64,000 bases of DNA from the IMG/VR virus record IMGVR_UViG_3300044496_000045, one strand, 5' to 3'. Positions 1 through 64,000 of this stretch are shown here, one piece after another. How positions within the stretch are numbered: the stretch's first letter is position 1; each line of letters opens with the position of its first letter. The notes beneath the pieces are model-generated. The model had not been told where the DNA came from, made no database searches, and saw nothing but the letters and a program-made list of their open reading frames with translations. Both the position numbers and the translations under genes were made by a program. Origin of the DNA: a virus.

Positions 1-2
1 TG

Positions 3-407
3 AACCTGCCCTGGGTGAATGCCGACGTGCTCGCGCACGCCTCGATTCAGCATGACCTGACGGGGTTCATCGAGAGTCTGGCGCGACGACGGGTAGTGCT
101 CATTGGCCCGCCGCATCTGCAGGCGTTGACCGTGTTTCCGCTCGCCGATCACATCCCCGTGCCGCCCCTGGATGCCTATACGGTCTATCCGGCGCTCTAC
201 GCGCACTGCGTCCGCGCCCTGCAGCGATACGACGAGGGGCCGGTGGTGCTGATTAGCGCAGGGCTGTCCGCGAACCTCCTCGTTCACGATCTCCACCGCG
301 TCTTCCCCACGCGTACGATCCTCGATTGCGGCTCGCTCTGGGATCCGTACGTCGGCAAGGTCACGCGGAAGTACCACAAACGACTGATCGCTCAGCTATG
401 CGCCTGA
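3..407 (+). CDS. GT-D-fold-like putative glycosyltransferase (5' truncated by window edge)
   Basis: Frame open to window start (NLPWVNADVLAH...); VVLIGPPHL, VVLISAGLSANLLVHDL, TILDCGSLWDPY resemble GT-D fold proteins; next to two other GT-like genes. Confidence 0.55.
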   Translation, partial: NLPWVNADVLAHASIQHDLTGFIESLARRRVVLIGPPHLQALTVFPLADHIPVPPLDAYTVYPALYAHCVRALQRYDEGPVVLISAGLSANLLVHDLHRVFPTRTILDCGSLWDPYVGKVTRKYHKRLIAQLCA

Positions 408-1144
408 CAGTCTTTACGTGTGTCATCGGCGCGACGGATCCGCTGCGGCGTCCGCGGATTCACAATCGCAGCGTCCGCTACGTCTGCTTCTCGGATGTCC
501 AGCAATCCGTGCCCCCGTACACCACCATCCTGATCCCCAAAGCCGACAACCACAAGCTCCAGTCGCGTGAGATCAAGATCCTCGCCAATCACCCGGCGCT
601 CGGGAACTGTGACGCGACGCTCTGGCACGATGCGGCGTTTCGGCTAGACTGCGATCCGCTGAAGGTCGCATCCTTCCTGCTCGACGACACGAACATGGTG
701 GCCCTCCGACATCCCCACCGCGATACGATCGAAGAGGAAGCCGAGGCGATCAACAAATGGGGCTGGATCCCCATGGAGACGATGCAGGCGCAGATTGCGT
801 CCTATCGTGCCGATGGCTTCAAGCAGCAACACATCACATCGACGGGCCTGTGCTTCCGTCGCCGCACGCCGGCACTCGATGCCTTCAATCTATTTTGGTG
901 GGCGCAAGTCCAGCAGTGGGGCTGGCGCGATCAAATGAGCGTCGACTACGCGCTCTGGAAGACCGGCGTGCGCCCACACTACATTCCAGGGCACTACCGT
1001 GACAACACCTACGCGAAGTGGTTCCAGGCGGATCCCGAGGGGCGGTCGCGGCAGCCGTTCTCGCGTCAACGGCAGTACCCCGAGCGCCCACGGCGCATGC
1101 TGCCAGTCAAGTCCATCGGCTACCGCAACGTGAGGCGCAGCTAA
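398..1144 (+). CDS. DUF616/TOD1-MUCI70-like putative glycosyltransferase
   Basis: VFTCVIGATD, YVCFSD, SREIKILANHP, LWHDA, HPHRDTIEEEA, RDQMSVDYALWKTG; start overlaps upstream stop. Confidence 0.7.
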   Translation: MRLTVFTCVIGATDPLRRPRIHNRSVRYVCFSDVQQSVPPYTTILIPKADNHKLQSREIKILANHPALGNCDATLWHDAAFRLDCDPLKVASFLLDDTNMVALRHPHRDTIEEEAEAINKWGWIPMETMQAQIASYRADGFKQQHITSTGLCFRRRTPALDAFNLFWWAQVQQWGWRDQMSVDYALWKTGVRPHYIPGHYRDNTYAKWFQADPEGRSRQPFSRQRQYPERPRRMLPVKSIGYRNVRRS

Positions 1145-1888
1145 ATGGTCACAGTGATTACCCCAACGTGCGATCGGCCGATGGGGCTGGCGCTGACGGA
1201 ACGATGGATGGCGCGACAGACGCGGCAGCCGGACGAGTGGATCATCGTCGATGGGGGCACGCAGCCGGCGACCTGTTTGACTCGCCGCGTGCAGCACATT
1301 CATCGCCCCGGTGGCGTTGGAGCTGACAACTTCGTCCGTAACCTGATCGCCGGGCTCGATGCCGCACACGGCGATCAGATCGTCTTCTGGGAAGACGACG
1401 ACTACTACGCGCCGACGCACCTGGAACAGACCCTCGCCCTGCTCGACGAACCGGGGATCTGCCTCGTCGGTGATCCGGTGCAGCGGTACTACAACGTGGG
1501 TGCTCGACGCTGGCGCACGTACAACAACAAAGGATCGTCTCTCTGCCAGACCGGCATGGCGCGCGAGGCCGTTCCGTGGTGCCGTGAGGTTCTGGCCGCG
1601 TGTCTCGCGACCAAGTCGTACGGCGTCGATGGTCGACTCTGGGTACCGGTGCTCTGTGGCACAATGCGTGGTACGCTGCGGCCGTTGCAGACGGTCGTCG
1701 GCATCAAGGGCGTGCCGGGGCAAGTGGGGCTCGGCGTGGGACATCGGACACCGATCGTCTCGAAATGGGCGGCGGATCCAGATTTGACAACCCTTCGCGC
1801 GTGGATCGGCGCCGACGCCGACGTGTACGCCCCGCATCGACAGGCACAGGAGGCCACCGCACATGGCGTATCTCGATCTCGTCGCTGA
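1145..1888 (+). CDS. GT2-family glycosyltransferase
   Basis: VTVITPTCDR, EWIIVDGG, VFWEDDDYY (DxD) typical of GT-A/GT2. Confidence 0.8.
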   Translation: MVTVITPTCDRPMGLALTERWMARQTRQPDEWIIVDGGTQPATCLTRRVQHIHRPGGVGADNFVRNLIAGLDAAHGDQIVFWEDDDYYAPTHLEQTLALLDEPGICLVGDPVQRYYNVGARRWRTYNNKGSSLCQTGMAREAVPWCREVLAACLATKSYGVDGRLWVPVLCGTMRGTLRPLQTVVGIKGVPGQVGLGVGHRTPIVSKWAADPDLTTLRAWIGADADVYAPHRQAQEATAHGVSRSRR

Positions 1889-2930
1889 GCTGGTCGGCAC
1901 GCTGCCGGGGCTGTCGCCATTGCTGGCGCAGAAGTACGTCAACCGCGCCTATGAAGAGATCCGTGATTCGCGCCTCTGGAGCTTCCTGATCGTCGAAGCC
2001 GCGGTGGTGTGCCCTGCTGTGGTCACGACAGGCACCGCCGCCGTCGTCCAGTACACCGACACTGTGACGCTCGATGCGGCGGCCTCCGCCGCGCTCCTCG
2101 CGCAAGCCTCGCCGACCGCCGTCCCCGGCCTCACCAACATGGCGATTCGGTTTGGCACCGTGCCCGCTGTGGGACAGGTGTACAGCATCAGCGAGGCCGA
2201 TGCGACCATTCCGGCGGCAATCGTGCTGACGCTCAGTCGGCTCGTTGTCGAGTCGACCGATCCGGCCGCCTCCATCCAGGTCTATCGCCCGTACATCGTG
2301 CCGCCGATCCCCGACTTCCTGAAGTGGGAGTCGCTGGTCGACATGACCAACGCATTCACGATCGCGGGTGATCGCCTGAACAAAACCTCCAAGTACTTCG
2401 ATATGCGTGATCCGCAGCGGCAGGCCCAGGGGTTGGCCTACTTCCTCGGCAACTTCCTCGGGAGCTACATTCCAGACGTGGCGACGGGCGTGGTCGTGCC
2501 GAACGACAACGTGCCCGCCGGCTCAAACACGTACGAGCTGTGGCCCCATCCCACGTCTGGCCAGACGTTCTGGGCGAAGTTCCGCCGGAGGGGGGTGAAT
2601 TTCACCGGGCCGGCCGACACCCAACCGATCGGCATTTCGGACAATCTAATCATCCTGCGCGCGCTGGCATGGCACGCCTACCCGTTTGCGCAGGCCAATC
2701 AGGCGAACTTCCCCACGTTCAAGGGCGTCAACTGGATGCAGTTGATTCTGGACGCCAAAGCGTCGTACCGTGACGAACTTCGCGACAGTAAGCGGAATGA
2801 CGAGGAAGCGGCGCCGCAGCAGGTATGGAATCGAGGGCACGGCCTGCGTGCGGGCGTCTTCGATTTCAAAGGGGTGAATGATTTCCCCGTCGACTCCAAC
2901 TATCTGCAGTCTCATTTGGTTCGGTTTTAG
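1863..2930 (+). CDS. Virion structural protein, head-tail adaptor-like
   Basis: 355 aa; N-terminus YLDLVAEL...QKYVNRAYEEIRDSRLWSFL resembles podovirus adaptor N-termini; position. Confidence 0.55.
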   Translation: MAYLDLVAELVGTLPGLSPLLAQKYVNRAYEEIRDSRLWSFLIVEAAVVCPAVVTTGTAAVVQYTDTVTLDAAASAALLAQASPTAVPGLTNMAIRFGTVPAVGQVYSISEADATIPAAIVLTLSRLVVESTDPAASIQVYRPYIVPPIPDFLKWESLVDMTNAFTIAGDRLNKTSKYFDMRDPQRQAQGLAYFLGNFLGSYIPDVATGVVVPNDNVPAGSNTYELWPHPTSGQTFWAKFRRRGVNFTGPADTQPIGISDNLIILRALAWHAYPFAQANQANFPTFKGVNWMQLILDAKASYRDELRDSKRNDEEAAPQQVWNRGHGLRAGVFDFKGVNDFPVDSNYLQSHLVRF

Positions 2931-2942
2931 GAGGAGTACAGC

Positions 2943-3209
2943 ATGGCCAAAACACGAAGCGCGGCGCCCGGCACCTATACCAGCAACGGCGTCCGCTGCA
3001 CGATGGATCCCCCGTTCAAGAGCGGCATGAACAAGGGATCACAGACCAACATGACTGGGGCCTTCGACAAGCCCCGTTCGGGTGGGGACAACGGCCTCCC
3101 GACGCGCGTGACCGATCGGACCGGTGGCGCCAAGGCGGCTCCGAAGGTGTCCAGTCGCGACTCGCTTGGGCATGTGCTGACCGAAGGATCGTCGAAGCAG
3201 CGCCGATAA
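2943..3209 (+). CDS. Small basic Gly/Lys-rich hypothetical protein (88 aa)
   Basis: GAGGAG RBS, ATG, fills the gap between structural genes. Confidence 0.75.
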   Translation: MAKTRSAAPGTYTSNGVRCTMDPPFKSGMNKGSQTNMTGAFDKPRSGGDNGLPTRVTDRTGGAKAAPKVSSRDSLGHVLTEGSSKQRR

Positions 3210-3236
3210 CAATCCCATAACTACCGGATTGTTATC
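3205..3236. promoter_or_regulatory. Perfect 11-bp AT-rich inverted repeat immediately before a TTG start
   Basis: GATAACAATCC (3205-3215), 10-nt loop, GGATTGTTATC (3226-3236). Confidence 0.55.
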
Positions 3237-3238
3237 CG

Positions 3239-4576
3239 TTGCCGTTCACGCTCCCGACGCTGGCGCAGGCGCAGACGGCGCTGGCCGCTCGCCTGAACGA
3301 TCCAGGGTTTATCCACTGGACTGCAGCGGAGCTGACTGTCTACATCCGTGAGGCGCTGCGGTGGTGGAATGCGGCCACCGCGCACTGGCGCGATCAGGAC
3401 GACTTCAACACAGCGGCGTTGACATCGTTCTACGATCTCGGGACCGTCATCGCGCCGCTGCGTGCCCGCACCGTCACCAACTGGGATCTCGTCACCGATC
3501 TGCAATATGCGCTGTGGGAGCCGCCAGCAGCCGGCGGCACCTGGACCGGCACCGATCAGTTCAATCTGGCGGTGCTGTCCACCGCCATTCAGCGCCGTCG
3601 TGATCAATTCCTCCGCGACACCGGCGCGATCCTGACCAACACGGTGACGGCATACTCACCCGCCCCTGCAAACGGCCGCATTGATCTCGACGAAGCCGTG
3701 CTGGTCGTGCGGCGCGGAGCGTGGGAACCGGTCGCCACGGGCTCGACCCTCCAGCCGCTGATGCGTACAGACGAATGGGCCGGGACGCACTTCGCGCCGG
3801 CATGGCCACAGTCGACGCAGTTACCGTTCTGTTACAGCACGTCGGTGGTGCCGCCGATTACCCTGCAGTTGATCCCGCCACCGGGCGCCGATGGCGATCT
3901 CGATCTCGTCTCCATCAACAAAGGGGCGGTGGTCGATCCGCTGGTGGCGCTCTCGCTCGGGATCCCGAATGACTTCGCCTGGGTGATCAAGTTCGGCGCG
4001 CTCGCCGATCTCCTCCAAGGTGATGGCCTCGCGCTCGATCCTGCCCGCGCCGCCTACTGCGAGGCTCGGTGGCAGGAAGGCATTGAGCTGTGCAAACGCG
4101 CGCCGGTGGTGCTCGCGGCGCGGATCGACGGTGTGACGTGTCGTGTCGGGAGTCTGGCGGACGCCGATAGCTATACGACCACGTGGCAAGTCATCCCTGG
4201 TGAGCCGCGCGAGCTGTTGCTGGCAGGCCAGAACCTCCTCGCGACGACGCCACGAGCCGATGCTGCGGGACCATATGTCATTCAGCTCGACGTGGTGCGC
4301 AACGCGCCGGTGCCCACGGTCGTCGGGGACATCTTGCAAGTCGGGCAGGACTTCTACGATTCAATTCTCGACTACGCGCAGCATCTGGCGCTGTTCAAGG
4401 AAGGTCCGGGACAGGTCGAAACCGCGACCGGGCTGATCCAACGTGCGGCCCAATCAGCCGGCGTCGCGCTGCGGATTCAGCAGGCGTCCCAGCCCTCGCG
4501 CCGGCCGCTGCTGCGACAGGATCAGCAGGACGCACAGGCGGTCGCGCGCGAGCTGCCGCCGGTGCCGGTGGAGTAA
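3239..4576 (+). CDS. Virion structural protein, second adaptor-like protein
   Basis: 445 aa, TTG start; ALAARLNDPGFIHWTAAELTVYIREAL resembles phage adaptor N-termini. Confidence 0.55.
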   Translation: MPFTLPTLAQAQTALAARLNDPGFIHWTAAELTVYIREALRWWNAATAHWRDQDDFNTAALTSFYDLGTVIAPLRARTVTNWDLVTDLQYALWEPPAAGGTWTGTDQFNLAVLSTAIQRRRDQFLRDTGAILTNTVTAYSPAPANGRIDLDEAVLVVRRGAWEPVATGSTLQPLMRTDEWAGTHFAPAWPQSTQLPFCYSTSVVPPITLQLIPPPGADGDLDLVSINKGAVVDPLVALSLGIPNDFAWVIKFGALADLLQGDGLALDPARAAYCEARWQEGIELCKRAPVVLAARIDGVTCRVGSLADADSYTTTWQVIPGEPRELLLAGQNLLATTPRADAAGPYVIQLDVVRNAPVPTVVGDILQVGQDFYDSILDYAQHLALFKEGPGQVETATGLIQRAAQSAGVALRIQQASQPSRRPLLRQDQQDAQAVARELPPVPVE

Positions 4577-4755
4577 TGACGTACAGCGAATGGTGCAAGG
4601 CGCACGGCTGTGATCACGCGCACTGCCCGCACGACTGCGAGCATCCGCAGCCGTTCTGTTTGGACGATGGCCGGCTGGTGTGCGGTGCGTGCTGGTTCAT
4701 TGGCTGCCGTGAGCTGGTCGATATGATCCCCTGCACGCCGGAGCACTGCGGATAG
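4576..4755 (+). CDS. Cys/His-rich 59-aa peptide
   Basis: MTYSEWCKAHGCDHAHCPHDCEHPQPFCLDDGRLVCGACWFIGC...; TAATG overlap upstream; stop abuts next ATG; below the ORF track cutoff. Confidence 0.65.
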   Translation: MTYSEWCKAHGCDHAHCPHDCEHPQPFCLDDGRLVCGACWFIGCRELVDMIPCTPEHCG

Positions 4756-7617
4756 ATGGCCAACTACACCCGGTCCCCGCAACGATTCTTCTACCGCGGC
4801 ATTGCGCTGCTGCCGGCGGACGCCCTGCCGCAAGGCAAAGTCGCCTTCGGCCAGAACATCCGCTCGTACCAAGAGGGCGTGATCATGCCTCGCTGGGGCA
4901 CCCAGCGGCAGACGGCGCTGGCGCTCGGGGCGCCGGATCCCGTCCATTCTCTCTTCCGGTTGAATGACACGAGCGCGTATGCGGATGTTGGGCTGCCGGC
5001 ACGACGCTTCGCGGGCGTCGATGACACGTTGTACACAGGACTCGTCACGCCGAGCGCCTGGACGCCAGGGATCACGGGATTCTCCGGCTCGCCGATGACA
5101 GGGGTCGTAGCAACACCGGTGAACTCGCCCCGCCCCTTCCTCTACGTCGCCGACACGCTGCTGCAGCGGAAGGTCAATAGCAGTCTCGACATCTTCCCGT
5201 TCGGGATTGAAACGCCGATCCTGCCGCCGGTCGCGGTACTCGACGAGATCCAGACGACCTTTCTTGAAAGTATCGACGCGGCGACCTGGGCGGATTACGG
5301 ATCCTCAACCGGCTATGCCGTCGTCTCGCGGATCAACACGCTCGTCAACGAGATCATCTACGACGTGGGTACGACGGGCATGGCCAGCGTCAATCTGGAT
5401 GACATGCGCGGCATCGTGCCGGGGACGACGGTGGAGATTGGGGCATCGCCGGTCACGGTGATCGTCCAGGAAGTCATCCCACCGGTGTCGTCCACCACGA
5501 TCGGTCGGATCCTGTACGACAGCGGCGCGTCTGGGCTCTGCACGATCCAACCCGATGGCAGCTTCACGGCGGGGCAGATTGAAGCGCCGTTGCCCGACGA
5601 GCTGCGCCGCCGGTACGAAGATCTCGGATTGCCCGTGCCTCCGCGGGTAACGGTGTCCCGCACGGTCGACTTCCCGGTCAACGGCCTCGTCATCCTCAAT
5701 AGCAGCGAGACGGTACGGATCCTGTCCATCGCGATCGGGCCGGATGGCACGATGTCGTTCCGCTGCGAGACTGCCGGCACCTTCGGCAGCGGCGACACGA
5801 TCGATGGGCTGTCGTGCTTCCGCGCGTACTTCCCGGTCACGCGCAATGCGGGCGATCCTGCGACCGCCTCCGCGGCGCAGAACAGCATCACCGCCGGCTC
5901 GGCGACCGTCCCCGTCGTGGGCGGCATTCAAGGGCCGATGTCGGCCTTCATTCGCAACTGGGGGTTGGTCGGCATCGAAGCCAGCAAACCGGATGACATC
6001 ATTCGCCTCGGTGTGAAGGTCAGTGCCTTTTTCTATCTGGAGTCGGTGCGGCTGCTGCTCAACGTGAACGATGACACGACCGGTGGCTCCGACTTCATGC
6101 AGAACTACTACATGTACGAGTGGCGCAAGAGCGATTTGGCCACCGCGATCCAGGCGACGCTCGGGGCGGCGACTGGGCTCATGGCCGATGCGCAGGCGGG
6201 CGCGGTTGATCAAGGGCAAGTCGACGCGGCGTACAGCGAGCAGTACGGACAGGATCCGTCGATCACGCGCGAAGGCTTTGCCCCGCCCGGTGCGCCCGGC
6301 GGCGTGTTCGATGTCACGCAAGGGCCGGGCGGCCGACCGATCGTTATTCGCCGCCGCACCGTGGTCCGCACCGATGGCTTTGTGTCAGCCGGTGCGACTT
6401 CCTCTCGGCAGTTGTCGCTGGGCGACGACCAATGGGTCATGCTGCAGTGTCGCGTGCGCGATCTCACCCGCATCGGCACCGATGCTACGCGCACCCTGTC
6501 ACACATCAACGCCGGAGCCTTCACCGTTCAGTTCCTGGGGACTACGTCGCCGATCACCTGCGAGTTCAGTGATTGTTATCTGACCGGTGGGTACGGGCCG
6601 GATGTCGGTGCGACGTTGCCGCCATATGTGTACCGGTACCGGGGGCGCTCGACGATCACGGGCGAGCGCGGTAATCCTTCGCCACCGATGCGCGCGGGCG
6701 TGCTCCCGCACCGCGGGCGCGTCATCCTGACCCCCGGTGACAACATCGTGGCCGCGCAGTGCGACGTGATCGATTGGTTCCGGTACGGTGGGGCGCTGGC
6801 GCGGTGGCAATACGTCGGCACGTCCGAGAACGATGATTCGCCACTCGTCGAGTTCCTGGATCCGATGGCGGACGCCGAGATCGATGGCGGCGAAGTGCTG
6901 CGAACGGATCTCTATCAGCCGTGGCCCAGTTTTGATCTGCCCCGGAACGGGATCGCCGAGCTGGCGGGTACGGCGCTGCTGCGCGTCTCGGGTGATCTCT
7001 TCGATGTGGACTGGGCGGCCGACTCTGCGATCATCGTCAACGGCCGTGCCACGTCGCTCTATCGATCGCCCGTCTCCACATCGCGCTTGGAAGTCGTCGA
7101 GAGCTGTGGTGAGGGCGCGCTGATCGAGTGGTCGATGCCGTCGCCGACGCTGCTGGCGCAGGCCCTGCCCGCCATCTGGGGCGGCCCGGTCAACAATGTC
7201 TACTTCACGTTCGCCTGTGGTGATCCGGCCGATCCAGGACTGCTGCACTGGACGCACGGCAACGATCCCGATGCGACATCGCCGGAGAACACCCTGGTCG
7301 TGACCACGCCCAGTGAGCCGCTGCAGAACGGCTTTTTCTTCGATGGCCAGCCCTACGTGTTTTCCACCGAGAAGCTGTACCGCATCGTGCCGACCTTCGG
7401 CGATGTGTCGGCGTTCCGCGCGATCGAAACGGCCTGCACCAAGGGCCTGTGGGGGCGTTGGGCGTTCTGCATCGCGCCCGAGGGGATCTATTTCCTGACG
7501 AAAGATGGGATCTGCCTGACCGCCGCCGGTGGTGAGGCGATCAATGTCACTGCGGAAGATCTCGCGATCATGTTCCCGCAGGACGGTGGCGATGCGTTTG
7601 TCGGGCCGGGCGCCTAG
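4756..7617 (+). CDS. Tail nozzle/stabilisation-like protein, N-terminal part (953 aa)
   Basis: C-terminal third has beta-propeller-like blades (LLHWTHGNDPD, YVFSTEKLYRI, GIYFLTKDGICL) as in P22 gp10/T7 gp12-like proteins; position. Confidence 0.6.
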   Translation: MANYTRSPQRFFYRGIALLPADALPQGKVAFGQNIRSYQEGVIMPRWGTQRQTALALGAPDPVHSLFRLNDTSAYADVGLPARRFAGVDDTLYTGLVTPSAWTPGITGFSGSPMTGVVATPVNSPRPFLYVADTLLQRKVNSSLDIFPFGIETPILPPVAVLDEIQTTFLESIDAATWADYGSSTGYAVVSRINTLVNEIIYDVGTTGMASVNLDDMRGIVPGTTVEIGASPVTVIVQEVIPPVSSTTIGRILYDSGASGLCTIQPDGSFTAGQIEAPLPDELRRRYEDLGLPVPPRVTVSRTVDFPVNGLVILNSSETVRILSIAIGPDGTMSFRCETAGTFGSGDTIDGLSCFRAYFPVTRNAGDPATASAAQNSITAGSATVPVVGGIQGPMSAFIRNWGLVGIEASKPDDIIRLGVKVSAFFYLESVRLLLNVNDDTTGGSDFMQNYYMYEWRKSDLATAIQATLGAATGLMADAQAGAVDQGQVDAAYSEQYGQDPSITREGFAPPGAPGGVFDVTQGPGGRPIVIRRRTVVRTDGFVSAGATSSRQLSLGDDQWVMLQCRVRDLTRIGTDATRTLSHINAGAFTVQFLGTTSPITCEFSDCYLTGGYGPDVGATLPPYVYRYRGRSTITGERGNPSPPMRAGVLPHRGRVILTPGDNIVAAQCDVIDWFRYGGALARWQYVGTSENDDSPLVEFLDPMADAEIDGGEVLRTDLYQPWPSFDLPRNGIAELAGTALLRVSGDLFDVDWAADSAIIVNGRATSLYRSPVSTSRLEVVESCGEGALIEWSMPSPTLLAQALPAIWGGPVNNVYFTFACGDPADPGLLHWTHGNDPDATSPENTLVVTTPSEPLQNGFFFDGQPYVFSTEKLYRIVPTFGDVSAFRAIETACTKGLWGRWAFCIAPEGIYFLTKDGICLTAAGGEAINVTAEDLAIMFPQDGGDAFVGPGA

Positions 7618-10600
7618 ATGGCCAAAACACAGATTCTCGAATACACGATCTGGTTGACCGACGAGGCGCTGGTCACTGCGTACAATGCACAGATGGCCGC
7701 CGGCAACGGGCCGGGGTTGCTGCTGTTCTACTACTCGCCCGCGCTCCAAGCGAACACCTTTGGCGTACTGCGGGCGCCGGAAACGGGCGCGGCGATCGAG
7801 TTCAGCGCGCCCTTCCAGCTCGACACCGAACCGTTTCTCGCGCCGTGTGTGCGATCGCCGTGGTTCACCGATGGCGCCAACTTCCCCACCAACGTCGCGA
7901 AGTTTACGCGCAAGTCCGGTGGGTGGTTCGGGTTGCCGATCCTGTTCGGTGAAACGACGGTGTTCTACTGGGCGGGGAAGTTCGCCTTCTCGCCGCCGTC
8001 TGTCGATTCGCCCGATCCGCCACCGGTCCCGCCTCCTGCCCTGATGGCGCGACGCTGGATCGAGGGCTTCGAGCTACCACGGACGGCGGGACAGCTTGCA
8101 GGCGGCGGTGGCGAGGGCGGCGCCGACGCCTCGCCGAATATCACCCGTGACTCGTCGCGCTCGGCCGATGGCTTTGGGTGTGCCGTGCGCAGTACGACGC
8201 TCGCCACGCGGCACTACGTCATGGAGTACCGCGGCGGTGGAACATCTGATCAACCGTGGTCCTGGGAACGGTTCTACTTTCGTCCGCGGCGCTATGGGGC
8301 CGCAGAAGTCGAAATCTGGGCGTGCGAGAGCCAATCGTCGAATGGCGGCGCACAGGATATGGGCTTCCGGCTGCGGATGGCGCCGAACGGCGGCCTGTTG
8401 GTGTACAGCTTCTCCGGGGTCGCGACGTTGCGGGCGACGGGGCCAGTCATGGCCATCGACACGTGGATCAAGATCGATCTCGTCATTGGGTACAACACCG
8501 AAGTCAACGCGCCACCGACTGCGCCGCCACTCTCGAACTTCGGATCGCTCCGCGTGTACATCAACGGCGTGCAGGTCATGGACGTGCCCCATGTCCTGTT
8601 GAATCCCTTGGCCAACTTCAGCCAACGGCATTACCGCAGCCAAATTGGTCCGCTCGCCGCCAACACAGCGGAGATGGACTACGACGACTGGATCAACGTC
8701 GACTGCCCGACTGCCGAGCCCGATCCCGGCTTTGATCTCCGCACGGCGGATTACGATCTCCTCGAAACACAAACCGACTTCATCGCGGGCACGCATTGCC
8801 AGCTCCTCCAGCCCTCGGACGTTGTCTCGCAAGTCAACTGGGTCGGCGCGTGGCAGCTCGCCCTCCAGCGGCCGATCGAAAATACCGGGACCGTGAATCG
8901 GCTGACGAGTTCGACGTCTGGCGCATCATTGAACCTGACCGCGGATGTCTCTCCGGCGCAACAGCGTGGGGGTGTCGTCGGCATCGGTGCCGTCGTCATG
9001 GGGTGGTACGGGCAGCGCGGCGTGGGAGCGGCCGGTAACGACACGCTCGAAATGGAGCTGGTGTTTGGGGCGGATCCACCAATCACATCATCGCGCAGTG
9101 TCGTTCCACCAGCCGCCAATACCCTCGAATGGCGATCCGTGCTCTACGACGCCGACGCCGTGGATCCGGCGCCTGTGCTCACGGCACTGGAACTGCGGTT
9201 CCTCCATGGGGCGGATGTACTGCAGCGCACGGTCAGTTCGTTACAGGCGGTGGCCGAACAAATTGGGGTGTTCGGGCCTGAAGATACGGCCGCGGCTGAC
9301 TACCCACCGCAGCCGCCGATCTCACCGCACAATTCGGCGTATCCGTTCACGCCATGGGCCACCGGCGGAGCGCCACTGTTCGGCGCGGTGGCGGCGATCA
9401 CCGGCTCCTATCTGAGCGATGGGTTGCCGCTCGATCTGGAGTTCCCCCTGCCGGTGCAGATGTTGTGGATCCGCCGCACGTCGGGGACGGCGGCGCAGAT
9501 GCGGGGCGCGCAGTGGTGGACGTCGCTGCTCACGTCGCACTTCCTCCAGGAACAGCCCATCATCCCCTACGCCGTGCCTATGGCGCTGCGCGATCCAAAC
9601 TTCCCGCCTCCGGTGGCGGAAGACGATCAGGAAATGCAGTTCCTGGTCCGGATTGCCACCAACGATGAACACATCAATGCCGCGGGCGCGACCTACGCCT
9701 ATCTGGCCATCTGCGATCCGGCGGCGCGCTTCGTTCAGTGTGGGGCGTCTGCGCACACCGCACCATTCCCGATCACCGAGCCGCTACCGAATCCGAACTT
9801 TACGCCGGATGCGGGGTTCTTTTTCTCCGAGGATCGTGGGGCGAACGCGCTCATTAGTGCGGCCTACAAGGGGCCGGATCACGCCGCCAATGAAGCGTCC
9901 CTGCTTAGCGGTGGGGCACTCCTCACCAATTATGTGAACTTCGGTGCTGGCGAACTGGACGAGCGGACGAATTTCTTCCCGGTCAACACGGAGCAAACCT
10001 CCTACGTTCTCTTCCGCCACAGTGACGGGAACGTCGGCACCGGATCTGAGGCGACGCTGTTTCAGACCGCGGTGTATGTCGGGGATGGCGTCAACCCTCG
10101 AACGATCGATCTGGATCCGCTGTTTGGTGTGCGGCCGATGTGGGGTATCGGGATCGGGCCAGCCGCCAACGGCGGACGGCAGCGCGATCCGAGTCACACC
10201 GGGACGACGAGCACGAACATGGGCACGGGCGAGATCGTGGCGGCCAACGGCATCCGCGGGGGTGGCATCGATCAGATCATTGTCGGTTCGGATCTGAATG
10301 CGAACGGTGTCACCTACTACGTCTTCGTCATCCCTGGGTGTGGCGGTGAGGGCGAAGGCGGCTGGGGGGTTGAAAGCACCTGCTATGTCGTCGAGCCGGA
10401 CTCGGCCTTCGATCCGGGATGGATCGAGCCCGAGGAAATCGACCCCGGTGGCGGCGACGATGTACCGGCCATCCCGCCGATTGACTTCAGCAATCCCGAG
10501 CGGTTGCGGCTGACCTACATCGATCGGATGGTGTACTTCGACTACGCCGACACCGAGGGCGATGGCCACACGTTGCTGTTCGAGCCGCTGTACAAGCGGT

Positions 10601-11709
10601 GGTCGCTGGATCTCTATCCGTCCGGTGCCTCCGTCCGCTACGGCGAGCCCGGCCCGCTCGCGCACACGAACCTGATCGGCTGCTACAACGGACAGATCTA
10701 TCAGTTCGACGAGGCGCTGCGGACCGACGACGGCACCGGGATCCCCTGGGTACTCTGGCCAATGTGGGCTGGTGGCGATGATCCCCGCGGCCTGAAGCAG
10801 TGGGGCGATGCGATCGTCGACCTGACGCCCGGTGGTGGCTGTCTCGTCACGCCGGTGGCGGCCAATGGCGGCGTGCTCGCGGCGACGACGGTGACTGCAG
10901 GAGCCACCCGCCGTACGCAGATCATCGAAGTCAACACGGGCAACGGCATCATCGCGCGCAACTTCGGTCTGCGCATTCAGGGGACACAGACCGCAGCCGA
11001 TCCCTCGCGCCCGTTCCTGTACGCCTGGGAACCGTCCTACCTCTCGAAAGATGTCTCAATCGAGCGCCGCGCGACCGACTGGGACGATCTCGGGTACAAG
11101 GGCGCCAAGTTCGTGCAGGGCGTCATCATTCGCGCGAATACGTTCAACGCGAGCAAGTTGGTCGAAGTCCAGTACGACGGTGGGACGGTCGCGGAGACGC
11201 TGGATCTGCTGCACAACGGTGAAGAGTCGATCGCCTATCCGATCGATCCCTACGGCTGGCAGCCATTCATCGCCGAGTTGGTACGGCTCAAGGGCGCCGA
11301 TGCCGTGCCATGGTCGCTGCTCGATTGGCGCTGGGTGTGGGAGCCGGCCCCGGAAGCCGCGACGCAGTGGGAGACACAGGAAACCACCTTCAACCTGCCG
11401 GGCTTCCTCGCCGTGCATGATTGCTTGATCGCGTACATGGCCGATGATCCGGTGACGCTGACCGTGTGGCACGACAACGGACTGCAGATGCACACACTGC
11501 CGGCGACGGCCGGCGCGTATCTGCGCTACTACCAGCGCCTGTCGACCGCCAAGGGGAAGTGGGCACGCTTCCGCCTGACATCGGACTCCCCCTTCCGCCT
11601 GTTCGCGCGGGATACCAGTGTGCGGATCCAGGGCTGGGGGATCCCCGGTGGCTATCAAGTCGTACAGCCCTTCGGCGGGCCGCACCGCGAAGTCGGCGCG
11701 CAGATCTAA
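7618..11709 (+). CDS. Tail protein: lectin-like region plus continuation of nozzle-like propeller (1363 aa)
   Basis: LamG-like TWIKIDL...LRVYINGVQVM; two YxGxG..IxL..P..vwI repeats; then RLRLTYIDRMVYFDY...KRWSLD...TDDGTGI...GLKQW typical of nozzle C-terminal halves. Confidence 0.6.
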   Translation: MAKTQILEYTIWLTDEALVTAYNAQMAAGNGPGLLLFYYSPALQANTFGVLRAPETGAAIEFSAPFQLDTEPFLAPCVRSPWFTDGANFPTNVAKFTRKSGGWFGLPILFGETTVFYWAGKFAFSPPSVDSPDPPPVPPPALMARRWIEGFELPRTAGQLAGGGGEGGADASPNITRDSSRSADGFGCAVRSTTLATRHYVMEYRGGGTSDQPWSWERFYFRPRRYGAAEVEIWACESQSSNGGAQDMGFRLRMAPNGGLLVYSFSGVATLRATGPVMAIDTWIKIDLVIGYNTEVNAPPTAPPLSNFGSLRVYINGVQVMDVPHVLLNPLANFSQRHYRSQIGPLAANTAEMDYDDWINVDCPTAEPDPGFDLRTADYDLLETQTDFIAGTHCQLLQPSDVVSQVNWVGAWQLALQRPIENTGTVNRLTSSTSGASLNLTADVSPAQQRGGVVGIGAVVMGWYGQRGVGAAGNDTLEMELVFGADPPITSSRSVVPPAANTLEWRSVLYDADAVDPAPVLTALELRFLHGADVLQRTVSSLQAVAEQIGVFGPEDTAAADYPPQPPISPHNSAYPFTPWATGGAPLFGAVAAITGSYLSDGLPLDLEFPLPVQMLWIRRTSGTAAQMRGAQWWTSLLTSHFLQEQPIIPYAVPMALRDPNFPPPVAEDDQEMQFLVRIATNDEHINAAGATYAYLAICDPAARFVQCGASAHTAPFPITEPLPNPNFTPDAGFFFSEDRGANALISAAYKGPDHAANEASLLSGGALLTNYVNFGAGELDERTNFFPVNTEQTSYVLFRHSDGNVGTGSEATLFQTAVYVGDGVNPRTIDLDPLFGVRPMWGIGIGPAANGGRQRDPSHTGTTSTNMGTGEIVAANGIRGGGIDQIIVGSDLNANGVTYYVFVIPGCGGEGEGGWGVESTCYVVEPDSAFDPGWIEPEEIDPGGGDDVPAIPPIDFSNPERLRLTYIDRMVYFDYADTEGDGHTLLFEPLYKRWSLDLYPSGASVRYGEPGPLAHTNLIGCYNGQIYQFDEALRTDDGTGIPWVLWPMWAGGDDPRGLKQWGDAIVDLTPGGGCLVTPVAANGGVLAATTVTAGATRRTQIIEVNTGNGIIARNFGLRIQGTQTAADPSRPFLYAWEPSYLSKDVSIERRATDWDDLGYKGAKFVQGVIIRANTFNASKLVEVQYDGGTVAETLDLLHNGEESIAYPIDPYGWQPFIAELVRLKGADAVPWSLLDWRWVWEPAPEAATQWETQETTFNLPGFLAVHDCLIAYMADDPVTLTVWHDNGLQMHTLPATAGAYLRYYQRLSTAKGKWARFRLTSDSPFRLFARDTSVRIQGWGIPGGYQVVQPFGGPHREVGAQI

Positions 11710-12857
11710 TGCCCGTCACGCTCCCGACGACGTTCGGGAAAGCTGATTACAACGTCGTTCAGTCCCTCCAGAAACTCGCCGACGCCTGCAATACGCTTGA
11801 ACAGCAGCTCACGGCCGCACGAGGGCGCGCGACGCTCGCGGAGGTACAGGCACTCGAAGCGGCGCTGAATGCGCTGACGGCGCGCGTCAACGCCTTGAGT
11901 CGGGAGAGCAGCGAGGGCGGCGGTGGCGGCAGTGGGACGGTCGTCGTCGATCCGGCCGGCGCGCTCGACGGCGATGGATCGTCCGGGAGCCCACTAGCGG
12001 TCAAGGTCGACGGCTCGTCGATCATCATCAACGGATCGAATGAGCTGGAAGCGCCCGCGGCAGCCGGCGGCATCACGCAACTGACCGGTGACGTCACCGC
12101 TGGGCCTGGGAGCGGATCGCAGGCGGCGACGATCGCGAACAATGCGGTCACGTCGGCGAAGATCAACGCCGGTGCCGTCACGACGGCGAAGATCACCGAC
12201 GCCAATGTCACCTACGCCAAGATCCAGAACGTCTCCGCGTCGCTGCGGATCCTCGCGCGCAAGTCGGGTGGCGCAGGCGTCATCGAGGAAGCGACGATCG
12301 CCGAGATCCTGGAGTTCATCGCCGGCTCCGCGCAAGGCGACATTCTGATCCGCAACGGGACCGTCTGGACGCGACTGGGGATCGGCGCCGCCGGCACCGT
12401 ACTGACATCGGCCGGCGCTGGGGCGGATCCGTCGTGGGTGGCCCCCGCGGGAGGCACGCCCAACCCCAACCACGCGCAGGTGATCTACAACCACTCGCAG
12501 ATTCTCGCGGCCAACACCACCCCGGTCGAAATGATCCCTGCACCGGGGGCCGGGAAACTCGTGAGCTTGTTTGCGCTCCACTCTGTCAAGCAGACGACGG
12601 CGGGGGGCTATGCGACCAACCCCAACTGGTCGGCGCGGTACAACGGGGTGGCGACCGACCTGTGTACCGCACAGTCGATCACCATCACCGCCGCCGACAA
12701 GCGGTATCGCAAGTTCACGACGACGGACCACAACATCACCGCTCCACCATTCAACACCAGCGTCGTGATGCGCGGGACGGCCGATACGACGGCGGGCAAC
12801 GCGGCGAACTATATCGTGTTCGAGGCCGTCTACAGCCTCATTACGGACGGTCCCTAG
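11709..12857 (+). CDS. Tail fibre/needle protein
   Basis: Start at TAATG overlap; N-terminal coiled coil, Gly-rich linker, ITQLTGDVT and AVTxAKI repeats common in tail fibres. Confidence 0.7.
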   Translation: MPVTLPTTFGKADYNVVQSLQKLADACNTLEQQLTAARGRATLAEVQALEAALNALTARVNALSRESSEGGGGGSGTVVVDPAGALDGDGSSGSPLAVKVDGSSIIINGSNELEAPAAAGGITQLTGDVTAGPGSGSQAATIANNAVTSAKINAGAVTTAKITDANVTYAKIQNVSASLRILARKSGGAGVIEEATIAEILEFIAGSAQGDILIRNGTVWTRLGIGAAGTVLTSAGAGADPSWVAPAGGTPNPNHAQVIYNHSQILAANTTPVEMIPAPGAGKLVSLFALHSVKQTTAGGYATNPNWSARYNGVATDLCTAQSITITAADKRYRKFTTTDHNITAPPFNTSVVMRGTADTTAGNAANYIVFEAVYSLITDGP

Positions 12858-12884
12858 TTGACAAACCGGTTCCCACTGTAGAAT
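12858..12884 (+). promoter_or_regulatory. Possible sigma70-like promoter for ejection genes
   Basis: TTGACA-15 nt-TAGAAT in a 51-nt gap; spacer is short. Confidence 0.3.
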
Positions 12885-12908
12885 AAGCGGCACTGAGCAG
12901 AGGGCCAC

Positions 12909-13646
12909 ATGAGCAAATGGGGATGGGCGACACGCATCGGCGGCTACGCGGCATCGCCGTTTACGTTCGGCATGTCGGTCCCGGCGGCGAATATGGCGGC
13001 CAGTGCGATCGAGCGGAAGCAGGCGTCCAACGATCAGCCGACTGCGGGTAAACCCGGTGACGGCAGCATCGACATCAATCAACTCCTCAAAGATCGATCG
13101 GATCGCCTCGGCCAGGAAGGATCGGATCTCCGGCAACAGGGGCAAGAGGCGCTGTCGCCGGTCCTGGACTATTTCAAAAAGCTGATCGGCGGCGATCCGG
13201 CGGCCATGATGGAGGCGACGGCGCCCGAGCGTGGCAAGGTGATTGATCAGTACGACGCCGCCCGTCAGTCGATTGCGCGATTCGCGCCACGGGGCGGCGG
13301 GCAGGGCGCGGCTATCTCCGGCAGTTACGTGCAACAGGCCCAGCAGCTCGGCGACATCACATCGCAGGCGCGACAAGGCGCCGTGTCCGGGCTGGCCCAG
13401 CTCGGGCCACAACTGCAGGCGCTCGGGTTGAACGCGGATCAGGTGGCCAGCATGGATCTCAACGCGCTGATCAACGCGGTGCTCACACGCGAGAGCCTGG
13501 ACGTGCAGAAGCGCGGGCAGACGATGGGCATGTGGAGCGACATCGGGAGTGGCGTCGGTGATCTGCTCGGCCAGTACCTCACCCGTGAGGGGGGCATGCT
13601 CGGGTCCAAGCCCAATACGGGCGGGACCGGCGTCGCGATGTCCTAA
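12909..13646 (+). CDS. Internal virion/DNA-ejection-type protein (245 aa)
   Basis: Gly/Ala/Gln-rich helical protein with GG-type hydrophobic C-terminal segment; position after the tail fibre. Confidence 0.55.
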   Translation: MSKWGWATRIGGYAASPFTFGMSVPAANMAASAIERKQASNDQPTAGKPGDGSIDINQLLKDRSDRLGQEGSDLRQQGQEALSPVLDYFKKLIGGDPAAMMEATAPERGKVIDQYDAARQSIARFAPRGGGQGAAISGSYVQQAQQLGDITSQARQGAVSGLAQLGPQLQALGLNADQVASMDLNALINAVLTRESLDVQKRGQTMGMWSDIGSGVGDLLGQYLTREGGMLGSKPNTGGTGVAMS

Positions 13647-13660
13647 AGGAGTCTGTGATC

Positions 13661-15127
13661 ATGGCGGCTGGTACAAGCGTCGGCGGATTCGGTGGAGGGC
13701 TCGCGCGAGGGCTGGCCTCGGCGCTCCGCAGCAACCGTGAGCGCCAAGATCAGAAACAGCGCGAAGCGACAGAAGCCGAATTTCGACAGTTCTCCACCCT
13801 CAATCCCATCGCCTTTCAAGCGGCACAGGACACCGGCGACTGGGCGACGTACCAAGGGTTTGTCACGCGGTACTTTCCCGAGCTGGAGAAGGCCGCGAAA
13901 AAGAAAGGCTTCTCGTTCGAGGAGCTAGGCCCCCTACTGTCGGCGCCTGGGCTGCAACCGCCTCTGGCCGTTGGTGCGGGGCAAACACCGGATGCGGCGG
14001 CGGCCGTGAGCGGCACATCCCCGAACGTCGCGATGCCGATGCCGGCGCCACCGGGTACGTCGGCTGTTGGTGCGACGGCGGAACCTCCCGTGCTGTCCAG
14101 TCGTGCTGCCGTCGCACCGGCCACACCGGCGGCGCAACCGGATCCGCGACAGAATTTCCTCGGCTTCCAGATGCTCACGCCCGAGCAGCGGGCAGAGCAG
14201 GAGACGACGCAGGAGATCGGCAAGCTCGAACGAACGCGCATGGCACAAGTGGGCCTCGCGCGGAAGATGCTGCCTCAGCTCAAAGCGATCGACGAGTCGA
14301 TCACCTTGGAAGATGCGCTGCGCTATGTGAGCAAAGGTGAGCTGGTCACACCGGCCAGTCGATTGGCGAGTGGACAGACGTACCGGTACGGCGTCGACCG
14401 CGAGGCGATCGCCAAAGCGATCTTCGACAAGCCGTTCGATGGGCTGTCGCGGCATGAGGCGGATATCGTGCTGCGTGAAGAGAAGACCATGCTCGAAGGG
14501 GAGGCCAAGGCGCGCGGCACTGGCACGGCGCAGGCCAAGTTCGAGGCGCCGGCTGACATTGCGGCGGCGCAGGCCGGTGGTGTCCCAGTCGGCACGCGCG
14601 CCGCCGATGTCGCGGGGCAGAGTGTCCCCACGCCGGCCGTACGCGAGCGGCGCAAGTCGGTCGAAGGGCTGAAGGCGGAGCTGACCCACATCAAAGACAA
14701 CCTCCTCGGCCCGCTGCCGAAGAAAGGGGAGCTGGGCGAGCTGGCCCCTGGAGCGGTGTACACCGTGCGCCGCCGGCTGCCGAAGTACCGCACCGAGATC
14801 GCGAAGCTCGAATCGGCGATCAACAACGTCGTCAACGTCATGGCGCGATCGGTTGGAGAACAGCGCGGCACACAGACCGAGCGTGATGCCTTGCGCGCGG
14901 AAGCAGCCATCGCCCAGATCCGCGACGCGTTGCTGACCGGGGACACCCAGGAATCAGCCGGCGCCCGGATTGACGAATCGATCCGCGTACTCGATGGGAT
15001 CATGGGGCGCCTGCCTGATGATCCGGTGCCGACCAAGCCGGCCGCGGGTACCCCTGCGGCAGCCGCTGCGTCGAGCGCCGCCCCGGCTGCGACGAAAGAC
15101 GCGCAGGGCAACTGGATCATTCCGTAG
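13661..15127 (+). CDS. Internal virion/DNA-ejection-type protein
   Basis: AGGAG RBS; N-terminal GGFGGGLARGLASAL typical of pilot/ejection proteins. Confidence 0.55.
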   Translation: MAAGTSVGGFGGGLARGLASALRSNRERQDQKQREATEAEFRQFSTLNPIAFQAAQDTGDWATYQGFVTRYFPELEKAAKKKGFSFEELGPLLSAPGLQPPLAVGAGQTPDAAAAVSGTSPNVAMPMPAPPGTSAVGATAEPPVLSSRAAVAPATPAAQPDPRQNFLGFQMLTPEQRAEQETTQEIGKLERTRMAQVGLARKMLPQLKAIDESITLEDALRYVSKGELVTPASRLASGQTYRYGVDREAIAKAIFDKPFDGLSRHEADIVLREEKTMLEGEAKARGTGTAQAKFEAPADIAAAQAGGVPVGTRAADVAGQSVPTPAVRERRKSVEGLKAELTHIKDNLLGPLPKKGELGELAPGAVYTVRRRLPKYRTEIAKLESAINNVVNVMARSVGEQRGTQTERDALRAEAAIAQIRDALLTGDTQESAGARIDESIRVLDGIMGRLPDDPVPTKPAAGTPAAAAASSAAPAATKDAQGNWIIP

Positions 15128-15133
15128 CGATCG

Positions 15134-17797
15134 ATGGCTGACACCGTCCAGGATCTCATTCGGAAGGCCGCCGCCGAGAACGGTGTGCCTCCGGCATTGG
15201 CGCTCGCGGTCGCTGAGCAAGAGTCCGGATTCAATCCCACTGTGTTCGGTCCGGAGATCACGGTCGGCGGTCAGAAGACGCGCGCGGTCGGGACGTTCCA
15301 GCTTCTCCCCTCCACTGCCAAAACCCTCGGCGTCGATCCAATGGATCCGCGACAGAACATCGTCGGTGGGGTGAAGTACCTACGCCAACTCCTGGATCAA
15401 CATCAGGGTGATCTGTCGAAGGTGCTGGGGACGTACGGCGGCGTCGTGCGCGATACGAAGTACGTGCCCGGTGTACTGGCGCGGGTCGACAAGTTCAAGG
15501 GGCAAGTCGCGGCGCCGACTGGTCAGCCTACGGTGCCTACTGGTACGCCTCCCGCGGCGGCCGTGCGCGGCATGCTCGCCCCGAGTACGGTGGCCGGCGA
15601 TCCGCAGCAGACGCCCCTCGTGACGCCGGGGGCCGCCAATCCTGAACCGCCCGGCCTCCTCGCGTCGATGGCCGCCGGCTTCGATCCTCGGACGACGGAA
15701 GGGCGGATCGGCCTCGGGGCCACGGGTGCCGGCTTGGCGCTCGCCCCGTTCACCGGTGGCGCGACGGCCGGTGTCCTGCCGTGGGTCGCGCGGGTACTCG
15801 GTCCCCCCGTCGTCGCCGCGGTCGCCGGTGGTGGCGTGGCGGCAGCCGAACAGCAGCTCGGCACGGCGCCGGAAGGCATGGATCCCCTCATGGAAGGCGC
15901 CAAGCAGGGGGCGTACGAAGTCGGCGGCCGACTGCTCATGTGGCCGATTCGACGCACCGGCAGCGCCATCCTGGGCTCCCGGATCGGCAAACAGGCGACG
16001 GAAGCGGTTACGGCAGGGATCGAATCGGCCAAGGTGACAGGCCGGGCGACCGTCAGCGCCCTCCGTACACGCGTCCAGGAGGGCCTAGACGCGGCTCGGT
16101 CGGTGGCCGAGGCGACACGTGCAGCGACAGTCACGCGTGGCAGGGCGGCGATTACAGCCACGCGGCGGGGCGTTGCCGCCCAGACCGCGGACATCGGCCG
16201 CCGGGCCGGTGCGCAGGAAGTCGCGGCTCAGCTCAAGGCGACCGAGATCTTGGCGGATGTCGAGCTGGCCAATTCGGACGCGATCTCGACGCTCACGCGA
16301 CAGTACGACAACCTGCTGGCCGGCCCGCCCAGCGCGACCGCGACCGGCCAGCTCACCCGTGAGGCGGTGCAGGGACCGGCCAAGCGTGCGCTCGATATGG
16401 CCGGGCAGCGAGTGGCCGAAGTCGCGCAGTCCGGCCCGATGATCAACGTCACGCCACTTCAAGCCGCACTCGACGAAATGGCCAGCAAGGCGCGGCCCGC
16501 GTCGCTGTTCCCAGCGAAGGAATTGCCGAAGGGAATTGGGTTTCTGACCGGGGTGGCCGGGCGCCCTGCCGGTGCGGCCGTGGGCCAGCGCATGTCCCGC
16601 GAAGAATTTCAGCGCGCGATCGCCGGGCAGCTCGGCGTGGACGAGACGCATCCGCTGCCGGGTGTGCTCGGACAATTGCAACAGGTCAAGCTCGAACAAC
16701 TGCCGTTCCAGGATATCCACCGGTTGAAGATGCTGCTCGACGAAGCCGTCAATTGGGATCGGCCAGCGAAGAAACACCTGGAGAAGATCACCAAGGGCCT
16801 GCGCATGGCGGTGCGGGATGCGCTCAGCGTCCATGAGCCGTACAACGTCGCGACCGCCGCCTATCAGTCGATGGTGCCGTTGTACCGACGCGGCGTCGGC
16901 AAACAGGTGATCACCGCGGCGATGAACAATCCGGATCAGATCGCGCGTACGTTGAAGCCGGACAACCCGGCACAGGCGATGGCCTTGAAGGATCTACTGG
17001 TCACGCAGTCGGCGGCCGGCGGCGACGCACAGACGGGCCAGCGCGCCTGGGATCACCTGCGATCGGCGTTCACCTATAACCATGTGATCAAAGGTGGGGT
17101 GGACGGGCTCGCCGATCGCGTCCACAAGCTCGTCGAGCAGTCCCCCGAGTTCGCCAAGGTCATCTTCGATGACGAGCCGGCACAGAAGATCCTGTCGAAT
17201 CTCGATCGGCTCGGGCAGTCATTCCAGCTCGCCCAGCAGCAGGCGGCCGAGCGCGTCGCCGGAGCGAAGGCGACCGGGAAGACGCTGGTCGAATCGGCGA
17301 AGACGTATGGCGCAGAGGAAGTCGCCGGTGCCGCTGCGCGTGGTCGTGCAGAGACAGAAGCCGTGCGGGAGGCCGCGCGACAGGCCGTGACGGCCGCTCG
17401 CCGGCAAGGCACACGAGACGTGCGCACGGCCGCGCAGAGTGGCAAGGCCGAGATCACCGCGGCGCAGGAAGTCGCGCGGATGGCGGTCGCCGCGGCCCGT
17501 GCCCAGAAGGCCAAGCTCAAGGGATCGTCGATTGGCTCGGCGATGAAGTTTGAAGATGACGTGGCCAACGTGCTGCGCGCAGTGGGCCTCGGGCCACGAT
17601 CGCTCTGGGGCGCGCTCTCGATCGTTCGATTGATGGAGAGTCCCAAAGGGTCCGATCTGGTCGAGTGGGCGGCGTACTCCGATCAGAACACGCAGCGGAT
17701 GGTCGCGGCACTGACGGGCACGCTGCCCGATCGGGCCATGGCGGGGTTGATCCGCGAGGCGGCCAGCGTGATGTATCCTCCTACACAGCCCCAATGA
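15134..17797 (+). CDS. Internal virion protein with N-terminal lytic transglycosylase (SLT) domain
   Basis: AAAENGVPPALALAVAEQESGFNP, GTFQLLPSTA, DPRQNIVGGVKYLRQLL are SLT motifs; long helical C-terminus. Confidence 0.85.
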   Translation: MADTVQDLIRKAAAENGVPPALALAVAEQESGFNPTVFGPEITVGGQKTRAVGTFQLLPSTAKTLGVDPMDPRQNIVGGVKYLRQLLDQHQGDLSKVLGTYGGVVRDTKYVPGVLARVDKFKGQVAAPTGQPTVPTGTPPAAAVRGMLAPSTVAGDPQQTPLVTPGAANPEPPGLLASMAAGFDPRTTEGRIGLGATGAGLALAPFTGGATAGVLPWVARVLGPPVVAAVAGGGVAAAEQQLGTAPEGMDPLMEGAKQGAYEVGGRLLMWPIRRTGSAILGSRIGKQATEAVTAGIESAKVTGRATVSALRTRVQEGLDAARSVAEATRAATVTRGRAAITATRRGVAAQTADIGRRAGAQEVAAQLKATEILADVELANSDAISTLTRQYDNLLAGPPSATATGQLTREAVQGPAKRALDMAGQRVAEVAQSGPMINVTPLQAALDEMASKARPASLFPAKELPKGIGFLTGVAGRPAGAAVGQRMSREEFQRAIAGQLGVDETHPLPGVLGQLQQVKLEQLPFQDIHRLKMLLDEAVNWDRPAKKHLEKITKGLRMAVRDALSVHEPYNVATAAYQSMVPLYRRGVGKQVITAAMNNPDQIARTLKPDNPAQAMALKDLLVTQSAAGGDAQTGQRAWDHLRSAFTYNHVIKGGVDGLADRVHKLVEQSPEFAKVIFDDEPAQKILSNLDRLGQSFQLAQQQAAERVAGAKATGKTLVESAKTYGAEEVAGAAARGRAETEAVREAARQAVTAARRQGTRDVRTAAQSGKAEITAAQEVARMAVAAARAQKAKLKGSSIGSAMKFEDDVANVLRAVGLGPRSLWGALSIVRLMESPKGSDLVEWAAYSDQNTQRMVAALTGTLPDRAMAGLIREAASVMYPPTQPQ

Positions 17798-19239
17798 CCG
17801 ACGCCGAGGTACTCGACACCGATCTGACCAACGACGATCGCGCCTACACCCTGTTTGTGCTGGAGGCGCGTGATGTGGAACGGGTGGTGCGCGGGTGGTA
17901 CCGCCGTGCGCATGGTCGCGATCCCCTCCTCCACGATGTTCATCACGCCTACTGGCGCATCATCGCCGAGCGCCTGCACTGGAAGACACTCCGCAATGGA
18001 CTCCAAACCACGTGGCCGGTGGAGGGACCGTCTCTCCCTCCTGATCCTGGCCCTCCGCCTCCTCCTGTCGATCCCGGTCCGGTGGGGCCACCTACAGGGC
18101 CTCCGAGTACAGCAGGCTTTCTCGAACATGCGGGCAGCGTGGCGATCCGCCCGCGACCGTCCCGCAGTGAAATAGCCGGCTGGTTGCCGTCACGACCGGG
18201 ACCGTTCCAGTTCCCGGCGCCGTATGGCACGTTCGGCGTGCGCGTGACGAGCGACGCGGATGGACAGGTCCATCCCCTCGGCATGAGCTACTGGCCGGCG
18301 ATCAACGCGCATGGGGCGTTCCCGACGCTATTCGTGTTGGTGAGCCTGAACGAGCAGCTTGCCGTACTCGAAGTCGACAAGACGACTGGCGCCGTGTCGT
18401 TCGTCCAGGCGCTGCCGTTCCAAGGGACCGGCGAGGGCGCGTACTGGAGCCTGTCGCATCCGACGATCCTCTACGTGCCCAGCAACGGCCGATTGGTGTT
18501 CTACGATATCGCCACTGGACAGAGCGGCGATGCCGCGGCATCAGGGGCGGGGCCGATCTCCCACTGTCATTCGAGCTACGACGGCCAATCACATAGCTTC
18601 GAGCTAAATGGCGGCGCCGCCGTGTCGTGGCAGGGGGACATCCTTCCGTTCCCGTCGCCCTATGGCGGCTTCGACGAATGTCAGATCTCGAAGTCGAGCG
18701 AGTACCTGCTGATCCGCGAGCTGCAGGAAGACAAACGACAGGGCAACCGAATCATCCGTCTTCGGACGCGCGAGTCGTGGGTGATCACCGATGCCGGACT
18801 GGCAGTCGGCCACTGTGACACGGGGTGGGACTGCGTCGTCGGCGAGGAAGATCAATCGAATCCCGGCGGCGTGTTCCGTCGCTGGGACTTCACGCCGAAT
18901 GGCCCGGTCGACGCCGGCATGATGTACGCCATGGACTGGACGTCGATGACGCGGTACGCGAGCTACTGTCATGCCCGTCCCGGCGATCCCCGCTCCCAGG
19001 TCGCGCTGTACTCCAGCTCGCATGAGCAGGATCATCCCCGCGCCAATGAGATCGTGACGGCCCCGCTCGACGGCTCGTTGCAATGTCGGGTGATCTGTCC
19101 GAACCTTGCGGATCTGACAGCGCCGGGAGATCCGTACTGGCTGAAGACGCGCGCGGCCATCTGTCCCGAAGGTGAGTGGGCGGCCTTCTGGGGGAACGCG
19201 CACGGGCGCGGTGATCTCTTCCTTGTACGGGTGGGATGA
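17794..19239 (+). CDS. Hypothetical protein: small helical N-domain, Pro-rich linker, TolB-like beta-propeller (481 aa)
   Basis: ATGA overlap; PPDPGPPPPPVDPGP linker; repeated beta-rich blades ending GDLFLVRVG. Confidence 0.55.
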   Translation: MTDAEVLDTDLTNDDRAYTLFVLEARDVERVVRGWYRRAHGRDPLLHDVHHAYWRIIAERLHWKTLRNGLQTTWPVEGPSLPPDPGPPPPPVDPGPVGPPTGPPSTAGFLEHAGSVAIRPRPSRSEIAGWLPSRPGPFQFPAPYGTFGVRVTSDADGQVHPLGMSYWPAINAHGAFPTLFVLVSLNEQLAVLEVDKTTGAVSFVQALPFQGTGEGAYWSLSHPTILYVPSNGRLVFYDIATGQSGDAAASGAGPISHCHSSYDGQSHSFELNGGAAVSWQGDILPFPSPYGGFDECQISKSSEYLLIRELQEDKRQGNRIIRLRTRESWVITDAGLAVGHCDTGWDCVVGEEDQSNPGGVFRRWDFTPNGPVDAGMMYAMDWTSMTRYASYCHARPGDPRSQVALYSSSHEQDHPRANEIVTAPLDGSLQCRVICPNLADLTAPGDPYWLKTRAAICPEGEWAAFWGNAHGRGDLFLVRVG

Positions 19240-19505
19240 TGACGTTTACGGCGACGGATATCATGGCGTGGGCCACGATGATCGGTGCGATCTTCGCGGG
19301 CCTTGCGGGACTCATTACGGCGCTGCGCGCGGGCCGGATCGAGCACAGCGTCAATAGCACGGCCTCGGCGCAGACGGCGCTCAATACCTCGCTGCAGGTA
19401 CAGAATGACATGCTGAAAGAGGCGCTGGCCGAGCAGGTGCGCACGGCAGCGGTGCTTGCGGCAACGGCCAGCGCGCCGCCCCACACAGAGGATCCGCCGC
19501 GTTAG
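19236..19505 (+). CDS. Holin-like single-TM protein with coiled coil
   Basis: Hydrophobic IMAWATMIGAIFAGLAGLITAL then helical tail; last gene of the virion operon. Confidence 0.45.
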   Translation: MMTFTATDIMAWATMIGAIFAGLAGLITALRAGRIEHSVNSTASAQTALNTSLQVQNDMLKEALAEQVRTAAVLAATASAPPHTEDPPR

Positions 19506-19750
19506 ATCTCGACGATCTCGACTTCAATGAGCCGTGGCCCCCGTGGGTGATTGATCGGCGTGCCCTTCACCTGCGTCCCGATCTCGACATCCCCAATATC
19601 CCGATAGTCCGTCGCCTGGAAGGCGTTGTAGAAGATGAAGTACTCGACGCCATCAGGATTGAGCGCCTTGCAGTAGCTCCGCTCCGGGTGGATCCAATGG
19701 ATCGTGACAAGCACTTTCCAGTCGCGTGGGTTCACGGCGTGAGCGGCCAT
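19502..19750 (-). CDS. Divergent cold-shock-domain-like protein (82 aa)
   Basis: GGAG RBS; YCKALNPDGVEYFIFYNAF...DVEIGTQV...PRGPRLIEV follows the CSD pattern (DG.E.F.H.S, G..V.F, .KGP.A..V). Confidence 0.55.
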   Translation of the reverse strand: MAAHAVNPRDWKVLVTIHWIHPERSYCKALNPDGVEYFIFYNAFQATDYRDIGDVEIGTQVKGTPINHPRGPRLIEVEIVEI

Positions 19751-20352
19751 TCGATGATCTCCTCGGCATAGGGTTTCCGCTCGAACAGGAAGACGAATCG
19801 CACGCGGTGGTTGGTCGAGCGGGCGATCCCGATCTCGCCCCACAGATGCCATTCCGCGGCGCGATACATCGGCTTGACCGTATCGAGCCACGCGAGCTGG
19901 CCGCCGGGCTGCACGCAATAGGCCAGCTCGCGCATGACCTTGTGGCGGTTCGGCATCGGCGTGTCGTAGTTGATCGCGTCTTCCTCGGAGTAGGGCGGAT
20001 CGGCGGCCACGAAATTCATCGCGCCAAGTGTCAGTCGCTGCGAGAGCTGTTGGGCATCGGCGAGGAGATCCGGCGATCGCGCCGGGTTGCTATCGATCCG
20101 CCGGTACGATTCAGTCTGTGGGAGCGAGCCCGAGAATAGATGCCACCACAGCGCCCGCGGATAGTCCGGGAAGATGGCCGCGAGCCTGTCTAGGTAGCCG
20201 GGGGGATACGCGCCGTACAGCGGCGTCGTGTTGCGATAGTTGTTCCCGATCTCCCAGATGCCGTACAGCCAGCGGCCCCAGGTGACGACCGGTGGGTACA
20301 TCGGGTAGGCGGCAGCGTAGCTGGCCGCACGCTGCTCGACGGTCAGGGCCAT
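19732..20352 (-). CDS. Putative DNA amino-methyltransferase (DPPY)
   Basis: HLFSGS (motif I-like), RIDSNP..PDLLADA, FVAADPPYS, VQPGG. Confidence 0.7.
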   Translation of the reverse strand: MALTVEQRAASYAAAYPMYPPVVTWGRWLYGIWEIGNNYRNTTPLYGAYPPGYLDRLAAIFPDYPRALWWHLFSGSLPQTESYRRIDSNPARSPDLLADAQQLSQRLTLGAMNFVAADPPYSEEDAINYDTPMPNRHKVMRELAYCVQPGGQLAWLDTVKPMYRAAEWHLWGEIGIARSTNHRVRFVFLFERKPYAEEIIEWPLTP

Positions 20353-20364
20353 TCGATGATCTCC
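19745..20364. repeat. 18-bp exact direct repeat flanking the DPPY methyltransferase gene
   Basis: GGCCATTCGATGATCTCC at 19745-19762 and 20347-20364; on the minus strand each copy is RBS plus ATG of the next gene. Confidence 0.85.
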
Positions 20365-21068
20365 ACGTCGTCGGGCCGATCAGCCTCATAAGCCGGCGAC
20401 TCTGCGGGGATTGACGGCACTTCATTGCCCCACGCGTCCCAGCCCTCTCGACGCTCGCGCGCGAACAGTTCGAGATACGGCCCTGGAAACAGTTTTTCCA
20501 GCATCGAGTAGGCAGCATTCGGTTTGCGGGAGTGCTTCGACTTCGGCTCGACGATGAAGGCGTCTTCCTCGGCGAGCAGCAGGCCGTTGATCGATCGGGA
20601 CTTGACGAGCTTGGTGTACTGCCCGCGGGTGGCCAGTACCAGGTACTCGACGCAGCCGCGTGTCAGGTGGCCCATGCCGGGCTGGATGACGAGCTTCGGG
20701 ACGGACTTCCACTCGATCCCGATCTGCTGCTCCTCAACAGCGAGCCGCCCTTTGATCCACGGCACGATCTGCCGCGGCGTGAATCCCCAGCACGCGCACA
20801 CTCGGTTATGGATCCCTTCGAGCAGCATCGGTGGTGTGATCCAGAGCCCGAGCAGGGCGGTGTCGGCGATCAAGTGGCCCGCCAACAGCCCCTGCCGCTG
20901 CAGCTCGCCGCGTGGTCCCCGTTGCGAGGGCACGTACAGATCGCACACCTGCTGCACGCTCATGGTCGGGTACTGACTCACGCTCGACCGTTTCACGCCG
21001 TCTGCCATCTTGAGCGGCTGGGCGTACTCCCATGGCGGATCGGCAAGGGTGGTGGTGTAGGGGCTCAT
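20343..21068 (-). CDS. MT-A70 family adenine methyltransferase
   Basis: TLADPPW, YPTMS, LGLWIT, WGF, GMGHLTRGCVEYLVLATRG, HSRKP, YLELFARERREGWDAWGNE. Confidence 0.9.
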   Translation of the reverse strand: MSPYTTTLADPPWEYAQPLKMADGVKRSSVSQYPTMSVQQVCDLYVPSQRGPRGELQRQGLLAGHLIADTALLGLWITPPMLLEGIHNRVCACWGFTPRQIVPWIKGRLAVEEQQIGIEWKSVPKLVIQPGMGHLTRGCVEYLVLATRGQYTKLVKSRSINGLLLAEEDAFIVEPKSKHSRKPNAAYSMLEKLFPGPYLELFARERREGWDAWGNEVPSIPAESPAYEADRPDDVEIIEWP

Positions 21069-21523
21069 GGGTGGGCTGGAGGCGGTGCCTCCCCTCGATG
21101 GCCGCGCTCGAACCACGAGCGCGCGATCATGCCCTGTCGGACTTCGTCGACAAATTGCTGCAGCGGCCAACTCCGGCCCATGATGTGCGCCTGTGCTGGA
21201 TCGACATCCACGTACGACGGCATGTCGTGCTGCAGCGCCCAGTCGAGTTCCGCGCGCGCACCGGACGACTTCTCCCAGGTATGCGTCAGGATGATCGCGT
21301 CGCAGCGGGCGAGGAGCTGCAGCGTGCCGTCCAGCCAGAACTGATCGGTCAGCAGCTTGTCGAAGTCAGCCGTCATGGTGTGTGGGATGACGGGGTAGCC
21401 ACCGGCTTCCGCCACCCGCAGTCCGAGATCACGCGCCGCTTCGACGTGGCGGCGCACGACGATCGGCGACGGTCCCCGGAATGGCCCGGCAATGTAAATG
21501 AGCGGCAGCTTGTTAGTGGACAT
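21065..21523 (-). CDS. DUF4406/nucleoside 2-deoxyribosyltransferase-like protein
   Basis: IYIAGPF, PVIPH, LLARCDAIIL..WEKSSGARAELDWA. Confidence 0.8.
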   Translation of the reverse strand: MSTNKLPLIYIAGPFRGPSPIVVRRHVEAARDLGLRVAEAGGYPVIPHTMTADFDKLLTDQFWLDGTLQLLARCDAIILTHTWEKSSGARAELDWALQHDMPSYVDVDPAQAHIMGRSWPLQQFVDEVRQGMIARSWFERGHRGEAPPPAHP

Positions 21524-21764
21524 GCAGCTCGGCCTCCTCCAGCCGCTCCAGATGTTTGGTGATCCGATCGGCGACTTCGGCCGCGAACGTCGCGATGTCC
21601 GGCTTGCTGAACATGGTCGCCACGCCGGCTGTGATCGTCGCCGATATGAAATCGCGCACGATCGCACGGGCCAGCCCACGCCGATAGAAGATGCGGGACT
21701 CGGACACCGCCTGCTTGTAGGCTTCGACTTCCTTTATGCGACGTGCCGCGCCAGGAACCGCCAT
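21513..21764 (-). CDS. Hypothetical protein (83 aa)
   Basis: GGAGGA RBS; coupled into the operon. Confidence 0.65.
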   Translation of the reverse strand: MAVPGAARRIKEVEAYKQAVSESRIFYRRGLARAIVRDFISATITAGVATMFSKPDIATFAAEVADRITKHLERLEEAELHVH

Positions 21765-22879
21765 TCCTCCTCCTCGCCTTCCCCTTCGCGGGGCAGTACT
21801 GGGTCATCCGGGCCGGCCGACAGCACGTACGCTGGCAGCGTCAGATCCTCCATGCCGCTGAGATTCAGCGGTACGTCGTGCCCGGTTTTGATCTTGATCT
21901 TGATCTGCTCGTCTTCGTCGATGTGGGGTGCCCAGTTCCGCCCTTGCTTGGCGCTGACCCCGATGGGGAGGTACTCGCCCCAGCCCCACGCGACGGGAAT
22001 GGGTAGATACGTGCTGGGCCGCTGCATGACGGTCGCCACCATCTCCACCACCCGATCCCAGCAACGATTAGGGATATGGAGTAACAGAGAATCGTGAATC
22101 GGGGAAAGTAATGGAGTCCGACCAAAGTAGCAATCGCCAATATAGAAAGGGGACCAAGGGCAGAATAGATCAAGCTCCGCCTCCTTGAGGCGCCCGGCCG
22201 CAATCGACTGCGGATAGAACGCGATCACGCGGTTGCCATCGCCACCGAAGTCCACCTTGAAGTACCGCCCGTGCATCTGCACGATGCGGTGCGCGCGCGT
22301 CGGATCCTTCAACCACTTGCGCGCGGTGAACTCATTGATCGGTTTGTAGTTGAGTACGTCCCAGAACCAATGCTGGTACCCGTAGGGGTGATCCCACATC
22401 GTCGCGGGGATGCCGGGCATGGTTGGGCCGCCGAGTCTCCCCGCTTCGCGCGCCTGTTTCCGCAGGGCCTGATGCCACTTCGGCAGATCCGGCGCCAGCG
22501 CGTAGTAGTACGTCTCGAACTCCTGGGCGATCTTGAGGGTCGGAAAGAACTCCGGGAACTTCTCGACTTGCCCGTAGGCGGTCATCCCGAAGTTCTTCGC
22601 GTGGACCGTGCGCTTCGAGGTGTCGTATTCCTTCGGATAGCCTTTTTTGATCGTGTCGAGATTGGCTTTGACGATCAGATCCTGCTGAGAGAGATCGACA
22701 GGCTTACCGACCTTCAGCGATGTCACCGCTGCGTGCATGCCGAGACGGGCGAGGCGGATGTATTGCTTGGCGCGGTCGGCATCGAAGCCGTGCGTCCACA
22801 GGCAGCGGCCGGTTAAGACGGCTTCGATCCCGGAGAAGTCGACTTCGAGGATCCGGCAGGAGGTATCGGCAGTGATCAT
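21734..22879 (-). CDS. polA: Family A DNA polymerase, C-terminal catalytic part
   Basis: Motif A LEVDFSGIEAV, motif B-like KRTVHAKNFGM, YPQSIAA, motif C IHDSLLL. Confidence 0.88.
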   Translation of the reverse strand: MITADTSCRILEVDFSGIEAVLTGRCLWTHGFDADRAKQYIRLARLGMHAAVTSLKVGKPVDLSQQDLIVKANLDTIKKGYPKEYDTSKRTVHAKNFGMTAYGQVEKFPEFFPTLKIAQEFETYYYALAPDLPKWHQALRKQAREAGRLGGPTMPGIPATMWDHPYGYQHWFWDVLNYKPINEFTARKWLKDPTRAHRIVQMHGRYFKVDFGGDGNRVIAFYPQSIAAGRLKEAELDLFCPWSPFYIGDCYFGRTPLLSPIHDSLLLHIPNRCWDRVVEMVATVMQRPSTYLPIPVAWGWGEYLPIGVSAKQGRNWAPHIDEDEQIKIKIKTGHDVPLNLSGMEDLTLPAYVLSAGPDDPVLPREGEGEEEEWRFLARHVA

Positions 22880-23073
22880 TCGGTGATGCGCTGAATGAAA
22901 AATTGCTTGTGCTGCCAGCTCTGGAACGCCGCGAGATTGAAGATCAGCGTCACGTCATAGCTCCGGATGTGACTGACGGGACCACGTTCGGTGAGCGTGC
23001 GTTCGACATCGGCGGCGAACATGAGTGCATCGGTGCTGTGCCGCATGCCGCGGAACCATTCGCGGACCGTCAC
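22876..23073 (-). CDS. Hypothetical protein (65 aa) between the polymerase halves
   Basis: Overlapping start/stop junctions on both sides. Confidence 0.7.
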
Positions 23074-23690
23074 TTCGTCACCAGCAACGTCGCCAAGTGT
23101 TTCGATCGCGACTGGTGCCGCAGCTTCCGCATTGCCTTGCCTTCAATCTGCCGGATCCGTTCTTGCGTGACGGCAAAGTGCTGGCCTACCTCGTGTAAGG
23201 TTCGCTCCCCATTGCCGTCGAGTCCGTATCGTAGTGTGAGCACGCCAGCTTCGCGCTTCGTGAGCGTGGCCAGCACCTGTTGAATCAAGGCGCTCCGCTC
23301 CTGCTGCTCCATGAGTTCGTCCGGTCCGGCTTCGAGCGCCAATTGCCGCCGCGCGGCCATGAGGGGCAGGAACGTCGCCGCCTCCATTTCAATCGCCGCC
23401 TTCGGATTGATGACAGTTGCGTAGAGGGCCGGCGGGAACAATTCGTCCACGGATAGCCCCAGGATCGTACAGAGACGCTGGGCGAGTGGACGAATGACAA
23501 GTCGACGTGTCGTCGTCAGTTGGCCTCGCGTGCCGTAGGGGCTCACCGTAAGATTCAAGAAACTCCCCACCGCCCCCTGATCGATCGTATGTACCCGGCA
23601 GAACGCGGACACACTGGGGTATTCATCGAAAATCGCGTGCCAGAGCACGTTGTTCCGCGCACGCAGTTCGATGCGAAGATCCTTGGTCAC
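23070..23690 (-). CDS. XRE-like HTH plus sigma70 region 4 domain protein
   Basis: C-terminal [50 protein letters not shown] closely matches RpoD region 4; N-terminal SVSAFC...[18 protein letters not shown] is HTH-like; no region 2. Confidence 0.85.
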
Positions 23691-24157
23691 TTCGTCACCA
23701 CAACAAACCGATCATCCAGATCCCACAGCAGTGGCTGCACTTGATCCCAGGTCAGCCCGCCGTTGCCGCAGCCCGGCCGAGGCAGCACGACGCGGCGCCA
23801 CTCCAAGCGATCCGCCAGCGCGATCAGCTCGTACGCGCTCTGTTGAATCAGCGCGAGATCCGCCAGCTCCATCCATTCGTGCTTCACGGGGAAGACGACC
23901 AACGTCCACGGCGGTGGTGGCACGAGTACCCCAACATGATTGCCGTACGCGGTGAGGTAGTGGCCGAGCCGACGCTGGAGCGTCACCGGCCGTCGCCCCG
24001 GCGTCGTGTGTTGCGCGTTGTAGCGGTTCGCGGCTTCGAGCGCGCAGCCCCGGCCCATGACGCCCAGCCCGCGGCCGGTGATGGTGCCGTTGGTCGTGAT
24101 GACGACGGCATCGGCAGTCGCGCCGGCTGCCCAGAGATCGGTGCGGTGTTCAATCAT
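23687..24157 (-). CDS. Macrodomain protein (DarG/Poa1p-like)
   Basis: [45 protein letters not shown]. Confidence 0.85.
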
Positions 24158-24323
24158 CGTCGTCCCTATCCTCCAGGATGGCGATCAGTTCCGCCTCGTC
24201 CTGATCGATCACGCGCGTGTTGTGTTCCGCGCAGGCCCACACGCCGGGGATCCCCTTCTCGTTCTGGCGGTACAGTGTGATCGGATCCTGCGGCGGCCCG
24301 AGCCCACAGACGTGACACTTCAT
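24150..24323 (-). CDS. Small zinc-finger-like protein (57 aa)
   Basis: MKCHVCG...WACAEH; ATGA overlap with the polymerase N-part stop. Confidence 0.65.
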   Translation of the reverse strand: MKCHVCGLGPPQDPITLYRQNEKGIPGVWACAEHNTRVIDQDEAELIAILEDRDDDD

Positions 24324-26497
24324 GCGGTACCCCACTTCGCCTGCCACGCGGCGAACTCCTCGGGCGTGATGGACGGCGGCGGTTGATCGCGGGCTTCGAT
24401 GCAGCGTCGGAACCCAGACGCCAATCCGTCAGGGCCGGCTTTGTCAGCGACGACGTTCTGCAGGTTCGGGTTGGTGCAACTATCACGCAGTGTCGACGGC
24501 TTGCACGACAGCTCCGGATGCACGCGATCATCCGCGTCCAGGCGCGACAACGTGCCCACCGCGTAGGTGCTGTCCACCTTTTGTACAGCCTTCCAATCCA
24601 TTTCGAGCTGGAAGAATGGGTCATCAGCGTGCTCTTTCTTCAGTTGCTCCATCGCCTTTTTGTTGGTGGTGGCGCGGCCTTTTTTGCGATCGATCGGCGC
24701 GTCGATCCCTTGCTGCGCGAGGTAGGCGAGGATCTGCTGCGGGGCGTCCGGGTTGAAGGGGAGCTGCCAGAAGTAGCGAGCCTGCTGAACAGTTCGCTGC
24801 TCAAGATTTGGTGTTGGGCGTACAACTTCCACCACAGGCTGCCCGCGCGGGCGCTTTGGTTGAGCGGGGCGTGGGCAGCGATGCTTCGCTCCAACTGCCT
24901 CCGCATGGCACGTAAGGCAGACACGGACGCTGATGTCGATATTGCGCTGAACAAGTGTGACTCCCTCCAGCATGTACGCCATCTTCGCTTCGCCGCCGCC
25001 CTTTTTCGGTTTGCCGAGGATCGAGGCGGGCGGTTGCCGCTGTGGCATCTTCCGTTGTCCCTGACAGACAGGGCACACAACGTCATCGAACTCACTTTGC
25101 TTCTCGCCGTCACACGCCCAGCAGGTTTCCATCGGCCGCTTCGCGTACCCGAGCTTTGGCTTCAGCACGCCTTGCGCGGCCGTCTCTTTCATCCGGGCTA
25201 ACACACTCCCGAGCTTCCGCTGTAGATCCTCATGGAACGCCTGCAGCTCCACCCGGTTGATCGGCACACCCATTTCGGTCGCTGGTCGCAGCACGTATTG
25301 ATCGCGTTCGTGCCAGTCGCGCATGAACACATCCCAGATGCCGTACTTGATCGCATCCTTCAGTAGCCACATGCAGACGCGCCAGTTCTGCAGGCCGTCC
25401 GCCGCCGCGTACACGCCTTCCTTTTCTTTATCCTTGCCCCAGTGCTTCCAGGCACCGAAGTCGCTGGCCATCGGCGCGACAAAGCCCAGCCCGCGAGGCA
25501 GATCGCTTTGTAGGTAATGCCAGACCCACATGCCGTCGATCGCCATGATCCCGGTGAGGGTATGGCCGGCCTGCCGCAGCTTGTCCCAATCGACGTACTT
25601 GTTCCACAGCCACACCCAACCGCCGAGACGCGCGAGCCCGGACAGCAGGCGTTCGGTGTGGCCGATATAGGGACCGCGGTACGGCACGGTCATCCCCATC
25701 ACCGAATCGTTCCCGACATTCACGCGCGTGATCAGCGTCCCCGATCGCTCGACTTCGGATTCGTCGGCGCCCATCTTCTCGGGGAACTCGGTATCGAGCG
25801 ACAGATGTGTCCCATCAGGATCAGTGGTTGCCCGCTCAAGGTGACGATCAACCCAGGCGCCGTACACGTCGGGAACGGGATCGACAATGAGCTGGGCCGT
25901 GGAGCGCGTAAAGCCGGACTGACTAATCCGATGTGCCAGACGTACATCTTGTGTCACCACGTCGAGCAGGTTCATCGCTCCACGTTGTAAATGCGATGGG
26001 TGGTAGGACGGGACGATCCAGTACCGGTTATCGGCACTGCGCGTCACGGTCCCGTGGAAGTCTTTCACCGCGACGCCAGGGACGCCGGCCAGCCCTAAGA
26101 TCGCGTCGAGCGCGGTGGCCCCAAGCGGCATGACGACGCCGTTGTCCGGCACGCTGTCGAGCAGCGGTTGGAGATATTGCCGACACATGGCGATCGCGTG
26201 CTGTTCCCAGGGGGCGCCGGCTAGGAAGTCATTGGGCGGCCGGCAGCTCACAATGTTGCCGATCCGCACATGCTGGCGATCGATCCCGGCCCGGTGGAAA
26301 ATCCGGCTCAGGACGCCCCCGGCCGAGCCGTAGAAGGGCTCTCCGGCGACCGCCTCCTCATAGCCGAGGGCTTCGCCGATGGCCGTCAGGCGAGCCCCCA
26401 GCGGTCCAGACGGGGGTGCGTAGCCGAAGCCGATGGTTTCCAGGCTGCAGCCCGCGCAGCCGGCCGGCTTGAGGTACTTAGGATTCTGGGCTGGCAT
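24320..26497 (-). CDS. polA: DNA polymerase A N-terminal part: UDG family-4-like domain, 3'-5' exonuclease, thumb
   Basis: GCAGCSL, IGEALG..E...GEPFYGSAG, SCRPP, YHPS (UDG); LSLDTE, WNKYVD, YAAAD (Exo I-III); ends NPNLQN...FRRCIEA just before where motif A should be. Confidence 0.88.
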   Translation of the reverse strand: MPAQNPKYLKPAGCAGCSLETIGFGYAPPSGPLGARLTAIGEALGYEEAVAGEPFYGSAGGVLSRIFHRAGIDRQHVRIGNIVSCRPPNDFLAGAPWEQHAIAMCRQYLQPLLDSVPDNGVVMPLGATALDAILGLAGVPGVAVKDFHGTVTRSADNRYWIVPSYHPSHLQRGAMNLLDVVTQDVRLAHRISQSGFTRSTAQLIVDPVPDVYGAWVDRHLERATTDPDGTHLSLDTEFPEKMGADESEVERSGTLITRVNVGNDSVMGMTVPYRGPYIGHTERLLSGLARLGGWVWLWNKYVDWDKLRQAGHTLTGIMAIDGMWVWHYLQSDLPRGLGFVAPMASDFGAWKHWGKDKEKEGVYAAADGLQNWRVCMWLLKDAIKYGIWDVFMRDWHERDQYVLRPATEMGVPINRVELQAFHEDLQRKLGSVLARMKETAAQGVLKPKLGYAKRPMETCWACDGEKQSEFDDVVCPVCQGQRKMPQRQPPASILGKPKKGGGEAKMAYMLEGVTLVQRNIDISVRVCLTCHAEAVGAKHRCPRPAQPKRPRGQPVVEVVRPTPNLEQRTVQQARYFWQLPFNPDAPQQILAYLAQQGIDAPIDRKKGRATTNKKAMEQLKKEHADDPFFQLEMDWKAVQKVDSTYAVGTLSRLDADDRVHPELSCKPSTLRDSCTNPNLQNVVADKAGPDGLASGFRRCIEARDQPPPSITPEEFAAWQAKWGTA

Positions 26498-26807
26498 GGG
26501 GGTGCGCGAGGATCGGGCCGAGCGATTGCAGCCACATGAAGTTGACGTACTCGGCGATCACGTCGACATGGCAGGGGAGCGGCGCACACCAACAGAGCAG
26601 GATCTTGCCGGTGCATTCGCGCACCGCCTGATCACGGAGCGCGCGCTGGGCGTCGGCAAGGAACCAATTCCGGAAGGCGGAGATCGCCTCGGCCCGCGGC
26701 ACGTATTTCCCCCCGAAGGGATTGCCGTAGGGACCGGGCCGGCCACAGTAGACCGCACGGTCCATGCTGCCTTTGTAGGATCGGACGTGCGCGACGGTGG
26801 CGTTCAT
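26478..26807 (-). CDS. DUF4326 protein
   Basis: VYCGRPGPYGNPF, LTGKILLCWCAPLPCHVDVI-type pattern (ECTGKILLCWCAPLPCHVDVIAEYVN). Confidence 0.85.
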   Translation of the reverse strand: MNATVAHVRSYKGSMDRAVYCGRPGPYGNPFGGKYVPRAEAISAFRNWFLADAQRALRDQAVRECTGKILLCWCAPLPCHVDVIAEYVNFMWLQSLGPILAHPHASPES

Positions 26808-27163
26808 CGACGGGCCTTGCGGATGCGCCCAGCGCCAGCCGGCACGGGCACGATGGTCGCGGGATCCGGATTGCGCGAACCTACGAGCTGCCGAAGCGCG
26901 ATGAAGATCAGATCCCAGCAGCCGCGCCGCTCGCGATCGAACTGTCGCACGTCGGTGTCGAAAAAGTGCTGAATGTCTTCCGGCGTGAGTTTCCCGCGGC
27001 CCTGCTTCCAGGCTTCGCGTTCCCGCGGCTCCATCTTCGACAGCCAGACGGAGTAGTCGCCGTACTGTTCGTCGCCGCCGATGTTGCTGATGACGCCGAC
27101 ACCAAGCAGCTTGTCCCGATCGGAGCTGACGGCGCTGATGAGTTCGACGGTGATTCTGATCAT
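26804..27163 (-). CDS. Hypothetical phage protein (119 aa)
   Basis: MIRITVELISA...; ATGA overlaps on both sides. Confidence 0.7.
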   Translation of the reverse strand: MIRITVELISAVSSDRDKLLGVGVISNIGGDEQYGDYSVWLSKMEPREREAWKQGRGKLTPEDIQHFFDTDVRQFDRERRGCWDLIFIALRQLVGSRNPDPATIVPVPAGAGRIRKARR

Positions 27164-27333
27164 CGACGGTCCCCCGGTGATCGTCCACAGTTCGCACACA
27201 CGGCCAGATTCGCCCCGTTCACGTGGCTGCAGCCGCACGTCCAGTGCGATTGCGCGAGGAGATCCCGAATCTCCTGCAGGAGCTGACGCTGCAACTCCAT
27301 CGCTTCGAGCGTGAGACGTTCCACGTCAGTCAT
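27160..27333 (-). CDS. Coiled coil plus RanBP2-like zinc finger peptide (57 aa)
   Basis: ...HWTCGCSHVNGANLAVCANCG; ATGA overlaps; not in the ORF track. Confidence 0.6.
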   Translation of the reverse strand: MTDVERLTLEAMELQRQLLQEIRDLLAQSHWTCGCSHVNGANLAVCANCGRSPGDRR

Positions 27334-27821
27334 CGCTGCAACGCCTCCAGCAGAAACGCCTCCACCCTCGCGCCGATCCCCGGTGACTTACTCTCGCGAT
27401 TGCCGGCGATGTTGAGCGTCTTAATGCGCAGCCCGCGGATCCACCGCTGGACATAGGCAGGGTCCGGGTGAAACATCGTGCCCCCTTCGGGCCATTCGCA
27501 CGTCGTCAGGGGCTTGACGAGCGCCACGCACGCGGCCATGGTCAGCCCAGTCCCGCCGTCCGATCGATTCAGGAAGAACACGATCGTCGCGTCGGCCGCC
27601 CGGATGTTGTAGCGGGTGCGATGTTCATAGCCGTCATACCGGGACTCGACCATGCCGTACAGATCCTGGAACTCCGGGCGCGGGCCGGCTTCGGTCTTCC
27701 AGCCGTGCGGCATCATGCCGCCCGTCTTGTACCCGAGTACCTTGGCGGCACGCAGCCCGGCCTCGTCGGCACCGGTCTGGCCTCCGGAGATCACCATGGC
27801 GAGTGGCCAGCAGTTATCCAT
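27330..27821 (-). CDS. SLOG superfamily protein (cpYpsA / putative molybdenum carrier-like)
   Basis: VISGGQTGADEAGLRAA, GGMMPHGWKTEAG, RTRYNIRAADAT, LNIAGNRESKSPGI. Confidence 0.85.
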   Translation of the reverse strand: MDNCWPLAMVISGGQTGADEAGLRAAKVLGYKTGGMMPHGWKTEAGPRPEFQDLYGMVESRYDGYEHRTRYNIRAADATIVFFLNRSDGGTGLTMAACVALVKPLTTCEWPEGGTMFHPDPAYVQRWIRGLRIKTLNIAGNRESKSPGIGARVEAFLLEALQR

Positions 27822-28020
27822 CAGCCCGCTTCATGTACTGGACAAGCGCCATGTACACCTCCGGCTCCAGCACGATCCGATTCGTCACGACGATCCCATT
27901 CTCGGTCGTCAACAGGATCCCGTAGTCCAGGAACGTCAGGTACACGCCGTCGCCGAGATAGAGCTTGCCCCGTGGGGGTGCGTCAGGGGGAAAGCCGGTG
28001 CCGTCACCGACGTTGCTCAT
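27814..28020 (-). CDS. Hypothetical protein (68 aa)
   Basis: YLGDGVY...NRIVLEPEV motif seen in small phage proteins; coupled junctions. Confidence 0.7.
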   Translation of the reverse strand: MSNVGDGTGFPPDAPPRGKLYLGDGVYLTFLDYGILLTTENGIVVTNRIVLEPEVYMALVQYMKRADG

Positions 28021-29660
28021 GTCGTCGCCTGCAGCGTCCGCGTGCTGATCTTCAACCCCGGCGCCTTCACATACGTGCCGCCGTCTTCGCGCGTGACCAT
28101 GCCCATGCTGACGAACTCGCCGAGGTATTCGCTGAGCCGCGTCGGATGGACGGCGCCGCCCGTGCGTGCAAACTCCTTGATGATCACGCCGGGCTTGATC
28201 GGCGTGTCCATGATGCCGGCGCCGATCATCTTCGCCAGCCGGCCGCGGGGGTTGTCGGTGGAGTAGGCGACTTCCTGGATCACCGATTCGATGATCAGTT
28301 CGGGGCGTTGGGCTTTGATCTTCAGCAGCGCCACCTGGACGTCGGCATCCTGCAGGATCTTCTCGCGCACCTGCTGCAGCCAGTCCGCGGGCAGGCCCAC
28401 AACGTCAGCGCCGACCGGCGGGATCCGCGATCCACGCCCGCTGAAGTCGCGCTGGAAATCCGCCTGTGTCACCTTCGGCGGCATGACGAGCGCAATCGCG
28501 CCATCCTCGTCGAGCGGGCGCCCGTGGAGCGGGGTGGTGCCGGCACGGCGCCCATCACGGAAGGCGTCTTCCATTTCGGCGATGCGCTTGTGCAAGCCGG
28601 CAATCTCCTCGCGCAACCGTTCATTTTCCTCTGCCAACTTCGCGTCCATGGGATCCTCCTGCGGCGCTGGCCGCGACTCATAGAGCTTGGCGCCCTGTGC
28701 AATTTGTTGAGCGGCGCCTTCAGTCAGCCACGTCGGCTGTACATACGTCGTGATCGCCTGCTGCCCCATGCACGCGATGAACTGGCCCAGCCCCAACCCC
28801 GCCACCGCATCGACCTTCGGCTTTTTCACGCCGTGGATGTGCGCGAGCGTCCGCTTGACTTCGTTGATCTCGCGCTGCACGCCGAGTAGCCAGATCTGGA
28901 CTTGCTTGAGTACCGGCGTGTGGACGCCCGCGAGATCCTGCGAATCGATCCAGAGGTAGTTTTTGAGCGCGCCGCCCTTGCGGATGAACAGCTCCGCGGC
29001 GTAGTTCACGGGCGACTTGCGTGCCCGCGGCATGAACTCCCACGCCTCGGGGACGATGACGATCGTGTTGTGGGACGAGCGGTACACGTTCTCCAGGCAA
29101 CTGGCGATGATCAGGCCCTGCATTTCGCTACTGAACGCCGACAGGTCCATCACGTTCGTCAGCGCCGCGGCCCCCTTGGTGAGTGTCAGGGGGCGGAACG
29201 GGCCGATCGCTTTCACCTGCGGGACGATCTTGTCCAGGTAGTGATCAAGCTGGTAGTAGATGTCGGCCGAGAGCCCCTTGGCGGTCGCCATCAGCGTCTT
29301 GACGTTGCGATGCACGTCCGCCAACGTCTCCGCCTTTTTACACGCGCGCATGATCCAGCTCCGCTCGAACTTCATCCGCTCGCGCAGCGTCGCTTCGAGG
29401 ATCGATGACACGTATTCCCAGTTGGCCTGTTCCCGGAAGTACGGCGGCACATCGCGCACCCCGTTCGTAAACCCGCCTTCGCCCCGCTTGGTGACAAAGG
29501 CGAGCACGGCGAAGTCTTCGGGGACACGTGCGGCGCAGGCTTCGAGCGTGGTGGTTTTGCCGGCCTGTTGTGTCTGACCGACGACCGCCATGTGGCCGAC
29601 CGGGATCGCCACGGGATCGCCCGAGGGCACCGCGAAGCCGAGTGGGATCACGGGTGCCAT
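28017..29660 (-). CDS. HerA/FtsK/VirB4-like ATPase with atypical Walker motifs
   Basis: HMAVVGQTQQAGKTTT, VLAFVTKRGE, IVIVPEAWEF, RKGG, WIDSQ, LGLGQF; coiled coil and possible winged helix at the C-terminus. Confidence 0.7.
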   Translation of the reverse strand: MAPVIPLGFAVPSGDPVAIPVGHMAVVGQTQQAGKTTTLEACAARVPEDFAVLAFVTKRGEGGFTNGVRDVPPYFREQANWEYVSSILEATLRERMKFERSWIMRACKKAETLADVHRNVKTLMATAKGLSADIYYQLDHYLDKIVPQVKAIGPFRPLTLTKGAAALTNVMDLSAFSSEMQGLIIASCLENVYRSSHNTIVIVPEAWEFMPRARKSPVNYAAELFIRKGGALKNYLWIDSQDLAGVHTPVLKQVQIWLLGVQREINEVKRTLAHIHGVKKPKVDAVAGLGLGQFIACMGQQAITTYVQPTWLTEGAAQQIAQGAKLYESRPAPQEDPMDAKLAEENERLREEIAGLHKRIAEMEDAFRDGRRAGTTPLHGRPLDEDGAIALVMPPKVTQADFQRDFSGRGSRIPPVGADVVGLPADWLQQVREKILQDADVQVALLKIKAQRPELIIESVIQEVAYSTDNPRGRLAKMIGAGIMDTPIKPGVIIKEFARTGGAVHPTRLSEYLGEFVSMGMVTREDGGTYVKAPGLKISTRTLQATT

Positions 29661-29845
29661 TGGGGCACGCCTTTCGCGCGGAGATCGATCGTGCGTGTCA
29701 CCTTCACCAGCCGGCGCGTATTGTGCCGGTTGTAGGGCTTGTGGAACGTGATCGACGCGCGCTCGCGATCCGTCCACCGGCCGTACTCGACGTAGCGATT
29801 GTTCGCGACGCTCCAGACTTCCAGGACGTAGACGGTGCTGTTCAT
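29648..29845 (-). CDS. Hypothetical protein (65 aa)
   Basis: ATGA overlap with the MazG-like gene. Confidence 0.55.
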   Translation of the reverse strand: MNSTVYVLEVWSVANNRYVEYGRWTDRERASITFHKPYNRHNTRRLVKVTRTIDLRAKGVPQWHP

Positions 29846-30081
29846 GACTGTTTGAACATCCTCAGCGTGTTCCCCAGCCGCGCCATCGCCCCTTCGAGAT
29901 CTTTCATTTCGGCGATGATGTGTGCTTCGTTGTCGTAGTGGCGTCCCGTGTGGGGATCGCGTGCCTGTGCCCCGTACATCTGGAACTTCGTGATCGCCTG
30001 GATCAGCTCGCCGCACTCCTGCATGACGTGCGCGAAGTTGCCGTTGAGATCGTCGGGGGCGGGCAGGTAGCGAATGTCCAT
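29842..30081 (-). CDS. MazG-like nucleotide pyrophosphohydrolase fragment/mini-domain
   Basis: MQECGELIQAITK...IIAEMKDL matches the E..GEL...E..D pattern. Confidence 0.6.
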   Translation of the reverse strand: MDIRYLPAPDDLNGNFAHVMQECGELIQAITKFQMYGAQARDPHTGRHYDNEAHIIAEMKDLEGAMARLGNTLRMFKQS

Positions 30082-30120
30082 CAGGAAACTCCAGGTTGCT
30101 TATAGGAAACGTCCGGTTGC

Positions 30121-30438
30121 CTACGATCCCAATTCCTTCAGCATCGCGTAGATCTCCGCGACGATCTCGCGGTTCAATGGTGTCTCGACGTGATGATTGC
30201 TGTCCGGATAGAACGCGTAGTACCCCCACTGATTGCGATATTCGAGTCGGCCGATCGTGAACTGTCCACGGCGTGCCCAGACGGTGTATGACTGGTAGCC
30301 CATAACGGTGCCCCGCTGCGAGAAGCGCAGCATGCGGCCTTCCTTGCCCGCCGGCTGACTACGCACGAATGGACGGCGGCGTGCCCACCACTCGGTGAGA
30401 TCCTGCCGCCACCATCCAAGGATCATCCGCAGGGTCAT
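30121..30438 (-). CDS. Hypothetical protein
   Basis: ATGA overlap; 105 aa. Confidence 0.6.
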   Translation of the reverse strand: MTLRMILGWWRQDLTEWWARRRPFVRSQPAGKEGRMLRFSQRGTVMGYQSYTVWARRGQFTIGRLEYRNQWGYYAFYPDSNHHVETPLNREIVAEIYAMLKELGS

Positions 30439-30776
30439 AACGCCTCCAACGCCTTGCGCACGAGTGCGACATCTTCCGCCCGACGTAGGATCGCGACCGT
30501 CCCCTGCTCGTCAGCAAACTTGCGCAGCTTGGTTTCGATCAGCGTCAGCTCGGCGATCGCAATCTCCAGCGGCGTCGGTGGCATGACGATCAACGTGGGG
30601 AGCAACAGGGGCTCCCGTGGCTGGCCCATGTACTCCCCCGGTCGTGTCGTCAATGGGAAGTCTTCGGACGTGCCAATCGCTTCGGGGATCCCTTCCACAG
30701 GCGGATCGCCCCCGGTGATCTTCCGCAGGATCTCCCCCGTCGACAGCTTGCCGCCCGTGCCGTAGTGATCGCTCAC
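30435..30776 (-). CDS. Hypothetical protein
   Basis: GTGA-coupled start (MSDHYGTGG...). Confidence 0.6.
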   Translation of the reverse strand: MSDHYGTGGKLSTGEILRKITGGDPPVEGIPEAIGTSEDFPLTTRPGEYMGQPREPLLLPTLIVMPPTPLEIAIAELTLIETKLRKFADEQGTVAILRRAEDVALVRKALEAL

Positions 30777-31057
30777 GGCGTCTCCAGGCGGCGATCCAGC
30801 TCGGGCGGGATCCAATTGGGCGCACTCCGTTGTGTCCGCACGGCCTCGTGCAGCATTGCGCGGAACTGCTCGCCCGGCGTCCGGTTGTGGATGGCCGCGA
30901 TGTACTTCAGCTCGGCCAGTTCAGACGTGAACAGCTTGAGCGTGAACGTCTCGCCGCGCTGATCATGGGACCGCGGATCGACACGCGCCGATCGCGGCGT
31001 GCCGGTGTCGCGACGCTGACGGAGCGTGCGGCCTTGCGCGTGGGTGCGGACGCTCAC
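30773..31057 (-). CDS. Ribbon-helix-helix-like DNA-binding protein
   Basis: TFTLKL..ELAELKYIAAIHNRTPGEQFRAMLHEAV resembles the Arc/MetJ pattern. Confidence 0.5.
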   Translation of the reverse strand: MSVRTHAQGRTLRQRRDTGTPRSARVDPRSHDQRGETFTLKLFTSELAELKYIAAIHNRTPGEQFRAMLHEAVRTQRSAPNWIPPELDRRLETP

Positions 31058-31527
31058 GGCTTCGGCGCCTCTGTCTTCGCGAGGGCCTTGCGCACCGTCT
31101 CAGCGCCGTCGATCCGATGCGCCTTCAGCCAGCGATCGAGTGCCTTCTGCGCGTCGCGCTGCGCTTTGATCAGCGCCTTGTAGTCGGCCTGCTCCGCAGC
31201 GGTCAACACGCGCAACATCTTCTCGGTGCTCGAATACTTGTACATCTGCTGGATGCCCTTGCGGTTGGGCAGCTTGTACAGCAGATTGCCGTTGCTCTGA
31301 TGGAAGCCGGTCAGCGTGATCGGGATCAGCTCGTCGCCGTCGATCAGCACCGCCGAGATCGCGACGCGCACGCTGTCACGCGTCATCTGTGTCAGGCGGG
31401 CGATCAGGGCCGCCTTGGTCGTCGACTCGACGGTGTCCCCGTCCCACTCCGTGCGGAACATGCCGGTGGCCGGCAGAACTTCGATCTCGAACTTAACCCC
31501 GTTGATGGTCTGGGTTCCAATTTTCAC
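31054..31527 (-). CDS. Hypothetical protein (157 aa)
   Basis: GGAGGAG RBS, ATG. Confidence 0.7.
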   Translation of the reverse strand: MKIGTQTINGVKFEIEVLPATGMFRTEWDGDTVESTTKAALIARLTQMTRDSVRVAISAVLIDGDELIPITLTGFHQSNGNLLYKLPNRKGIQQMYKYSSTEKMLRVLTAAEQADYKALIKAQRDAQKALDRWLKAHRIDGAETVRKALAKTEAPKP

Positions 31528-31756
31528 GGTACTGCTCCTCCTCCATGGGCGTCGCTTCCGTCAGCCCCAGCCGCTGTGCCTGCGTGTGGCCCGCCCAGTT
31601 CTTTACGTCCCACTGCTCCTGCGAATAGACGTTGCTCCACCGGGGGAAGCGACGATCCATCAGCATGGATGCCGCCTCCCGTGTCTCCGCTTCGAGTACG
31701 ACATAGCGGCTGCCCAGCGATGTGCTGACGCCGAAGGTGCCGTACCACCGAGGCAT
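31493..31756 (-). CDS. Hypothetical phage protein (87 aa)
   Basis: WYGTFG...YVVLEA...RRFPRWSNVYS; RBS present. Confidence 0.65.
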   Translation of the reverse strand: MPRWYGTFGVSTSLGSRYVVLEAETREAASMLMDRRFPRWSNVYSQEQWDVKNWAGHTQAQRLGLTEATPMEEEQYRENWNPDHQRG

Positions 31757-31774
31757 GTGATCTCCCTGCTGCGC

Positions 31775-32203
31775 TTACCGCTCGCTGACGCGGCCGGCGT
31801 TGTCTGTCTCGGGCTGCCGATCCGCCACCGCCCGCGGGAACGGCGCGTTGCCCACGGCCTCCACCAGCCCGTCGCCCAGCACGCGGCCCACTTCCAGCTC
31901 CGCCGCCGGCAGGCTTTCAACCGGTTCGTAGTACTCGTCGAAGATCGCCGCTTTGGTGATCGCCACGCGCCCGCTCGGATAGCGCACGATCCAGTCGTCG
32001 ATCTCCGCAAACTGCAGCTCGTGCTGGAGGCCATACGAATTGCGGCCCTGCGGCTCGACCTTGATCCCGACATTCTTCTCGCCCTCCACCCACAGGGGCG
32101 AGGCCGGCGCGATCAACACCTGGACGGCCGTGATGTTGATCCCGGTCCACTGGACGGCTTGCACCGTCACCACACGTGTGCGATAGCTCTGGATTGCGCG
32201 CAT
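31775..32203 (-). CDS. Conserved phage hypothetical protein
   Basis: VQAVQWTG.N...DDWIVR...IFDEYYEPV pattern; GGAGGAGG RBS. Confidence 0.75.
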   Translation of the reverse strand: MRAIQSYRTRVVTVQAVQWTGINITAVQVLIAPASPLWVEGEKNVGIKVEPQGRNSYGLQHELQFAEIDDWIVRYPSGRVAITKAAIFDEYYEPVESLPAAELEVGRVLGDGLVEAVGNAPFPRAVADRQPETDNAGRVSER

Positions 32204-32335
32204 CGATCCTCCTCCGGGGGGCGGAACTGCCCCACGTTTGTTCGAGCTGTACCAACCAATGCCGGGTGTCGAGCCGGCGATCCGCCACTTCGATCAACCA
32301 CTGCCCAATGCGTCTGCAGGCCAACCACCCCAGCG

Positions 32336-32758
32336 TCACGGCGTGGCCGTAATCGATCGCGCCAGCCGTCGCAGCTCGCCGACCGTGAACCGGCAGCGGT
32401 ACTCGCGCTTGACCGTCCAGGATCCCGTCGCCTTGCTGTCGGTGATCCGCTGGCTGTCGCCGCCCTTGGTGAACGCCAGGGCTTCGATCTTCGGTGCCAC
32501 GCGATCCTGCAGCAGCTCGATATCGATCTCGATTTCCATGTCGTCGGTCAGCGGGACGTCGGCTGCCGCCGCTCGTGCTGTGCCTTCAGCCATCGTCGTT
32601 CCTTCCAGGACCAATCCGATCCCGTGCATGTCGATCGTCGGTGTCTCGCGCCCGCGCTCGGCGTGAAACGCCTGATGATAGTCAGCCGCCCGCAGCTTCT
32701 GCGCAATCTCGTCGTAGGTGGCGCGGCTGACGGCTAGCTCGGCGTAGGTGTAGGTCAT
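32336..32758 (-). CDS. Hypothetical protein (140 aa)
   Basis: MTYTYAELAVS..YDEIAQKL...IDMHGIGLV. Confidence 0.7.
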   Translation of the reverse strand: MTYTYAELAVSRATYDEIAQKLRAADYHQAFHAERGRETPTIDMHGIGLVLEGTTMAEGTARAAAADVPLTDDMEIEIDIELLQDRVAPKIEALAFTKGGDSQRITDSKATGSWTVKREYRCRFTVGELRRLARSITATP

Positions 32759-32768
32759 GGGCGGGATC

Positions 32769-33155
32769 CTATACCTTCCCCTGATAGATCGCCCGTGGGA
32801 TCCAGATCACCACGCCGATGTTCCGCGCCGTCTCCGGATCCAGCGCATCGCCCGGTGTGAAATTCTCCGCGCTCGTCAGGAACGTCACGCGCGTCGCCAG
32901 CGGCTTGCCCTTGGCGATCTGCGCGCCCGTCAGACACTCCCCAATGATCTGCAGGTTGGCGATCGGCAGCGCCCGGCGGATGGTGCTGCCCAGCAATTGC
33001 GGATCCTCTGGCGTGCGCGCCTCGCGCACCGCCACGCAATCCAGATGCTGACACGACTCCTCGGGCTCACTATGGCCGCCGTCGTACCTCGGATGCCCCG
33101 AGTGGTGAACGTAGCTGGCCATGTTGTACGCCAGCTCCAGCACCCGCGCGTTCAT
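32769..33155 (-). CDS. Hypothetical protein
   Basis: ATGA-coupled start MNARVLEL; H/C-rich N-terminus. Confidence 0.6.
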   Translation of the reverse strand: MNARVLELAYNMASYVHHSGHPRYDGGHSEPEESCQHLDCVAVREARTPEDPQLLGSTIRRALPIANLQIIGECLTGAQIAKGKPLATRVTFLTSAENFTPGDALDPETARNIGVVIWIPRAIYQGKV

Positions 33156-33460
33156 GACTCCTCCTCCGCGGCACACCACAGTTCCTGGAGCCGCGGCAGG
33201 CTTGTCCCGGCCGCCACGGCAACCAATTTCAAGATCCCGGTCTGCTGCTTGAACAGCACGAGCGATCGAAAGCTCTCGTGCCAGTTCATGAGCGCGCGTG
33301 CCGGCACCTGTTCGATCCCGAGCGCCACCGCCCCGGCGGCTTTGCCGTCACTGCCGTATTTCTGCACAAGCGCCCGAATCGTGAACGGGCAGCCACGGTC
33401 GTGATCCGTGCCCGCTGCGGGGCCGTCGCAGATCGCACACGGTGTCCAGATCGGGCTCAT
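33152..33460 (-). CDS. Hypothetical protein with N-terminal CxxC...HxxxC
   Basis: MSPIWTPCAICDG...HDRGCPF; ATGA overlap. Confidence 0.6.
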   Translation of the reverse strand: MSPIWTPCAICDGPAAGTDHDRGCPFTIRALVQKYGSDGKAAGAVALGIEQVPARALMNWHESFRSLVLFKQQTGILKLVAVAAGTSLPRLQELWCAAEEES

Positions 33461-33663
33461 ACTTCCTCCGCCAGCCGCGCTTCCAACCGCCGGATCGTCT
33501 CCAGCGCATCCACTTCGTTGTCGATCGTCTTCACGACGGCCCCCGGACACACTTCCACCACGCGCCACCACTGCCCTGGATATCGCTGTGTCAGCAGCTC
33601 CAGCAAGCGCGTAAAGGTCGCCTCGGTGATCGGCGGCGTCTCCATCTTTTTCGTGTGTCTCAT
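33457..33663 (-). CDS. Hypothetical protein (68 aa)
   Basis: Coupled to the downstream gene. Confidence 0.6.
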   Translation of the reverse strand: MRHTKKMETPPITEATFTRLLELLTQRYPGQWWRVVEVCPGAVVKTIDNEVDALETIRRLEARLAEEV

Positions 33664-33680
33664 GGCTCTGTACTATCTAT

Positions 33681-33800
33681 CTACTGAGTACACACCGCTG
33701 CGCAGATCCGTGCCCCGATCGCGATGCCTGCCGCGAGGCACACCACCGCGAGACTGATGATCTCGACGGCAATGGCCAGTCGTTCGCTTTTGCGGATCAT
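33681..33800 (-). CDS. Small membrane peptide (39 aa)
   Basis: MIRKSERLAIAVEIISLAVVCLAAGIAIG...; ATGA overlap. Confidence 0.5.
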   Translation of the reverse strand: MIRKSERLAIAVEIISLAVVCLAAGIAIGARICAAVCTQ

Positions 33801-33883
33801 GATCGCTGCCCTCCCCACACGTCGAGCGCGACGGTGATCGCGCCCACCGCAATCACCGCCCAGCACAGGATCTCTACAGCCAT
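33797..33883 (-). CDS. Small membrane peptide (28 aa)
   Basis: MAVEILCWAVIAVGAITVALDVWGGQRS; overlaps the helicase stop. Confidence 0.45.
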   Translation of the reverse strand: MAVEILCWAVIAVGAITVALDVWGGQRS

Positions 33884-35427
33884 GGCTGCACCCGCGGATC
33901 GATCCGGCACCGCTCAATGAACCCGCGCTGATCGCCGACGATGCGCAGCCCTTCGATCGTTCTGGCCCGCGACAGCGCGACGAACAGCATGCCCGGCTGT
34001 CTGAAAAACGGATCCCGAATGTTCACCTGCACGCGATCCAACGTCAGCCCCTGCGTCTTATGGACCGTGCAGCCGTACGCCGCGCGCAGCGGCATGTAGG
34101 TGATCACGCCGACGATCTCACTCTTCCCCTTCCCCTTCTCGGTGATGACTTCCTCGATCGAGGGGATGGTGCCCGCCCTCACGGCCGCGACCAATTCCTT
34201 CCGGCGTCCAGGCTCCAGGGGGATCGTGTTCTCGCGCCGCACCGGGAGCACACGCACGACTCCGCCGGTCCGCTGGAGCTGGACCATCCAGCCACTGGCG
34301 CCGTCATGGGGCAGCAGTGTGCCGAGATCACCGTTGGCGTAGATCAATCGCCCGCGCTCGTCGTATTCGTCTTCATACTCGCGACGGTTCGCCAGGATCA
34401 TCACGAGCGCACCGGGCTTCAGCTTCAGCTCGTCCGGAACCAGCTTCCAGTCGCCGCGCTGCTTGCCCTGTCGAATCGTCCGGGCGCTCAGCGCCGCACC
34501 GGTCAGTCGATCCATGCGCAGCATGTTGTACCGATCGACTTCGGCATTCTTCGCGAAGATTGTTGTGCCCTCGAAGCTGTCATCCATCTGTGGACTGAAC
34601 CGCTGGGGCGTGAAGAACGCCAGCGCCGGGGCGACCAACCCCTTGCGGATCGCATGCAAGGCGCCGATGAAATCCTGCGCGTCTTGTCGGTAGATCTTCT
34701 GCAGAATCGTGCGATGTTCTGAGAACGCCGGCCACTCGGGCGAGTCGAAAGCAAATTCGATCGGGATCTTTTTCCCGGTGTGCTGATCCTCGTCGGGCAC
34801 GGGTGGGAGCTGGCCGAAGTCGCCGACCAACGTCAACCCGAGCGGCGGCAGATCCTGTTCCTTCTCCGGCAGGGGAGTCGGATCATCCTCGTTCTCGCCG
34901 ACGCCGACTGTTTCGAGCGCGTAGACGCCGCCCTCATTGACTTCGCGGACGGCGCGCGCCAGCGGCGTCAACTGCTGTCCGGCCATCATGGATTTTTCAT
35001 CGATCAGAATGCGCTGCACGCCCGCTCGGCGATGCTTGCGGATGATCGCCTGCAGGTAGCCGGCGGTGTAGGCGTCGATCAAACTTTTGGTATCGAAGTA
35101 TCGCAGCAGCGCATTGATCGTGGTGCCCTCTCCCAGGTTCACACTCGCGATCCCCGTCGTCGCGGCCAGCACCACGCCGCGGTGGGCCTCCACGATCTGC
35201 TTGGCGACGAATGTCTTCCCGACCCCCGCCGTCCCGCTGATGTCGGTGTACAGGTGCTCGCCGCAATCGGCGATCGCCTTCTGCTGATCGGCGTCGAGCA
35301 CGATGGGAGGCGTCGGCGCCGTCCACTCGTACTCCGATTCATCCTGATAGTTGGGATCGGGCGTGCCGTCCTGTAGCTGTTCCAGGATGACCGCATCGTC
35401 GAGCGCGTTGTCGTGGGGATCGTTCAT
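33874..35427 (-). CDS. Pif1/RecD-like SF1B helicase
   Basis: GTAGVGKT, ILIDEKSM, VGDFGQLPPV, LQKIYRQ, PLRAAYGCTVHKTQGLTLD, VALSRAR. Confidence 0.92.
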   Translation of the reverse strand: MNDPHDNALDDAVILEQLQDGTPDPNYQDESEYEWTAPTPPIVLDADQQKAIADCGEHLYTDISGTAGVGKTFVAKQIVEAHRGVVLAATTGIASVNLGEGTTINALLRYFDTKSLIDAYTAGYLQAIIRKHRRAGVQRILIDEKSMMAGQQLTPLARAVREVNEGGVYALETVGVGENEDDPTPLPEKEQDLPPLGLTLVGDFGQLPPVPDEDQHTGKKIPIEFAFDSPEWPAFSEHRTILQKIYRQDAQDFIGALHAIRKGLVAPALAFFTPQRFSPQMDDSFEGTTIFAKNAEVDRYNMLRMDRLTGAALSARTIRQGKQRGDWKLVPDELKLKPGALVMILANRREYEDEYDERGRLIYANGDLGTLLPHDGASGWMVQLQRTGGVVRVLPVRRENTIPLEPGRRKELVAAVRAGTIPSIEEVITEKGKGKSEIVGVITYMPLRAAYGCTVHKTQGLTLDRVQVNIRDPFFRQPGMLFVALSRARTIEGLRIVGDQRGFIERCRIDPRVQPWL

Positions 35428-35465
35428 CGCCTCCTCCTCCTCGGCAGAGTGTACCCTGCCGTCAC

Positions 35466-35666
35466 CTAATAGAAATACACGTTCCGACAGTCGGCGTCAA
35501 CACGATAGTAGTGACAGCTTGCACGGCGTGGCACAGGAAGATTTACCCTGATCGAGTGTCCACTACGCAGCGTGGGGTTGAGCACGGTTCGCTGCAACGC
35601 GGTGTCGTGCGCTTGCGCCCAGTCACGCGGGGGGCCATCCACGCTGAATCGTGGTACCGCCCCCAT
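35466..35666 (-). CDS. Possible hypothetical protein (66 aa)
   Basis: GGAG RBS before ATG; fills the gap. Confidence 0.35.
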   Translation of the reverse strand: MGAVPRFSVDGPPRDWAQAHDTALQRTVLNPTLRSGHSIRVNLPVPRRASCHYYRVDADCRNVYFY

Positions 35667-35682
35667 CCACTCCGTGAGCGGC

Positions 35683-35985
35683 TTAGCGGTTCCCACGCTG
35701 TTCCTCCTGGGCCAGAATCGCCCGCACATCCGCCGCGGTCAGCGTCGCTCGTTCCAGATCGAACGCCTTCTGGCCCTTCGGCGTATCACTGACCTTGAAG
35801 CTGACCCCATCGCCCTCTTCCAGTTCATCGAACAGCGCATTCGGGATACACGCGGTTCGGTGCAGGAAGTACTCGTTGCCCTCGGCATCCCGAATGAACC
35901 CGAAGCCTTTGGCACGCGTCGTCTGCATCCGGACGATCGCCCCGATCGCCCGGCCTTCGACTGTTTTTGTCACCTGTGTCGCCAT
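35683..35985 (-). CDS. Cold-shock domain protein
   Basis: KGFGFI..AEGNEYFLHRTA...FDELEEGDGVSFKV..TPKGQKA. Confidence 0.9.
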   Translation of the reverse strand: MATQVTKTVEGRAIGAIVRMQTTRAKGFGFIRDAEGNEYFLHRTACIPNALFDELEEGDGVSFKVSDTPKGQKAFDLERATLTAADVRAILAQEEQRGNR

Positions 35986-35987
35986 GA

Positions 35988-36509
35988 TTAGTGACGCTCC
36001 GGATCGTCACCGCCGCTACCGGCGGCATCTGCGGCGGCCGATTCGCCGTCCAATCGATCGGCGGTTTGCTGATCTGCCTCCGCTTGGGGATCGTGCCCCA
36101 GTGGTCCCGATGCCGGCGGGATCGGCACATTCTGGCCCTGTCCCTCGGGCGTGTTCAACTCGGCCTCGTTCGGCGCGTGTTGGTGGCCGACGACGACCAT
36201 CGACATGGCCGGCTGTCCCGCCATGAGCTGCACCGGCGCCGTCAGGGTCACGGTGATCTGAATCAGCCCCACCGGCTGCCCCGGCGCCGGATTGAGGATC
36301 GGTTCCACCTTTGTGACTTCGTACACGAGATCATGGGGCGGGTGCCACAGGATCAAATCGTGTTCTTTAATCGCGGTGGCGAATCGATCGAGCGGCGCCG
36401 CCTTCCCCGAGGCAAAGTCCTGGGCGAAGGCCGCGAGCTTGGCCCGCATCTGCGTGACAAACTGCTGCTGCGCCGCAAGCTGCTGCCGCGCGCGTTCGTT
36501 CCGGTCCAT
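35988..36509 (-). CDS. Hypothetical protein (173 aa)
   Basis: Long ORF in the operon direction. Confidence 0.7.
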   Translation of the reverse strand: MDRNERARQQLAAQQQFVTQMRAKLAAFAQDFASGKAAPLDRFATAIKEHDLILWHPPHDLVYEVTKVEPILNPAPGQPVGLIQITVTLTAPVQLMAGQPAMSMVVVGHQHAPNEAELNTPEGQGQNVPIPPASGPLGHDPQAEADQQTADRLDGESAAADAAGSGGDDPERH

Positions 36510-36512
36510 GGC

Positions 36513-36917
36513 CTAGTCCGTAGGCGGCGGCAGGTTCGCCAGATCGATCCCGGACGGGACCGGCGCCAACGGTGCGGTCGCCGATGCGGCTGCTGTATCG
36601 GCCACAGGCGGCCGTGCGCCGGCTCCACGCCGCCGCCGTGTCTTCGGCGCCTCTACGACGCCCACAGGGCCAGTCGTGCCTGCAGCAGGCGTGGTGGTGG
36701 CGGTGGTGGCCGCGGTCGCGCCCGGCAGGGCCTCCTGGCGCGGCTTGCGCTCGCGCCGCTTCCGAGGCTTCGGCAGGCTCGGCTGCACGAGCCCGGCCGC
36801 CTCACGACTCGCGACGATGGCCTTGGCGGTATCGAGCGCCTGCTTGGCTTCCGCGATCGGGGCGGACATGAAGAAATTGACGATCAACATCGTCGGGGAC
36901 GTGGTGCGCCGTGGCAT
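36513..36917 (-). CDS. Basic Pro/Ala-rich hypothetical protein (134 aa)
   Basis: AGAGGAG RBS; KPRKRRERKPR and KTRRRR basic patches. Confidence 0.7.
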   Translation of the reverse strand: MPRRTTSPTMLIVNFFMSAPIAEAKQALDTAKAIVASREAAGLVQPSLPKPRKRRERKPRQEALPGATAATTATTTPAAGTTGPVGVVEAPKTRRRRGAGARPPVADTAAASATAPLAPVPSGIDLANLPPPTD

Positions 36918-37140
36918 GTGCTCTCCTCTATTGAAGTGGTTACAGCGTGGAGCAGGGTGATCAACCAGTCCCGCTCCACGCCAACCACGTACCGCGATCG
37001 ATCAGGTTATGAGCCTTCGATCCAATACCGTGGACGACTACGTTCCCTTGGTGAGCGGTCATCGCGGATACCCCAAGGTCGCGCGTCACCTTGGTCGAGC
37101 ACCGTGCTTCCCGCCCACCGCGGGAACCTTGGTCTGCCGG
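36918..37140 (-). ncRNA. Candidate multi-stem structured RNA/leader in a 223-nt intergenic gap
   Basis: Nested complementary blocks 37042-47/37122-27, 37055-59/37117-21, 37073-79/37088-94, 37098-102/37104-108; separate hairpin 36945-57/36970-81; G-U pair favours the minus strand. Confidence 0.45.
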
Positions 37141-37986
37141 CTACTTCCCGAGCGGCGGCAGGAACCGTTCGACGGACTCGAACCCGCGCAACACCGCCGC
37201 GCAGTCGCACGCGATTTCGGTATCGTACTGCGCCTCGCCGGGCTTGGCCTCCGGATTTTTGAAATCCTTGGTGTAGTACGCCTCGCCGCAGCCCTTCGTG
37301 CCAGATGGATCCAGCATGGTCGACTCGACGATCCGCATCTTCGGCTGCCCGGTGGCCGCATCCGTCTCGCCGGTCGGCTCCTGGGTCTGCACGAGGATGT
37401 ACCGCTGCTTGTCAGGGCGGCAGCGCGCCTGCAGGCCGTGCTCCATGCGGATGGTCTTGCCCGCATACTTGTTGACGGCCGCTTCCAGCTCGGGCGCCGT
37501 CTTCGGGCGCGACTTGTCGCCCAGTGACACGTCGAGCAGCATCGCGAGATCGCTGACCCAGGGCGTCTTCGGATCATCCTTTTTGCCGCGCGGCCGGGGA
37601 TTGGTCGAGAACGTCGCCGTCATCGGCTCGCCGTCGTGCGCGCCCCCGACGACCACGAGCGGCGTGTTGCGATCGAACTTGAGCTGGCGCCGCTTGATCT
37701 TCGTGCCCTTGTTCGGATTGGGCTGGCCATTCGACAAAAACGGCCGGGTGTCTTCGATCTCGATGTCGTGCCAGAGCTGCGCGAGATTCGCGGGCAGCGT
37801 GAACGTATCGACGCCCGGCAGCAACGTCGTGCGCTGGCCGCCCATCTGCAACGATCCGATATCTTCCTCGTCCGGCCATTCGACGTTGATGTCGGTCCGC
37901 GCCGCGGGCGAGTTGACGCCGCCTGCCGCCGCGTCGGGCTGCTGATAGAACAGCCCCGTCATGAGTAAGTCCAGAAACGTGCGCAT
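37141..37986 (-). CDS. Hypothetical protein, possible ssDNA-binding protein with C-terminal Cys motif
   Basis: Follows the AAA ATPase/exonuclease pair; beta-rich; C..CG...CDC near the C-terminus; SSB role inferred from position only. Confidence 0.45.
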   Translation of the reverse strand: MRTFLDLLMTGLFYQQPDAAAGGVNSPAARTDINVEWPDEEDIGSLQMGGQRTTLLPGVDTFTLPANLAQLWHDIEIEDTRPFLSNGQPNPNKGTKIKRRQLKFDRNTPLVVVGGAHDGEPMTATFSTNPRPRGKKDDPKTPWVSDLAMLLDVSLGDKSRPKTAPELEAAVNKYAGKTIRMEHGLQARCRPDKQRYILVQTQEPTGETDAATGQPKMRIVESTMLDPSGTKGCGEAYYTKDFKNPEAKPGEAQYDTEIACDCAAVLRGFESVERFLPPLGK

Positions 37987-38010
37987 GTGTACTCTCCTCT
38001 GTGTTGGTGT

Positions 38011-39744
38011 CTACGTTGTCGGCGGTCGCGGGACACGCCGGATCCGCGAGTGCGCCACCGGTTGTGCCGTCGCCACCGGAGGCGCGGGCACGGAAGGCAC
38101 AGGAGCCGCCTGCGAAACGGCCCCTGCCGCAGCCGCAGGAGCTGCGTTGCCAGCTTTTGCCGCATCAAGTGATGCCTGCATCTGTTGCACATGCACCGGC
38201 GGCGGTACCGGTGGTGGAGCGGAAACATTCTGCGGTACAGCAGACGCCGGAGTTGTGACGGCACTTGCTGCGTTCACTGCAGGCCCAGCTCCACTCTCCA
38301 CCACCGGCACCGCTGCCGGCACGGCCGCCGGTGTCACCACCGTCGCAGTCGGTCGCCGGCCACCGACGCCTCGTCGCCCGATCGTGCGGCCTCCCGTGAC
38401 CGGCACGGCGATCTCGCCGGTGCTCGGCCCGGCCGTCACCGCCAACGGAATAATTTCATCTTCCGCGGGCGTCGCCGCTGGCTGCAGGGCTGGCGCATTC
38501 GGATACTTCGCCGCGTCGGCGCGCACCTGCGCCTCGAACTGCCGTTCTAGCAGCTCGAAGAAATACTTCAGCGAGCAGACGGTCCACGCGTTCGCGGCGC
38601 GCTTGGCCGGATCGTCATCCCACGGATCCTCCAGGTAGTCGGGCATCCCGAGCGGCGTGCCGCGATGCTTCGCCACATACGGGATCTTCCGCGGATCGCG
38701 CAGATCGTAGTGATTGGTGAGCCACAAGCGGAAGCGCATGCGCCCTTGCTCGTCGGGCTCCTTGGTCGCGTGCAGCATGTTGCCGACCCAGCCGCAGGCG
38801 GCAGCCGTCCGGGCGTTGCCGGCGATCTTCAGCCCCAGCAACATTTCGCCGCCGCTCTCGTCCGTCGACTTGCTGGACTCGACGCCGAATGTCGCGATCG
38901 ACGGCACCCGCTGATCCGGGATCTGACGGATGTTGGTCAGCCAGCCGTAGCTGCGGTTCTGCATGAACCCGACTTGCGACATGCTGCCCGTGCCGAAGAC
39001 GGCGGTCCCCTGCCGCACGGCGTCCGCGCTGCCCAATGCACTCCCACCCGTGCTGCTTGTCGGCAGTTCCCCTCGCGCGCTCATTTGTGGCAGTTCGATC
39101 AGCAGCCCGCGATCGTTCATCGCCGAGACGCTGTCATAAATCCGCAGCACGACATCGTGGAACAGCTTCGACTTGATGATCACGCGCTCGACGCCTTTGG
39201 TGTTGGTGATCGTCGTCAACAGGTTGCACGTGGGGCACTGCACATTGGCCGCCGCCGCCGCCGCTTCGGTATCGAACTTCGCCGCCTGATGGCCGGAGGG
39301 GCAGAGCAGCACGAACCCTAGCCGGCGCGGCAGCACCAACCGCACGTTGGGATCCGCGTAGCCGCGATCGGGATCCAGAATTTCCTCGGGCCACGCGCCG
39401 AGACTGATTAGCTCCATCGTTTCGATGGGCCGCACGTGATTGGAGGGATCCCAGACCTTCATGATCCCGAGTCGCACAAGCGACAATCGTTTATTTCCGA
39501 AGCCCCCCGGATCGGTGTGATAGCACAGTGTCACGCCGCCGAACCGCTCATGTGCGTACTCGGCCGCCGTGTCACACAGCGACGACTTGCCGCCGCCCGA
39601 GATCCCGAAGATCGCCGTGACGCTGTTGGCCTGTACGGCAGTGTTGGCCTCGCGCAGCTCGGGCGAGATCCGCAAAATTTGATCGATGATCTCTTGTGGC
39701 GTGGGGACGGCTGCTGACGCCGCCGCGGCCTGTACGTCTGTCAT
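38011..39744 (-). CDS. AAA ATPase (Sak4/AAA_24-like recombination protein) with zinc ribbon and Ala/Pro tail
   Basis: AIFGISGGGKSSL, RIYDSVS (Walker B-like), CPSGH..CPTC; adjacent to the exonuclease. Confidence 0.65.
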   Translation of the reverse strand: MTDVQAAAASAAVPTPQEIIDQILRISPELREANTAVQANSVTAIFGISGGGKSSLCDTAAEYAHERFGGVTLCYHTDPGGFGNKRLSLVRLGIMKVWDPSNHVRPIETMELISLGAWPEEILDPDRGYADPNVRLVLPRRLGFVLLCPSGHQAAKFDTEAAAAAANVQCPTCNLLTTITNTKGVERVIIKSKLFHDVVLRIYDSVSAMNDRGLLIELPQMSARGELPTSSTGGSALGSADAVRQGTAVFGTGSMSQVGFMQNRSYGWLTNIRQIPDQRVPSIATFGVESSKSTDESGGEMLLGLKIAGNARTAAACGWVGNMLHATKEPDEQGRMRFRLWLTNHYDLRDPRKIPYVAKHRGTPLGMPDYLEDPWDDDPAKRAANAWTVCSLKYFFELLERQFEAQVRADAAKYPNAPALQPAATPAEDEIIPLAVTAGPSTGEIAVPVTGGRTIGRRGVGGRRPTATVVTPAAVPAAVPVVESGAGPAVNAASAVTTPASAVPQNVSAPPPVPPPVHVQQMQASLDAAKAGNAAPAAAAGAVSQAAPVPSVPAPPVATAQPVAHSRIRRVPRPPTT

Positions 39745-41178
39745 CTACTCCTCGCCTTCCTCTTCATCCTGTTCAGGGAACGTCACACCGGCTGCCTCAA
39801 ACGTCACCTTCTCCGGCAGATGGTGCGGCGTGCGAATCTCGTACACCCCCATCGTCTCGATCTGTTCCCAGCCGGGCTCCTGAAAGCAGATCGGTTTGAA
39901 CTGACACGGCGTGCCGTCGTAGTGCGTGCAGTTCCAGCTCCGCGGGATCAGGTTCACCACTTCCGCGTGCGTATGATCGAACGCGTGGACGCTGCGCAGA
40001 TATTCGACGCGCTCGCGCCACAGGCGCTCCTCGGCGAGAATCGACGCGGTCGCCGCCGGGACTCTCCCCCGCTGGCGCTGGAATGGCCCGAGTGTCTTCA
40101 GGAACTCCACCAACTGCACGGGCAGGATGTAGCCCTTGATCCACTGCTCGACGCGACTGGCCCCCTCGCGGAACACCACGCCGTTCGGATTGTTGCCGGG
40201 CGGGAACGGCACCGTGTCTGGCCAGATCGGCGTCCGTTTATAGGTGCTGCCCAGCGTATGTTTCTTCCCGTAGTCGTCGTACCACGTGTAGCGCGCGGAC
40301 CATTCCGGATCCTGATTCAGCCCGCCAGGATTGAACCAGCCGTACACCAATGGCGAGTGCTGGTACTTCGGCTCTGTCTCCGGCGCGTTGCGATCTCTCC
40401 CACGCCAGCCCTTGAACAGGATCGGGACGAACGCCTCGCTGACATCCTTGCCCAACCGCTTGCTCGCGCCTTCCATGTCGAGCAGCAACTGGCCGCTGTG
40501 CTCCCAGGCATCCTCCCAGGATTTTTTCTCCTGCGCCTTGGTTTTGATCTGCTCGTACACGATGCCGCCGTGATCGGCGTGCTCCCAGAGCGCGTCCGCC
40601 CGCCCCTGCGCCACGATCCCCGTGCAGCCGCGGGCGGCATGGGCGACATCGTTGGCCACCCAGTCACCTAAACCGCACGTGCAATCGAGTACCGGTGTCT
40701 CCTCATGCTCGACGCCGAGCAGCCGATAGCTGCTCAGCATCATCGGCAGCCGACCGAGCGCGTAGATCCAGATCAGCGATTCGGTCAGCGTGCGCTGTTC
40801 GAGGATCAACTGTTCGATCGCGGCGAACGCATCGGTGTCTGACTTCGAGAGCGCGAGGCCACGTGACCGAGCTTTGGCCTCATAGCGCCCGGCCGCTTCG
40901 GTGGCAGCCCACGCGGTCACTTCATCCGGCACGTTCAGCAGCCGGCGATTGGGATGCGTGGCTTGCCATTCCATGATCCAGTCGCCGATCAGCTCGACGC
41001 CTTCATGCACGGCGCCGCCTGTGGCCAGCGGCACGGCCTGCGTGATCCGCCGGTACCCCGTCCCGTGCTTCCCCGCATGCGTCCCCATGTACCGCTCGAA
41101 GGCACAATCGCGCTGGCCGATGTTGATCGGCGTGCCGGACGTGTACCACAGCAATGGATAGGTGCGCTCGTCAGTCAT
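39745..41178 (-). CDS. Cas4/RecB-like PD-(D/E)xK exonuclease
   Basis: N-terminal CAFERY, GRADAL...YEQIKT, C-terminal CTHYDGTPCQFKPIC (Fe-S-type cysteines). Confidence 0.75.
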   Translation of the reverse strand: MTDERTYPLLWYTSGTPINIGQRDCAFERYMGTHAGKHGTGYRRITQAVPLATGGAVHEGVELIGDWIMEWQATHPNRRLLNVPDEVTAWAATEAAGRYEAKARSRGLALSKSDTDAFAAIEQLILEQRTLTESLIWIYALGRLPMMLSSYRLLGVEHEETPVLDCTCGLGDWVANDVAHAARGCTGIVAQGRADALWEHADHGGIVYEQIKTKAQEKKSWEDAWEHSGQLLLDMEGASKRLGKDVSEAFVPILFKGWRGRDRNAPETEPKYQHSPLVYGWFNPGGLNQDPEWSARYTWYDDYGKKHTLGSTYKRTPIWPDTVPFPPGNNPNGVVFREGASRVEQWIKGYILPVQLVEFLKTLGPFQRQRGRVPAATASILAEERLWRERVEYLRSVHAFDHTHAEVVNLIPRSWNCTHYDGTPCQFKPICFQEPGWEQIETMGVYEIRTPHHLPEKVTFEAAGVTFPEQDEEEGEE

Positions 41179-41402
41179 AAGGCGATTGAGGCTTGCGCCG
41201 TTTGATTTTTGGCGATGCTGATGGGGCCGAAGGTGAGGAAGGCACTGCGGTCGATCGTGTTGAACCGCAGGCCCATCATCGACTCGACGGTGATCCGAAA
41301 GTCGATCGGCGTGCTGGCCGCGAGCCGCACGATCTCACAATGGATCGCGCCATCCGGCAACCGACCGCCCTCCACCCAAATCGTCGCGATGAAATACGTC
41401 AC
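41175..41402 (-). CDS. Hypothetical protein (75 aa), first gene of the leftward operon
   Basis: GGAGGAGG RBS before GTG at 41402. Confidence 0.55.
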   Translation of the reverse strand: MTYFIATIWVEGGRLPDGAIHCEIVRLAASTPIDFRITVESMMGLRFNTIDRSAFLTFGPISIAKNQTAQASIAL

Positions 41403-41441
41403 GGTGATTCGCTCCTCCTCCACGCCCTTGCGGACAGCGAG

Positions 41442-41471
41442 AGTATCGACGGGATCCGCACGAGCTGTCAA
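41442..41471 (-). promoter_or_regulatory. Leftward sigma70-like promoter
   Basis: Minus strand TTGACA-18 nt-GATACT upstream of the RBS of 41402. Confidence 0.5.
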
Positions 41472-41519
41472 CGAGAAAATGTACACAAAATCTAGTAGCG
41501 ATCAGCCCAGCCGAGCAGC

Positions 41520-41564
41520 GTCAAATCATTGACATTGACAGCGTGCTTTTCATCGACGTAGGCT
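41520..41564 (+). promoter_or_regulatory. GTCAA-N4-TTGAC operator overlapping a rightward promoter
   Basis: GTCAAATCATTGAC 41520-41533; tandem TTGACATTGACA; TTGACA(41535)-18 nt-TAGGCT(41559). Confidence 0.65.
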
Positions 41565-41617
41565 CACCGCTTGCGCCATTTTCTTCTGCGCGCTCGACGC
41601 GGCTGACAATCTTCAGC

Positions 41618-42556
41618 ATGCCTCCAGCCTTCCCCGATCCCATTCCCGGCATCATCCCATTCGGCACCGTCACGATTTTTGCCGGCGCCCCAGGCGTCGG
41701 GAAGACCGCGATGCTCGCCGACTGGATTGTCCGCTGGCGGGACGGCCGCCCGATTTGGGGGCATTCGACCAACCCACCGTCCCAGTTCTGCTATTTGGCC
41801 GCCGATCGGCAATGGGCGAGTCATCAGCAGTGGTTCAACCGGGCTGGATACCCGGACATTCCACGGTATTCGGTTGCCGACGATCCCCTGTTTGACCTAA
41901 AAGAACTGCTAAAGCCCTACAATGCCCTGGATCTGTTCCGTCGCGCGCTGGATAAGGTGAATAATGGCACCTATCCGATCCCAGGCGCGCATGTGTTTGT
42001 CGATCCTGTCTCCCCGGTGTTCATTGCGGGATCCCCGAATAACTCCAGGGACGTGGCGCGTACCCTCCTCGGCATGTCCCGCGAATGTCAGCAACGAGAG
42101 ATCAATCTGACGTGCGCTGCACACTTTGGCAAGCAGCTCGCGGATAAAAACTCCCGGTACGCCCGTCCACAGGACCGTATTGCCGGATCGACCGCCTTTT
42201 CAGGATTTTCAGACACCCAAATCTACCTTATTGACCCCGAACTCCCCGATCATCCGTTCCATGTACTGGGCTGGAACCCGCGGCTTGCCCAGCCGGAAGA
42301 GTTTACCTGCACACGGGATTACAAAACTGGGCTATTCATCCCGTACGACTTTATTAAAGACGACGAAACGGCCTCACAGATCCTGGATTGCTTCGAGGCC
42401 ACCGGGACCACGTCACTTGCGGTCATCGTCGAGCGTGCCCAGCTCCAACACGGCCACCACCGCATGGTCGTGCGCCGGGCGCTCGATCGGCTCCTGACGC
42501 AAGGGCGAATCTGCAAGCTCGGCCGCGGCAAGTTCCAGCGCGTCCGCATCCATTAA
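41618..42556 (+). CDS. RepA/AAA_25-like replicative helicase with C-terminal winged helix
   Basis: TIFAGAPGVGKT, VFVDPVS, AAHFGK, AGSTAFSG; C-terminal TSLAVIVERA...VVRRALDRL..QGRI.K.GRGKF. Confidence 0.75.
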   Translation: MPPAFPDPIPGIIPFGTVTIFAGAPGVGKTAMLADWIVRWRDGRPIWGHSTNPPSQFCYLAADRQWASHQQWFNRAGYPDIPRYSVADDPLFDLKELLKPYNALDLFRRALDKVNNGTYPIPGAHVFVDPVSPVFIAGSPNNSRDVARTLLGMSRECQQREINLTCAAHFGKQLADKNSRYARPQDRIAGSTAFSGFSDTQIYLIDPELPDHPFHVLGWNPRLAQPEEFTCTRDYKTGLFIPYDFIKDDETASQILDCFEATGTTSLAVIVERAQLQHGHHRMVVRRALDRLLTQGRICKLGRGKFQRVRIH

Positions 42557-42599
42557 CTTTCGCCTCCTAGCTCAGCTATGCCTCCGGCTGTCCCGCGGG

Positions 42600-42780
42600 A
42601 ATAGCGACTTTTCCCTAAAGTACACATCTATATCCGATCACCGACTTTCAGCCGACTTTTCGGCGACCTTCCCCGACCAATTGCCCTGTACTTGGTACAC
42701 TTGGTCGTAATTTGGTCACTCAAACCGACCATTTTTATTCCTACTGTCTAAACGACTTAACCCTGTTTGGTCGGTGTTTG
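42600..42780. other. Candidate replication origin (AT-rich, CGACY/TTGGT iteron-like repeats)
   Basis: About seven CGAC(T/C) units and four TTGGT units in an AT-rich gap directly after the helicase. Confidence 0.4.
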
Positions 42781-43188
42781 GAGGGGGATGTCAGGGGCCG
42801 GGGGCGACGATCCGGCACTTTCGCCCCCCTCCTCCGGGCGCGATCGTGGCCAGTTTCCAGTACCCACGCCTCGCGCGTTCCCTGGATTGCAGATCGAGCA
42901 TAGGCGAGCCCGGCTGCCTTGTTTTTTCAGCCGCTTCTCCAGCTCGAACGCCTCCGCGCGCGTGTCGGTTTCCCACACGTCAGCGACGACGAAGTCACCC
43001 CCTGCCTGCAATAAGGCACTGATCAGCTTCGCTGACCGGCCATAACTGCGATCGCCCTCGAAGGTCGTTTCCCCTCGGTGCGCGGCCACGCGGTCTTCGA
43101 GCGCCATGCCCGTAGCGCCCAGATAGTGCCGGGCGTGCTTGTACGGGCTGTGCGCGAAGCAGAGTAAGTACACTACACCCTTTGCCAT
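42757..43188 (-). CDS. GIY-YIG-like endonuclease
   Basis: GVVYLL..HARHYLG...EDRVAAH...ELEKRLK...LCSIC. Confidence 0.65.
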   Translation of the reverse strand: MAKGVVYLLCFAHSPYKHARHYLGATGMALEDRVAAHRGETTFEGDRSYGRSAKLISALLQAGGDFVVADVWETDTRAEAFELEKRLKKQGSRARLCSICNPGNARGVGTGNWPRSRPEEGGESAGSSPPAPDIPLQTPTKQG

Positions 43189-43189
43189 G

Positions 43190-43882
43190 TCATTCCATCC
43201 AGAGGTTAAATTGCGTGGGGATGTCCCGCCTGCGTAGCTCAGGCAGTACACGATAGATCGCATGGACCGCCGCGCGCGTCAGTTCCGGCAGCAATGTACA
43301 CGGACTATCCGGGTATGTACTGTACTTTGCCCAGTCAGCCGCCGATAACCCCTTGACGATCTTAATCGCCGCATGCAGCCGGGCCAGATGTCCGCCACGG
43401 TTGACGTGCGGCCCTGCACACCATAAGGTACTTTCCTTCAATGGCGCGAATAAGCCTTTGTACGTGTCCCGATCACTGGACGTCACTCGACCATCGGCCG
43501 CCGGCAACGCCCACCATTGGCGTACAAGCCTCCGGTACCGCCGGACAACCGGATGATACTTCCACACCCGATCATCGTCCTGCGCCAGCTCCTTGGCCTC
43601 GCGCGCACACTCCACCATTGCCGCCAATAAGCGATCGCGCATGGGCATCGACCGGAGCCGCCGGGCTTCACGCTCCCGGCGGTCTGCGTGGATGTGTGAT
43701 TGAGTGCTCCGGCTGGACGCCTCCCGGAATTGGTTGAGCCTATCCCGGCGGGACTTCCACCGCGATCGCCGCCGGCTGACAATCCGCCGGCAGTGTGTAC
43801 ATTTGACTACCCGGAGCACAGCCCGACCGCGGGTGCTCAGCTCGTACCGGTCTGCCTGTCCAGGGTGTGTACAGGCGGTCAC
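43190..43882 (-). CDS. Arg-rich hypothetical protein with N-terminal C..H/CxxC
   Basis: GTGA-coupled start MTACTHP; 230 aa. Confidence 0.55.
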   Translation of the reverse strand: MTACTHPGQADRYELSTRGRAVLRVVKCTHCRRIVSRRRSRWKSRRDRLNQFREASSRSTQSHIHADRREREARRLRSMPMRDRLLAAMVECAREAKELAQDDDRVWKYHPVVRRYRRLVRQWWALPAADGRVTSSDRDTYKGLFAPLKESTLWCAGPHVNRGGHLARLHAAIKIVKGLSAADWAKYSTYPDSPCTLLPELTRAAVHAIYRVLPELRRRDIPTQFNLWME

Positions 43883-44073
43883 GGTTTGGGCTCGGTGTCC
43901 CGTAGCAGGGCCTGAAGCTGTCCGCGACACCATTGCAGATCACGTACAGCCGTTTCGTACTGCGCCTGCTCGCACATCCCGTGCTCGCTCAAGTCGTTCA
44001 GGATATCGGAGGCTTCGCCGTGGGCAAGCTGATGTACAACCGCCCGGATGATTGCGCGCTCTGTGTCGTTCAT
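43879..44073 (-). CDS. Hypothetical protein
   Basis: GGGAGG RBS before ATG 44073. Confidence 0.6.
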   Translation of the reverse strand: MNDTERAIIRAVVHQLAHGEASDILNDLSEHGMCEQAQYETAVRDLQWCRGQLQALLRDTEPKP

Positions 44074-44078
44074 GGCGA

Positions 44079-44702
44079 TCAATCCTCCCGGTTGCCGGCC
44101 GTGTCAAATTCGTATTCATTGGCGCGGATATGCTCGTCGACCTGTGCATCCGCGCTCTGATACTCGTCTTCGGTCCGCAGTTGCTTGTAGATCCATCGCT
44201 CGAAGTCCTGAACGATCTCCCGGAAGGCTTTGTACACCTCTTCCGGTATCGCTTCCCGCGTCGGATGGTCCACGGACAGATCCATCGGCCGGCGATCGTC
44301 ATCCTTGATAGACGCGGTTAATTGATAGCTGTACGCCTTCTGCAGGGTGTACAGTTGATCGGCGATCGCGTGGAGTACCGTATCCTCCGGCGCCTCCCGT
44401 CGAATGGCCGCGGGCGCCTGTTTGGCGTACGCGTAATCGGCTTCGATCCAGGCGCCATCGGATTGACAGTACCCCAGACTCCACCAAATAGACGGATCCT
44501 GTCGTGTACTGCCTCCCATCAGTTTGACGGGATGCCGACGGATGCTGATCCCCAGTATCGCGGCCATGCGATCCGCGTCTTCGATGATGTACTCGAAGTC
44601 GTTACTATCCCGACAGCCGCGGTACCAGTCCCGCGCGCGCTCCTTGGCCTTGTCGCTCAGCTCGTCAAACTGGTACAGCGTGGTTACTTTTTGTCTGGAC
44701 AC
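44079..44702 (-). CDS. Conserved mobile-element hypothetical protein (possible antirestriction-region gene)
   Basis: LYQFDELSDKAKERARDWY...FEYIIEDA...ANEYEFD..G pattern common in phage early and plasmid leading regions. Confidence 0.65.
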   Translation of the reverse strand: MSRQKVTTLYQFDELSDKAKERARDWYRGCRDSNDFEYIIEDADRMAAILGISIRRHPVKLMGGSTRQDPSIWWSLGYCQSDGAWIEADYAYAKQAPAAIRREAPEDTVLHAIADQLYTLQKAYSYQLTASIKDDDRRPMDLSVDHPTREAIPEEVYKAFREIVQDFERWIYKQLRTEDEYQSADAQVDEHIRANEYEFDTAGNRED

Positions 44703-45034
44703 AGCTCCGCCTTTCTCGCAACGTCACGCCAGAATGGCGCGTACGCGAACGGTACATCGTACCAAGTCCCGCCTTCGACCTGATTAACGAAGGTCGTCGC
44801 CGTGGCATGCTTGCCGCGCCGATCATGGCCATAATGGAGTAACAGGATCCGTACCTCCTCAGTTGCGGGCAGGTACAGATCGCTGTAATGGTCGGCGTGT
44901 GGGATCCCCCGCTTGACGACTTCATCGTACAAGGTCGGCGCCCAGTCGTACGGTACCGGTTGCGGCTGGGCGCCTTGCTGGCCCAGCTCGCGCCAGAGGC
45001 GATCCTGATTACGTGGCGATCGGCGTGTTCGCAT
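44684..45034 (-). CDS. Hypothetical protein (116 aa)
   Basis: HADHYSDLYLP...WYDVPFAY..FW. Confidence 0.6.
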   Translation of the reverse strand: MRTRRSPRNQDRLWRELGQQGAQPQPVPYDWAPTLYDEVVKRGIPHADHYSDLYLPATEEVRILLLHYGHDRRGKHATATTFVNQVEGGTWYDVPFAYAPFWRDVARKAELCPDKK

Positions 45035-45611
45035 GTTGCCACCTTTCGACCATATCGCGGGCTACCGCCTTCGTTACGCACACAGTCTCCGATAGACTCC
45101 AGCAGATGGTACCCGGCTGGAGTGCAGTACCGTTCCAGGTCCGCGCCATGATCCCGCGTTCGCGGTTGCGTGCGCGTACCAGTTCCCTCACGGCGAAGTC
45201 CAGCCCGTCCCACTTGGACAAGGCGATCAAGTTCAGGTCCGGGTACACGCGCATAAGCTGTTCGCGGTTTGTGATCTGGAGTACGTATCGCTCCAGCTCT
45301 GGCAGGCCGATCAGCCGGGCGATCCCCAGATAGTACGTATGATGATCGATCCGGCTGTTCATGTAGTCCGATCGCGTCCAGTCGTCGCGCTCGACGCGTG
45401 GCGCTACCCACACGGATCCGCGATGTTGGTTGTACGTGGTCACGTTGTAATCGCTGAGCATAAATAGCGCGTGCATGGGCGGATCCCAGCTCGTCCCGCC
45501 TCCCTGATTTAGCGGATCCCGTCCGCTAATCAGGTACACGTCTGGCGCCTCCGGGTGTGGTTGACACACAGGGACGCCGGGGTACATCGCGCGCCATTCC
45601 TGAAACGTCAT
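45009..45611 (-). CDS. Hypothetical protein (200 aa)
   Basis: GAGGAG RBS; coupled. Confidence 0.65.
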   Translation of the reverse strand: MTFQEWRAMYPGVPVCQPHPEAPDVYLISGRDPLNQGGGTSWDPPMHALFMLSDYNVTTYNQHRGSVWVAPRVERDDWTRSDYMNSRIDHHTYYLGIARLIGLPELERYVLQITNREQLMRVYPDLNLIALSKWDGLDFAVRELVRARNRERGIMARTWNGTALQPGTICWSLSETVCVTKAVARDMVERWQHANTPIAT

Positions 45612-45766
45612 GATTGATGTATCTCCTCTATCGGGTACCGTTCCGATAGTTCTGTTAATAGCCGGTTGCGAAGGCGGTTGTATTCTGCCTCCGCTAAGGC
45701 TAACGTCTTCGCTGCCTCAGTCACCTGATCGATCAGGGACCACACCTTGACGCGCGCGGGGATCAT
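45608..45766 (-). CDS. Small coiled-coil protein (52 aa)
   Basis: ATGA overlaps on both sides. Confidence 0.55.
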   Translation of the reverse strand: MIPARVKVWSLIDQVTEAAKTLALAEAEYNRLRNRLLTELSERYPIEEIHQS

Positions 45767-46071
45767 CGGTTTGGCCGCCCTGTCTCGTCCAGGCCGAGAT
45801 CTTCGCACGTCTGGACAAACATAAATCCAAATTCCCGTGTTTTGATGATGCAGCCGTCTGTAAACGGCGGCAGGTTCCGACGTTGCGCCACATAGCCGGC
45901 GCCATACTCGCGCGGATTCTCAGGCAGGCAGAACAACCCCCAGAGCGCAGAGGTAGACGTGTACGCGGTCTGCTTGTACCCCAGTGCGCGCGCGATCCTC
46001 TCTGCCGCGTCGAAGTCGTCGCCGATAAACTCGCGCTGTGTAATCGGCGGGATTGACAGCCCTTCAGCCAT
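45763..46071 (-). CDS. Hypothetical protein (102 aa)
   Basis: GAGGAGGAGG RBS. Confidence 0.7.
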   Translation of the reverse strand: MAEGLSIPPITQREFIGDDFDAAERIARALGYKQTAYTSTSALWGLFCLPENPREYGAGYVAQRRNLPPFTDGCIIKTREFGFMFVQTCEDLGLDETGRPNR

Positions 46072-46108
46072 GGATCGATCCTCCTCCTCGGTTGCAGCCC
46101 TGCAGCCG

Positions 46109-46384
46109 TTAAAACGTGATCGGCGCGTCTTTGTACGTGTACCCTAGCGCCTGCCGTACCCGTGCGGCTGTCTGATTCTGCCGCCGTACCGCGTTGCTGT
46201 GCTTGCCTCCGGCCATCCGCCGGCTAAGGTAGGCAGACAGCCGCGCGTATGCTGTCGCTGCCTCGGCTGCCTCCCGTTCGATCTCCTGCCGCGCGTCTAG
46301 CGACAGATTGTTATACGTCGCCTCCCACTTCACCATCGGCAGGAGGATCAGATCAGCCGCGGTTAACCGTGTACGTATCGCCAT
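46109..46384 (-). CDS. Hypothetical protein (91 aa)
   Basis: GGGGGA RBS; helical basic protein. Confidence 0.65.
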   Translation of the reverse strand: MAIRTRLTAADLILLPMVKWEATYNNLSLDARQEIEREAAEAATAYARLSAYLSRRMAGGKHSNAVRRQNQTAARVRQALGYTYKDAPITF

Positions 46385-46420
46385 TAGTCCCCCCAGACGA
46401 TATTAAACTGCATGGCCGGC

Positions 46421-46864
46421 CTACTCTGTGCCGATCAATCGGCGCCACGTGCCCAGCGTACGCCCAGCCGCGCGCCAGTGTGCCCAGCCGCGATCGCGCT
46501 CGCGCGACGCACGGCTAATCGTTTCGCGTAAGGTGTCTTTAACTTCGGTGGGATAGTGATCCCGGACGATACCGGAGATCAACGGACCGTGAGAACCGTA
46601 CGCCTTTTCGGCGTCCTGTACCATGGCGTAGTACGCCTTGAGTACGTGATCAGCCGCGCGCGCGGCATGCGTCGCCTCGCGTACGTGATCCTCTTTCGTC
46701 CAGGTGGCAAACTGGGGGAACTGTCGAAATAGTCGCGGTTCGTCCAGGATCGTGATCTGCCGTGTCCACTTGTAGCACGGCTGAAACGTGATCCGGTACG
46801 GGTACCGGTACGCGCCGGACATATCCCGATCTTCCGTCCAAGTGCTATTTATCATCCGCGGCAT
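46421..46864 (-). CDS. Hypothetical protein (147 aa)
   Basis: GGAGGAGGAG RBS downstream of the promoter at 46922-46950. Confidence 0.7.
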   Translation of the reverse strand: MPRMINSTWTEDRDMSGAYRYPYRITFQPCYKWTRQITILDEPRLFRQFPQFATWTKEDHVREATHAARAADHVLKAYYAMVQDAEKAYGSHGPLISGIVRDHYPTEVKDTLRETISRASRERDRGWAHWRAAGRTLGTWRRLIGTE

Positions 46865-46921
46865 TGTGCTTAGCTCCTCCTCCTGATCCGCCTAAGCAAC
46901 GTATCGGCTGATCTCTGCATT

Positions 46922-46950
46922 ACCTTAACATGGCGTTATTACCGTGTCAA
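46922..46950 (-). promoter_or_regulatory. Leftward sigma70-like early promoter
   Basis: Minus strand TTGACA-17 nt (ending TGT)-TAAGGT. Confidence 0.7.
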
Positions 46951-47065
46951 CAGGTAATCCAGGATGTACACGTACACACCTACTGCGACACTCCAGCCGG
47001 CTAGCATGGCACTCGCTAGAACAATCCAGCCCGCTAGACGCATGGCCGGCCAGACACGGCCGCGT

Positions 47066-47440
47066 CTACTGTACGCCATGGCGATCGCCGTACGCCTCTA
47101 CCCAATCGCCCCACGAGGTAAGCAGGTACTTCCCCCGCGTGTAGTCGTAGAGGATCGTACTGTCGTACGTATCCCCTTGATTACAGTACTCCGCTACGGG
47201 CTGCGTACAGGATCGGCCCCATATCGCTTCAGTCCCGTGTGTACCGAGGATCCCGTCTATCGCGTGCATACGTGTTTCGGGCTTCGCCGGATCTGGCGCG
47301 TGATAGCACTGCGTACGCCATACCTCGGTACGTGGTACCTCGAAGGGTGAGATCTGGCCACGTATGATCCCGATAATCTGCTGTGCTTGATCCTCGGTTA
47401 TCTGTAGCCGTTCCACTAGCCGCGCGACTGTGAACGCCAT
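47066..47440 (-). CDS. Conserved phage early hypothetical protein
   Basis: GTHGTEAI...YCNQGDTYDSTILYD...TSWGDWVE pattern. Confidence 0.75.
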   Translation of the reverse strand: MAFTVARLVERLQITEDQAQQIIGIIRGQISPFEVPRTEVWRTQCYHAPDPAKPETRMHAIDGILGTHGTEAIWGRSCTQPVAEYCNQGDTYDSTILYDYTRGKYLLTSWGDWVEAYGDRHGVQ

Positions 47441-47444
47441 AGCC

Positions 47445-48038
47445 TTACGCCTCCCAATCCAGGGACAACGCCCAATCGCGCAAGGTATCCCCTGCAGAGC
47501 CGATCGTGTTATGGCCGTTGTCAGACCAATAGATCGCCGCGATGTGCTCAGGGACTTCGACCAATCGCGCGCGTTGCGCCAACGGTACGCACTGCAGATC
47601 TAGCGGTAGTCCGTCGTGCCCAATCGGCCCACTAACCGTGATTGACTTACCGCCGATCCGGATCTGGCCCATCATAAAATGGCCACACTGGCGCAGAGCG
47701 CACGATCGCACGGCCGCCCAGAGTTTCCCCTTGCCATTTGGGTACACGGGTACAGGCAAACCGGATCGGATCCCTGCATGCGCGTCGCACCTGGTACGGC
47801 CGATCGTGCATGCGCGTGTGTACGCCTCAATCGCGGCAGGTGTCGGATCGTCTATTCCCTGCACACCTGCGATCGCGGCTGCGTACTCTGCGGACAACGC
47901 GCGACACTCCAAACAATGCGCGCGTTGTTCGTCTAATGCCTTGTAATCGTTCCAGGAGAACAACGCGAGGTATTGACCACGGCCGGATCGTTGTTCTGTG
48001 CCACGGTAATAGCCGGAAGACGTTTTCCTGATAAACAT
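47445..48038 (-). CDS. Hypothetical protein (197 aa)
   Basis: GGAGG RBS; several Cys/His. Confidence 0.7.
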   Translation of the reverse strand: MFIRKTSSGYYRGTEQRSGRGQYLALFSWNDYKALDEQRAHCLECRALSAEYAAAIAGVQGIDDPTPAAIEAYTRACTIGRTRCDAHAGIRSGLPVPVYPNGKGKLWAAVRSCALRQCGHFMMGQIRIGGKSITVSGPIGHDGLPLDLQCVPLAQRARLVEVPEHIAAIYWSDNGHNTIGSAGDTLRDWALSLDWEA

Positions 48039-48042
48039 GGAT

Positions 48043-48618
48043 CTATGCCTCCCGTCCGTACATGCCCGGTTTGGCCGGTTTGCAATCCGTCCAGGTGTAA
48101 TACGCGAAGTGGCGCGTACCGCCGATCCGCGCGAATGTCTCCGCAGGAGTCTCCTCGGTCACATCAAACGCGGCAAACGTGGTACCCGTGTACGGATGTG
48201 TACGATCGACCTTACGGAGCTTGTTATCTGGGCACAAGTACCAGTCCGTCCCGTCTATCTCAGCTCGACTGTACCAGGCGTCGCCTCCGTGGATCGGCTG
48301 TCGCCATAGATCCATCTGGAAGACGGCATCAAACGCCTGATGTGCGGTACCATCGCGATCGTTGATCAGGCGCAAGTACTCGCCTATGACAACGGCCGGA
48401 TTCTCATGTAGATCGAATGTGGAGGGATAGCACGGGTACACGGCCGTAACGGGATCAGGTGTACCGTACTCGTCTGGATTGCTGTACTGTACATGTACAC
48501 GCGATCGGGATACCTTGATTACCTCGTATCTGTGACAGACTCCACTAGCCCGCGCGCACATCGCGCGAAGATTCTCCAGGGATACCGTACGGACCTTGTG
48601 ATCGAATTGCGTTTTCAT
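48043..48618 (-). CDS. Hypothetical protein (191 aa)
   Basis: AGAGGAG RBS before MKTQFDHK. Confidence 0.65.
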   Translation of the reverse strand: MKTQFDHKVRTVSLENLRAMCARASGVCHRYEVIKVSRSRVHVQYSNPDEYGTPDPVTAVYPCYPSTFDLHENPAVVIGEYLRLINDRDGTAHQAFDAVFQMDLWRQPIHGGDAWYSRAEIDGTDWYLCPDNKLRKVDRTHPYTGTTFAAFDVTEETPAETFARIGGTRHFAYYTWTDCKPAKPGMYGREA

Positions 48619-48640
48619 GGCGCAAGACTCCTCTTGTGTG

Positions 48641-48772
48641 TTAGCGGCCGGCCGGCCGGGTAATCGGCCAATTCCGCCCAGTGTGTACAGACTCCTGCAG
48701 TGCTTCAAACATGGCGCCTAGTGCAAGGATCCCGATCGCGATCGCAAAGAGAATCCCCAGTAGTACACGCAT
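48641..48772 (-). CDS. Small membrane protein (43 aa)
   Basis: MRVLLGILFAIAIGILALGAMFEAL...; AAAGGGG RBS; not in the ORF track. Confidence 0.55.
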   Translation of the reverse strand: MRVLLGILFAIAIGILALGAMFEALQESVHTGRNWPITRPAGR

Positions 48773-48775
48773 GAT

Positions 48776-48973
48776 CTATCCCCTTTCCTTGAAGTCCGAT
48801 CGGCCCATGGTAATCGGCCGGTACCCGTACGATCGGAACTGTGTCGCGCCTGTCTCGCTGTTGTGTGTCACGTACACTTGATCGACCTTGTACCTGTACC
48901 CGAATGCCTGTACTTCCAGGACTTGGTACCAATGGCCGATCGTGTCTTGTATGTACTCGCCAGTGTGAAACAT
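48776..48973 (-). CDS. Hypothetical protein (65 aa)
   Basis: GGAGGG RBS. Confidence 0.6.
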   Translation of the reverse strand: MFHTGEYIQDTIGHWYQVLEVQAFGYRYKVDQVYVTHNSETGATQFRSYGYRPITMGRSDFKERG

Positions 48974-48977
48974 GGCG

Positions 48978-49571
48978 TTAGATCCCTCCGTCGAGCTTAC
49001 CCGCGCATTCCGGCCCTAGCCCGGATTCTATGCTCGACGGGACTGTGAGCGCACGGCCGCAACGCGCACACCGGCCGATATGGTAGAAGGTCGCCGGATC
49101 GATCGGCAGCCCGCGCCAGATCCGGCCGATCGCCCAGTTGAACGCCTTGATCGGTGTGCTGTCGAGTGTGTACTTGCTGGCGCGCGTGATCCGTACCTGC
49201 CCGGTCTGGACGTTGAGCAAACCGCCGTACGTGTAATCGCTCAGGTTATCCGGACCAGTCAACAGCGATACGAAGTACGCCGGCTGTGTGTACTGGCTGC
49301 CGGGCTTCGGCTCTGCCTTGCTGACCTTGAACGTGTATCGGCTATCCTTCCCCTGCAAGGTAAAGATCGCCTTACCTGCCAGTACAAACCGTCTGCACGC
49401 GTCGCCAGCGATCGGGACTTCGGCCGGCTGTCCAGGTGTCGCGGGCTGCCGATCGTTGACTGGATCGGTGTAATCCTCTGTCCCGTCGTATTGACGCCGG
49501 CTATCGGTCATCTCGAAAGCTGGGCCGCCGACGATCGCGTGTTGAAGCTGGGCTAACACTCTGTGATCCAT
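48978..49571 (-). CDS. DUF6011 domain protein
   Basis: C-terminal GRCARCGRALTVPSSIESGLGPECA; AGAGGAG RBS before MDHRVL. Confidence 0.8.
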   Translation of the reverse strand: MDHRVLAQLQHAIVGGPAFEMTDSRRQYDGTEDYTDPVNDRQPATPGQPAEVPIAGDACRRFVLAGKAIFTLQGKDSRYTFKVSKAEPKPGSQYTQPAYFVSLLTGPDNLSDYTYGGLLNVQTGQVRITRASKYTLDSTPIKAFNWAIGRIWRGLPIDPATFYHIGRCARCGRALTVPSSIESGLGPECAGKLDGGI

Positions 49572-49640
49572 CGTCTGATCTCCTCTACGCCGGACCGTTG
49601 CAGCCGGCCTGTTGTGCGCTACTCTATCGCGCATAGCGCC

Positions 49641-49670
49641 ACGTTAATCCAGCTATCGGCCACGTGTCAA
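49641..49670 (-). promoter_or_regulatory. Leftward sigma70-like early promoter
   Basis: Minus strand TTGACA-18 nt-TAACGT upstream of the DUF6011 gene. Confidence 0.6.
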
Positions 49671-49718
49671 CGCCTCACTAGTGCCCGATCGCAGATCCCG
49701 TGCAAAAGCGTATAGACC

Positions 49719-49750
49719 GTCAAGCAATTGACAGGCGTCAAATCGTTGAC
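49719..49750. promoter_or_regulatory. Two perfect GTCAA-N4-TTGAC operators in tandem
   Basis: GTCAAGCAATTGAC 49719-49732; GTCAAATCGTTGAC 49737-49750. Confidence 0.7.
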
Positions 49751-49859
49751 ACCTGTGTGACAGGATTGTAAGTGGCAGGAATGCCGCACGATCGGGCAAG
49801 ATCGGGCGATCTATCCGGCCGGAGGCATGCGCGCGCCATACCTTCCCCCGTGAGTCTCG

Positions 49860-50065
49860 CTAGGCTGTCCAGGTGCCTGATCATAGTGCCAGCTTAACGC
49901 ATGGCGATCGCCAGTCTGCTAGTCTGTACGCACCTGCAGACTAGGCTAGGCTGTCCCGTCCAGGTGTACGCACGGGCTAGATCGCGCCAGTTACCAGTAC
50001 TGCACACCACACCACGGTACCGTCTAGTACTGCACGCGACTGCACATAGGTGCCTATAGATGTAC
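49860..50065. repeat. Patch of short imperfect repeats rich in CTAG/GTAC/TGCA
   Basis: CTAGGCTGTCC x2, AGTACTGCAC x2, ACATAGGTGC x2; six CTAG in 49860-50027. Confidence 0.55.
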
Positions 50066-50146
50066 ATAGGTGCATGTATTGTCCAAGGGTACCCCGGTCC
50101 GACCCCACGTGAGCCCGATCCAGCGAGAGGTAGTATTTTTTCACCC

Positions 50147-50230
50147 GTCAATTTTTTCACTGTCAATTTTTTGGCACCTGCCCAGGTTCTGCACGAGATC
50201 AGGGCACACACCCACCGTCAGCACATTGAC
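50147..50230. promoter_or_regulatory. Three one-mismatch GTCAA-N4-TTGAC operators upstream of the late operon
   Basis: GTCAATTTTTTCAC 50147-50160; GTCAATTTTTTGGC 50162-50175; GTCAGCACATTGAC 50217-50230, followed by TTGACATTGACA. Confidence 0.6.
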
Positions 50231-50269
50231 ATTGACAGAACGCACAAGATTGGCGAGACTCGCACCACG

Positions 50270-50434
50270 ATGGACGTGAATACCGCGATGTTGCTGTATC
50301 TGCGCGATCGCTATGCGTCGGTGGCCGGTGATCTCACGACCCTCCTGACGCGGTACCTGAACACCGAAGTGACCGCCGATTCGGCCACGGCCCGGTTTCA
50401 GTTCCTGATCCAGGAGGCGCTGGCGGCGGCGTAG
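50270..50434 (+). CDS. Small helical protein (54 aa), first rightward gene
   Basis: MDVNTAMLLYLRDRY...; directly after the operator cluster. Confidence 0.55.
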   Translation: MDVNTAMLLYLRDRYASVAGDLTTLLTRYLNTEVTADSATARFQFLIQEALAAA

Positions 50435-50498
50435 AAGACACTAGACTCGGCAGCCGCCTGGGTGCGACACTGCCGACGCAGGAGGAGGAACAGAACGC

Positions 50499-51386
50499 AT
50501 GGTTGCTAAAGCTGAAATTGCCGCGGCATCGACCGAATCGGCTGCAGGCGCGGTGCCGCCGCCCGGTGCGCCGCGGGAAGTGGCCCAACCGCTGGGAGAG
50601 GATCTAATCGCCGATCAGCTCGCACGGGCCTCGGCCAACGAACGCGAGCTGAAGCCGCTGGTGTTTGCGCAACAGCCGCAGCGCCCCTCGGTCGATGGGC
50701 CTGCCGCCAGCCACCCGGTGGTCAGCGCCATCGAAGCCGTATCGAGCCAACGCAGCATTCGGCGCGTCTCGCGCGCGCGGCCAGGGAGCAGCGTGCCGGC
50801 CGGCATCGTGCTGACCGATGCGGATCCGCCGCCGCCGGCCGCGCAGCCCGTGCCCGGTCCGATCGATCCGCCGCTGCCGCATCAGCGCGCGGCCAGCGAT
50901 ACGGATACCCCGAGCCGCGGCATCCCGAAGGCGATCGCCGACCCCGGCAAACAAGTGACCGGCGGCTTCGGCGATACCGGGCAGGCGCAGTACTACCCGC
51001 TCGACGGCATCGAACTGCGGGAGCTGGTGCGGTCGCTGCTCGACAAGGTCAACGCGCGGCTCGACGATGATCTCCGCTTCAGCATGGCCATCACCTACCC
51101 GCGCGTCTCCGCCCGCGTCGAAGTGATCATCGAGGGCTACCCGATCGATACCGGGTTCGTGATCCCGCAGGTGGCCCAGCCGCACGAGAAGACGCCGCTG
51201 GCGATCGCGCGGACGCTCGGCGACGAAGTCGTGTTCGTCGTGAGCGCCGCACGCGTCGAAATGACGGCCGAGGGCGAGTCGATCGCGCCGCCGAATCTGA
51301 TCCGCCAGGAGCTGGCGTTACCGATCCCGCGCAAGCAGGCGGTCGAGACGCCGACTGGTCGCGTGCTCGTGGACGTCACCGAGTGA
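50499..51386 (+). CDS. Hypothetical protein (295 aa)
   Basis: GGAGGAGG RBS; Pro/Ala-rich N-half, globular C-half. Confidence 0.8.
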   Translation: MVAKAEIAAASTESAAGAVPPPGAPREVAQPLGEDLIADQLARASANERELKPLVFAQQPQRPSVDGPAASHPVVSAIEAVSSQRSIRRVSRARPGSSVPAGIVLTDADPPPPAAQPVPGPIDPPLPHQRAASDTDTPSRGIPKAIADPGKQVTGGFGDTGQAQYYPLDGIELRELVRSLLDKVNARLDDDLRFSMAITYPRVSARVEVIIEGYPIDTGFVIPQVAQPHEKTPLAIARTLGDEVVFVVSAARVEMTAEGESIAPPNLIRQELALPIPRKQAVETPTGRVLVDVTE

Positions 51387-51631
51387 CGCCGAGCGTCGGG
51401 CGGAGCGTGCATGTCGTCGAGCGGGATTGGGGGAACCCGTCACTCGCTGCGGTGACGGTCTGCCGCGCGGCGACGATCACAGAAGTCCCGGTGCCGGGCG
51501 GTGTCGCCGATATGCTCGACGCAGTGCATGTGGTGATCTTCCGATCGGGGGAACTCGCCTTCAAGCAGTACGTGCCGTATGATGAACAGCACGCGCCAGG
51601 GACATGGCACTGGCCAGAGAGGGTCGAGTGA
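51383..51631 (+). CDS. Conserved phage hypothetical protein (82 aa)
   Basis: PSVGRSVHVV...PGTWHWPERV pattern; GTGA overlap. Confidence 0.75.
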   Translation: MTPSVGRSVHVVERDWGNPSLAAVTVCRAATITEVPVPGGVADMLDAVHVVIFRSGELAFKQYVPYDEQHAPGTWHWPERVE

Positions 51632-51813
51632 TGCACCGCCTCAAGCTCTATAAGGATCGACAGGGGTTCTGGCGCTGGCGGCTGCTGTCGCGGAACGGCC
51701 GTATCGTGGCTAATTGCGGTGAAGGCTATCGGCGGAAGATCGACTGTCTCCGCATCGCCGAGGCCATCCTGCAGGGCAACATTCCGTACACCCTCATTGA
51801 GGGCGAGGAGTAA
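51631..51813 (+). CDS. YegP/DUF1508 family protein
   Basis: LYKDRQGFWRWRLLSRNGRIVANCGEGYRRKIDC. Confidence 0.85.
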   Translation: MHRLKLYKDRQGFWRWRLLSRNGRIVANCGEGYRRKIDCLRIAEAILQGNIPYTLIEGEE

Positions 51814-51817
51814 CCGT

Positions 51818-52108
51818 ATGGCGTATCGCTATCGTCCCGGATCGCAGCCGACTGCCAGAAAGAAAAAGCGGCGCCCCGCCGCCGCACCGCCGGCCATGCC
51901 GCCTGCGCCCCCACCACCGGCCCTCCCAACCGACGACGAAGTGGCCACACAGCTCCACGCGACCGCTGCGGATCTGATCCAGGAGGCGAGCACGTTGTAC
52001 GACCCCGCGCTGCTGACGGCGCTGATCGCCGCCGAGCGCAAGGGCAAGCACCGCAAGACGGTGATCGACGCGTTCAAGGCCCGGCTCGCGCTGCTCACCC
52101 GAGACTAG
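51818..52108 (+). CDS. Hypothetical protein (96 aa)
   Basis: GAGGAG RBS; C-terminal AERKGKHRKTVIDAFKARL motif. Confidence 0.75.
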   Translation: MAYRYRPGSQPTARKKKRRPAAAPPAMPPAPPPPALPTDDEVATQLHATAADLIQEASTLYDPALLTALIAAERKGKHRKTVIDAFKARLALLTRD

Positions 52109-52109
52109 G

Positions 52110-52238
52110 GTGCTGGAGATCGCGCTGCTCGTCGCGGTCGTGCTGAGTATCGGCCTCAACCTGCTGCAGGTGATCGCGCTCTGGCTGATCGTGCGGCTGC
52201 TCAAGTCGCCGCCATCGCCGTACGGCCCGGTGGTCTAG
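52110..52238 (+). CDS. Small membrane peptide (42 aa)
   Basis: VLEIALLVAVVLSIGLNLLQVIALWLIVRLLK; fills the gap. Confidence 0.55.
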   Translation: MLEIALLVAVVLSIGLNLLQVIALWLIVRLLKSPPSPYGPVV

Positions 52239-52241
52239 TCG

Positions 52242-52535
52242 ATGCTGACCACGTCGATGGCGTTTCGGATCCAGCGGCTGACGCTGGATCCTGCCGTCTT
52301 CACCGAGATCATCCCGCCGATCGATGCGCGCGAAGTCAGCGTCGCCAACGGCACGGCGACGCTCCTACAAATTCACACCAACGTCGATCAGTCAGAATTT
52401 CGGACCTTGGCGGCGGGCGCCGAGCGGGTGTTCAACGCGGCGCCTGTGGCGCTGTTGCTCTATCGACGCGATCAGGCGGCGTTCTGGCTGCGATCGACGC
52501 CCGGTGGATTGGTGATTCTGGAATGGAGGCCGTGA
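52242..52535 (+). CDS. Hypothetical protein (97 aa)
   Basis: Beta-rich; TGATG overlap with the next gene. Confidence 0.7.
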   Translation: MLTTSMAFRIQRLTLDPAVFTEIIPPIDAREVSVANGTATLLQIHTNVDQSEFRTLAAGAERVFNAAPVALLLYRRDQAAFWLRSTPGGLVILEWRP

Positions 52536-54433
52536 TGCGACTAGTACGCAGGGTACGCATGGTCCGCATGGGGCTGCTCGCGCTGGTATGTGGACTGGTC
52601 CCGATCGCGGCGGCGGCGCAGGGCGCCCAGCCCGTCGTCATCGTCGATCCGGTGACGCAGGACGCGGCACGTGTGAGCGCGGCGGGCGTGCTCTCGACGA
52701 CGGCGGGCGGCGGCGGTGGCGGCACCGTCACGCAGGGGCCGAACAACGGCTCGGTGCTGACATCGGCGGCATGGTCGACGCGCGTGATCTTCGGCGATGC
52801 GGTGATCGATCCGCGGCTGGTCACAATCCAGAACGCGACGCTCGCGGCGACGCAAAGTGGGGTCTGGACGATCCGCGTCTTTGATCAGAACGGCGTCGGG
52901 ATCAACAGCACCGCCAATGCGCTGCATGTGAATCTGCAGAATGCTTCGATTGCCGTCACTGGCGGCTTTCTCACCGATGCGCAACTGCGGGCGACGCCGG
53001 TGCCGGTGAGTGGGACGTTTTTCCAAGCGACGCAGCCCGTGAGTGCGACGAATCTCGACATTCGCGATCTCACGTTCGCGGCGGACAAGGTCGATGTGTC
53101 GGGATCAGCCGTGACCGCGGTGGTCACTGCGACCAACTTGGACGTGCGTGATCTCACCTTCGCGCAAGACAAAGTGGACGTCTCCGGATCGGCGATCGCC
53201 ACGACGCCTCCGGCGGCAACCACCGCGTCTGGCACGCTCGACGCGCTCAACGAAACTCTCGCGATCGCCACGCCGAATGGTGGGGTCGTCGGCGTACAGA
53301 TCGTCGGCACCATCCCGGACGGCGACATGATCATCTTCGAGCGCACGGTGGAGAGCGTCGAGTGGTCGCCCATCATCGCGCGGCGGTGTTCACCGGGGGA
53401 GTGTGTCGGTGGTGATTCTGAAGTCGCGCAATCCGTCTGGACGTGGACGGATGGCATAGATGAATTTCCGCAGGCGTTCACGATCAACGCGGGAGGCTCT
53501 ACGTCCGTGCGGGTGCGGACGCTCTCAGCGACGGGATCGATCGATGTCGATCTGCTGCTGCAGCCGCTCGCGACCACCGACATGACGCATGTGCGCGGGC
53601 AGGTGGCCGTCTCGGGAGCTGTGTTCATCAACGGGACTGTCCCGATCTCCGCTACCGATCTCGACGTCCGCAATCTGGTGTTCGCCACTGACAAGGTGGA
53701 TGTGTCAGGGTCCAGCGTCACGGCGACGGTGACGAGTGGCAACATCACCGCGAACCCATCGATCTCCGGTGTGATCAACGTCTCCCTCGCCGAAAGTGTG
53801 GCCGCCCCGACCGCAGCTACGTGGTACCTCAAGCGGCGTTGGCAGCCAACGAACACGACGATTTTCCAACCGACGCGTGTCTGGTCTACCGTGACGACGG
53901 CTGGCTCGCGTACGGTGGTCAGCTTCGCGCAGTCGATGGGGACGTTCAACGTCTCGACGAACGTCTTTACCGATGGCAACAATGCGTTTGCGCCGATCCT
54001 GCATTACAGTCGCCTATTCGCCTGCGTCGATACGGTGCTCTCGGCAGCCGCCACAACGGTGACGGTGACGTACACCGACGAGAATGGCGTTGGTGGTAAT
54101 GCGACCGTGGGGCTCGTGATCCCCGCCTCGGCGCCGGTCGGGAACTGCTTCGAGTTCGTCTTGGCCGCCACAACGGGGCAAGAGCGTGACGCGGGGATCA
54201 AAGACATTACCGCCGTTGCCGACACGGCCGCGCCGACTGGCGTGATTCGTTTCTGGGCGATGAACGTGCTTCACGACGCACTCGGGGTCGCCAATGCCTA
54301 TGAACAGACGACCTATGACGCCGGCCAGCTTCTCCCGAACACCAACAATAACGAATCCGTCCTGATTCTGTTCCAGCAAGCCGCGACGACCGCGCAACAG
54401 CGTGGTGCAGGGATCACCGGCTCAGTCCGGTAG
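52535..54433 (+). CDS. Signal-peptide-bearing Thr/Val-rich beta protein with internal repeats (632 aa)
   Basis: MRLVRRVRMVRMGLLALVCGLVPIAAAAQ; three (A)T(N/D)LD(I/V)R(D/N)LxFAxDKVDVSGS repeats. Confidence 0.75.
   Translation: MRLVRRVRMVRMGLLALVCGLVPIAAAAQGAQPVVIVDPVTQDAARVSAAGVLSTTAGGGGGGTVTQGPNNGSVLTSAAWSTRVIFGDAVIDPRLVTIQNATLAATQSGVWTIRVFDQNGVGINSTANALHVNLQNASIAVTGGFLTDAQLRATPVPVSGTFFQATQPVSATNLDIRDLTFAADKVDVSGSAVTAVVTATNLDVRDLTFAQDKVDVSGSAIATTPPAATTASGTLDALNETLAIATPNGGVVGVQIVGTIPDGDMIIFERTVESVEWSPIIARRCSPGECVGGDSEVAQSVWTWTDGIDEFPQAFTINAGGSTSVRVRTLSATGSIDVDLLLQPLATTDMTHVRGQVAVSGAVFINGTVPISATDLDVRNLVFATDKVDVSGSSVTATVTSGNITANPSISGVINVSLAESVAAPTAATWYLKRRWQPTNTTIFQPTRVWSTVTTAGSRTVVSFAQSMGTFNVSTNVFTDGNNAFAPILHYSRLFACVDTVLSAAATTVTVTYTDENGVGGNATVGLVIPASAPVGNCFEFVLAATTGQERDAGIKDITAVADTAAPTGVIRFWAMNVLHDALGVANAYEQTTYDAGQLLPNTNNNESVLILFQQAATTAQQRGAGITGSVR
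53045..53719 (+). repeat. Three ~23-aa protein repeats ATxLDxRxLxFAxDKVDVSGS
   Basis: Copies near 53045-53110, 53129-53191, 53651-53715. Confidence 0.85.
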
Positions 54434-54450
54434 TCATAGGAGCGCCGCAC

Positions 54451-54792
54451 ATGGCCTATCGACATCGTCCAGGATCACCGCCGCCGCAGCCGCCCCAGCT
54501 CCGCCGCGGGCTCGACGGCGCCGGCACGACGCGGTTCAATCGGGTGGATCCCGTCTTTCCGCCTGATGGTGTGGTATCCTCGCCGGTCACGGAGGGTACA
54601 CACGATGTGCGGCCCCATGTCGACAGCGGAATCGAAGAAACGGGACGAGGAATACCGGGCGGAGGAGGATCTGCGGACGATCACCCGCGCGGAGGAAGTG
54701 CGGGCGGATCAGAAGCGGATGGCGGGGGTGTCGCGGATCCAGCGGAAGCAGCTCACGGCGCTGCAGCGGGTGGGGAAAGCGATCAACGGTAA
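54451..54792 (+). CDS. Possible protein MAYRHRPGS..., overlapping the next gene
   Basis: GGAG RBS; N-terminus matches the 51818 gene; 188-nt out-of-frame overlap with 54605-54838. Confidence 0.4.
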   Translation: MAYRHRPGSPPPQPPQLRRGLDGAGTTRFNRVDPVFPPDGVVSSPVTEGTHDVRPHVDSGIEETGRGIPGGGGSADDHPRGGSAGGSEADGGGVADPAEAAHGAAAGGESDQR

Positions 54793-54838
54793 TGGCGCCA
54801 AGCGGAAACCGCGGCGTGGAGCTGCGCAACGCGCGTAG
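54605..54838 (+). CDS. Small basic protein (77 aa)
   Basis: GGAGGG RBS; RAEEDLRTITRAEEVRADQKRM pattern. Confidence 0.75.
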   Translation: MCGPMSTAESKKRDEEYRAEEDLRTITRAEEVRADQKRMAGVSRIQRKQLTALQRVGKAINGNGAKRKPRRGAAQRA

Positions 54839-54849
54839 GAGACTGATCG

Positions 54850-55119
54850 ATGCCGGATGACGATCCTCTCGCGAGCGCCAAAGCCTTCCTCTCCCGCACG
54901 GAAAAATCGGTACCGGCCACGCCGAAGTCGTCCATTCTGTCCCCCTCCAAGGTGGGCAAACCGAAACCGAAGATGAAGCAGCGTACGACCGATATTCGGC
55001 TCTATGCCCCCGGTGAACAGGATCAGCCGACATCGATCCAGCAGAATATCGAAATGCGCAAAAAGCTCCAGGGGCGCGCGGGCGGGCGACGGAAGCGCGG
55101 AGGGAGTCAACGTGCCTGA
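54850..55119 (+). CDS. Small basic protein (89 aa)
   Basis: AGGAG RBS; Lys/Arg-rich. Confidence 0.7.
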   Translation: MPDDDPLASAKAFLSRTEKSVPATPKSSILSPSKVGKPKPKMKQRTTDIRLYAPGEQDQPTSIQQNIEMRKKLQGRAGGRRKRGGSQRA

Positions 55120-55324
55120 GAATCCATCGCCCCCGTCGATGATCGAAAAGCTGCGGGGCAAGCGCACGAGTGATATTCGCTTACCGATGCCGGCGGATGG
55201 TCGTCGCGATCCACGGCTGGGGAAGCCGTCGCCGGGCGCAAAGCTGATCGAGGGTGTTGATCGCGCGCGTGATATGGTGCGCAAGGCGAAGCGGCCGACC
55301 AAGCGGGCCGCCGCACGTCGGTAG
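55112..55324 (+). CDS. Small basic protein (70 aa)
   Basis: GGAGGGAG RBS, GTG start. Confidence 0.65.
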   Translation: MPENPSPPSMIEKLRGKRTSDIRLPMPADGRRDPRLGKPSPGAKLIEGVDRARDMVRKAKRPTKRAAARR

Positions 55325-55332
55325 GAGGATCG

Positions 55333-55512
55333 ATGCCGCCCTACACCGCCGTCACATCGAAAGCGCAATCGCGTAAGCTGTTTGCCCTCGCGGGGCGTGG
55401 CGAGATCGCCGAATCGGAGGCGCGCGGCAAAACCCGAGCGGCGAATTTCAAATCCCTTCCGGAACGAAAAGCCAAACGTGGATCAAAAACTCGATCGCGC
55501 AGTCGACGGTGA
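55333..55512 (+). CDS. Small basic protein (59 aa)
   Basis: AGGAGG RBS; SKAQSRKLFALAGRGEI...LPERK resembles a widespread phage SKAQ-motif peptide; not in the ORF track. Confidence 0.7.
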   Translation: MPPYTAVTSKAQSRKLFALAGRGEIAESEARGKTRAANFKSLPERKAKRGSKTRSRSRR

Positions 55513-55699
55513 CGGCTACACGGCCGCGGTCCGACGCCTGCGCGACGCGGGCTGTCGGTGCATGCTGCGCTGGGACGATCGGAGCGGTCGGTGTGTCCCG
55601 GCGACCGGCTGTGCTCGGCAGACTGATCGGACGACGTGCTATTTTGTGGTAGAGAACAATTCATGCTCCGACGGTACCGCACCGCCCCCGGCGGCCTGA
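55478..55699 (+). CDS. Possible Cys-rich peptide
   Basis: AGCRCMLRW...RCVPATGC; fills the gap, weak RBS. Confidence 0.3.
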   Translation: MDQKLDRAVDGDGYTAAVRRLRDAGCRCMLRWDDRSGRCVPATGCARQTDRTTCYFVVENNSCSDGTAPPPAA

Positions 55700-55705
55700 C
55701 GCCCG

Positions 55706-56122
55706 ATGCCACGGTTCCTCCTGCACCTGTGGTCCCTGCTGCTCGCGCCGTGGCGCGGCCTGCACGCCCTCGTCCAACTGCCGTCGCAGTTGAGGCAGTG
55801 GCAGATGACCGTGGAGGAGCACACAGCCGTCATCCGCGAAACGAACGATCTGTTTCGGGAGCTGCTGATCGCGATTGGCCAAGGGCCGTCACAGACGCCG
55901 GAGACGCCACGCCTGTCGGCGACGCCCTCCCTCGTCGAGCGCCCGTCGTCGAGTCCATCGAGTGGCCTGCCCCCACTGCAGCCCGCACCGCCCCCGGAGC
56001 CGCAGAACCCGAAGCGCCTGCGGACAGCACGGGACGTGACGTACAGTTCCCGTCAGTTCCTTCGCGAACAGGACGATCGCGTCGAGGCCGCGCGAGCACC
56101 CTGGCGCACACCGGGGGCGTAG
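55706..56122 (+). CDS. Hypothetical protein (138 aa)
   Basis: Amphipathic N-terminus, Pro-rich middle; upstream of the terminase genes. Confidence 0.65.
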   Translation: MPRFLLHLWSLLLAPWRGLHALVQLPSQLRQWQMTVEEHTAVIRETNDLFRELLIAIGQGPSQTPETPRLSATPSLVERPSSSPSSGLPPLQPAPPPEPQNPKRLRTARDVTYSSRQFLREQDDRVEAARAPWRTPGA

Positions 56123-56145
56123 ACCGCCGTGGTGGTGGTCGGCAC

Positions 56146-56883
56146 ATGGCCGATCCACTCCCCTTCGATCTCAAAAAGCAGGATGAAATCCGTGTGAAGT
56201 TGCGCGATGCCGTGCGGCGGATCGCAGGGGGCAACGGCGCAGTGCCCAAAGATCTCCCCACCCTCCCCGGCGTGCAGTCCCTCGCGATCGCCACCCGCTA
56301 TATCGACGGTGGCCGGCCACGCTTCATCGAATTTCTCCAGATGGGCATGCTGAATGGCTTGCCGAGCTGTTGCAAGTTCTGGGTGGTGTACGCCGATCTC
56401 CTCCCTGGCGAGCGCCACAAGGTCAGCTACGATGATGTATGCGCAGCAGCCGGTGTGCGGCCGTCCGAGCTGATGGCGGAGATCGTGTCGACCGGGATGG
56501 AGTTCGGGACCGATGTCGGCAATCTGGCCGCCGCGGCGCTCCACCCGGCGATCGTCCATCAGACCGGCAAGTCGGCCAAGCGGATCGCCGGCCAGTACGC
56601 GGACATCGCGCAGAAAGATCGCCACGCCATGCTGCAGGCGCGTGGGTTTTTGCCGATCCCGAAGGGTGCGACGGTGCATGTGCATGCCAACGCCAGCGCC
56701 AACGCCCAGGCGGCGGCAGCAGCGTCGGCTGATCCGTCCGTCCCCAGTTTCGCGGACAACATGGCCTCGTTGTCGCGCCCGCGACAGGGCGTGCAGCAGC
56801 AGCTCCAAGCGGCCAATCCGGATCTCGATCCGATCAGCGACGCTGACATCGCAGACGCGGTACTCGTCGACCGAGACGCGTAG
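56146..56883 (+). CDS. Putative terminase small subunit
   Basis: 245 aa helical protein directly upstream of the large terminase; HTH-like SYDDVCAAAGVRPSELM; call mostly positional. Confidence 0.5.
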   Translation: MADPLPFDLKKQDEIRVKLRDAVRRIAGGNGAVPKDLPTLPGVQSLAIATRYIDGGRPRFIEFLQMGMLNGLPSCCKFWVVYADLLPGERHKVSYDDVCAAAGVRPSELMAEIVSTGMEFGTDVGNLAAAALHPAIVHQTGKSAKRIAGQYADIAQKDRHAMLQARGFLPIPKGATVHVHANASANAQAAAAASADPSVPSFADNMASLSRPRQGVQQQLQAANPDLDPISDADIADAVLVDRDA

Positions 56884-56885
56884 CG

Positions 56886-59093
56886 ATGTACGACCGCGCG
56901 ACGACGCAGCGGATCATCGAGGCGGTCAACCAAGAGCAGGGCTGGGATCTCCAGTACCACACGGCCGGCCAAATCGACCACGCGATCAGCCATTTCAAAA
57001 ATCTCTACGATCCTGAGCAGCGGCAACTCGTGCGCCCGCTCGCGAAGGATGAAGCCCGCTTCATCGAAAACGAGCAGAAGCTGTGTGCGCTCGACTTCCG
57101 CGGCTATTGGGTCCGCCGGTACGCCAAGATCGTCGATTGGGCCAAGCGGCCGGTCGCCTTCACGCCCAACGTCGCGCAGGAAATCGTCATGGATCTCTGG
57201 GCCGAGCGCGAAGCGCAGGGATTAGCCATCTGGATGCAGCAGCTCAAGGCCCGGCGCCTGGGCGTCAGCACGATCTCCGAATTGGCCGTCTGTCACCGCT
57301 ACCAGTTCCATCCCTTCTCGAACTGCGTCGTCGCCTCGGCCGATCCGGACAAAACGATCCAGATGGCCGGCATGATCAAGTACGCGCTCGACGAGCAGCC
57401 GTGGTGGTTGCTGCCGCGCACCACCAAGATCAAGGGGGGCATTCCCGTCGAGTTCGCCGATCTGCACTGCACGCTGACGGCGGAAGCCGGCAACCAGTTT
57501 ACCGGCGTCGCGCGTGGCGCCACCCCGAACGTCGTACACCTCTCGGAGCTGTGTGAATGGCAGGATGCGGAGGATCTGGTCGACGCGGCGTTGATGCGCG
57601 CGATTATCGACACGCCGGACGTGTTCGGCATTCTCGAATCAACGGGCGGCGGCGTGGGCAATTGGTGGCACAAAACCTGGGAGCAGAACAAGCGCGATTA
57701 CCAGCGCGGTCGCGCGCGCGTGATCCCCGTGTTTCTCCCTTGGTTCGTCGGGACTGACCTGTACCCCTCAGAAGCCGATCTGCGCGCGCGACCAATCCCC
57801 CGCGATTGGGTACCGACCGATCGATCCGTCCACCACGCCGAACGTGCCCGATCGTACGTCCTGACCAACCCGATGCTGTTCAAGCATCTGGCGCACGGCA
57901 ACACCGACTGGCGCATGTCGCGCGAGCAGATGTGGTTCCGCGAGATCGAGTACGAAACCGCCAAGGAAAAGAAACAGCTCAACATCTTCCTCGCCGAGCT
58001 GTGTGCCGACGACTTCGAGGCGTTCCAATCCTCGAACATCCCGGTCGTCGATCAGGAAGTGCTGATGGCGTACCAGGAGCGCACACGGCCGCCGCGCGCC
58101 TGTTACACGATCATCGGGCCGGAGATCCCGCCATCCCTGATCGTCGCGCGGCGGCATTGGGATCAGACACAGCCCTCCATCACCATCAAGACACGCGAGC
58201 TGCTGCCGAAGTTCGACGCGACGTTTCAGTTGGTACCGCTGAAATTCGAGGGCTATCCGTCATTCGACGAGGCGCTCAAATTGCTGGTCTGGGAGTACCC
58301 GGAAGACGGCTACAGCTACGGCATCGGTGTCGACACGTCGGACGGCGTCGGGCAAGACAACTCTGTCATCCAAATCATGCGCGAGTCGACGCCGATGCGG
58401 CCTCCCGGCCAAGTCGCCGAGTTCGCGTACGACTACATCAAGGCGATGCAGCTCTGGCCGCTCGTCATGGCGGTCGGCACGTACTACTCCGTGTACAACC
58501 CGAAGGTCGGCCGTCGCACGCAAACCAAGCTCTGTATTGAGTGCCGCGGGAACGGCGAAGCCTGCCAGTACGAGCTGCAGAAGCGTGGCTGGAGCGCGTT
58601 CCACGTCTGGAAGCGGTACGACAATAAAAAGCCAACCCCTGATATGAACGCGCACAAGATCGGCATCTATACGAATCAGTGGTTCCGGGCGCAGATGATG
58701 GACATGCTGCTGACGTGTGTCGACGAGGAAGCGATCGATCTCCCGTCGCCCTATCTCGTCCAGGAATTGGTCACGCTCGAACGCGATCCTGATCAGCAGA
58801 AACAAAAAGCGGCCTACGGCGCCAATGACGATCGCGTGATGGCGATCGGGTTTCCTCTCTTCTCGCTCCACGTGGGCAAGCGCCCGAATCAGCAGTATTC
58901 GCGCCGCAAGGTCGAGTACGCGCCCGGACTGGCGGCCGATCCCTCCATCCCGCACCCGACGTGGCAGCCGCCCGCGCAGGCGAGTTCCCGCCCCTTCGCC
59001 GGGCGGATGACGCAGCCGTCGCTCCGCGACGCGGTGAAATATGGGAACCTTGGTCGTATCGTCAACCGTGATCTCCCGAAGGGCTACCGCTAA
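56886..59093 (+). CDS. terL: Terminase large subunit
   Basis: QLKARRLGVST (Walker A), VHLSELCEW (Walker B), ILESTGGG, IGVDTSDG and DDRVMA nuclease motifs. Confidence 0.92.
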   Translation: MYDRATTQRIIEAVNQEQGWDLQYHTAGQIDHAISHFKNLYDPEQRQLVRPLAKDEARFIENEQKLCALDFRGYWVRRYAKIVDWAKRPVAFTPNVAQEIVMDLWAEREAQGLAIWMQQLKARRLGVSTISELAVCHRYQFHPFSNCVVASADPDKTIQMAGMIKYALDEQPWWLLPRTTKIKGGIPVEFADLHCTLTAEAGNQFTGVARGATPNVVHLSELCEWQDAEDLVDAALMRAIIDTPDVFGILESTGGGVGNWWHKTWEQNKRDYQRGRARVIPVFLPWFVGTDLYPSEADLRARPIPRDWVPTDRSVHHAERARSYVLTNPMLFKHLAHGNTDWRMSREQMWFREIEYETAKEKKQLNIFLAELCADDFEAFQSSNIPVVDQEVLMAYQERTRPPRACYTIIGPEIPPSLIVARRHWDQTQPSITIKTRELLPKFDATFQLVPLKFEGYPSFDEALKLLVWEYPEDGYSYGIGVDTSDGVGQDNSVIQIMRESTPMRPPGQVAEFAYDYIKAMQLWPLVMAVGTYYSVYNPKVGRRTQTKLCIECRGNGEACQYELQKRGWSAFHVWKRYDNKKPTPDMNAHKIGIYTNQWFRAQMMDMLLTCVDEEAIDLPSPYLVQELVTLERDPDQQKQKAAYGANDDRVMAIGFPLFSLHVGKRPNQQYSRRKVEYAPGLAADPSIPHPTWQPPAQASSRPFAGRMTQPSLRDAVKYGNLGRIVNRDLPKGYR

Positions 59094-59662
59094 TGCCATT
59101 GATCGATGTGAAGTGTCCGCAGGATCACGTGTCGGAAGTCATGCGGCTGTTGGCTGACTGGCCGAAGACGCCCCCGTGTCCCGAGTGTGGTGCCGAGACG
59201 GTCCAGGTACTCCTGCCGTCGTACCTGCGCCATTCGCCGGATCCGGTCGTCGTGTTCCGCGGGCCAGATGGCAATTTCCGCTTTCCTGGGGACGCCAATG
59301 GCCCGGCGGCGGCACGGTACGCACGTGAGGGCTTCGAGCGCGTCGAGCTACGGGGTGCTGCCGATGTGCGCAGATTTGAGAAGGTCATGAACGCGCACGA
59401 GTATTCCCGTGCGGCCCGCCGCGTCGAGCATCAGCAGCAGTTCCGCGAACAGCGGGAGAAGCACATGCGGGGCGAGCTGCGGCAGAAAATGCAGTCCATG
59501 TCCGAACGAGGGCGGGAACTGGCCCGTGTCGTCATGCGGCAGAACGATCACAAGCCCCGCGAGCGCGTCCAGGATGCAAACTTCCACGTCGAAGTGTATA
59601 GTCAGGACCGTTCCAATCGGGACGAGTCCCGAGACGAGCGCGGACGCCGCAGGAGAGACTGA
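59093..59662 (+). CDS. FmdB-like zinc ribbon protein
   Basis: MPLIDVKCPQDH...PPCPECG. Confidence 0.7.
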   Translation: MPLIDVKCPQDHVSEVMRLLADWPKTPPCPECGAETVQVLLPSYLRHSPDPVVVFRGPDGNFRFPGDANGPAAARYAREGFERVELRGAADVRRFEKVMNAHEYSRAARRVEHQQQFREQREKHMRGELRQKMQSMSERGRELARVVMRQNDHKPRERVQDANFHVEVYSQDRSNRDESRDERGRRRRD

Positions 59663-59925
59663 TGGAGATTGCTGATCCCCGCATCGATCCCAAACTCGTC
59701 CCCGAGGGCTCTATCGCCAAGGTGATGAATGGGCCACGCAACGAGTACCACGATCTGCCCTCTGTCATCACGCCGCGGCCGGCGGTGATCACACGCTGGA
59801 CGCCTACGGAGGAAGAACGGCTTCGCATCCTCGGTGGCGAAGACATCTACGTCACCCTGGTCGGCCTCCCCATCAACCCGCTGTTCGTCACCGTTGGCCC
59901 TGTCGATTGGAATGAGATCGTCTGA
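59662..59925 (+). CDS. Hypothetical protein (87 aa)
   Basis: QNEYHDLP-like and TRWTPTEEER motifs; TGATG overlaps. Confidence 0.7.
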   Translation: MEIADPRIDPKLVPEGSIAKVMNGPRNEYHDLPSVITPRPAVITRWTPTEEERLRILGGEDIYVTLVGLPINPLFVTVGPVDWNEIV

Positions 59926-62075
59926 TGCCCCCCAGCCAATACGAAATTCCTCTCTTCGGCACGCCGGCTGATCGTCTGCTCGGGTGGTGCCTCGAAGCCC
60001 AAGGCGAAGGCGAAGCGTGGTTGAAGACGCAAGGGCCGACACGCGGCTGGGATGCCGATCTCCGCATGCTCTCCGCCCCCGATGGCGATCCCGAAGTCGC
60101 CGGCATGTCGAATACCGGCTACAACAAGGGCAAGCGCGTCGCGCGTGAGCTGGTCGCGTCGCTCGCCAACTTCCGTCATGCCGGCGAGTTCAAAGTCACC
60201 TGGGATCAATCGCTGTACGACCAAGCGCACACGCTCTCGAATCTGGATCGCAATTGGTGGTCGACGACGTACGCACACGCGGAAATGCGCCGTGGGCTAC
60301 AGTTCGCGGTCGGACTCGGGACCACCTACCTCTGGGAGACGTGGGACAAGCATTTCTGGAGTCCGTACCGGGGCGATATCCGTCTGCAGGCGCTGAACGC
60401 CCAGGATGTCACCTTCGTCCAGCTCCCGAAGGATCACAACATCCAACGTGCGTACGCGGTGATCATCCGCGAAGAACTCCCCATCAATCTCGCGAAGGCC
60501 GTTTACAGCGAAACCAACCGCGCGTTTGCCGAAGGGCTCAAGCCTGACCGCGAAACCCCCGGCTGGCTGCAGAAAGGGCTGCAAAAAGTCCAGCAGTTCC
60601 TCTCGCCCGCCCTGCGCGTCGCTGGGCGTATGCAGAAAGACAACGTCGGCTCGTTCCCGACCGTCGACATCTTTCACATGTACACGCTCGACCGCTCTAT
60701 CAACGAATCACCGTTCCCGGTGCAGATGGGGCCGTGGCGTGACGGCAAACCGCTGACGAATTGGAGCTACAAAGTCCCGGCCCTCGGCGATCCCGTCCCG
60801 CAGGAGAAGATCAATCCCGAGACGGGCAATCCATTCACGCTCCCGGCGACGCCCGAGAACTGCCGGTTGTTCCCGCTCCGTCGCTATACGATCTTCTCCC
60901 GCACCGGCGTCTGCTACGACGACACGGCGCCGAACTGGCACGGCGATGTACCGCTCGCGCGGATCCGCTTCAACGATTGGGCCTGGGAAGCTCTCGGCTC
61001 GTCGCTCGTCGGCGAAACGCGCACGATGCAGCAGGGGATCGAAGCCCTGATGCGCATGATCGAAGATTCGGCTGCTGCGCGACTTGACCCCCCGATGATC
61101 TACGACGACACGCGCGTGGCGCAGTCGTGGGCGCAGTCGTTCAACCCCCGCAAAGCGGGCGCGCGGGCCGGTGCTGATCTCAATGCCGGTGATCTCGTCA
61201 AGTACCCGGTCGACCCCGGCTACTACAACGTCCCACCCTGGATCCCCGACTGGATCAAGCAGCAGGAAGATCGCATCGACTACATGACGGGTGTCCGCGA
61301 TCTGGTCGCGGTCGCCAAGGCCCAGCAGATCCCCGGCGCCGACACGCTCGAAAAGCTGATGGAAATGGCCGGGCCGATCGTCCAGGATCTCGTCCGCGCG
61401 CTCGAACAGCCCCTGCAGCAACTCGGCGACTGGCGGAAGGCGTACTACTACCAGTTCTATACCCGGCAGCGGATGTTGACGGTGACTGGCCCCGAGGGGG
61501 TCGATCACGATGTGCTGTACGTCCCGGAGCAGTTGATCCCGCTGCAAGGGCTCGTCGATCCGCAGACCGGCAAGTGGGAAGCGACCGAATCTGCGGCTGA
61601 CCGCAGCAAGCGCGTCGCGGGCGACTCCCCCGAGCTGCGCAACACGCGCCTGCGTCGATCGCTCGACGACTTCCGGTACGAAGTCACCGAGTCCGGCATC
61701 AACGAAATCCACCGGATGTCGACGAAGCTGTTCTACATCCAACTGATGAAGGTCGGCTTCCCGATCTCGTGGTGGACGTTCGCGAAGATTGCGCAGATCC
61801 CGAACTTCGGCCCGCCACCTGAAGGGACCAACACCGAAATGGAACGGTGGGTCGCGCAGAAGCGGATCGAAATGGATCTCCAGCTCGATCTGCAGGAACA
61901 AGCACAAGCGCGGATGGGGATGCCGCCCGGCGGCGAGGGCGAGATCGCGCCCGGTGGAACACCGGGTAACGCACCGGGGGGCGGCGCTGGTCCCGGACGT
62001 CCGCAGAGTTTCCAGAAACCGCCTCGGCTGGAGTCCAAAGACGGCGGCGCGCGGAGTACGATTACCACCGCCTGA
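59925..62075 (+). CDS. Portal protein
   Basis: 716 aa between terminase and scaffold; helical/beta pattern with a disordered Gly/Pro C-tail. Confidence 0.75.
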   Translation: MPPSQYEIPLFGTPADRLLGWCLEAQGEGEAWLKTQGPTRGWDADLRMLSAPDGDPEVAGMSNTGYNKGKRVARELVASLANFRHAGEFKVTWDQSLYDQAHTLSNLDRNWWSTTYAHAEMRRGLQFAVGLGTTYLWETWDKHFWSPYRGDIRLQALNAQDVTFVQLPKDHNIQRAYAVIIREELPINLAKAVYSETNRAFAEGLKPDRETPGWLQKGLQKVQQFLSPALRVAGRMQKDNVGSFPTVDIFHMYTLDRSINESPFPVQMGPWRDGKPLTNWSYKVPALGDPVPQEKINPETGNPFTLPATPENCRLFPLRRYTIFSRTGVCYDDTAPNWHGDVPLARIRFNDWAWEALGSSLVGETRTMQQGIEALMRMIEDSAAARLDPPMIYDDTRVAQSWAQSFNPRKAGARAGADLNAGDLVKYPVDPGYYNVPPWIPDWIKQQEDRIDYMTGVRDLVAVAKAQQIPGADTLEKLMEMAGPIVQDLVRALEQPLQQLGDWRKAYYYQFYTRQRMLTVTGPEGVDHDVLYVPEQLIPLQGLVDPQTGKWEATESAADRSKRVAGDSPELRNTRLRRSLDDFRYEVTESGINEIHRMSTKLFYIQLMKVGFPISWWTFAKIAQIPNFGPPPEGTNTEMERWVAQKRIEMDLQLDLQEQAQARMGMPPGGEGEIAPGGTPGNAPGGGAGPGRPQSFQKPPRLESKDGGARSTITTA

Positions 62076-62077
62076 GC

Positions 62078-62116
62078 GTCATTTGCTTGACACGTGACAA
62101 TTGGTCTGCATACACT
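62078..62116 (+). promoter_or_regulatory. Promoter overlapped by a one-mismatch operator
   Basis: GTCATTTGCTTGAC 62078-62091; TTGACA(62087)-18 nt-TACACT(62111). Confidence 0.65.
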
Positions 62117-62150
62117 GTCGCGCAACCGTAGTTTGGTGGGAGGAACACGA

Positions 62151-62300
62151 ATGGCACGCAAGTCAGCGAAAAAGAGTCCCGGTGGCGGCCCAGGCGTCTC
62201 GACGATGGGCCAAGTGAAGACGACACAGACGCCGGTGTTCGGCCAGCGTGTCGCGGGCAAGCGATCGTCCGGCAAGTCCGGTCGCAGCGGGCGTCGGTAA
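62151..62300 (+). CDS. Very basic 49-aa peptide
   Basis: GGGAGG RBS; MARKSAKKSPGG...GKSGRSGRR. Confidence 0.7.
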   Translation: MARKSAKKSPGGGPGVSTMGQVKTTQTPVFGQRVAGKRSSGKSGRSGRR

Positions 62301-62308
62301 GGGATCAC

Positions 62309-62605
62309 ATGGCTGAAGGCGTCGCAGGCGCTGCGTCACCGACATCTGCGCTGCAGATGATGGGGGCGGGCGCCCAAGCCCCTGGTGCCGGCGCCGACGC
62401 GATGCAGGCGCAGCTTCAACAGACCGTCCAGCAGATCCGCCAAATCGGGGATCTCGTCCAGCAACTCGCAGGCGCCAATCCTGCTCTCGCGCAGGAAGCG
62501 CAGCAGATTGGGCAGCTCCTCAAACAAATGATCATTCGATCCGCGCAGCAGGCGCCGCAGCAAACGATGTCCGGGGCGATGACCCCTGGCGGCGGTGCGG
62601 GCTAG
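62309..62605 (+). CDS. Gln/Ala-rich helical protein (98 aa)
   Basis: AAGGGA RBS; typical small head-module gene. Confidence 0.7.
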   Translation: MAEGVAGAASPTSALQMMGAGAQAPGAGADAMQAQLQQTVQQIRQIGDLVQQLAGANPALAQEAQQIGQLLKQMIIRSAQQAPQQTMSGAMTPGGGAG

Positions 62606-62722
62606 TACGCCTCAGATGTTCACTTCCTCCCCTAGCGTGATTCGTCCCCGGAAGCCATACGTCCCGTATGGAAAGGGCGAATTGCATTCCACGTCCGGAA
62701 CCCGCGCGAGCGGGAAGGCGTA
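62606..62722 (+). ncRNA. Candidate multi-stem structured RNA leader of the scaffold/capsid genes
   Basis: TACGCCT/AGGCGTA outer stem; ATTCGTCC/GGGCGAAT; CCATACG-tcc-CGTATGG; CCCGC-GCGA-GCGGG (GNRA loop); RBS GGAG immediately 3'. Confidence 0.5.
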
Positions 62723-62733
62723 GGAGCAGAATC

Positions 62734-63642
62734 ATGCCGATCCCACAGTGGATGAAAGCCGATCTCGCCCTCACCGACGATGAAGCCAAAGTCCTGGATC
62801 CGCTCCTGACCGAGGATCGGGTCAAAAAGCTCGACGAAGGCCATCTGCGACAGGCGGACTACTCGAAAAAGATGAACGAGCTGGGTGGAGCGCAGACCAA
62901 GCTCGACGAGGCGTCCACGAAGCTCGAAGCTGAGATCGCCGAATGGGCGACCGTCCAGGCCAACGGGGAACAGGTCACGAAAAAGATGCGCGAGGATATG
63001 GAAGCCGCGCAGCTTAGCGTCACCAAATTGCAGCAGCGGGTGCGCTCGATCGCCACCGATGCCGGCATGGATCCCGAAAAGGCCCTGGAGGGTATCAACG
63101 TGGTGGTGAAGAAAGCGGACGAGACGCCGGCCGCGCCGGATCTGACCGGGTACGTCAAGGTCAGTGATCTCAACGGTCAGCTCGGATCCCTGGCCTCTAT
63201 GGCGCTCAAGCTGCCCGCCATCTTCGCGAAGATTGGCCGTGAGCATCGGGCGCTGACGGGACAGGATTTGGACGAGCAGGCGATCGTCACGGAGATCGAA
63301 CGACGGGCCAACACCAAGGGCAACAGTAAGTCGCTGGATCCGATCGCCATCTGGGAGGAGCAGCACGCCATCCCGGAGAAGCGCACGGCCGCTGCGAAAA
63401 AGCAGCACGACGACGAGATTGCTGCCGCCGAGGCACGTGGACGTGAAGCGGCGATGTCGGAAGCGTCGGTCCCCGGACAGCAGCCGCAGGGGCGGCATGC
63501 CCCGGTGTTTCAGACCGGCGGCGAGAAGCGGGAATCCGTACTCAAGCGGCCACAGCCCGGTCAAACGGTCAACGCGGCCGTCTCGGCGCTGCGGACGGGC
63601 AAGTATCGTACTGGCGGGGACGGGCAGAAGAAAACTGCGTAG
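62734..63642 (+). CDS. Capsid scaffolding protein
   Basis: 302 aa coiled-coil acidic protein directly before the capsid gene; LRQADYSKKMNEL motif. Confidence 0.75.
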   Translation: MPIPQWMKADLALTDDEAKVLDPLLTEDRVKKLDEGHLRQADYSKKMNELGGAQTKLDEASTKLEAEIAEWATVQANGEQVTKKMREDMEAAQLSVTKLQQRVRSIATDAGMDPEKALEGINVVVKKADETPAAPDLTGYVKVSDLNGQLGSLASMALKLPAIFAKIGREHRALTGQDLDEQAIVTEIERRANTKGNSKSLDPIAIWEEQHAIPEKRTAAAKKQHDDEIAAAEARGREAAMSEASVPGQQPQGRHAPVFQTGGEKRESVLKRPQPGQTVNAAVSALRTGKYRTGGDGQKKTA

Positions 63643-63691
63643 CGCGCGCGTTGCAGTCGTGACGGCGTACTCCGCATAAGCGAGGAACAAC

Positions 63692-64000
63692 ATGGATCCG
63701 AATGTTGCTGAACTAAATGCGGTCACGTTGCACGAGATTTACCCCCGGACCGTGGAAGACGAGTTCTTCCTGGCGACGCCACTCCTCGCCTATTTCCGGG
63801 ATCACTGCTTGGTGCCCTTCACCGGTGGCACCTTCATGCAGTCGCCGATTCGGTACGCACCGATGATCGGCGGCTTCTACGCGCCCGGCGCGGGCTTCAA
63901 CATCACCAAGCGCCAGACCATCACGGCGCTGCAGTTCGACACGCGGTACTGCTACGTGTCGATCCCCGAGTACAAGGAAGAAATCCAGGTCGAGAACAAG
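63692..64000 (+). CDS. Major capsid protein (N-terminal 103 aa, truncated by window edge)
   Basis: GAGGA RBS; LNAVTLHEI...VEDEFFLATPLL...GGTFMQSPIRY pattern of HK97-fold capsids following a scaffold. Confidence 0.8.
   Translation, partial: MDPNVAELNAVTLHEIYPRTVEDEFFLATPLLAYFRDHCLVPFTGGTFMQSPIRYAPMIGGFYAPGAGFNITKRQTITALQFDTRYCYVSIPEYKEEIQVENK

Follow-up and report, generated by a model that had tools for sequence, protein, structure and literature searches.

Can a phage protein that carries region 4 of a housekeeping sigma factor, detached from the remainder of sigma and joined to a second helix-turn-helix (HTH) domain, redirect the promoter choice of its host's RNA polymerase? This question is raised by a gene at 23070..23690 on the minus strand of a 64,000-nucleotide stretch of DNA, hereafter the window. 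The window is an uncultured phage contig of roughly 64% G+C with no nucleotide match among 50,697 phage records. The gene encodes 206 amino acids, which an earlier note had read as an XRE-type HTH followed by an RpoD-like region 4. We analyzed the protein, its family, and its genomic surroundings, and weighed a role at the polymerase against roles that bypass it.

The open reading frame (ORF) is a genuine gene embedded in an operon. It appears in the ORF list with a GTG start, its G+C content at third codon positions (GC3, 0.73) is typical for the phage, and its N-terminus is backed by homologues sharing the pattern M-x-K-D-L-R. The gene overlaps both of its neighbors by 4 nt, one at its start and one at its stop, and it therefore belongs to a tightly packed leftward operon. 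The upstream neighbor (23687..24157, minus strand) encodes a macro-domain-like protein of 156 aa; its stop codon and the start codon of the 206-aa gene share a GTGA junction. This neighbor matches phrog_335 (2.6e-15), and its match to Pfam Macro (E 0.0014, 19 bits) lies under the cut-off of 22. The downstream neighbor is a 65-aa ORF (22876..23073, minus strand) that had no family match and lacks a conserved counterpart in a 71%-identical relative.

The same leftward operon includes both halves of a split family-A DNA polymerase. The N-terminal part (24320..26497, minus strand) comprises a UDG-like domain, the start of the polymerase domain, and a CxxC...CxxC insert (Pfam UDG, 7.4e-21; DNA_pol_A, 2.7e-10; phrog_17). 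The C-terminal part (21734..22879, minus strand; also phrog_17) matches positions 328-379 of the 381 in the DNA_pol_A profile, at E 0.0025 and 17.3 bits, under the cut-off of 34.3. Two DNA methyltransferases, a nucleoside deoxyribosyltransferase-like protein, and a Dda-like helicase are encoded in this operon as well. The plus strand of the window carries terminase, portal, and tail-lysin genes, with the large terminase gene at 56886-59093 on the opposite strand from the 206-aa gene.

The C-terminal third of the protein, approximately residues 132-204 (23079..23297, minus strand), is a complete RpoD-type sigma region 4, comprising 4.1 and 4.2 with helices H1-H5. Pfam, NCBIfam, solved structures, and fold searches all point to this assignment. 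These residues correspond to sigma70 540-612, and from residue 134 onward the E. coli sigma70 number is the residue number plus 408. PF04545 (Sigma70_r4) matched residues 139-192 with an E-value of 5.7e-17 and 61.4 bits against a cut-off of 24.1. The best NCBIfam models were RpoD equivalogs covering residues 121-203 only, with scores far under their full-length cut-offs as just the last ~80 residues of the protein align, and the stretch homologous to sigma factors starts close to residue 117-123. The closest solved structures were isolated RpoD/SigA domains 4 (1tty, 4g6d, 1tlh, and others; E 1e-19 to 1e-20), to which residues 136-203 align without gaps at 55-66% identity. Structural comparison with VIA likewise matched sigmaA/RpoD domain 4 at Z 10.7-11.7. 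The earlier claim of an RpoD-like region 4 that nearly matches the -35 recognition helix was thus borne out by both the 61.4-bit Pfam match and the identity to RpoD/SigA. In the same fold search, the domain was structurally akin to HTH domains of the LuxR/GerE type.

In sigma70, residues 540-613 of region 4 form helices H1-H5, of which H1, H2, and H5 are directed toward the beta-flap, with H5 touching its tip (PMC2988021). Alignment to RpoD placed the -35 recognition helix and adjoining basic patch at residues 174-191 (23118..23171, minus strand), equivalent to sigma70 582-599. Four of the five base-contacting residues are retained (E585, R586, R588, and Q589), and R584 is replaced by Q176. 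The near-identical -35 helix is followed by the far C-terminal helix H5 and a group-1-like RKLRHPSRS tail, which is also a feature of RpoD/SigA domain 4 in the form RKLRH(P)SRS. The retained contact residues and H5 would be compatible with a working sigma-4 module. Unlike in RpoD/SigA, the phage sigma-4 is not joined to regions 1.2-3 and instead follows a repressor-like HTH.

No trace of region 2 or 3 was found in the 206-aa protein by Pfam, NCBIfam, profile-profile, HMM, or fold search. Neither Pfam nor NCBIfam gave a match to Sigma70_r2 or ECF sigma-2, and TIGR02937 covered residues 116-193 only. Only residues 117-203 aligned with full-length sigma factors in hhalign (probability 99.4%). An hhalign alignment of the N-terminal half that was collinear with sigma region 3 was dismissed at a probability of 1%, and a HMMER alignment extending into region 3 of HrdB was not reproducible on other sigma factors. 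HMMs of the N-domain or N-terminal half scored negatively against sigma factors, and the sigma-2 fold was absent among the top 50 structural matches of the N-domain. Judged by these searches, the protein lacks region 2 and cannot be a complete sigma factor, as had been proposed from its short length. A sigma profile run over all ORFs in the window matched only the 23070-23690 gene, through region 4.

The remainder of the protein consists of an N-terminal domain and a linker. AlphaFold2 (AF2) modeled residues 4-92 (23415..23681, minus strand) as a predicted lambda-repressor/XRE-like HTH domain of five helices (14-21, 27-33, 38-45, 68-77, and 81-92) with an added small beta-sheet formed by strands 4-10, 52-55, 63-66, and 97-103, the last of which is within the linker. 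Two models were built, one of the whole protein with 17 homologues and one of residues 1-122 with 9 homologues. The two models agree, and over the greater part of residues 10-50 and 65-92 their pLDDT exceeds 90. When the isolated N-domain model was searched with VIA against about 48,000 solved chains, 48 of the 50 best matches were HTH domains of the lambda-repressor-like/XRE type, mostly with end-to-end coverage (Z 5.5-8.1; rmsd mostly 2.2-4 A over 53-77 residues). These included dr_2454 (Z 8.1), BldD (7.7), ImmR (7.6), and P22 c2 (7.3), as well as TP901-1 CI, the 434 repressor, and SinR (7.1 each). The full-length model returned the same lambda-repressor-like matches. The best Foldseek rows were also of the XRE type, without reaching significance (E >= 0.2).

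Sequence comparison of the N-domain did not lead to the same family. Scanned alone in nine members, the domain had no match to the XRE Pfam families HTH_3, HTH_31, and HTH_26; two of the nine matched HTH_36 (E 0.0034) and one matched HTH_35. No sequence match to a solved protein in the PDB was found for this domain. HTH_3 or HTH_31 was matched by 5-6 of 134 full-length family members, and the one such match inspected, in P0050, falls within sigma-4. The division into a predicted HTH-fold domain and an RpoD-like region 4 was confirmed. The specific label XRE-HTH is supported as a predicted fold, but not as a family membership. The linker (residues 93-131; 23298..23414, minus strand) is marked by low conservation and low pLDDT, with a conserved E101 and an L-A-L-P-P-like motif that runs into sigma region 4.1. 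As a lead only, HTH_3 is annotated in 79-95% of members in some ESM Atlas clusters.

The two-domain architecture defines a large family from phages and metagenomes for which we found no studied representative. A word-indexed search recovered 17 full-length homologues of 189-330 aa, in which Sigma70_r4 was the only precomputed Pfam domain. Searching 1.84 billion representatives with a profile gave end-to-end matches in at least 140 clusters at 50% identity, mostly 190-230 aa long. The ESM Atlas listed 30 clusters at 0.92-0.97, with 50-192 members each and lengths of 183-212 aa; the labels of these clusters were 75-100% viral and read "hypothetical" or [quoted passage not shown]. Among cultured phages, tblastn with the full protein and two divergent N-domains against the 50,697 phage records gave sigma-4-only matches or nothing, and PHROGs contained just generic sigma families that align with the sigma-4 part alone. 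Full-text literature searches found no description of the HTH plus sigma-4 architecture. Sigma-4-only proteins of phages and mobile elements were already known, but we found no studied member of the present type, in which a full housekeeping-type sigma-4 is combined with a lambda-repressor-like domain and which is abundant in uncultured phage sequences.

Conservation across 153 members was the same in both domains. Mean pairwise identity was 42% for the N-domain and 42% for sigma-4, compared to 23% for the linker. This equal constraint suggests that both domains are functional and work as a unit. At the positions equivalent to sigma70 base contacts, E585 was conserved in 71% of members, R586 in 92%, R588 in 78%, and Q589 in 90% (E177, R178, R180, and Q181 in the protein's own numbering). 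The basic patch was similarly constrained, with R596 at 84%, K597 at 80%, R599 at 90%, and H600 at 72% (the first three being R188, K189, and R191). Within H5, R603 was conserved in 78% and L607 in 76%, or 90% when I and V are counted. Equivalents of R554, R562, F563, G564, K593, and P601 were also strongly conserved, and only the R584 position varied. Conservation of H5 goes beyond what a generic HTH would need, and so supports a polymerase-directed role.

The most invariant residues of the N-domain were R6, E8, R10, R12, N13, N14, L16, W17, H18, I20, and D22, followed by S26-R32, V41-L47, P51, and L84-Y90. Within its putative recognition helix, the first positions (38-40) and position 43 were variable, and the most invariant patch of the domain (R6, E8, N13, L16, W17, and H18) was more strongly conserved than this helix. 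Such a pattern would fit a target that is common to many hosts. Roughly 19 of the 153 members are extended at the C-terminus, and in ten longer members scanned (261-375 aa) these extensions matched no Pfam family.

We next considered where relatives encode the gene. In the 71%-identical relative (L011/L012), the family gene likewise lies between the polymerase halves, in the order PolA-N, family gene, macro, about 0.8 kb without a match in the window, and PolA-C. The order in the window is PolA-N, a small Zn-ribbon ORF, macro, the 206-aa gene, the 65-aa ORF, and PolA-C. A member of the same phage group with 45% identity (L021) has the family gene before a Dda-like helicase. Elsewhere it stands between a 5'-3' exonuclease and a Dam methylase, in that order (L003), or lies upstream of DnaB (L004). 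Thus, a replication/middle module was the location in every relative with context, and no recurrent neighboring gene family was found across divergent loci. Late-gene switches of phages are usually encoded in replication/middle modules. It had been suggested that the position inside the split polymerase ties the gene to the replication phase. The module is shared across relatives, but the polymerase locus itself is common to the closest relatives only.

From these observations, we tentatively favor the view, at slightly less than an even chance, that the protein is a promoter-specificity co-factor of the host RNA polymerase with its sigma-4 at the flap/-35 position. It would be expressed from the long leftward replication/middle operon. 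By analogy with sigma70 domain 4, its sigma-4 module would dock on the beta-flap tip through H1, H2, and H5, and its HTH would read a TTGACA-like -35 hexamer. The N-domain, tethered by a flexible linker some 38 residues long, would provide a second contact, for which DNA flanking the -35 region is the likeliest target and polymerase or sigma70 the alternative. In this way, the protein may take over or supplement recognition of the -35 region at chosen phage promoters. Recognition and melting of the -10 region would come from host sigma70 or from a phage sigma-2-like partner that escaped recognition. The analysis shows the architecture, the conservation pattern, the extent and phage and metagenome origin of the family, the operon setting, and the TTGACA type of the phage promoters; docking on the flap, contact with -35 DNA, what the N-domain targets, and the sign of the effect are inferred.

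Several known proteins resemble the 206-aa protein in part. Bacillus subtilis SigO has sigma-4 only and works with RsoA, the pair having formerly been named yvrI-yvrHa and forming one operon (PMC8103513). Sig7 of Tn916 works with Sig8 (Orf8), and recent work demonstrated that Sig7 associates with RNA polymerase (10.64898/2026.10.01.756105). In the same preprint, T4 gp33 and gp55 are cited as a split sigma factor of the same kind (10.64898/2026.10.01.756105). Like the phage protein, SigO and Sig7 are small and have region 4 without region 2; they act on the host core at specific promoters, and Sig7 does so from a mobile element. Each of them works with a small sigma-2-like partner. For the phage protein, the sigma profile detected no such partner in the window, and PF04542 matched nothing in G005, a complete relative, or in two partial ones, although these searches would miss very divergent proteins resembling RsoA or gp55. 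This negative result counts against the co-factor reading.

A precedent in phages is LtrA of staphylococcal phages such as phage 37, whose only recognizable domain is Sigma70_r4. It has limited similarity to region 4, activates a phage promoter, and controls the terS promoter (PMC3753634). Both LtrA and the 206-aa protein are small phage proteins with Sigma70_r4 as the sole recognizable domain, but the latter is strongly RpoD-like and has an extra HTH domain. Their placement also differs: LtrA is encoded directly upstream of terS and the late operon, whereas the 206-aa gene belongs to the leftward replication operon, at 23 kb, and some 34 kb separate it from the terminase gene. T4 gp33 and AsiA/MotA take over the node formed by beta-flap, sigma-4, and -35 element, switching promoter class (PMC2988021). 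They share neither sequence nor fold kinship with the family, as T4 remodels or replaces sigma-4 with unrelated proteins and the family has a true sigma-4. LtrA, SigO, Sig7, and T4 gp33 all act positively on particular promoters, the first three by binding polymerase or promoter DNA, and the 206-aa protein is therefore no less likely to be a co-factor than a decoy.

An alternative is that the protein does not involve polymerase at all. Its XRE-like and sigma-4-like HTHs could together read a bipartite or dimeric site and act by DNA occupancy, for example by blocking the -35 boxes of early or host promoters with sigma-4 as a ready-made TTGACA reader. We consider this explanation somewhat unlikely. 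Both domains have DNA-binding folds and the -35-contact residues are conserved, as it would predict. Tandem paralogues at two loci (L007 and L028) hint at dimers, and HTH domains of the LuxR/GerE type, to which sigma-4 is akin, bind DNA as dimers. Moreover, no other HTH regulator was recognized by Pfam among 19 early-region ORFs. However, regulation by occupancy leaves unexplained the conservation of H5 and of the RKLRHPSRS tail, a hallmark of group-1 sigma factors located on the face that contacts the flap and activators. It would also be expected to leave a conserved target, and no composite DNA motif conserved with the family was found in relatives, a negative that weighs against the co-factor reading as well.

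A further reading is that sigma is appropriated by a single protein. The phage sigma-4 would displace sigma70 domain 4 from the beta-flap, sigma70 would be held via regions 2-3, and the repressor-like domain would read a phage-specific element. We regard this arrangement as unlikely. If true, it would create a three-part holoenzyme (core, host sigma-2/3, and phage sigma-4) with a new promoter preference, which could resist factors that inactivate host sigma-4. A structural analogy exists in PDB entry 1rio, in which the lambda cI N-domain lies beside sigma-4 on DNA, so that the same two folds are adjacent at a promoter. Chains of 1rio were recovered in fold searches with both halves of the 206-aa protein. 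The analogy extends to structure only, because the lambda domains belong to two separate proteins with sigma-4 in the holoenzyme, whereas those of the phage form one polypeptide.

The promoters of the phage bear on whether the protein could instead oppose -35-dependent transcription. ATTGACA was the most enriched intergenic 7-mer, with 6 of its 8 occurrences in the non-coding 6.9% of the window. About nine intergenic TTGACA boxes, in both directions, are followed 17-18 nt on by weak -10-like hexamers of the TAnnnT type (TAGGCT, TAAGGT, TAACGT, TAAGTG, GAGACT, and TACACT). The -35 boxes of promoters in the window include those at 41535, 46950, 49670, and 49746, as well as those at 50232 and 62087 ahead of structural genes. 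There is no recognizable phage RNA polymerase in the 64-kb window, and together with the TTGACA-enriched intergenic DNA this suggests that the phage relies on -35-dependent host transcription. The window showed no separate class of promoters lacking a -35 box of the host type, which speaks against the co-factor reading because such a class would be the natural object of re-targeting.

The earlier note had offered a sigma mimic, or a decoy for the beta-flap or -35 boxes. Against this background, it is decidedly unlikely that the protein is a competitive decoy, the main idea of that note. As a decoy, free sigma-4 would compete with sigma70 domain 4 for the flap tip or -35 boxes, or soak up sigma-4-binding proteins, and thereby shut down -35-dependent transcription of the host and early phage genes in the replication phase. 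An RpoD-like sigma-4 kept throughout the family and a gene in an early/middle operon would both suit this purpose, and sigma-4 and the flap are known targets of phages (AsiA, gp39, G1 gp67, EP1, and PP1). Yet a general competitor for the -35 box or flap would harm the phage itself, given that its own promoters depend on TTGACA and have a weak -10. Furthermore, the equally conserved N-domain would be superfluous for a pure decoy, and known sigma-4-only proteins are activators.

Some of the phage promoters are also palindromic. At five rightward promoters, GTCA lies six bases upstream of the TGAC in the -35 box. Across the window, GTCAA-N4-TTGAC palindromes (core GTCA-N6-TGAC) had 9 matches at <=1 mismatch versus 0.88 expected, clustered at promoters and including sites at 41520, 49719, and 49737. 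The earlier note had offered the protein as the operator-binding factor, which would place a dimer with its two sigma-4 domains on the TTGAC half-sites over rightward -35 boxes. In support, the half-site is the -35 core, the excess occurs at promoters, and 23070-23690 is the only sigma-4-bearing ORF in the window. However, the palindromes are absent from two relatives that carry the family, G005 (complete, 41.4 kb) and L021, including the homologous promoter region of the latter. They are present in G008, a 44% fragment that ends short of the replication module. The 15-mer CATTGACATTGACAG, looked for in viral contigs, proved not specific enough to be informative. The operator-binding role is therefore disfavored and a palindrome-reading dimer very improbable, and the palindromes are probably read by something other than the 206-aa protein.

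It is equally improbable that the protein is a replication-linked DNA binder (origin or partition) or a captured rpoD remnant with no specific role, which would suit a gene that is always in replication modules and here between polymerase halves, but not the strong purifying selection seen for sigma-specific features in at least 140 divergent clusters or the lack of a conserved link to any single replication gene.

Phages are known to seize the node of sigma-4, beta-flap, and -35 element with unrelated small proteins, including AsiA, gp33, gp39, and gp67. In contrast, this family, seen only in uncultured phage and metagenome sequences, carries a true housekeeping-type sigma-4 that has been separated from the other sigma regions and linked to a second DNA-binding fold. 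If the favored co-factor does dock on polymerase, it would represent a simple and widespread route to rewired promoter choice. It would also be a natural case of a sigma domain acting in trans, and a part for synthetic control of promoters.

Finally, we compared family sigma-4 domains with the RpoD of the metagenome-assembled genomes (MAGs) that carry them. Tracking of the host by sigma-4 was not borne out, as the family sigma-4 does not follow the RpoD of carrier MAGs. In three MAGs of roughly 1 Mb, the family members keep the canonical RKLRHPS tail and the RpoD of those MAGs is without it. Each family sigma-4 that was compared resembled canonical RpoD more closely than its own MAG's RpoD, with identities of 39-62%, the only figures that rest on the canonical RpoD locus (L039) and a family locus (L005), both from the unpublished genome G002. 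Without such tracking, close tailoring of the mimic to each host becomes less likely, but the flap tip is itself highly conserved. Being closer to canonical RpoD than to that of its own MAG, the sigma-4 therefore looks like an old, vertically kept part of the phage as opposed to the product of repeated recapture from hosts.

Five rightward promoters of the window have a GTCA-N6-TGAC motif in common, mostly in the form of GTCAA-N4-TTGAC palindromes, and at all five the motif overlaps a consensus TTGACA -35 box. These rightward sites lie at 41520-41540, 49719-49751, 50217-50237 and 62078-62092. At two of the five promoters, a tandem TTGACATTGACA is found within an identical 15-mer. Palindromes of the GTCAA-N4-TTGAC type are kept in the relative fragment G008, where one sits upstream of the AAA_25 gene.

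In the window, the gene for an AAA_25 (RepA/DnaB-like) ATPase (41618-42556, plus strand) is likewise preceded by its own palindrome-bearing promoter. The GTG at 41543 is just 2 nt past the -35 box, so the gene probably begins with the ATG at 41618 instead. This is a lone plus-strand gene amid a minus-strand block. Promoter-like sites combining a perfect TTGACA with weak -10 hexamers occur at 49746, 50232, 41535, 62087 and 12858 on the plus strand and at 46950 and 49670 on the minus strand. For the gene starting at 49634, a transcript from the site at 49670 would be almost leaderless.

The cassette separating the DNA polymerase halves varies among close relatives. Between the related locus L011 (4549-10134) and the window (21734-26497), the order of the macro and sigma-4 genes is swapped and the small ORFs between the halves are not alike; the insert within the split polymerase is thus variable. 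The N-terminal polymerase part (24320-26497) begins with a uracil-DNA-glycosylase-like domain and contains a CxxC...CxxC zinc-finger-like insert.

Tandem paralogues of the HTH-sigma region 4 family occur at L007 (3067-3708 and 3717-4382) and L028 (3-635 and 644-1309). The N-domain W-H motif and the RKLRHPSRS tail are both lost from the first copy, which may point to a heterodimer or to subfunctionalisation. The family profile also matched five long proteins of 589-1722 aa (P0047, P0098, P0173, P0180 and P0183), within which 7-13 stretches matching sigma region 4 are arranged in tandem, an unusual repeat architecture.

In three metagenome-assembled genomes of roughly 1 Mb each (G003, G004 and G001), two of which are labelled Gammaproteobacteria, the RpoD genes (loci L040, L041 and L042, respectively) are all mutually similar, and the encoded C-termini are ...ALEKMQKMEGIEKLRDY-like, replacing the usual RKLRHPSRS tail.

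Follow-up and report, generated by a model that had tools for sequence, protein, structure and literature searches.

The loss of short palindromes is a known trait of phage genomes, and the locus described here raises the question of why one such word, GTAC, is concentrated in a single block of small genes. The window, a stretch of 64,000 nucleotides from the IMG/VR virus record IMGVR_UViG_3300044496_000045, had been described as regionally enriched in GTAC on the basis of hand counts, all of which proved exact (11 sites in 47066-47440, 9 in 48721-48960, 8 in 48361-48600, 8 in 43201-43560 and 3 in 13621-14040). Between positions 42700 and 49700 there are 112 GTAC (16.0 per kb), compared to 272 in the remaining 57 kb (4.8 per kb), a 3.35-fold contrast, with sites about every 60 bp in the operon and every 210 bp elsewhere. 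In a two-boundary maximum-likelihood segmentation the rich block spans 43100-50100 (log-likelihood gain 55). The zero-order ratio of observed to expected sites (O/E) was 4.5 in the block and 1.4 outside, where the background density equals the level of phiKMV (4.7 per kb). The preliminary description had named uniformity along the genome, or loss of the enrichment upon shuffling, as outcomes that would refute it. Neither was the case, as the block stands out in density and its excess survived both dinucleotide-preserving shuffling (112 observed, 31.7 ± 4.9 expected, z 16) and codon-preserving shuffling of its genes (113 observed, 67 ± 5 expected, O/E 1.69, z 9).

The block coincides with one operon (Table 1), which we call early by position only, as a run of small ORFan genes reading leftward from a divergent control zone. 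At its other end lies an opposite-strand AAA_25 ATPase gene, an arrangement common to every clade member. Enrichment stops at both limits of this operon and not at a DNA end, so the enriched unit is the transcription unit. The control zone contains 9.3 GTAC per kb in the window and 7.4 per kb in the relative L023, but only 1.6-3.0 per kb in the relatives L026, L028 and L029. It also carries local repeats (TGTACGCAC at 49925 and 49965; AGTACTGCAC at 49996 and 50026). Local GTAC-GCAC repeats in this zone were considered as a signal and rejected, as they are not kept in relatives.

Table 1 Features of the GTAC-rich operon, its neighbors and the methyltransferase gene in the window.
Feature	Position	Strand	Remarks
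GTAC-rich block	42700..49700	-	One leftward operon, ~16 small ORFs, mostly without known families
phrog_5162 gene	44079-44702	-	Inside GTAC-rich block
phrog_25437 gene	45009-45611	-	Inside GTAC-rich block
Cassette absent from L023	46072..48042	-	16.7 GTAC per kb; L023:3280-4840 in the same place
124-aa ORF	47066..47440	-	11 GTAC, 29 per kb; without homologue in relative L023
Densest gene	48043-48708	-	17 GTAC, 25 per kb
Densest gene	48776-48973	-	8 GTAC, 40 per kb; 10.6% Tyr
DUF6011 gene	48978-49634	-	Inside GTAC-rich block
Divergent control zone	49635..50498	.	Right block boundary; GTCAA-N4-TTGAC palindromes and local repeats
AAA_25 ATPase gene	41543..42556	+	Left block boundary; 3.9 GTAC per kb, near background
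MT-A70-family methyltransferase	20343..21170	-	Pfam PF05063, E 1e-17

Type II enzymes of the RsaI family have GTAC as their site. The preliminary description had proposed that the block enters the host first and that its GTAC words would be methylation marks, decoys or titration sites for a host methyltransferase or defense protein, or places where a translocase or phage protein loads. The enrichment of early-type genes is consistent with this proposal, as is the finding that the RsaI-family site is avoided nowhere along the genome (outside the block, codon-shuffle O/E was 0.86-1.29 among clade members). However, no end of the genome was found in the window; on the 68-kb contigs of the relatives the block lies internally and at varying positions, and both limits of the enrichment are operon limits. 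In addition, the translocase loading words known to us so far are polar, whereas GTAC is palindromic. We give this combined proposal very little probability. An RsaI-type target would be avoided in unprotected phage DNA, and GTAC occurs at or above expectation everywhere. Restriction-site avoidance in phages (PMC6286503) is likewise a case of short palindromes under selection at silent sites and can be studied with the same statistics as GTAC, but its sign is opposite to the enrichment found here.

Much of the raw contrast is compositional. TA rho is 1.09 in the block versus 0.51 elsewhere, and TA density is 44 per kb versus 16.5 per kb outside, so that a 2.7-fold rise in TA is contained in the 3.35-fold rise in GTAC. 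A general loss of TA avoidance makes up roughly two thirds of the excess, and the GTAC-specific regional surplus amounts to about 1.3-1.8-fold. Over dinucleotide expectation, GTAC is in approximately threefold excess genome-wide (3.5 in the block, 3.0 outside); with so little difference between the two, the regional contrast is due mostly to the higher TA density. Order-2 Markov O/E values were only 1.26-1.44 in early blocks and 0.92-1.33 elsewhere. In the block GC3 is lower (0.60-0.75 versus about 0.8), all NTA codons are raised and tyrosine accounts for 4.9% of residues versus 2.7%; non-GTAC TA likewise rose 1.35-2.4-fold in early blocks, and outside the block GTAC already makes up 29% of all TA. 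Of the deliberate loading that had been proposed, a GTAC-specific surplus thus remains, while much of the raw fold change belongs to a general shift in TA, GC3 and tyrosine.

These shifts are what would be expected of a compositional by-product in which nothing reads GTAC: fast-evolving, exchangeable accessory genes with weak codon adaptation and tyrosine-rich products, in which GTAC, as the commonest TA context in G+C-rich DNA, would show the largest absolute rise. The block is indeed mosaic, with independent assemblies breaking at its edge. The relaxation of TA, the similar dinucleotide-shuffle ratios and the low Markov values also count against the reading that we favor below, selection on the word itself. 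We nevertheless judge a by-product rather unlikely, as it fails to predict several features of the silent sites, frames and relatives. Early GTAC enrichment is also no general trait of lower-G+C early regions in high-G+C phages, being absent from phiKMV and from eight IMG/VR loci.

The first of these features is the base that precedes TAC codons. At four-fold-degenerate sites before TAC, G was found in 45 of 51 cases (88%) in the early genes of the window and in 109 of 130 (84%) in the pooled early blocks of five phages. In the same blocks G occupied only 39% of four-fold sites before TAT and 40% before other codons. A, C and T were all depleted before TAC, which indicates a preference for G and not avoidance of C. 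In non-early genes the frequency of G before TAC was 54%; it was 58% in those of the window and 81% in L028. The claim that the sites lie in coding sequence and stem partly from synonymous choice is therefore borne out. The effect is also independent of frame. Relative to position-specific composition, O/E values in the three frames were 3.2, 5.2 and 4.9 in early genes, compared to 1.3, 1.0 and 1.8 in other genes, and the fivefold excess in the xGT|ACx frame is another feature that a by-product does not predict. Intra-operon spacers were enriched as well (8.3 GTAC per kb, pooled). Codon-shuffle O/E for early and other genes was 1.69/1.29 in the window and 1.55/0.97, 1.49/1.22, 1.47/1.23 and 1.48/0.86 in relatives.

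Among all 136 tetramers, GTAC ranked first in the five phages (combined Z 14.2) and was the sole NTAN class to rise at least 2.4-fold in every one of them. The ratio GTAC:(CTAC+GTAG) shifted from 0.6-2.0 to 1.0-4.0 in early blocks, again in a manner that a by-product fails to predict. Every top 5-mer and 6-mer includes GTA or GTAC. A longer motif was rejected, as no position flanking the 112 sites holds more than 0.08 bit and the enriched hexamers are GTAC with arbitrary flanks; AGTACT occurs only twice in the block. The trimer GTA/TAC was rejected as the unit, with 71% lying inside GTAC and no preference for G before TAT, and so was a general G|T junction preference (G in 37% before other T-starting codons). 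Purine-pyrimidine alternation or Z-DNA was likewise rejected as the driver, the alternating-step fraction being 0.556 versus 0.537, and alternating words lacking TA (GCAC, CGCA and CACG) were depleted.

The preliminary description had suggested looking at relatives, and there the result was positive: early GTAC enrichment was present in all six syntenic clade members, namely the phage of the window and five relatives. Between the window and L023, with 57 and 54 GTAC sites, 34 sites are common to both. Silent third positions were conserved at 82-90% inside GTAC versus 64% outside (p 0.003 and 1e-5), extra conservation that a by-product does not predict. The unrelated cassettes that occupy the same place in the two genomes are equally rich, at 16.7 per kb in the window and 14.1 per kb in L023. 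In phrog_5162 homologues from 13 other phages, G precedes 18 of 99 TAC codons, versus 8 of 11 here. A property of the gene families was rejected, as neither phrog_5162 nor the family of a conserved 200-aa early protein is enriched outside the clade. Early enrichment was absent from the outgroups that share single early genes (L031 and L004-L019) and from phiKMV. No close relatives were found in INPHARED, IMG/VR scans with the 221-aa, 477-aa and DUF6011 clade proteins gave no matches, and those with the terminase and phrog_5162 returned only loci without the early block, or outgroups.

Taken together, our tentative preference, held at somewhat less than even confidence, is for GTAC as an iterated recognition word that selection on the DNA sequence itself maintains and that is confined to one early-type operon of this clade. 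As the results above show, the word is written partly by silent codon choices, occurs in all three frames and in the intra-operon spacers, and is renewed by turnover upon gene swaps while its silent positions are conserved. Its palindromic form makes reading of duplex DNA by a symmetric protein most likely, and the putative reader would be a dimeric binder or a methyltransferase. Against selection on DNA, no reader was found among the early proteins and the spacing of the sites shows no helical periodicity. The operon-exact limits and the GTAC-poor but TA-rich promoter zone of L026, L028 and L029 would equally fit an RNA-level or transcription-coupled cause, and a silent-site bias and conservation like those seen here would also arise from context-dependent mutation or repair.

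An RNA-level target would be GUAC or UAC(A) within early mRNA, serving as an endoribonuclease or RNA-binding site that times its decay, with a host or phage protein acting in the manner of T4 RegB on GGAG. Several MazF and Kid toxins cleave at UAC and UACA. The enrichment covers exactly one transcription unit, intra-operon spacers included, leaving out the upstream promoter zone in L026, L028 and L029 and the adjacent opposite-strand gene in most members, and TACA is favored on the sense strand (56 versus 32 on the complement), with GTACA/TGTAC the top 5-mer. A palindrome, however, is expected for duplex recognition, and an RNA word has only a 1 in 16 prior chance of being one; by its nature a palindrome also shows no strand bias. 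Of the 168 sense-strand TAC trimers, 112 are part of a GTAC, flank preferences are strand-symmetric, and no RNase gene was recognized in the proteins scanned. Like GTAC, the GGAG of T4 is a tetranucleotide enriched in early transcripts, where it is the target of a phage-timed RNase, but it is strand-specific and sits in ribosome-binding sites, and no RegB-like gene was found here. We consider an RNA target quite unlikely.

Biased mutation or repair without function is, in our estimate, slightly less probable still. A GTAC methyltransferase coupled to mismatch repair of the very-short-patch type, or another context-dependent process, would convert near-GTAC words to GTAC in DNA that is frequently heteroduplex or exposed by transcription, as would fit a mosaic early operon. 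Such a drive is modeled on E. coli, where Dcm and Vsr produce an excess of CCWGG. It would account for a palindromic target, a frame-independent effect and sites that only seem conserved, and the weaker bias outside the block in some members (58% in non-early genes of the window, 81% in L028) and the recombinational mosaicism of the block are in line with it. The transition precursors GCAC/GTGC were depleted 0.69-0.90-fold in all five early blocks, although this depletion matches the general drop in G+C. The proteins scanned included no Vsr-like protein or C5-methyltransferase, and biased repair does not account for the sparing of the opposite-strand gene and of the adjacent TA-rich promoter zone.

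Returning to selection on DNA, a 4-bp site is not specific alone, so a putative reader would sense site density, which would label or coat the whole early operon, for instance to stop early transcription or to distinguish parental from replicated DNA by methylation state. It is possible, though doubtful, that the operon carries a density-coded DNA barcode, written via silent positions, rewritten at gene swaps and read via binding or adenine methylation state, so that the operon is handled as one entity, for instance in early shut-off or in distinguishing parental from progeny DNA. A palindrome actively kept in one temporal gene class would constitute an information layer over the coding sequence, unseen by gene annotation. 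Should there be a reader, it would give new access to the way in which phages time or protect their early program, and a DNA word that shapes protein composition would explain the twofold tyrosine content of early proteins. If there is no reader, the operon would be a clean case of strong lineage-specific, context-dependent mutation or repair bias that mimics silent-site selection.

No paper on GTAC enrichment in phage early regions was found in the literature. Among the systems compared is HIP1 (GCGATCGC, cyanobacteria), also a short palindrome far above expectation that is placed in coding sequence via silent choices, conserved as a trait across relatives and suspected, though unproven, to be linked to a methyltransferase. 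GTAC shares its over-representation, its occurrence in all frames and in noncoding DNA, and its character as a common trait with turnover. Unlike HIP1, which has 8 bp and spans whole chromosomes, GTAC has 4 bp, exceeds codon shuffles about 1.5-fold and is confined to one phage operon, its enrichment being limited to 43.1-50.1 kb and not dispersed genome-wide. The stoperators of cluster A mycobacteriophages (L5 gp71) also occur in many copies across transcription units, which they silence, but each is an asymmetric, oriented site of 13 bp and most lie between genes, whereas GTAC is palindromic, lies mostly in codons and carries no information beyond its 4-bp core, short of the asymmetric sites of at least 12 bp, oriented with transcription, that define a stoperator. 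The GATC clusters read by Dam and SeqA (oriC and phage P1) share with GTAC a 4-bp palindrome and, as proposed here, a meaning derived from local density and methylation state, and they serve as our model of how so short a word could mark a region. They form a compact origin or pac cluster, in contrast to 7 kb of coding DNA here. In the window GATC itself is nearly uniform (16.9 per kb in the block, 14.9 per kb outside), showing no local cluster, and no SeqA-like gene was identified.

Searches of the early proteins against Pfam and NCBIfam gave no DNA-binding, nuclease or methyltransferase match, and the conserved 200-aa early protein, which has a confident predicted fold, had no Foldseek match in the PDB. 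The only methyltransferase among the proteins scanned is the MT-A70-family enzyme, which may be regarded only as a candidate reader or writer of GTAC. No close solved or curated relative of it was found. As a guide to the host it gave only whole-protein matches of at most 34% identity in scattered phyla. Homologues at 50-93% identity occur on contigs of 44-69 kb.

The window spans the greater part of an uncultured, podovirus-like phage genome (G+C 63.7%), with genes for a terminase, a portal, an internal virion protein bearing a lysozyme domain, a UDG–PolA fusion and a PIF1-type helicase; no record in INPHARED was close to it. Genes point rightward at 1–19.5 kb and from 50.5 kb onward, and leftward at 19.7–49.6 kb. 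The palindrome GTAC is concentrated in one leftward operon (the early block), which contains 112 sites (16/kb) compared to 272 (4.8/kb) in the other 57 kb, a background equal to that of phiKMV (4.7/kb, G+C 62%). Two-boundary likelihood segmentation placed the GTAC-rich block at 43100–50100. The hand counts that first drew attention to the enrichment were each exact on recount. Family matches were obtained for only three of the ~16 operon ORFs (DUF6011, phrog_5162 and phrog_25437), all to families of unknown function.

Coordinates of the GTAC-rich operon and of other genes discussed.
Feature	Position in window	Strand	Remark
GTAC-rich operon	42700–49700; first leftward operon beyond the divergent control zone at 49.6–50.5 kb	−	~16 small ORFs
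200-aa early protein gene and upstream 102-aa protein gene	45009–45611 and 45763–46071	−	
AAA_25 ATPase gene	41543–42556	+	Opposite-strand gene closing the GTAC operon
MT-A70-family methyltransferase gene	20343–21170	−	Candidate reader
YpsA SLOG, cold-shock-domain and DUF7768/DUF4406 genes (replication module)	27330–27821, 35683–35985 and 21065–21679	−	

The region-specific excess put forward in the preliminary description outlasted both codon- and dinucleotide-preserving shuffles. With amino acid order and the codon usage of each gene held fixed, early genes contained 113 GTAC against 67 ± 5 expected (z = 9) and other genes 214 against 165 (observed/expected (O/E) 1.29); over the dinucleotide-preserving shuffle, GTAC was 3.5-fold in excess inside the block and ~3-fold outside. 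Relative to position-specific base composition, O/E in the three frames was 3.2, 5.2 and 4.9 in early genes and 1.3, 1.0 and 1.8 in other genes. As the xGT-ACx frame involves neither a Tyr nor a Val codon, the GTAC excess arises at the level of nucleotides. The clearest test was the base used at four-fold-degenerate third positions directly preceding a TAC codon. G occupied 45 of 51 such sites in early genes of the window, with A, C and T each depleted, compared to 39% before TAT and 40% before any other codon, in agreement with the earlier suggestion that synonymous choices favor GTAC within coding sequence. Among Tyr codons following G, TAC was commoner than TAT; given both preferences, the whole tetramer is favored rather than GTA, TA or G-T. 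No longer motif around the GTAC sites and no helical periodicity of the sites were found, and the hexamer AGTACT is not the form that the word takes in this phage.

Part of the contrast is compositional. G+C is 59% in the early block and 64% in the rest, GC3 is 0.60–0.75 compared to ~0.8, all NTA codons are raised and tyrosine reaches 4.9% (2.7% in the rest). TA avoidance is gone in the block (rho(TA) of 1.09 versus 0.51 elsewhere), where TA density is 44/kb compared to 16.5/kb; outside it, GTAC makes up 29% of all TA. From these densities and the similar excess over dinucleotide shuffles inside and outside, roughly 2.7 of the 3.35-fold GTAC contrast is a general TA effect. The description of the region as 'deliberately loaded' was therefore tempered: a GTAC-specific surplus stands, but most of the raw contrast is the general TA effect. 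That the entire pattern is a compositional by-product is fairly unlikely, though the likeliest of the rival readings; this explanation fails the TAC-versus-TAT test and the outgroup tests. In the tyrosine-rich phrog_5162 protein, G precedes 18 of 99 TAC codons in 13 other phages and 8 of 11 in the window. GTAC enrichment was absent from outgroup L031, which has the 200-aa early gene without the clade architecture, from eight further IMG/VR phages in their blocks of lower G+C, and from the mapped early region of phiKMV. The phrog_5162 homolog of a second outgroup (L009:10001–10648) has G before 7 of 11 TAC codons, as in the clade, and its neighbor genes are not GTAC-rich.

A metagenome scan and exact-protein look-up provided five syntenic relatives (loci L023, L026, L028, L029 and L030; L027 has the same gene set as L026), with 45–88% amino acid identity in common genes. 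Gene order is the same throughout the clade: the divergent control zone is followed by the block of small genes, then by AAA_25 on the opposite strand and finally by the replication genes. The same bias was present in the early regions of all five, with GTAC/kb in the early block versus the rest of 14.4 versus 5.0 (L023), 8.9 versus 2.9 (L026), 8.5 versus 3.5 (L028), 6.8 versus 2.8 (L029) and 9.6 versus 2.1 (L030). Codon-shuffle O/E was 1.47–1.55 in their early genes and 0.86–1.23 in others, G occupied 69–92% of four-fold sites before TAC, and tyrosine was 3.6–4.9% in early proteins and 1.9–2.4% in others. Across five phages, GTAC ranked first among 136 tetramers (combined Z = 14.2) and, alone among NTAN classes, rose by 2.4-fold or more in each. 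Other TA contexts were up only 1.35–1.8-fold in the more distant members, which isolates the GTAC-specific component.

Eight orthologue pairs between the window and L023 (nucleotide identity 61–86%) contained 57 and 54 GTAC sites, 34 of them common to both, and gains and losses among the unshared sites were balanced. Silent third positions were conserved at 82–90% inside GTAC and 64% outside (p = 0.003 and 1e-5), and conservation of G before TAC was 93–94%, compared to 62–74% for other G3 positions. Differing cassettes were equally rich (window 46072–48042, 16.7/kb; L023:3280–4840, 14.1/kb). Balanced turnover, silent-site conservation and rich unrelated cassettes together argue that GTAC density is maintained, not merely inherited. 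VSP-like biased repair or mutation drive, as the source of the sites, is improbable. Whole cassettes have been swapped between the window and L023 (44079–44702 and several genes within 45608–48973). Contigs assembled independently from metagenomes for this phage or related ones (L020, L021 and L024) break at window ~43083–43408, within a few hundred bases of the block's left edge, which fits strain-level mosaicism at ~43.1–43.4 kb.

Intra-operon spacers were enriched in all five phages tested (7.4–9.6 GTAC/kb), whereas the TA-rich divergent promoter zone was not in L026, L028 and L029 (1.6–3/kb) and the opposite-strand AAA_25 gene was near background density in four of five. The unit of enrichment is therefore the transcription unit. 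Such operon-exact limits fit an RNA-level target, for example GUAC or UACA, to which we give a small chance, slightly above that of biased repair. Nothing indicates that the block is first-entering DNA, as had been proposed: the window contains no terminus and the block is internal, at coordinates that differ in the 68-kb contigs of relatives; a decoy at the leading end is very improbable. Within the control zone, local repeats at 49925–50073 comprise TGTACGCAC (49925 and 49965), AGTACTGCAC (49996 and 50026) and CATAGGTGC (50045 and 50065), each present twice and not conserved as such in relatives, and GGTACC lies at 50017. GATC is ~4.5-fold above zero-order expectation across the whole window (~15/kb) and ranks first among words over codon-preserving shuffles, in early and other genes alike (O/E 1.6–1.8); unlike GTAC, it has no regional contrast (16.9/kb versus 14.9/kb).

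The evidence favors pressure on the nucleotide word GTAC itself. Because the word is palindromic and its flanking preferences are strand-symmetric, we tentatively read it as one recognized on duplex DNA, a reading that still falls short of even odds. A reader would sense GTAC density in the manner of Dam/SeqA, which would be the sole way for a 4-bp site to mark a region. None was found among the proteins scanned, and the phage MT-A70 methyltransferase would be a candidate. This enzyme has no close solved or curated relative; homologs at 50–93% identity lie on phage-sized (44–69 kb) metagenome contigs, and bacterial genome matches are taxonomically scattered at ≤34% identity over the whole protein. 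Of the phenomena described so far, HIP1 of cyanobacteria comes closest; the GTAC case is set apart by its word length, its modest specific surplus and, mainly, its restriction to one operon. A literature search yielded no paper describing GTAC enrichment in the early regions of phages. The case belongs with iterated palindromic words, already known as a kind. The pattern is robust and replicated, and it lends itself to testing.

Conservation of the 200-aa early protein extends across the clade, with 37 columns invariant among 18 sequences; in L030 the protein is fused to a homolog of the upstream 102-aa protein. A Foldseek search of the PDB with its predicted fold (pLDDT 91, pTM 0.83) gave no match at E ≤ 0.001, so the fold may be undescribed. 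Every clade member has a single AAA_25 gene, on the opposite strand, that separates the early block from the replication genes. A primase-helicase role is suggested by a more distant contig, P0012, where AAA_25 and Toprim are domains of one fused protein. The replication module also encodes a circularly permuted YpsA SLOG protein (E = 1.5e-36), a cold-shock-domain protein and a DUF7768/DUF4406 protein.

Follow-up and report, generated by a model that had tools for sequence, protein, structure and literature searches.

Inverted TTGAC palindromes at rightward promoters of a soil phage behave as conserved operators and are probably not read by the phage's own sigma region-4 protein

Copies of the palindrome GTCAA-N4-TTGAC were analysed in the window (the whole 64-kb stretch of DNA under study, from a soil phage of ~68 kb), and we conclude from their distribution and conservation that they are probably functional, conserved protein-binding operators at promoters. 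They behave as operators because the half-sites are conserved, the spacers are free to vary and copies recur at orthologous positions in relatives. The best explanation, to which we give about an even chance of being right, is a clade-wide regulator that occludes or contacts the -35 region of rightward promoters.

Perfect copies were located by a pattern scan of the window at 41520, 49719 and 49737 (three against 0.05 expected), and nine copies were present when up to one mismatch was allowed (against 0.88 expected); neither count was ever reached in shuffled sequences. One-mismatch copies were intergenic at 50147, 50162, 50217 and 62078 and lay within genes at 11886 and 27505, the genic ones being about the number expected by chance. 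Gene calling by codon usage, with training on the long ORFs of the window itself, gave 85 genes and 5,108 intergenic bases, and seven of the nine palindromes with at most one mismatch fell into the intergenic 8% of the window (binomial P = 6e-7). The coordinates and sequences of the seven palindromes given by an earlier, sequence-only reading of this DNA were matched exactly on rescanning, and the palindrome was found to be enriched against shuffles; its further statement that no copy lies inside genes is correct for the seven listed sites but not for the two one-mismatch genic copies. Judged from the relatives, the palindrome unit is 16 bp, CGTCAA-N4-TTGAC(G/A).

The window is phage DNA, with tail genes running rightward from 1 to 19.5 kb, replication and early genes running leftward from 19.5 to 49.6 kb, and a late, packaging and capsid block running rightward from 50.27 kb. 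Rfam and tRNA scans of the window returned no RNA genes. The nearest deposited relatives by TerL were two Tunturiibacter (Acidobacteriota) phages at 29% identity (PMC11924767), and the control region had no nucleotide-search match among deposited phages. Metagenome homologues numbered ~180 for the late-operon protein and 205 for the polymerase fragment. Relatives were reached via neighbouring proteins; the two used most below are L031, a Logan contig of 66,186 bp with a late-operon protein 73% identical to that of the window, and G001, an IMG/VR contig whose AAA_25 protein is 60% identical.

One leftward and four rightward promoters were assigned putatively from sequence and conservation. All palindrome-bearing promoters face right, and the palindromes overlap or abut the -35 hexamers of the rightward promoters at 41535, 49746, 50232 and 62087. 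Since four TTGACA promoter-like sites, three of them leftward, lack an inverted half (12858 on the plus strand; 41466, 46945 and 49665 on the minus strand), placing the palindrome at all main promoters, as had been done, was an overstatement. The reported overlap with -35 boxes holds at 49737 and 62078, where the right half is the putative -35 hexamer; the palindromes at 41520 and 50217, however, abut the core -35.

Operators O1 (ccGTCAAGCAATTGACa, 49719..49732) and O2 (gcGTCAAATCGTTGACa, 49737..49750) are both perfect palindromes, and the right half of O2 forms the -35 of the putative promoter P_R1 (49746..49774, plus strand; TTGACA 49746-49751, N17, TAAGTG 49769-49774, as read from the sequence), which has a weak -10 and would transcribe into a non-coding region of ~500 nt. 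The P_R1 block GACAGGATTGTAA is kept in L031, and a similar TTGACA-N17-CAATAT is found at the site in G001. The putative leftward promoter P_L (49641..49670, minus strand; TTGACA 49670-49665, N18, TAACGT 49646-49641) carries no palindrome, and its TGTCAA and -10 region are kept in L031.

A further perfect operator, gcGTCAAATCATTGACa (41520..41533), is centred at ~-44.5 at the promoter P_AAA and abuts the -35 of the putative core promoter of the AAA_25 gene (41535..41564, plus strand; TTGACA 41535-41540, N18, TAGGCT 41559-41564). This gene, for an AAA_25 (RecA/DnaB-like) ATPase (41618..42556, plus strand), is the sole rightward gene within the leftward early block, and the best-conserved operator position lies upstream of it. 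The AAA_25 promoter of L031 reads TTGACA-N18-TAGACT followed by the same CGCTTGCGC block as in the window, and has no palindrome. At P_late, the one-mismatch palindrome GTCAGCACATTGAC (50217..50230) has the same geometry as the 41520 site and a block in common with it (CATTGACATTGACAG); both palindromes end in an extra TTGACA, 6 bp upstream of the conserved core TTGACA. The putative core late promoter (50232..50260, plus strand; TTGACA 50232-50237, N17, GAGACT 50255-50260) is kept as TTGACAGAACGCAC...(G/C)AGACT in L031, L062 and L063, and a 54-aa ORF lies downstream with its ATG at 50270. The right half of the one-mismatch palindrome GTCATTTGCTTGAC (62078..62091) is the -35 of the putative capsid-module promoter (62087..62116, plus strand; TTGACA 62087-62092, N18, TACACT 62111-62116), a block that is kept in L006.

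The two remaining intergenic sites, 50147 and 50162, are included in T-tract direct repeats (TATTTTTTCAC, GTCAATTTTTTCAC and GTCAATTTTTTGGC; 50131..50175), where they are units of a 15-16-bp direct repeat, GTCAATTTTTT(C/G). The unit at 50162 is kept in L031 and L062/L063 and is the only T-tract unit so conserved; T-tracts without GTCAA are present in L019, L032 and L033. The -10 hexamers of the window, picked by eye at 17-18 bp, were TAGGCT, TAAGTG, GAGACT and TACACT, three of which are conserved in relatives. The palindrome-bearing promoters were missing from the output of a strict consensus promoter scan because their -10 hexamers fell below its threshold.

The right halves are, or adjoin, -35 boxes, and TTGACA alone is intergenic in 11 of its 19 copies in the window, as would be expected if the palindromes were back-to-back -35 hexamers of divergent sigma70 promoters and had no separate reader. 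This reading was rejected because no -10 is found by the left halves: in the window and L031 they have no acceptable -10 hexamer 16-18 bp leftward, the consensus scan puts leftward promoter-like sites elsewhere (for example at 41471), and in 117 IMG/VR array palindromes a -10 at 16-18 bp was no commoner than at other offsets. We therefore hold it to be highly improbable. An FNR-type register, TTGAC-N4-GTCAA, between O1 and O2 was also rejected, since L031 has N5 at that point and keeps the N4 within each unit, and an N4-type hairpin promoter was dropped as no giant virion RNA polymerase gene was present.

For conservation, L031 could be aligned over the full length of the ~640-bp non-coding region, column identity averaging 77%. 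Over O1 and O2 together, 20 of 20 half-site bases were identical as against three of eight spacer bases; one of four spacer bases differed in O1 and four of four in O2, the half-sites remaining intact. In G001, a control region of ~730 bp with the same layout as in the window contains perfect copies at 7806 and 8416, and one-mismatch copies lie at the AAA_25 promoter and at the equivalent of the capsid promoter, the latter being GTCAGCCCCTTGAC and situated 30 bp before the core -35; no copy of the reversed control pattern was found in G001. A single perfect copy is present in the complete genome G002, within the orthologous control region. At the AAA_25 promoter, the palindrome of L010 is identical to that of the window, the palindrome with its 6-bp offset to the core -35 also occurs in L012 and G001/L009, and L019 has two copies; in G005 a single perfect copy lies ~76 bp from the end of the AAA_25 match. 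These are the features of Cro/CI-type operators, namely short palindromes, conserved half-sites, a free spacer and overlap with putative promoters.

Other positions are less widely shared. The late-promoter palindrome at 50217 falls into a 13-bp gap in L031 and is absent from L062 and L063, and on these alignments it is therefore specific to the window lineage. The capsid promoter of L006 (82% nucleotide identity) has GCCAG in place of the left half and keeps both -35 and -10, and the comparisons with L006, L031, L062 and L063 show core promoters conserved independently of the palindromes. More distant relatives (L032 and 21 of 23 IMG/VR genomes) have few or no sites. We conclude from these comparisons that the O1/O2 and AAA_25 positions are probably old and that the copy at 50217 would be recent, as would in part the one at 62078.

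The most widely kept position adjoins AAA_25 (in the window, L010, L012, G001, L019 and probably G005), and within the control region lie iteron-like direct repeats, GTCAA-bearing T-tracts and an element that most of the clade conserves. Together with a C-terminal extension of the AAA_25 protein past its ATPase domain, this would suit replication control, in which an initiator, be it the AAA_25 ATPase or another protein, would regulate itself by binding inverted repeats at its own promoter and would also bind related repeats in an origin within the 49.6-50.3-kb region, in the manner of plasmid Rep proteins with operators and iterons. We consider this improbable. AAA_25 homologues were found in 16 of 19 complete relatives, most of them without the motif; G002 and G005 have the motif although the C-terminal parts of their AAA_25 proteins do not match that of the window; L031 has O1 and O2 but lacks a palindrome at its AAA_25 promoter; and replication control does not readily account for the palindrome at the capsid promoter. 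The ATPase itself was rejected as reader because presence of its gene does not track the motif. An Atlas search with the AAA_25 protein added only the description 'AAA_25/DnaB_C-like'.

The reader proposed by the sequence-only reading was P0001, a 206-aa protein (23070..23690, minus strand) in which an XRE-like N-domain is joined to a region 4 of RpoD type. That the phage encodes a protein with sigma region 4 was confirmed: residues 139-192 matched Pfam Sigma70_r4 (E 5.7e-17), the best PDB sequence matches were all to region 4 of the primary sigma factors RpoD/SigA (E ~1e-20), the PHROGs match was phrog_351, 'RNA polymerase sigma factor', and tblastn gave ~60% identity to RpoD of many bacteria. 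In what we take to be the recognition helix, only the position of E. coli R584 is altered, to Q, and the residues presumed to match E. coli sigma70 E585, R586, R588 and Q589 are intact. Residues 1-130 contain no region 2 and had zero Pfam matches at E <= 1, and no region-2 gene was present among the neighbours of the P0001 gene. For most of residues 11-90 the N-domain was predicted confidently (block-mean pLDDT 82-97), and its top nine fold matches, PDB 1RIO being among the fold matches, were all XRE/lambda-repressor-like HTH domains (Foldseek probability up to 0.98, but weak E values of at least 0.13 and TM 0.6-0.7). A profile search against PDB sequences gave one match, 'lambda repressor-like protein', at E 0.077.

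Dimerisation of P0001 is supported by structure prediction. The homodimer test was passed with 0.56 against 0.00 for the best control, a mark that 21 of 30 known homodimers attained, as against 0 of 23 proteins whose structures were solved as single chains, and the predicted interface comprises residues 2-17 (the N-terminal strand) and 86-111. The P0001 family has 17 members, all of ~200 aa, with highly conserved N-domains; the DNA-contacting residues of the recognition helix vary, and the position of Q589 is the only one of them that is invariant across the family. Pfam searches of ~60 window proteins, and PHROGs searches of 10 of those, gave P0001 as the sole recognisable transcription regulator and returned no stand-alone XRE protein. 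Literature searches found neither an XRE-region-4 dimer nor a GTCAA-N4-TTGAC operator described.

A model can be drawn in which P0001 dimerises via its XRE-like N-domain, sets two captured RpoD region-4 domains on inverted TTGAC half-sites, and competes with or replaces host sigma region 4 at the rightward promoters as an early/late switch. It would be favoured by the group-1-like region 4 with the residues matching E585, R586, R588 and Q589 intact, by the identity of the half-site with the -35 core, by the homodimer prediction, by the standing of P0001 as the only recognisable regulator in the window, and by the extra palindromes at 41520 and 50217, which are missing in the sigma4-negative L031. 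We nevertheless regard the model as unlikely.

The two parts of a split family-A DNA polymerase flank the P0001 gene, a macrodomain gene and two 65-aa ORFs. The corresponding cassette of L034, which is the same contig as L031, contains a macrodomain gene and one 65-aa gene only; in 19 contigs with a 96%-identical polymerase C-terminal piece the upstream ORFs are of 79, 75 and 90 aa and an HNH gene lies downstream; and the cassette of the L019/L027 phage has two small genes. On these comparisons the P0001 gene is situated in a hypervariable cassette, which counts against the model. By tblastn at E <= 1, the gene was absent from L031/L034 (syntenic polymerase cassette; 34 kb examined), from 30.6 kb of the L019/L027 phage, a stretch that takes in the syntenic polymerase split, and from the relatives with the 96%-identical polymerase piece. 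The table of P0001 homologues held zero clusters from the 66,186-bp or 67,774-bp contigs, and the family profile matched 0 of 23 IMG/VR relatives, G002 included, 19 of which are at least 90% complete. Conversely, the distant phages L003, L029 and L030 encode a family member and lack the motif in the 12-17 kb fetched around the gene, and L006, which shares its sample with the sigma4-positive contig L002, has a capsid promoter without the inverted half.

Gene and sites therefore do not travel together as the proposal would have them do: L031/L034, G002 and L019/L027 have sites, perfect ones among them and two at the AAA_25 promoter in L019, and no P0001 gene in the stretches named. From sites kept where the gene is missing it follows that some other reader exists, and P0001 is, as judged from these genomes, not required for the sites. 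With the recognition-helix residues varying across the family and R584 replaced by Q in P0001 itself, the assignment of P0001 as reader is unsupported; the notion of a sigma4 dimer keeps its predicted homodimer and loses its link to the sites. P0001 is probably not the reader; its gene is an accessory one of a variable cassette. The protein may bind the sites in the window phage as well, and its action may have been laid, in this lineage only, over operators of an older network. In the fullest version of that idea, which we think distinctly unlikely, a host primary-sigma region 4 mounted on a dimerising XRE-like scaffold would read the inverted -35 boxes added at 41520 and 50217, just before the core -35 of the replication and late promoters, these boxes overlying an older operator network with a different reader. 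If true, the region-4 dimer would be a regulator that mimics RNA polymerase's own promoter-recognition module.

Tandem forms, defined as two palindrome units 3-6 bp apart, were also sought outside the clade. IMG/VR held 87 such stretches, which reduced to 43 non-redundant contig groups with GC from 29% to 66%; some of the contigs are pelagiphage relatives, with four units in a row upstream of terL, and the groups are unrelated to the window except for one weak TerL match. The sigma4-XRE family was absent from the fetched stretches of all 43 groups and was thus encoded at no IMG/VR tandem-array locus, a further point against P0001, and the genes flanking viral arrays had no Pfam family in common. 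Bacterial genomes (596 Gb) contained 86 array stretches, clustered by lineage and with mixed neighbours, and many of the bacterial arrays are portions of longer hairpins. Because arrays occur without a sigma4-XRE gene and without a -10 at 16-18 bp, the palindrome appears to act as a factor-binding site elsewhere, and evidently has been used so repeatedly, by different proteins. That it resembles the -35 core does not reveal which protein reads it.

The bacterial arrays, found in lineage-specific clusters near glyoxalase, BlaI-type, XRE and MarR genes, raise the possibility that a host-encoded factor reads the sites and that the phage clade borrows a host regulon signal. The Pfam and PHROGs searches, which yielded no phage-encoded reader, would agree with this, as would the resemblance of the core TCAA-N4-TTG to the IHF consensus WATCAA-N4-TTR. 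We find a host factor decidedly improbable, as arrays are several-fold commoner per base in viral contigs than in bacterial genomes (with the size of IMG/VR estimated) and IHF cannot occupy both of two sites 18 bp apart.

Under the preferred reading, a clade-wide regulator, the palindromes would be operators for a symmetric, probably dimeric, sequence-specific DNA-binding protein. The set would comprise the tandem pair O1/O2 on the left margin of the ~640-bp control region between early and late genes and one operator each before the AAA_25 replication gene, the late operon and the capsid module. The bound protein would contact the host sigma factor's region 4 or compete with it, and its binding would set when rightward transcription (replication, late and structural) occurs with respect to that of the leftward early genes; the variable centres of the sites, at ~-38.5, -44.5 and -56.5, would suit -35 occlusion, and hence repression, best. 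The reader is most likely a protein common to the phage clade and less likely a host factor; both its identity and the direction of regulation are what we infer. Counting against a clade-wide reader, Pfam and PHROGs gave no candidate besides P0001, and the scarcity of sites in the distant relatives, as scanned, would also speak against it; the window's extra sites at 41520 and 50217, compared with L031, look like additions and would suit a lineage-specific reader. Single-protein scans of IMG/VR with the 277-aa and DUF6011 proteins gave no matches.

The analysis defines a cis-regulatory layout, of one leftward and four rightward putative promoters, a conserved operator and a structured control region, for a large group of ~60-70-kb soil phages with few deposited relatives. 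As relatives with and without the sigma4 gene have the same operators, the idea that P0001 is the reader is directly testable and is currently argued against; P0001 is of interest in its own right as a protein, although the evidence does not tie it to the sites. Behind the recurrence of the tandem palindrome in dozens of unrelated viral contigs there may be an unannotated family of DNA-binding proteins with a wide distribution.

Among known systems, the late activators of the RinA/ArpU type are small phage proteins with a C-terminal half similar to sigma region 4, and they bind DNA ahead of the late (terS) operon (PMC3152322). The likeness of these activators to region 4 is limited, whereas P0001 has a near-canonical RpoD region 4 and a predicted XRE-like dimerising N-domain. 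Targeting of sigma region 4, as in sigma appropriation by T4 AsiA/MotA or in the contact that lambda cI at OR2 makes with region 4, places control at or beside the -35 (PMC6755090, PMC2988021). The operators here that are centred at ~-42 to -45 and abut region 4 resemble lambda OR2 at PRM; unlike T4, the phage has no AsiA/MotA homologues and itself carries a copy of region 4, not a binder of it. SigO-RsoA of B. subtilis is a two-subunit sigma factor and resembles P0001 in having a ~200-aa protein with region 4 and without region 2; the P0001 gene differs in having no adjoining region-2 partner, and its product in its XRE-like N-domain and predicted dimer.

The stoperators of mycobacteriophage L5 gp71 and the conserved inverted repeats of phiC31 are comparable in that one repressor-type site is repeated in intergenic DNA genome-wide, and the L5 site GGTGGMTGTCAAG also has TGTCAA, overlapping a -35. 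The L5 sites are asymmetric and number ~30, whereas those described here number 5-7, are symmetric and all lie at rightward promoters, and no homology to gp71 or the phiC31 repressor was found. The lambdoid and 434 switches, in which Cro/CI HTH dimers bind 14-17-bp palindromes in a divergent control region, differ in that no CI/Cro homologue was found here, the window shows no sign of lysogeny genes, copies also occur at distant promoters (41.5 kb and 62 kb), and the half-site is the -35 core. Their likeness lies in the 5-N4-5, 14-bp palindrome with a free spacer, in the tandem sites ~18 bp apart between divergent early promoters, and in the overlap with -35 hexamers; the geometry of GTCAA-N4-TTGAC is also that of the 434 operator ACAAG-N4-CTTGT. 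The operator is thus of a familiar kind, with dimer-type palindromes on or beside -35 boxes, a set in the divergent region and distal copies.

The early/late control region is a non-coding stretch of about 640 bp (window 49635-50269), and was aligned with its counterpart in L031, a 66,186-bp Logan contig from a close relative, at 77% mean column identity. Iteron-like repeats are present within it in the window, with GCTAGGCTGTCC occurring three times and AGTACTGCAC and CATAGGTGC twice each. Its core block of 34 nt, GTACATAGGTGCATGTATTGTCCAAGGGTACCCC (window 50062-50095), shows no differences among the window, L031 and the relative loci L062 and L063, and the core of this block, ATTGTCCAAGGGT, was also found in L032, L033, L019 and the complete IMG/VR genome G002, and in an altered form in G001; in every case it is followed downstream by T-tracts and then by the late promoter. 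The region may serve as an origin or a packaging site, or it may give rise, by transcription from the putative rightward promoter P_R1, to a structured leader or non-coding RNA. The product of the first leftward gene adjoining it (window 48978-49634, minus strand) carries a DUF6011 domain at its C-terminus (E 2e-15) and is a candidate early regulator; L031, L032 and L033 also have a DUF6011 gene at the equivalent position.

At the late promoter, the -10 element GAGACT ends only 9 nt from the ATG of the first late ORF, of 54 aa (window 50255-50272), and the late mRNA of the window phage would therefore, judging from the sequence, start nearly leaderless. In L031, a 21-nt insertion with a purine-rich stretch lies between the late -10 and the start codon. 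Directly behind the capsid-module promoter, a 49-codon ORF (window 62152-62300) was missed by the gene caller used on the window; it is kept in L006, and G001 has a similar ORF. The predicted product is a very basic peptide, rich in Gly, Ser, Lys and Arg.

The gene for the family-A DNA polymerase is in two pieces (window 21734-26497), one of 725 aa that includes UDG and one of 381 aa, and the gap between them is a hotspot for accessory genes, which differ from phage to phage. It contains a macrodomain gene, the sigma4-XRE gene and two 65-aa ORFs in the window, a macrodomain gene and a 65-aa ORF in L034 (the same contig as L031), and two small genes in L027; in relatives with 96%-identical polymerase, the second piece has three small ORFs upstream and an HNH gene after it. 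The gap is also a frequent break point of close relatives' contigs. For P0001, the 206-aa sigma4-XRE protein (gene at window 23070-23690), the predicted homodimer interface comprises residues 2-17 and 86-111, and lies where the family is best conserved (DLRxELRARNNxLWHAIFD), not in sigma region 4. The linker (residues 103-122) was predicted with low confidence, so that in the modelled dimer it would act as a flexible tether for both region-4 domains.

Unrelated viral contigs (IMG/VR loci L069-L155), ranging from 29% to 66% GC, carry tandem arrays of the palindromic operator GTCAA-N4-TTGAC, with 2-4 units spaced 17-20 bp apart; with redundancy removed, these contigs form 43 groups. Further array loci are bacterial (L156-L235). 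A gene family common to the flanks of the viral arrays was looked for and none was found. Frequently, the viral arrays occupy the space immediately behind a stop codon or precede terS/terL, and by our own estimate of the chance expectation (approx. 0.3) their occurrence is far above chance.
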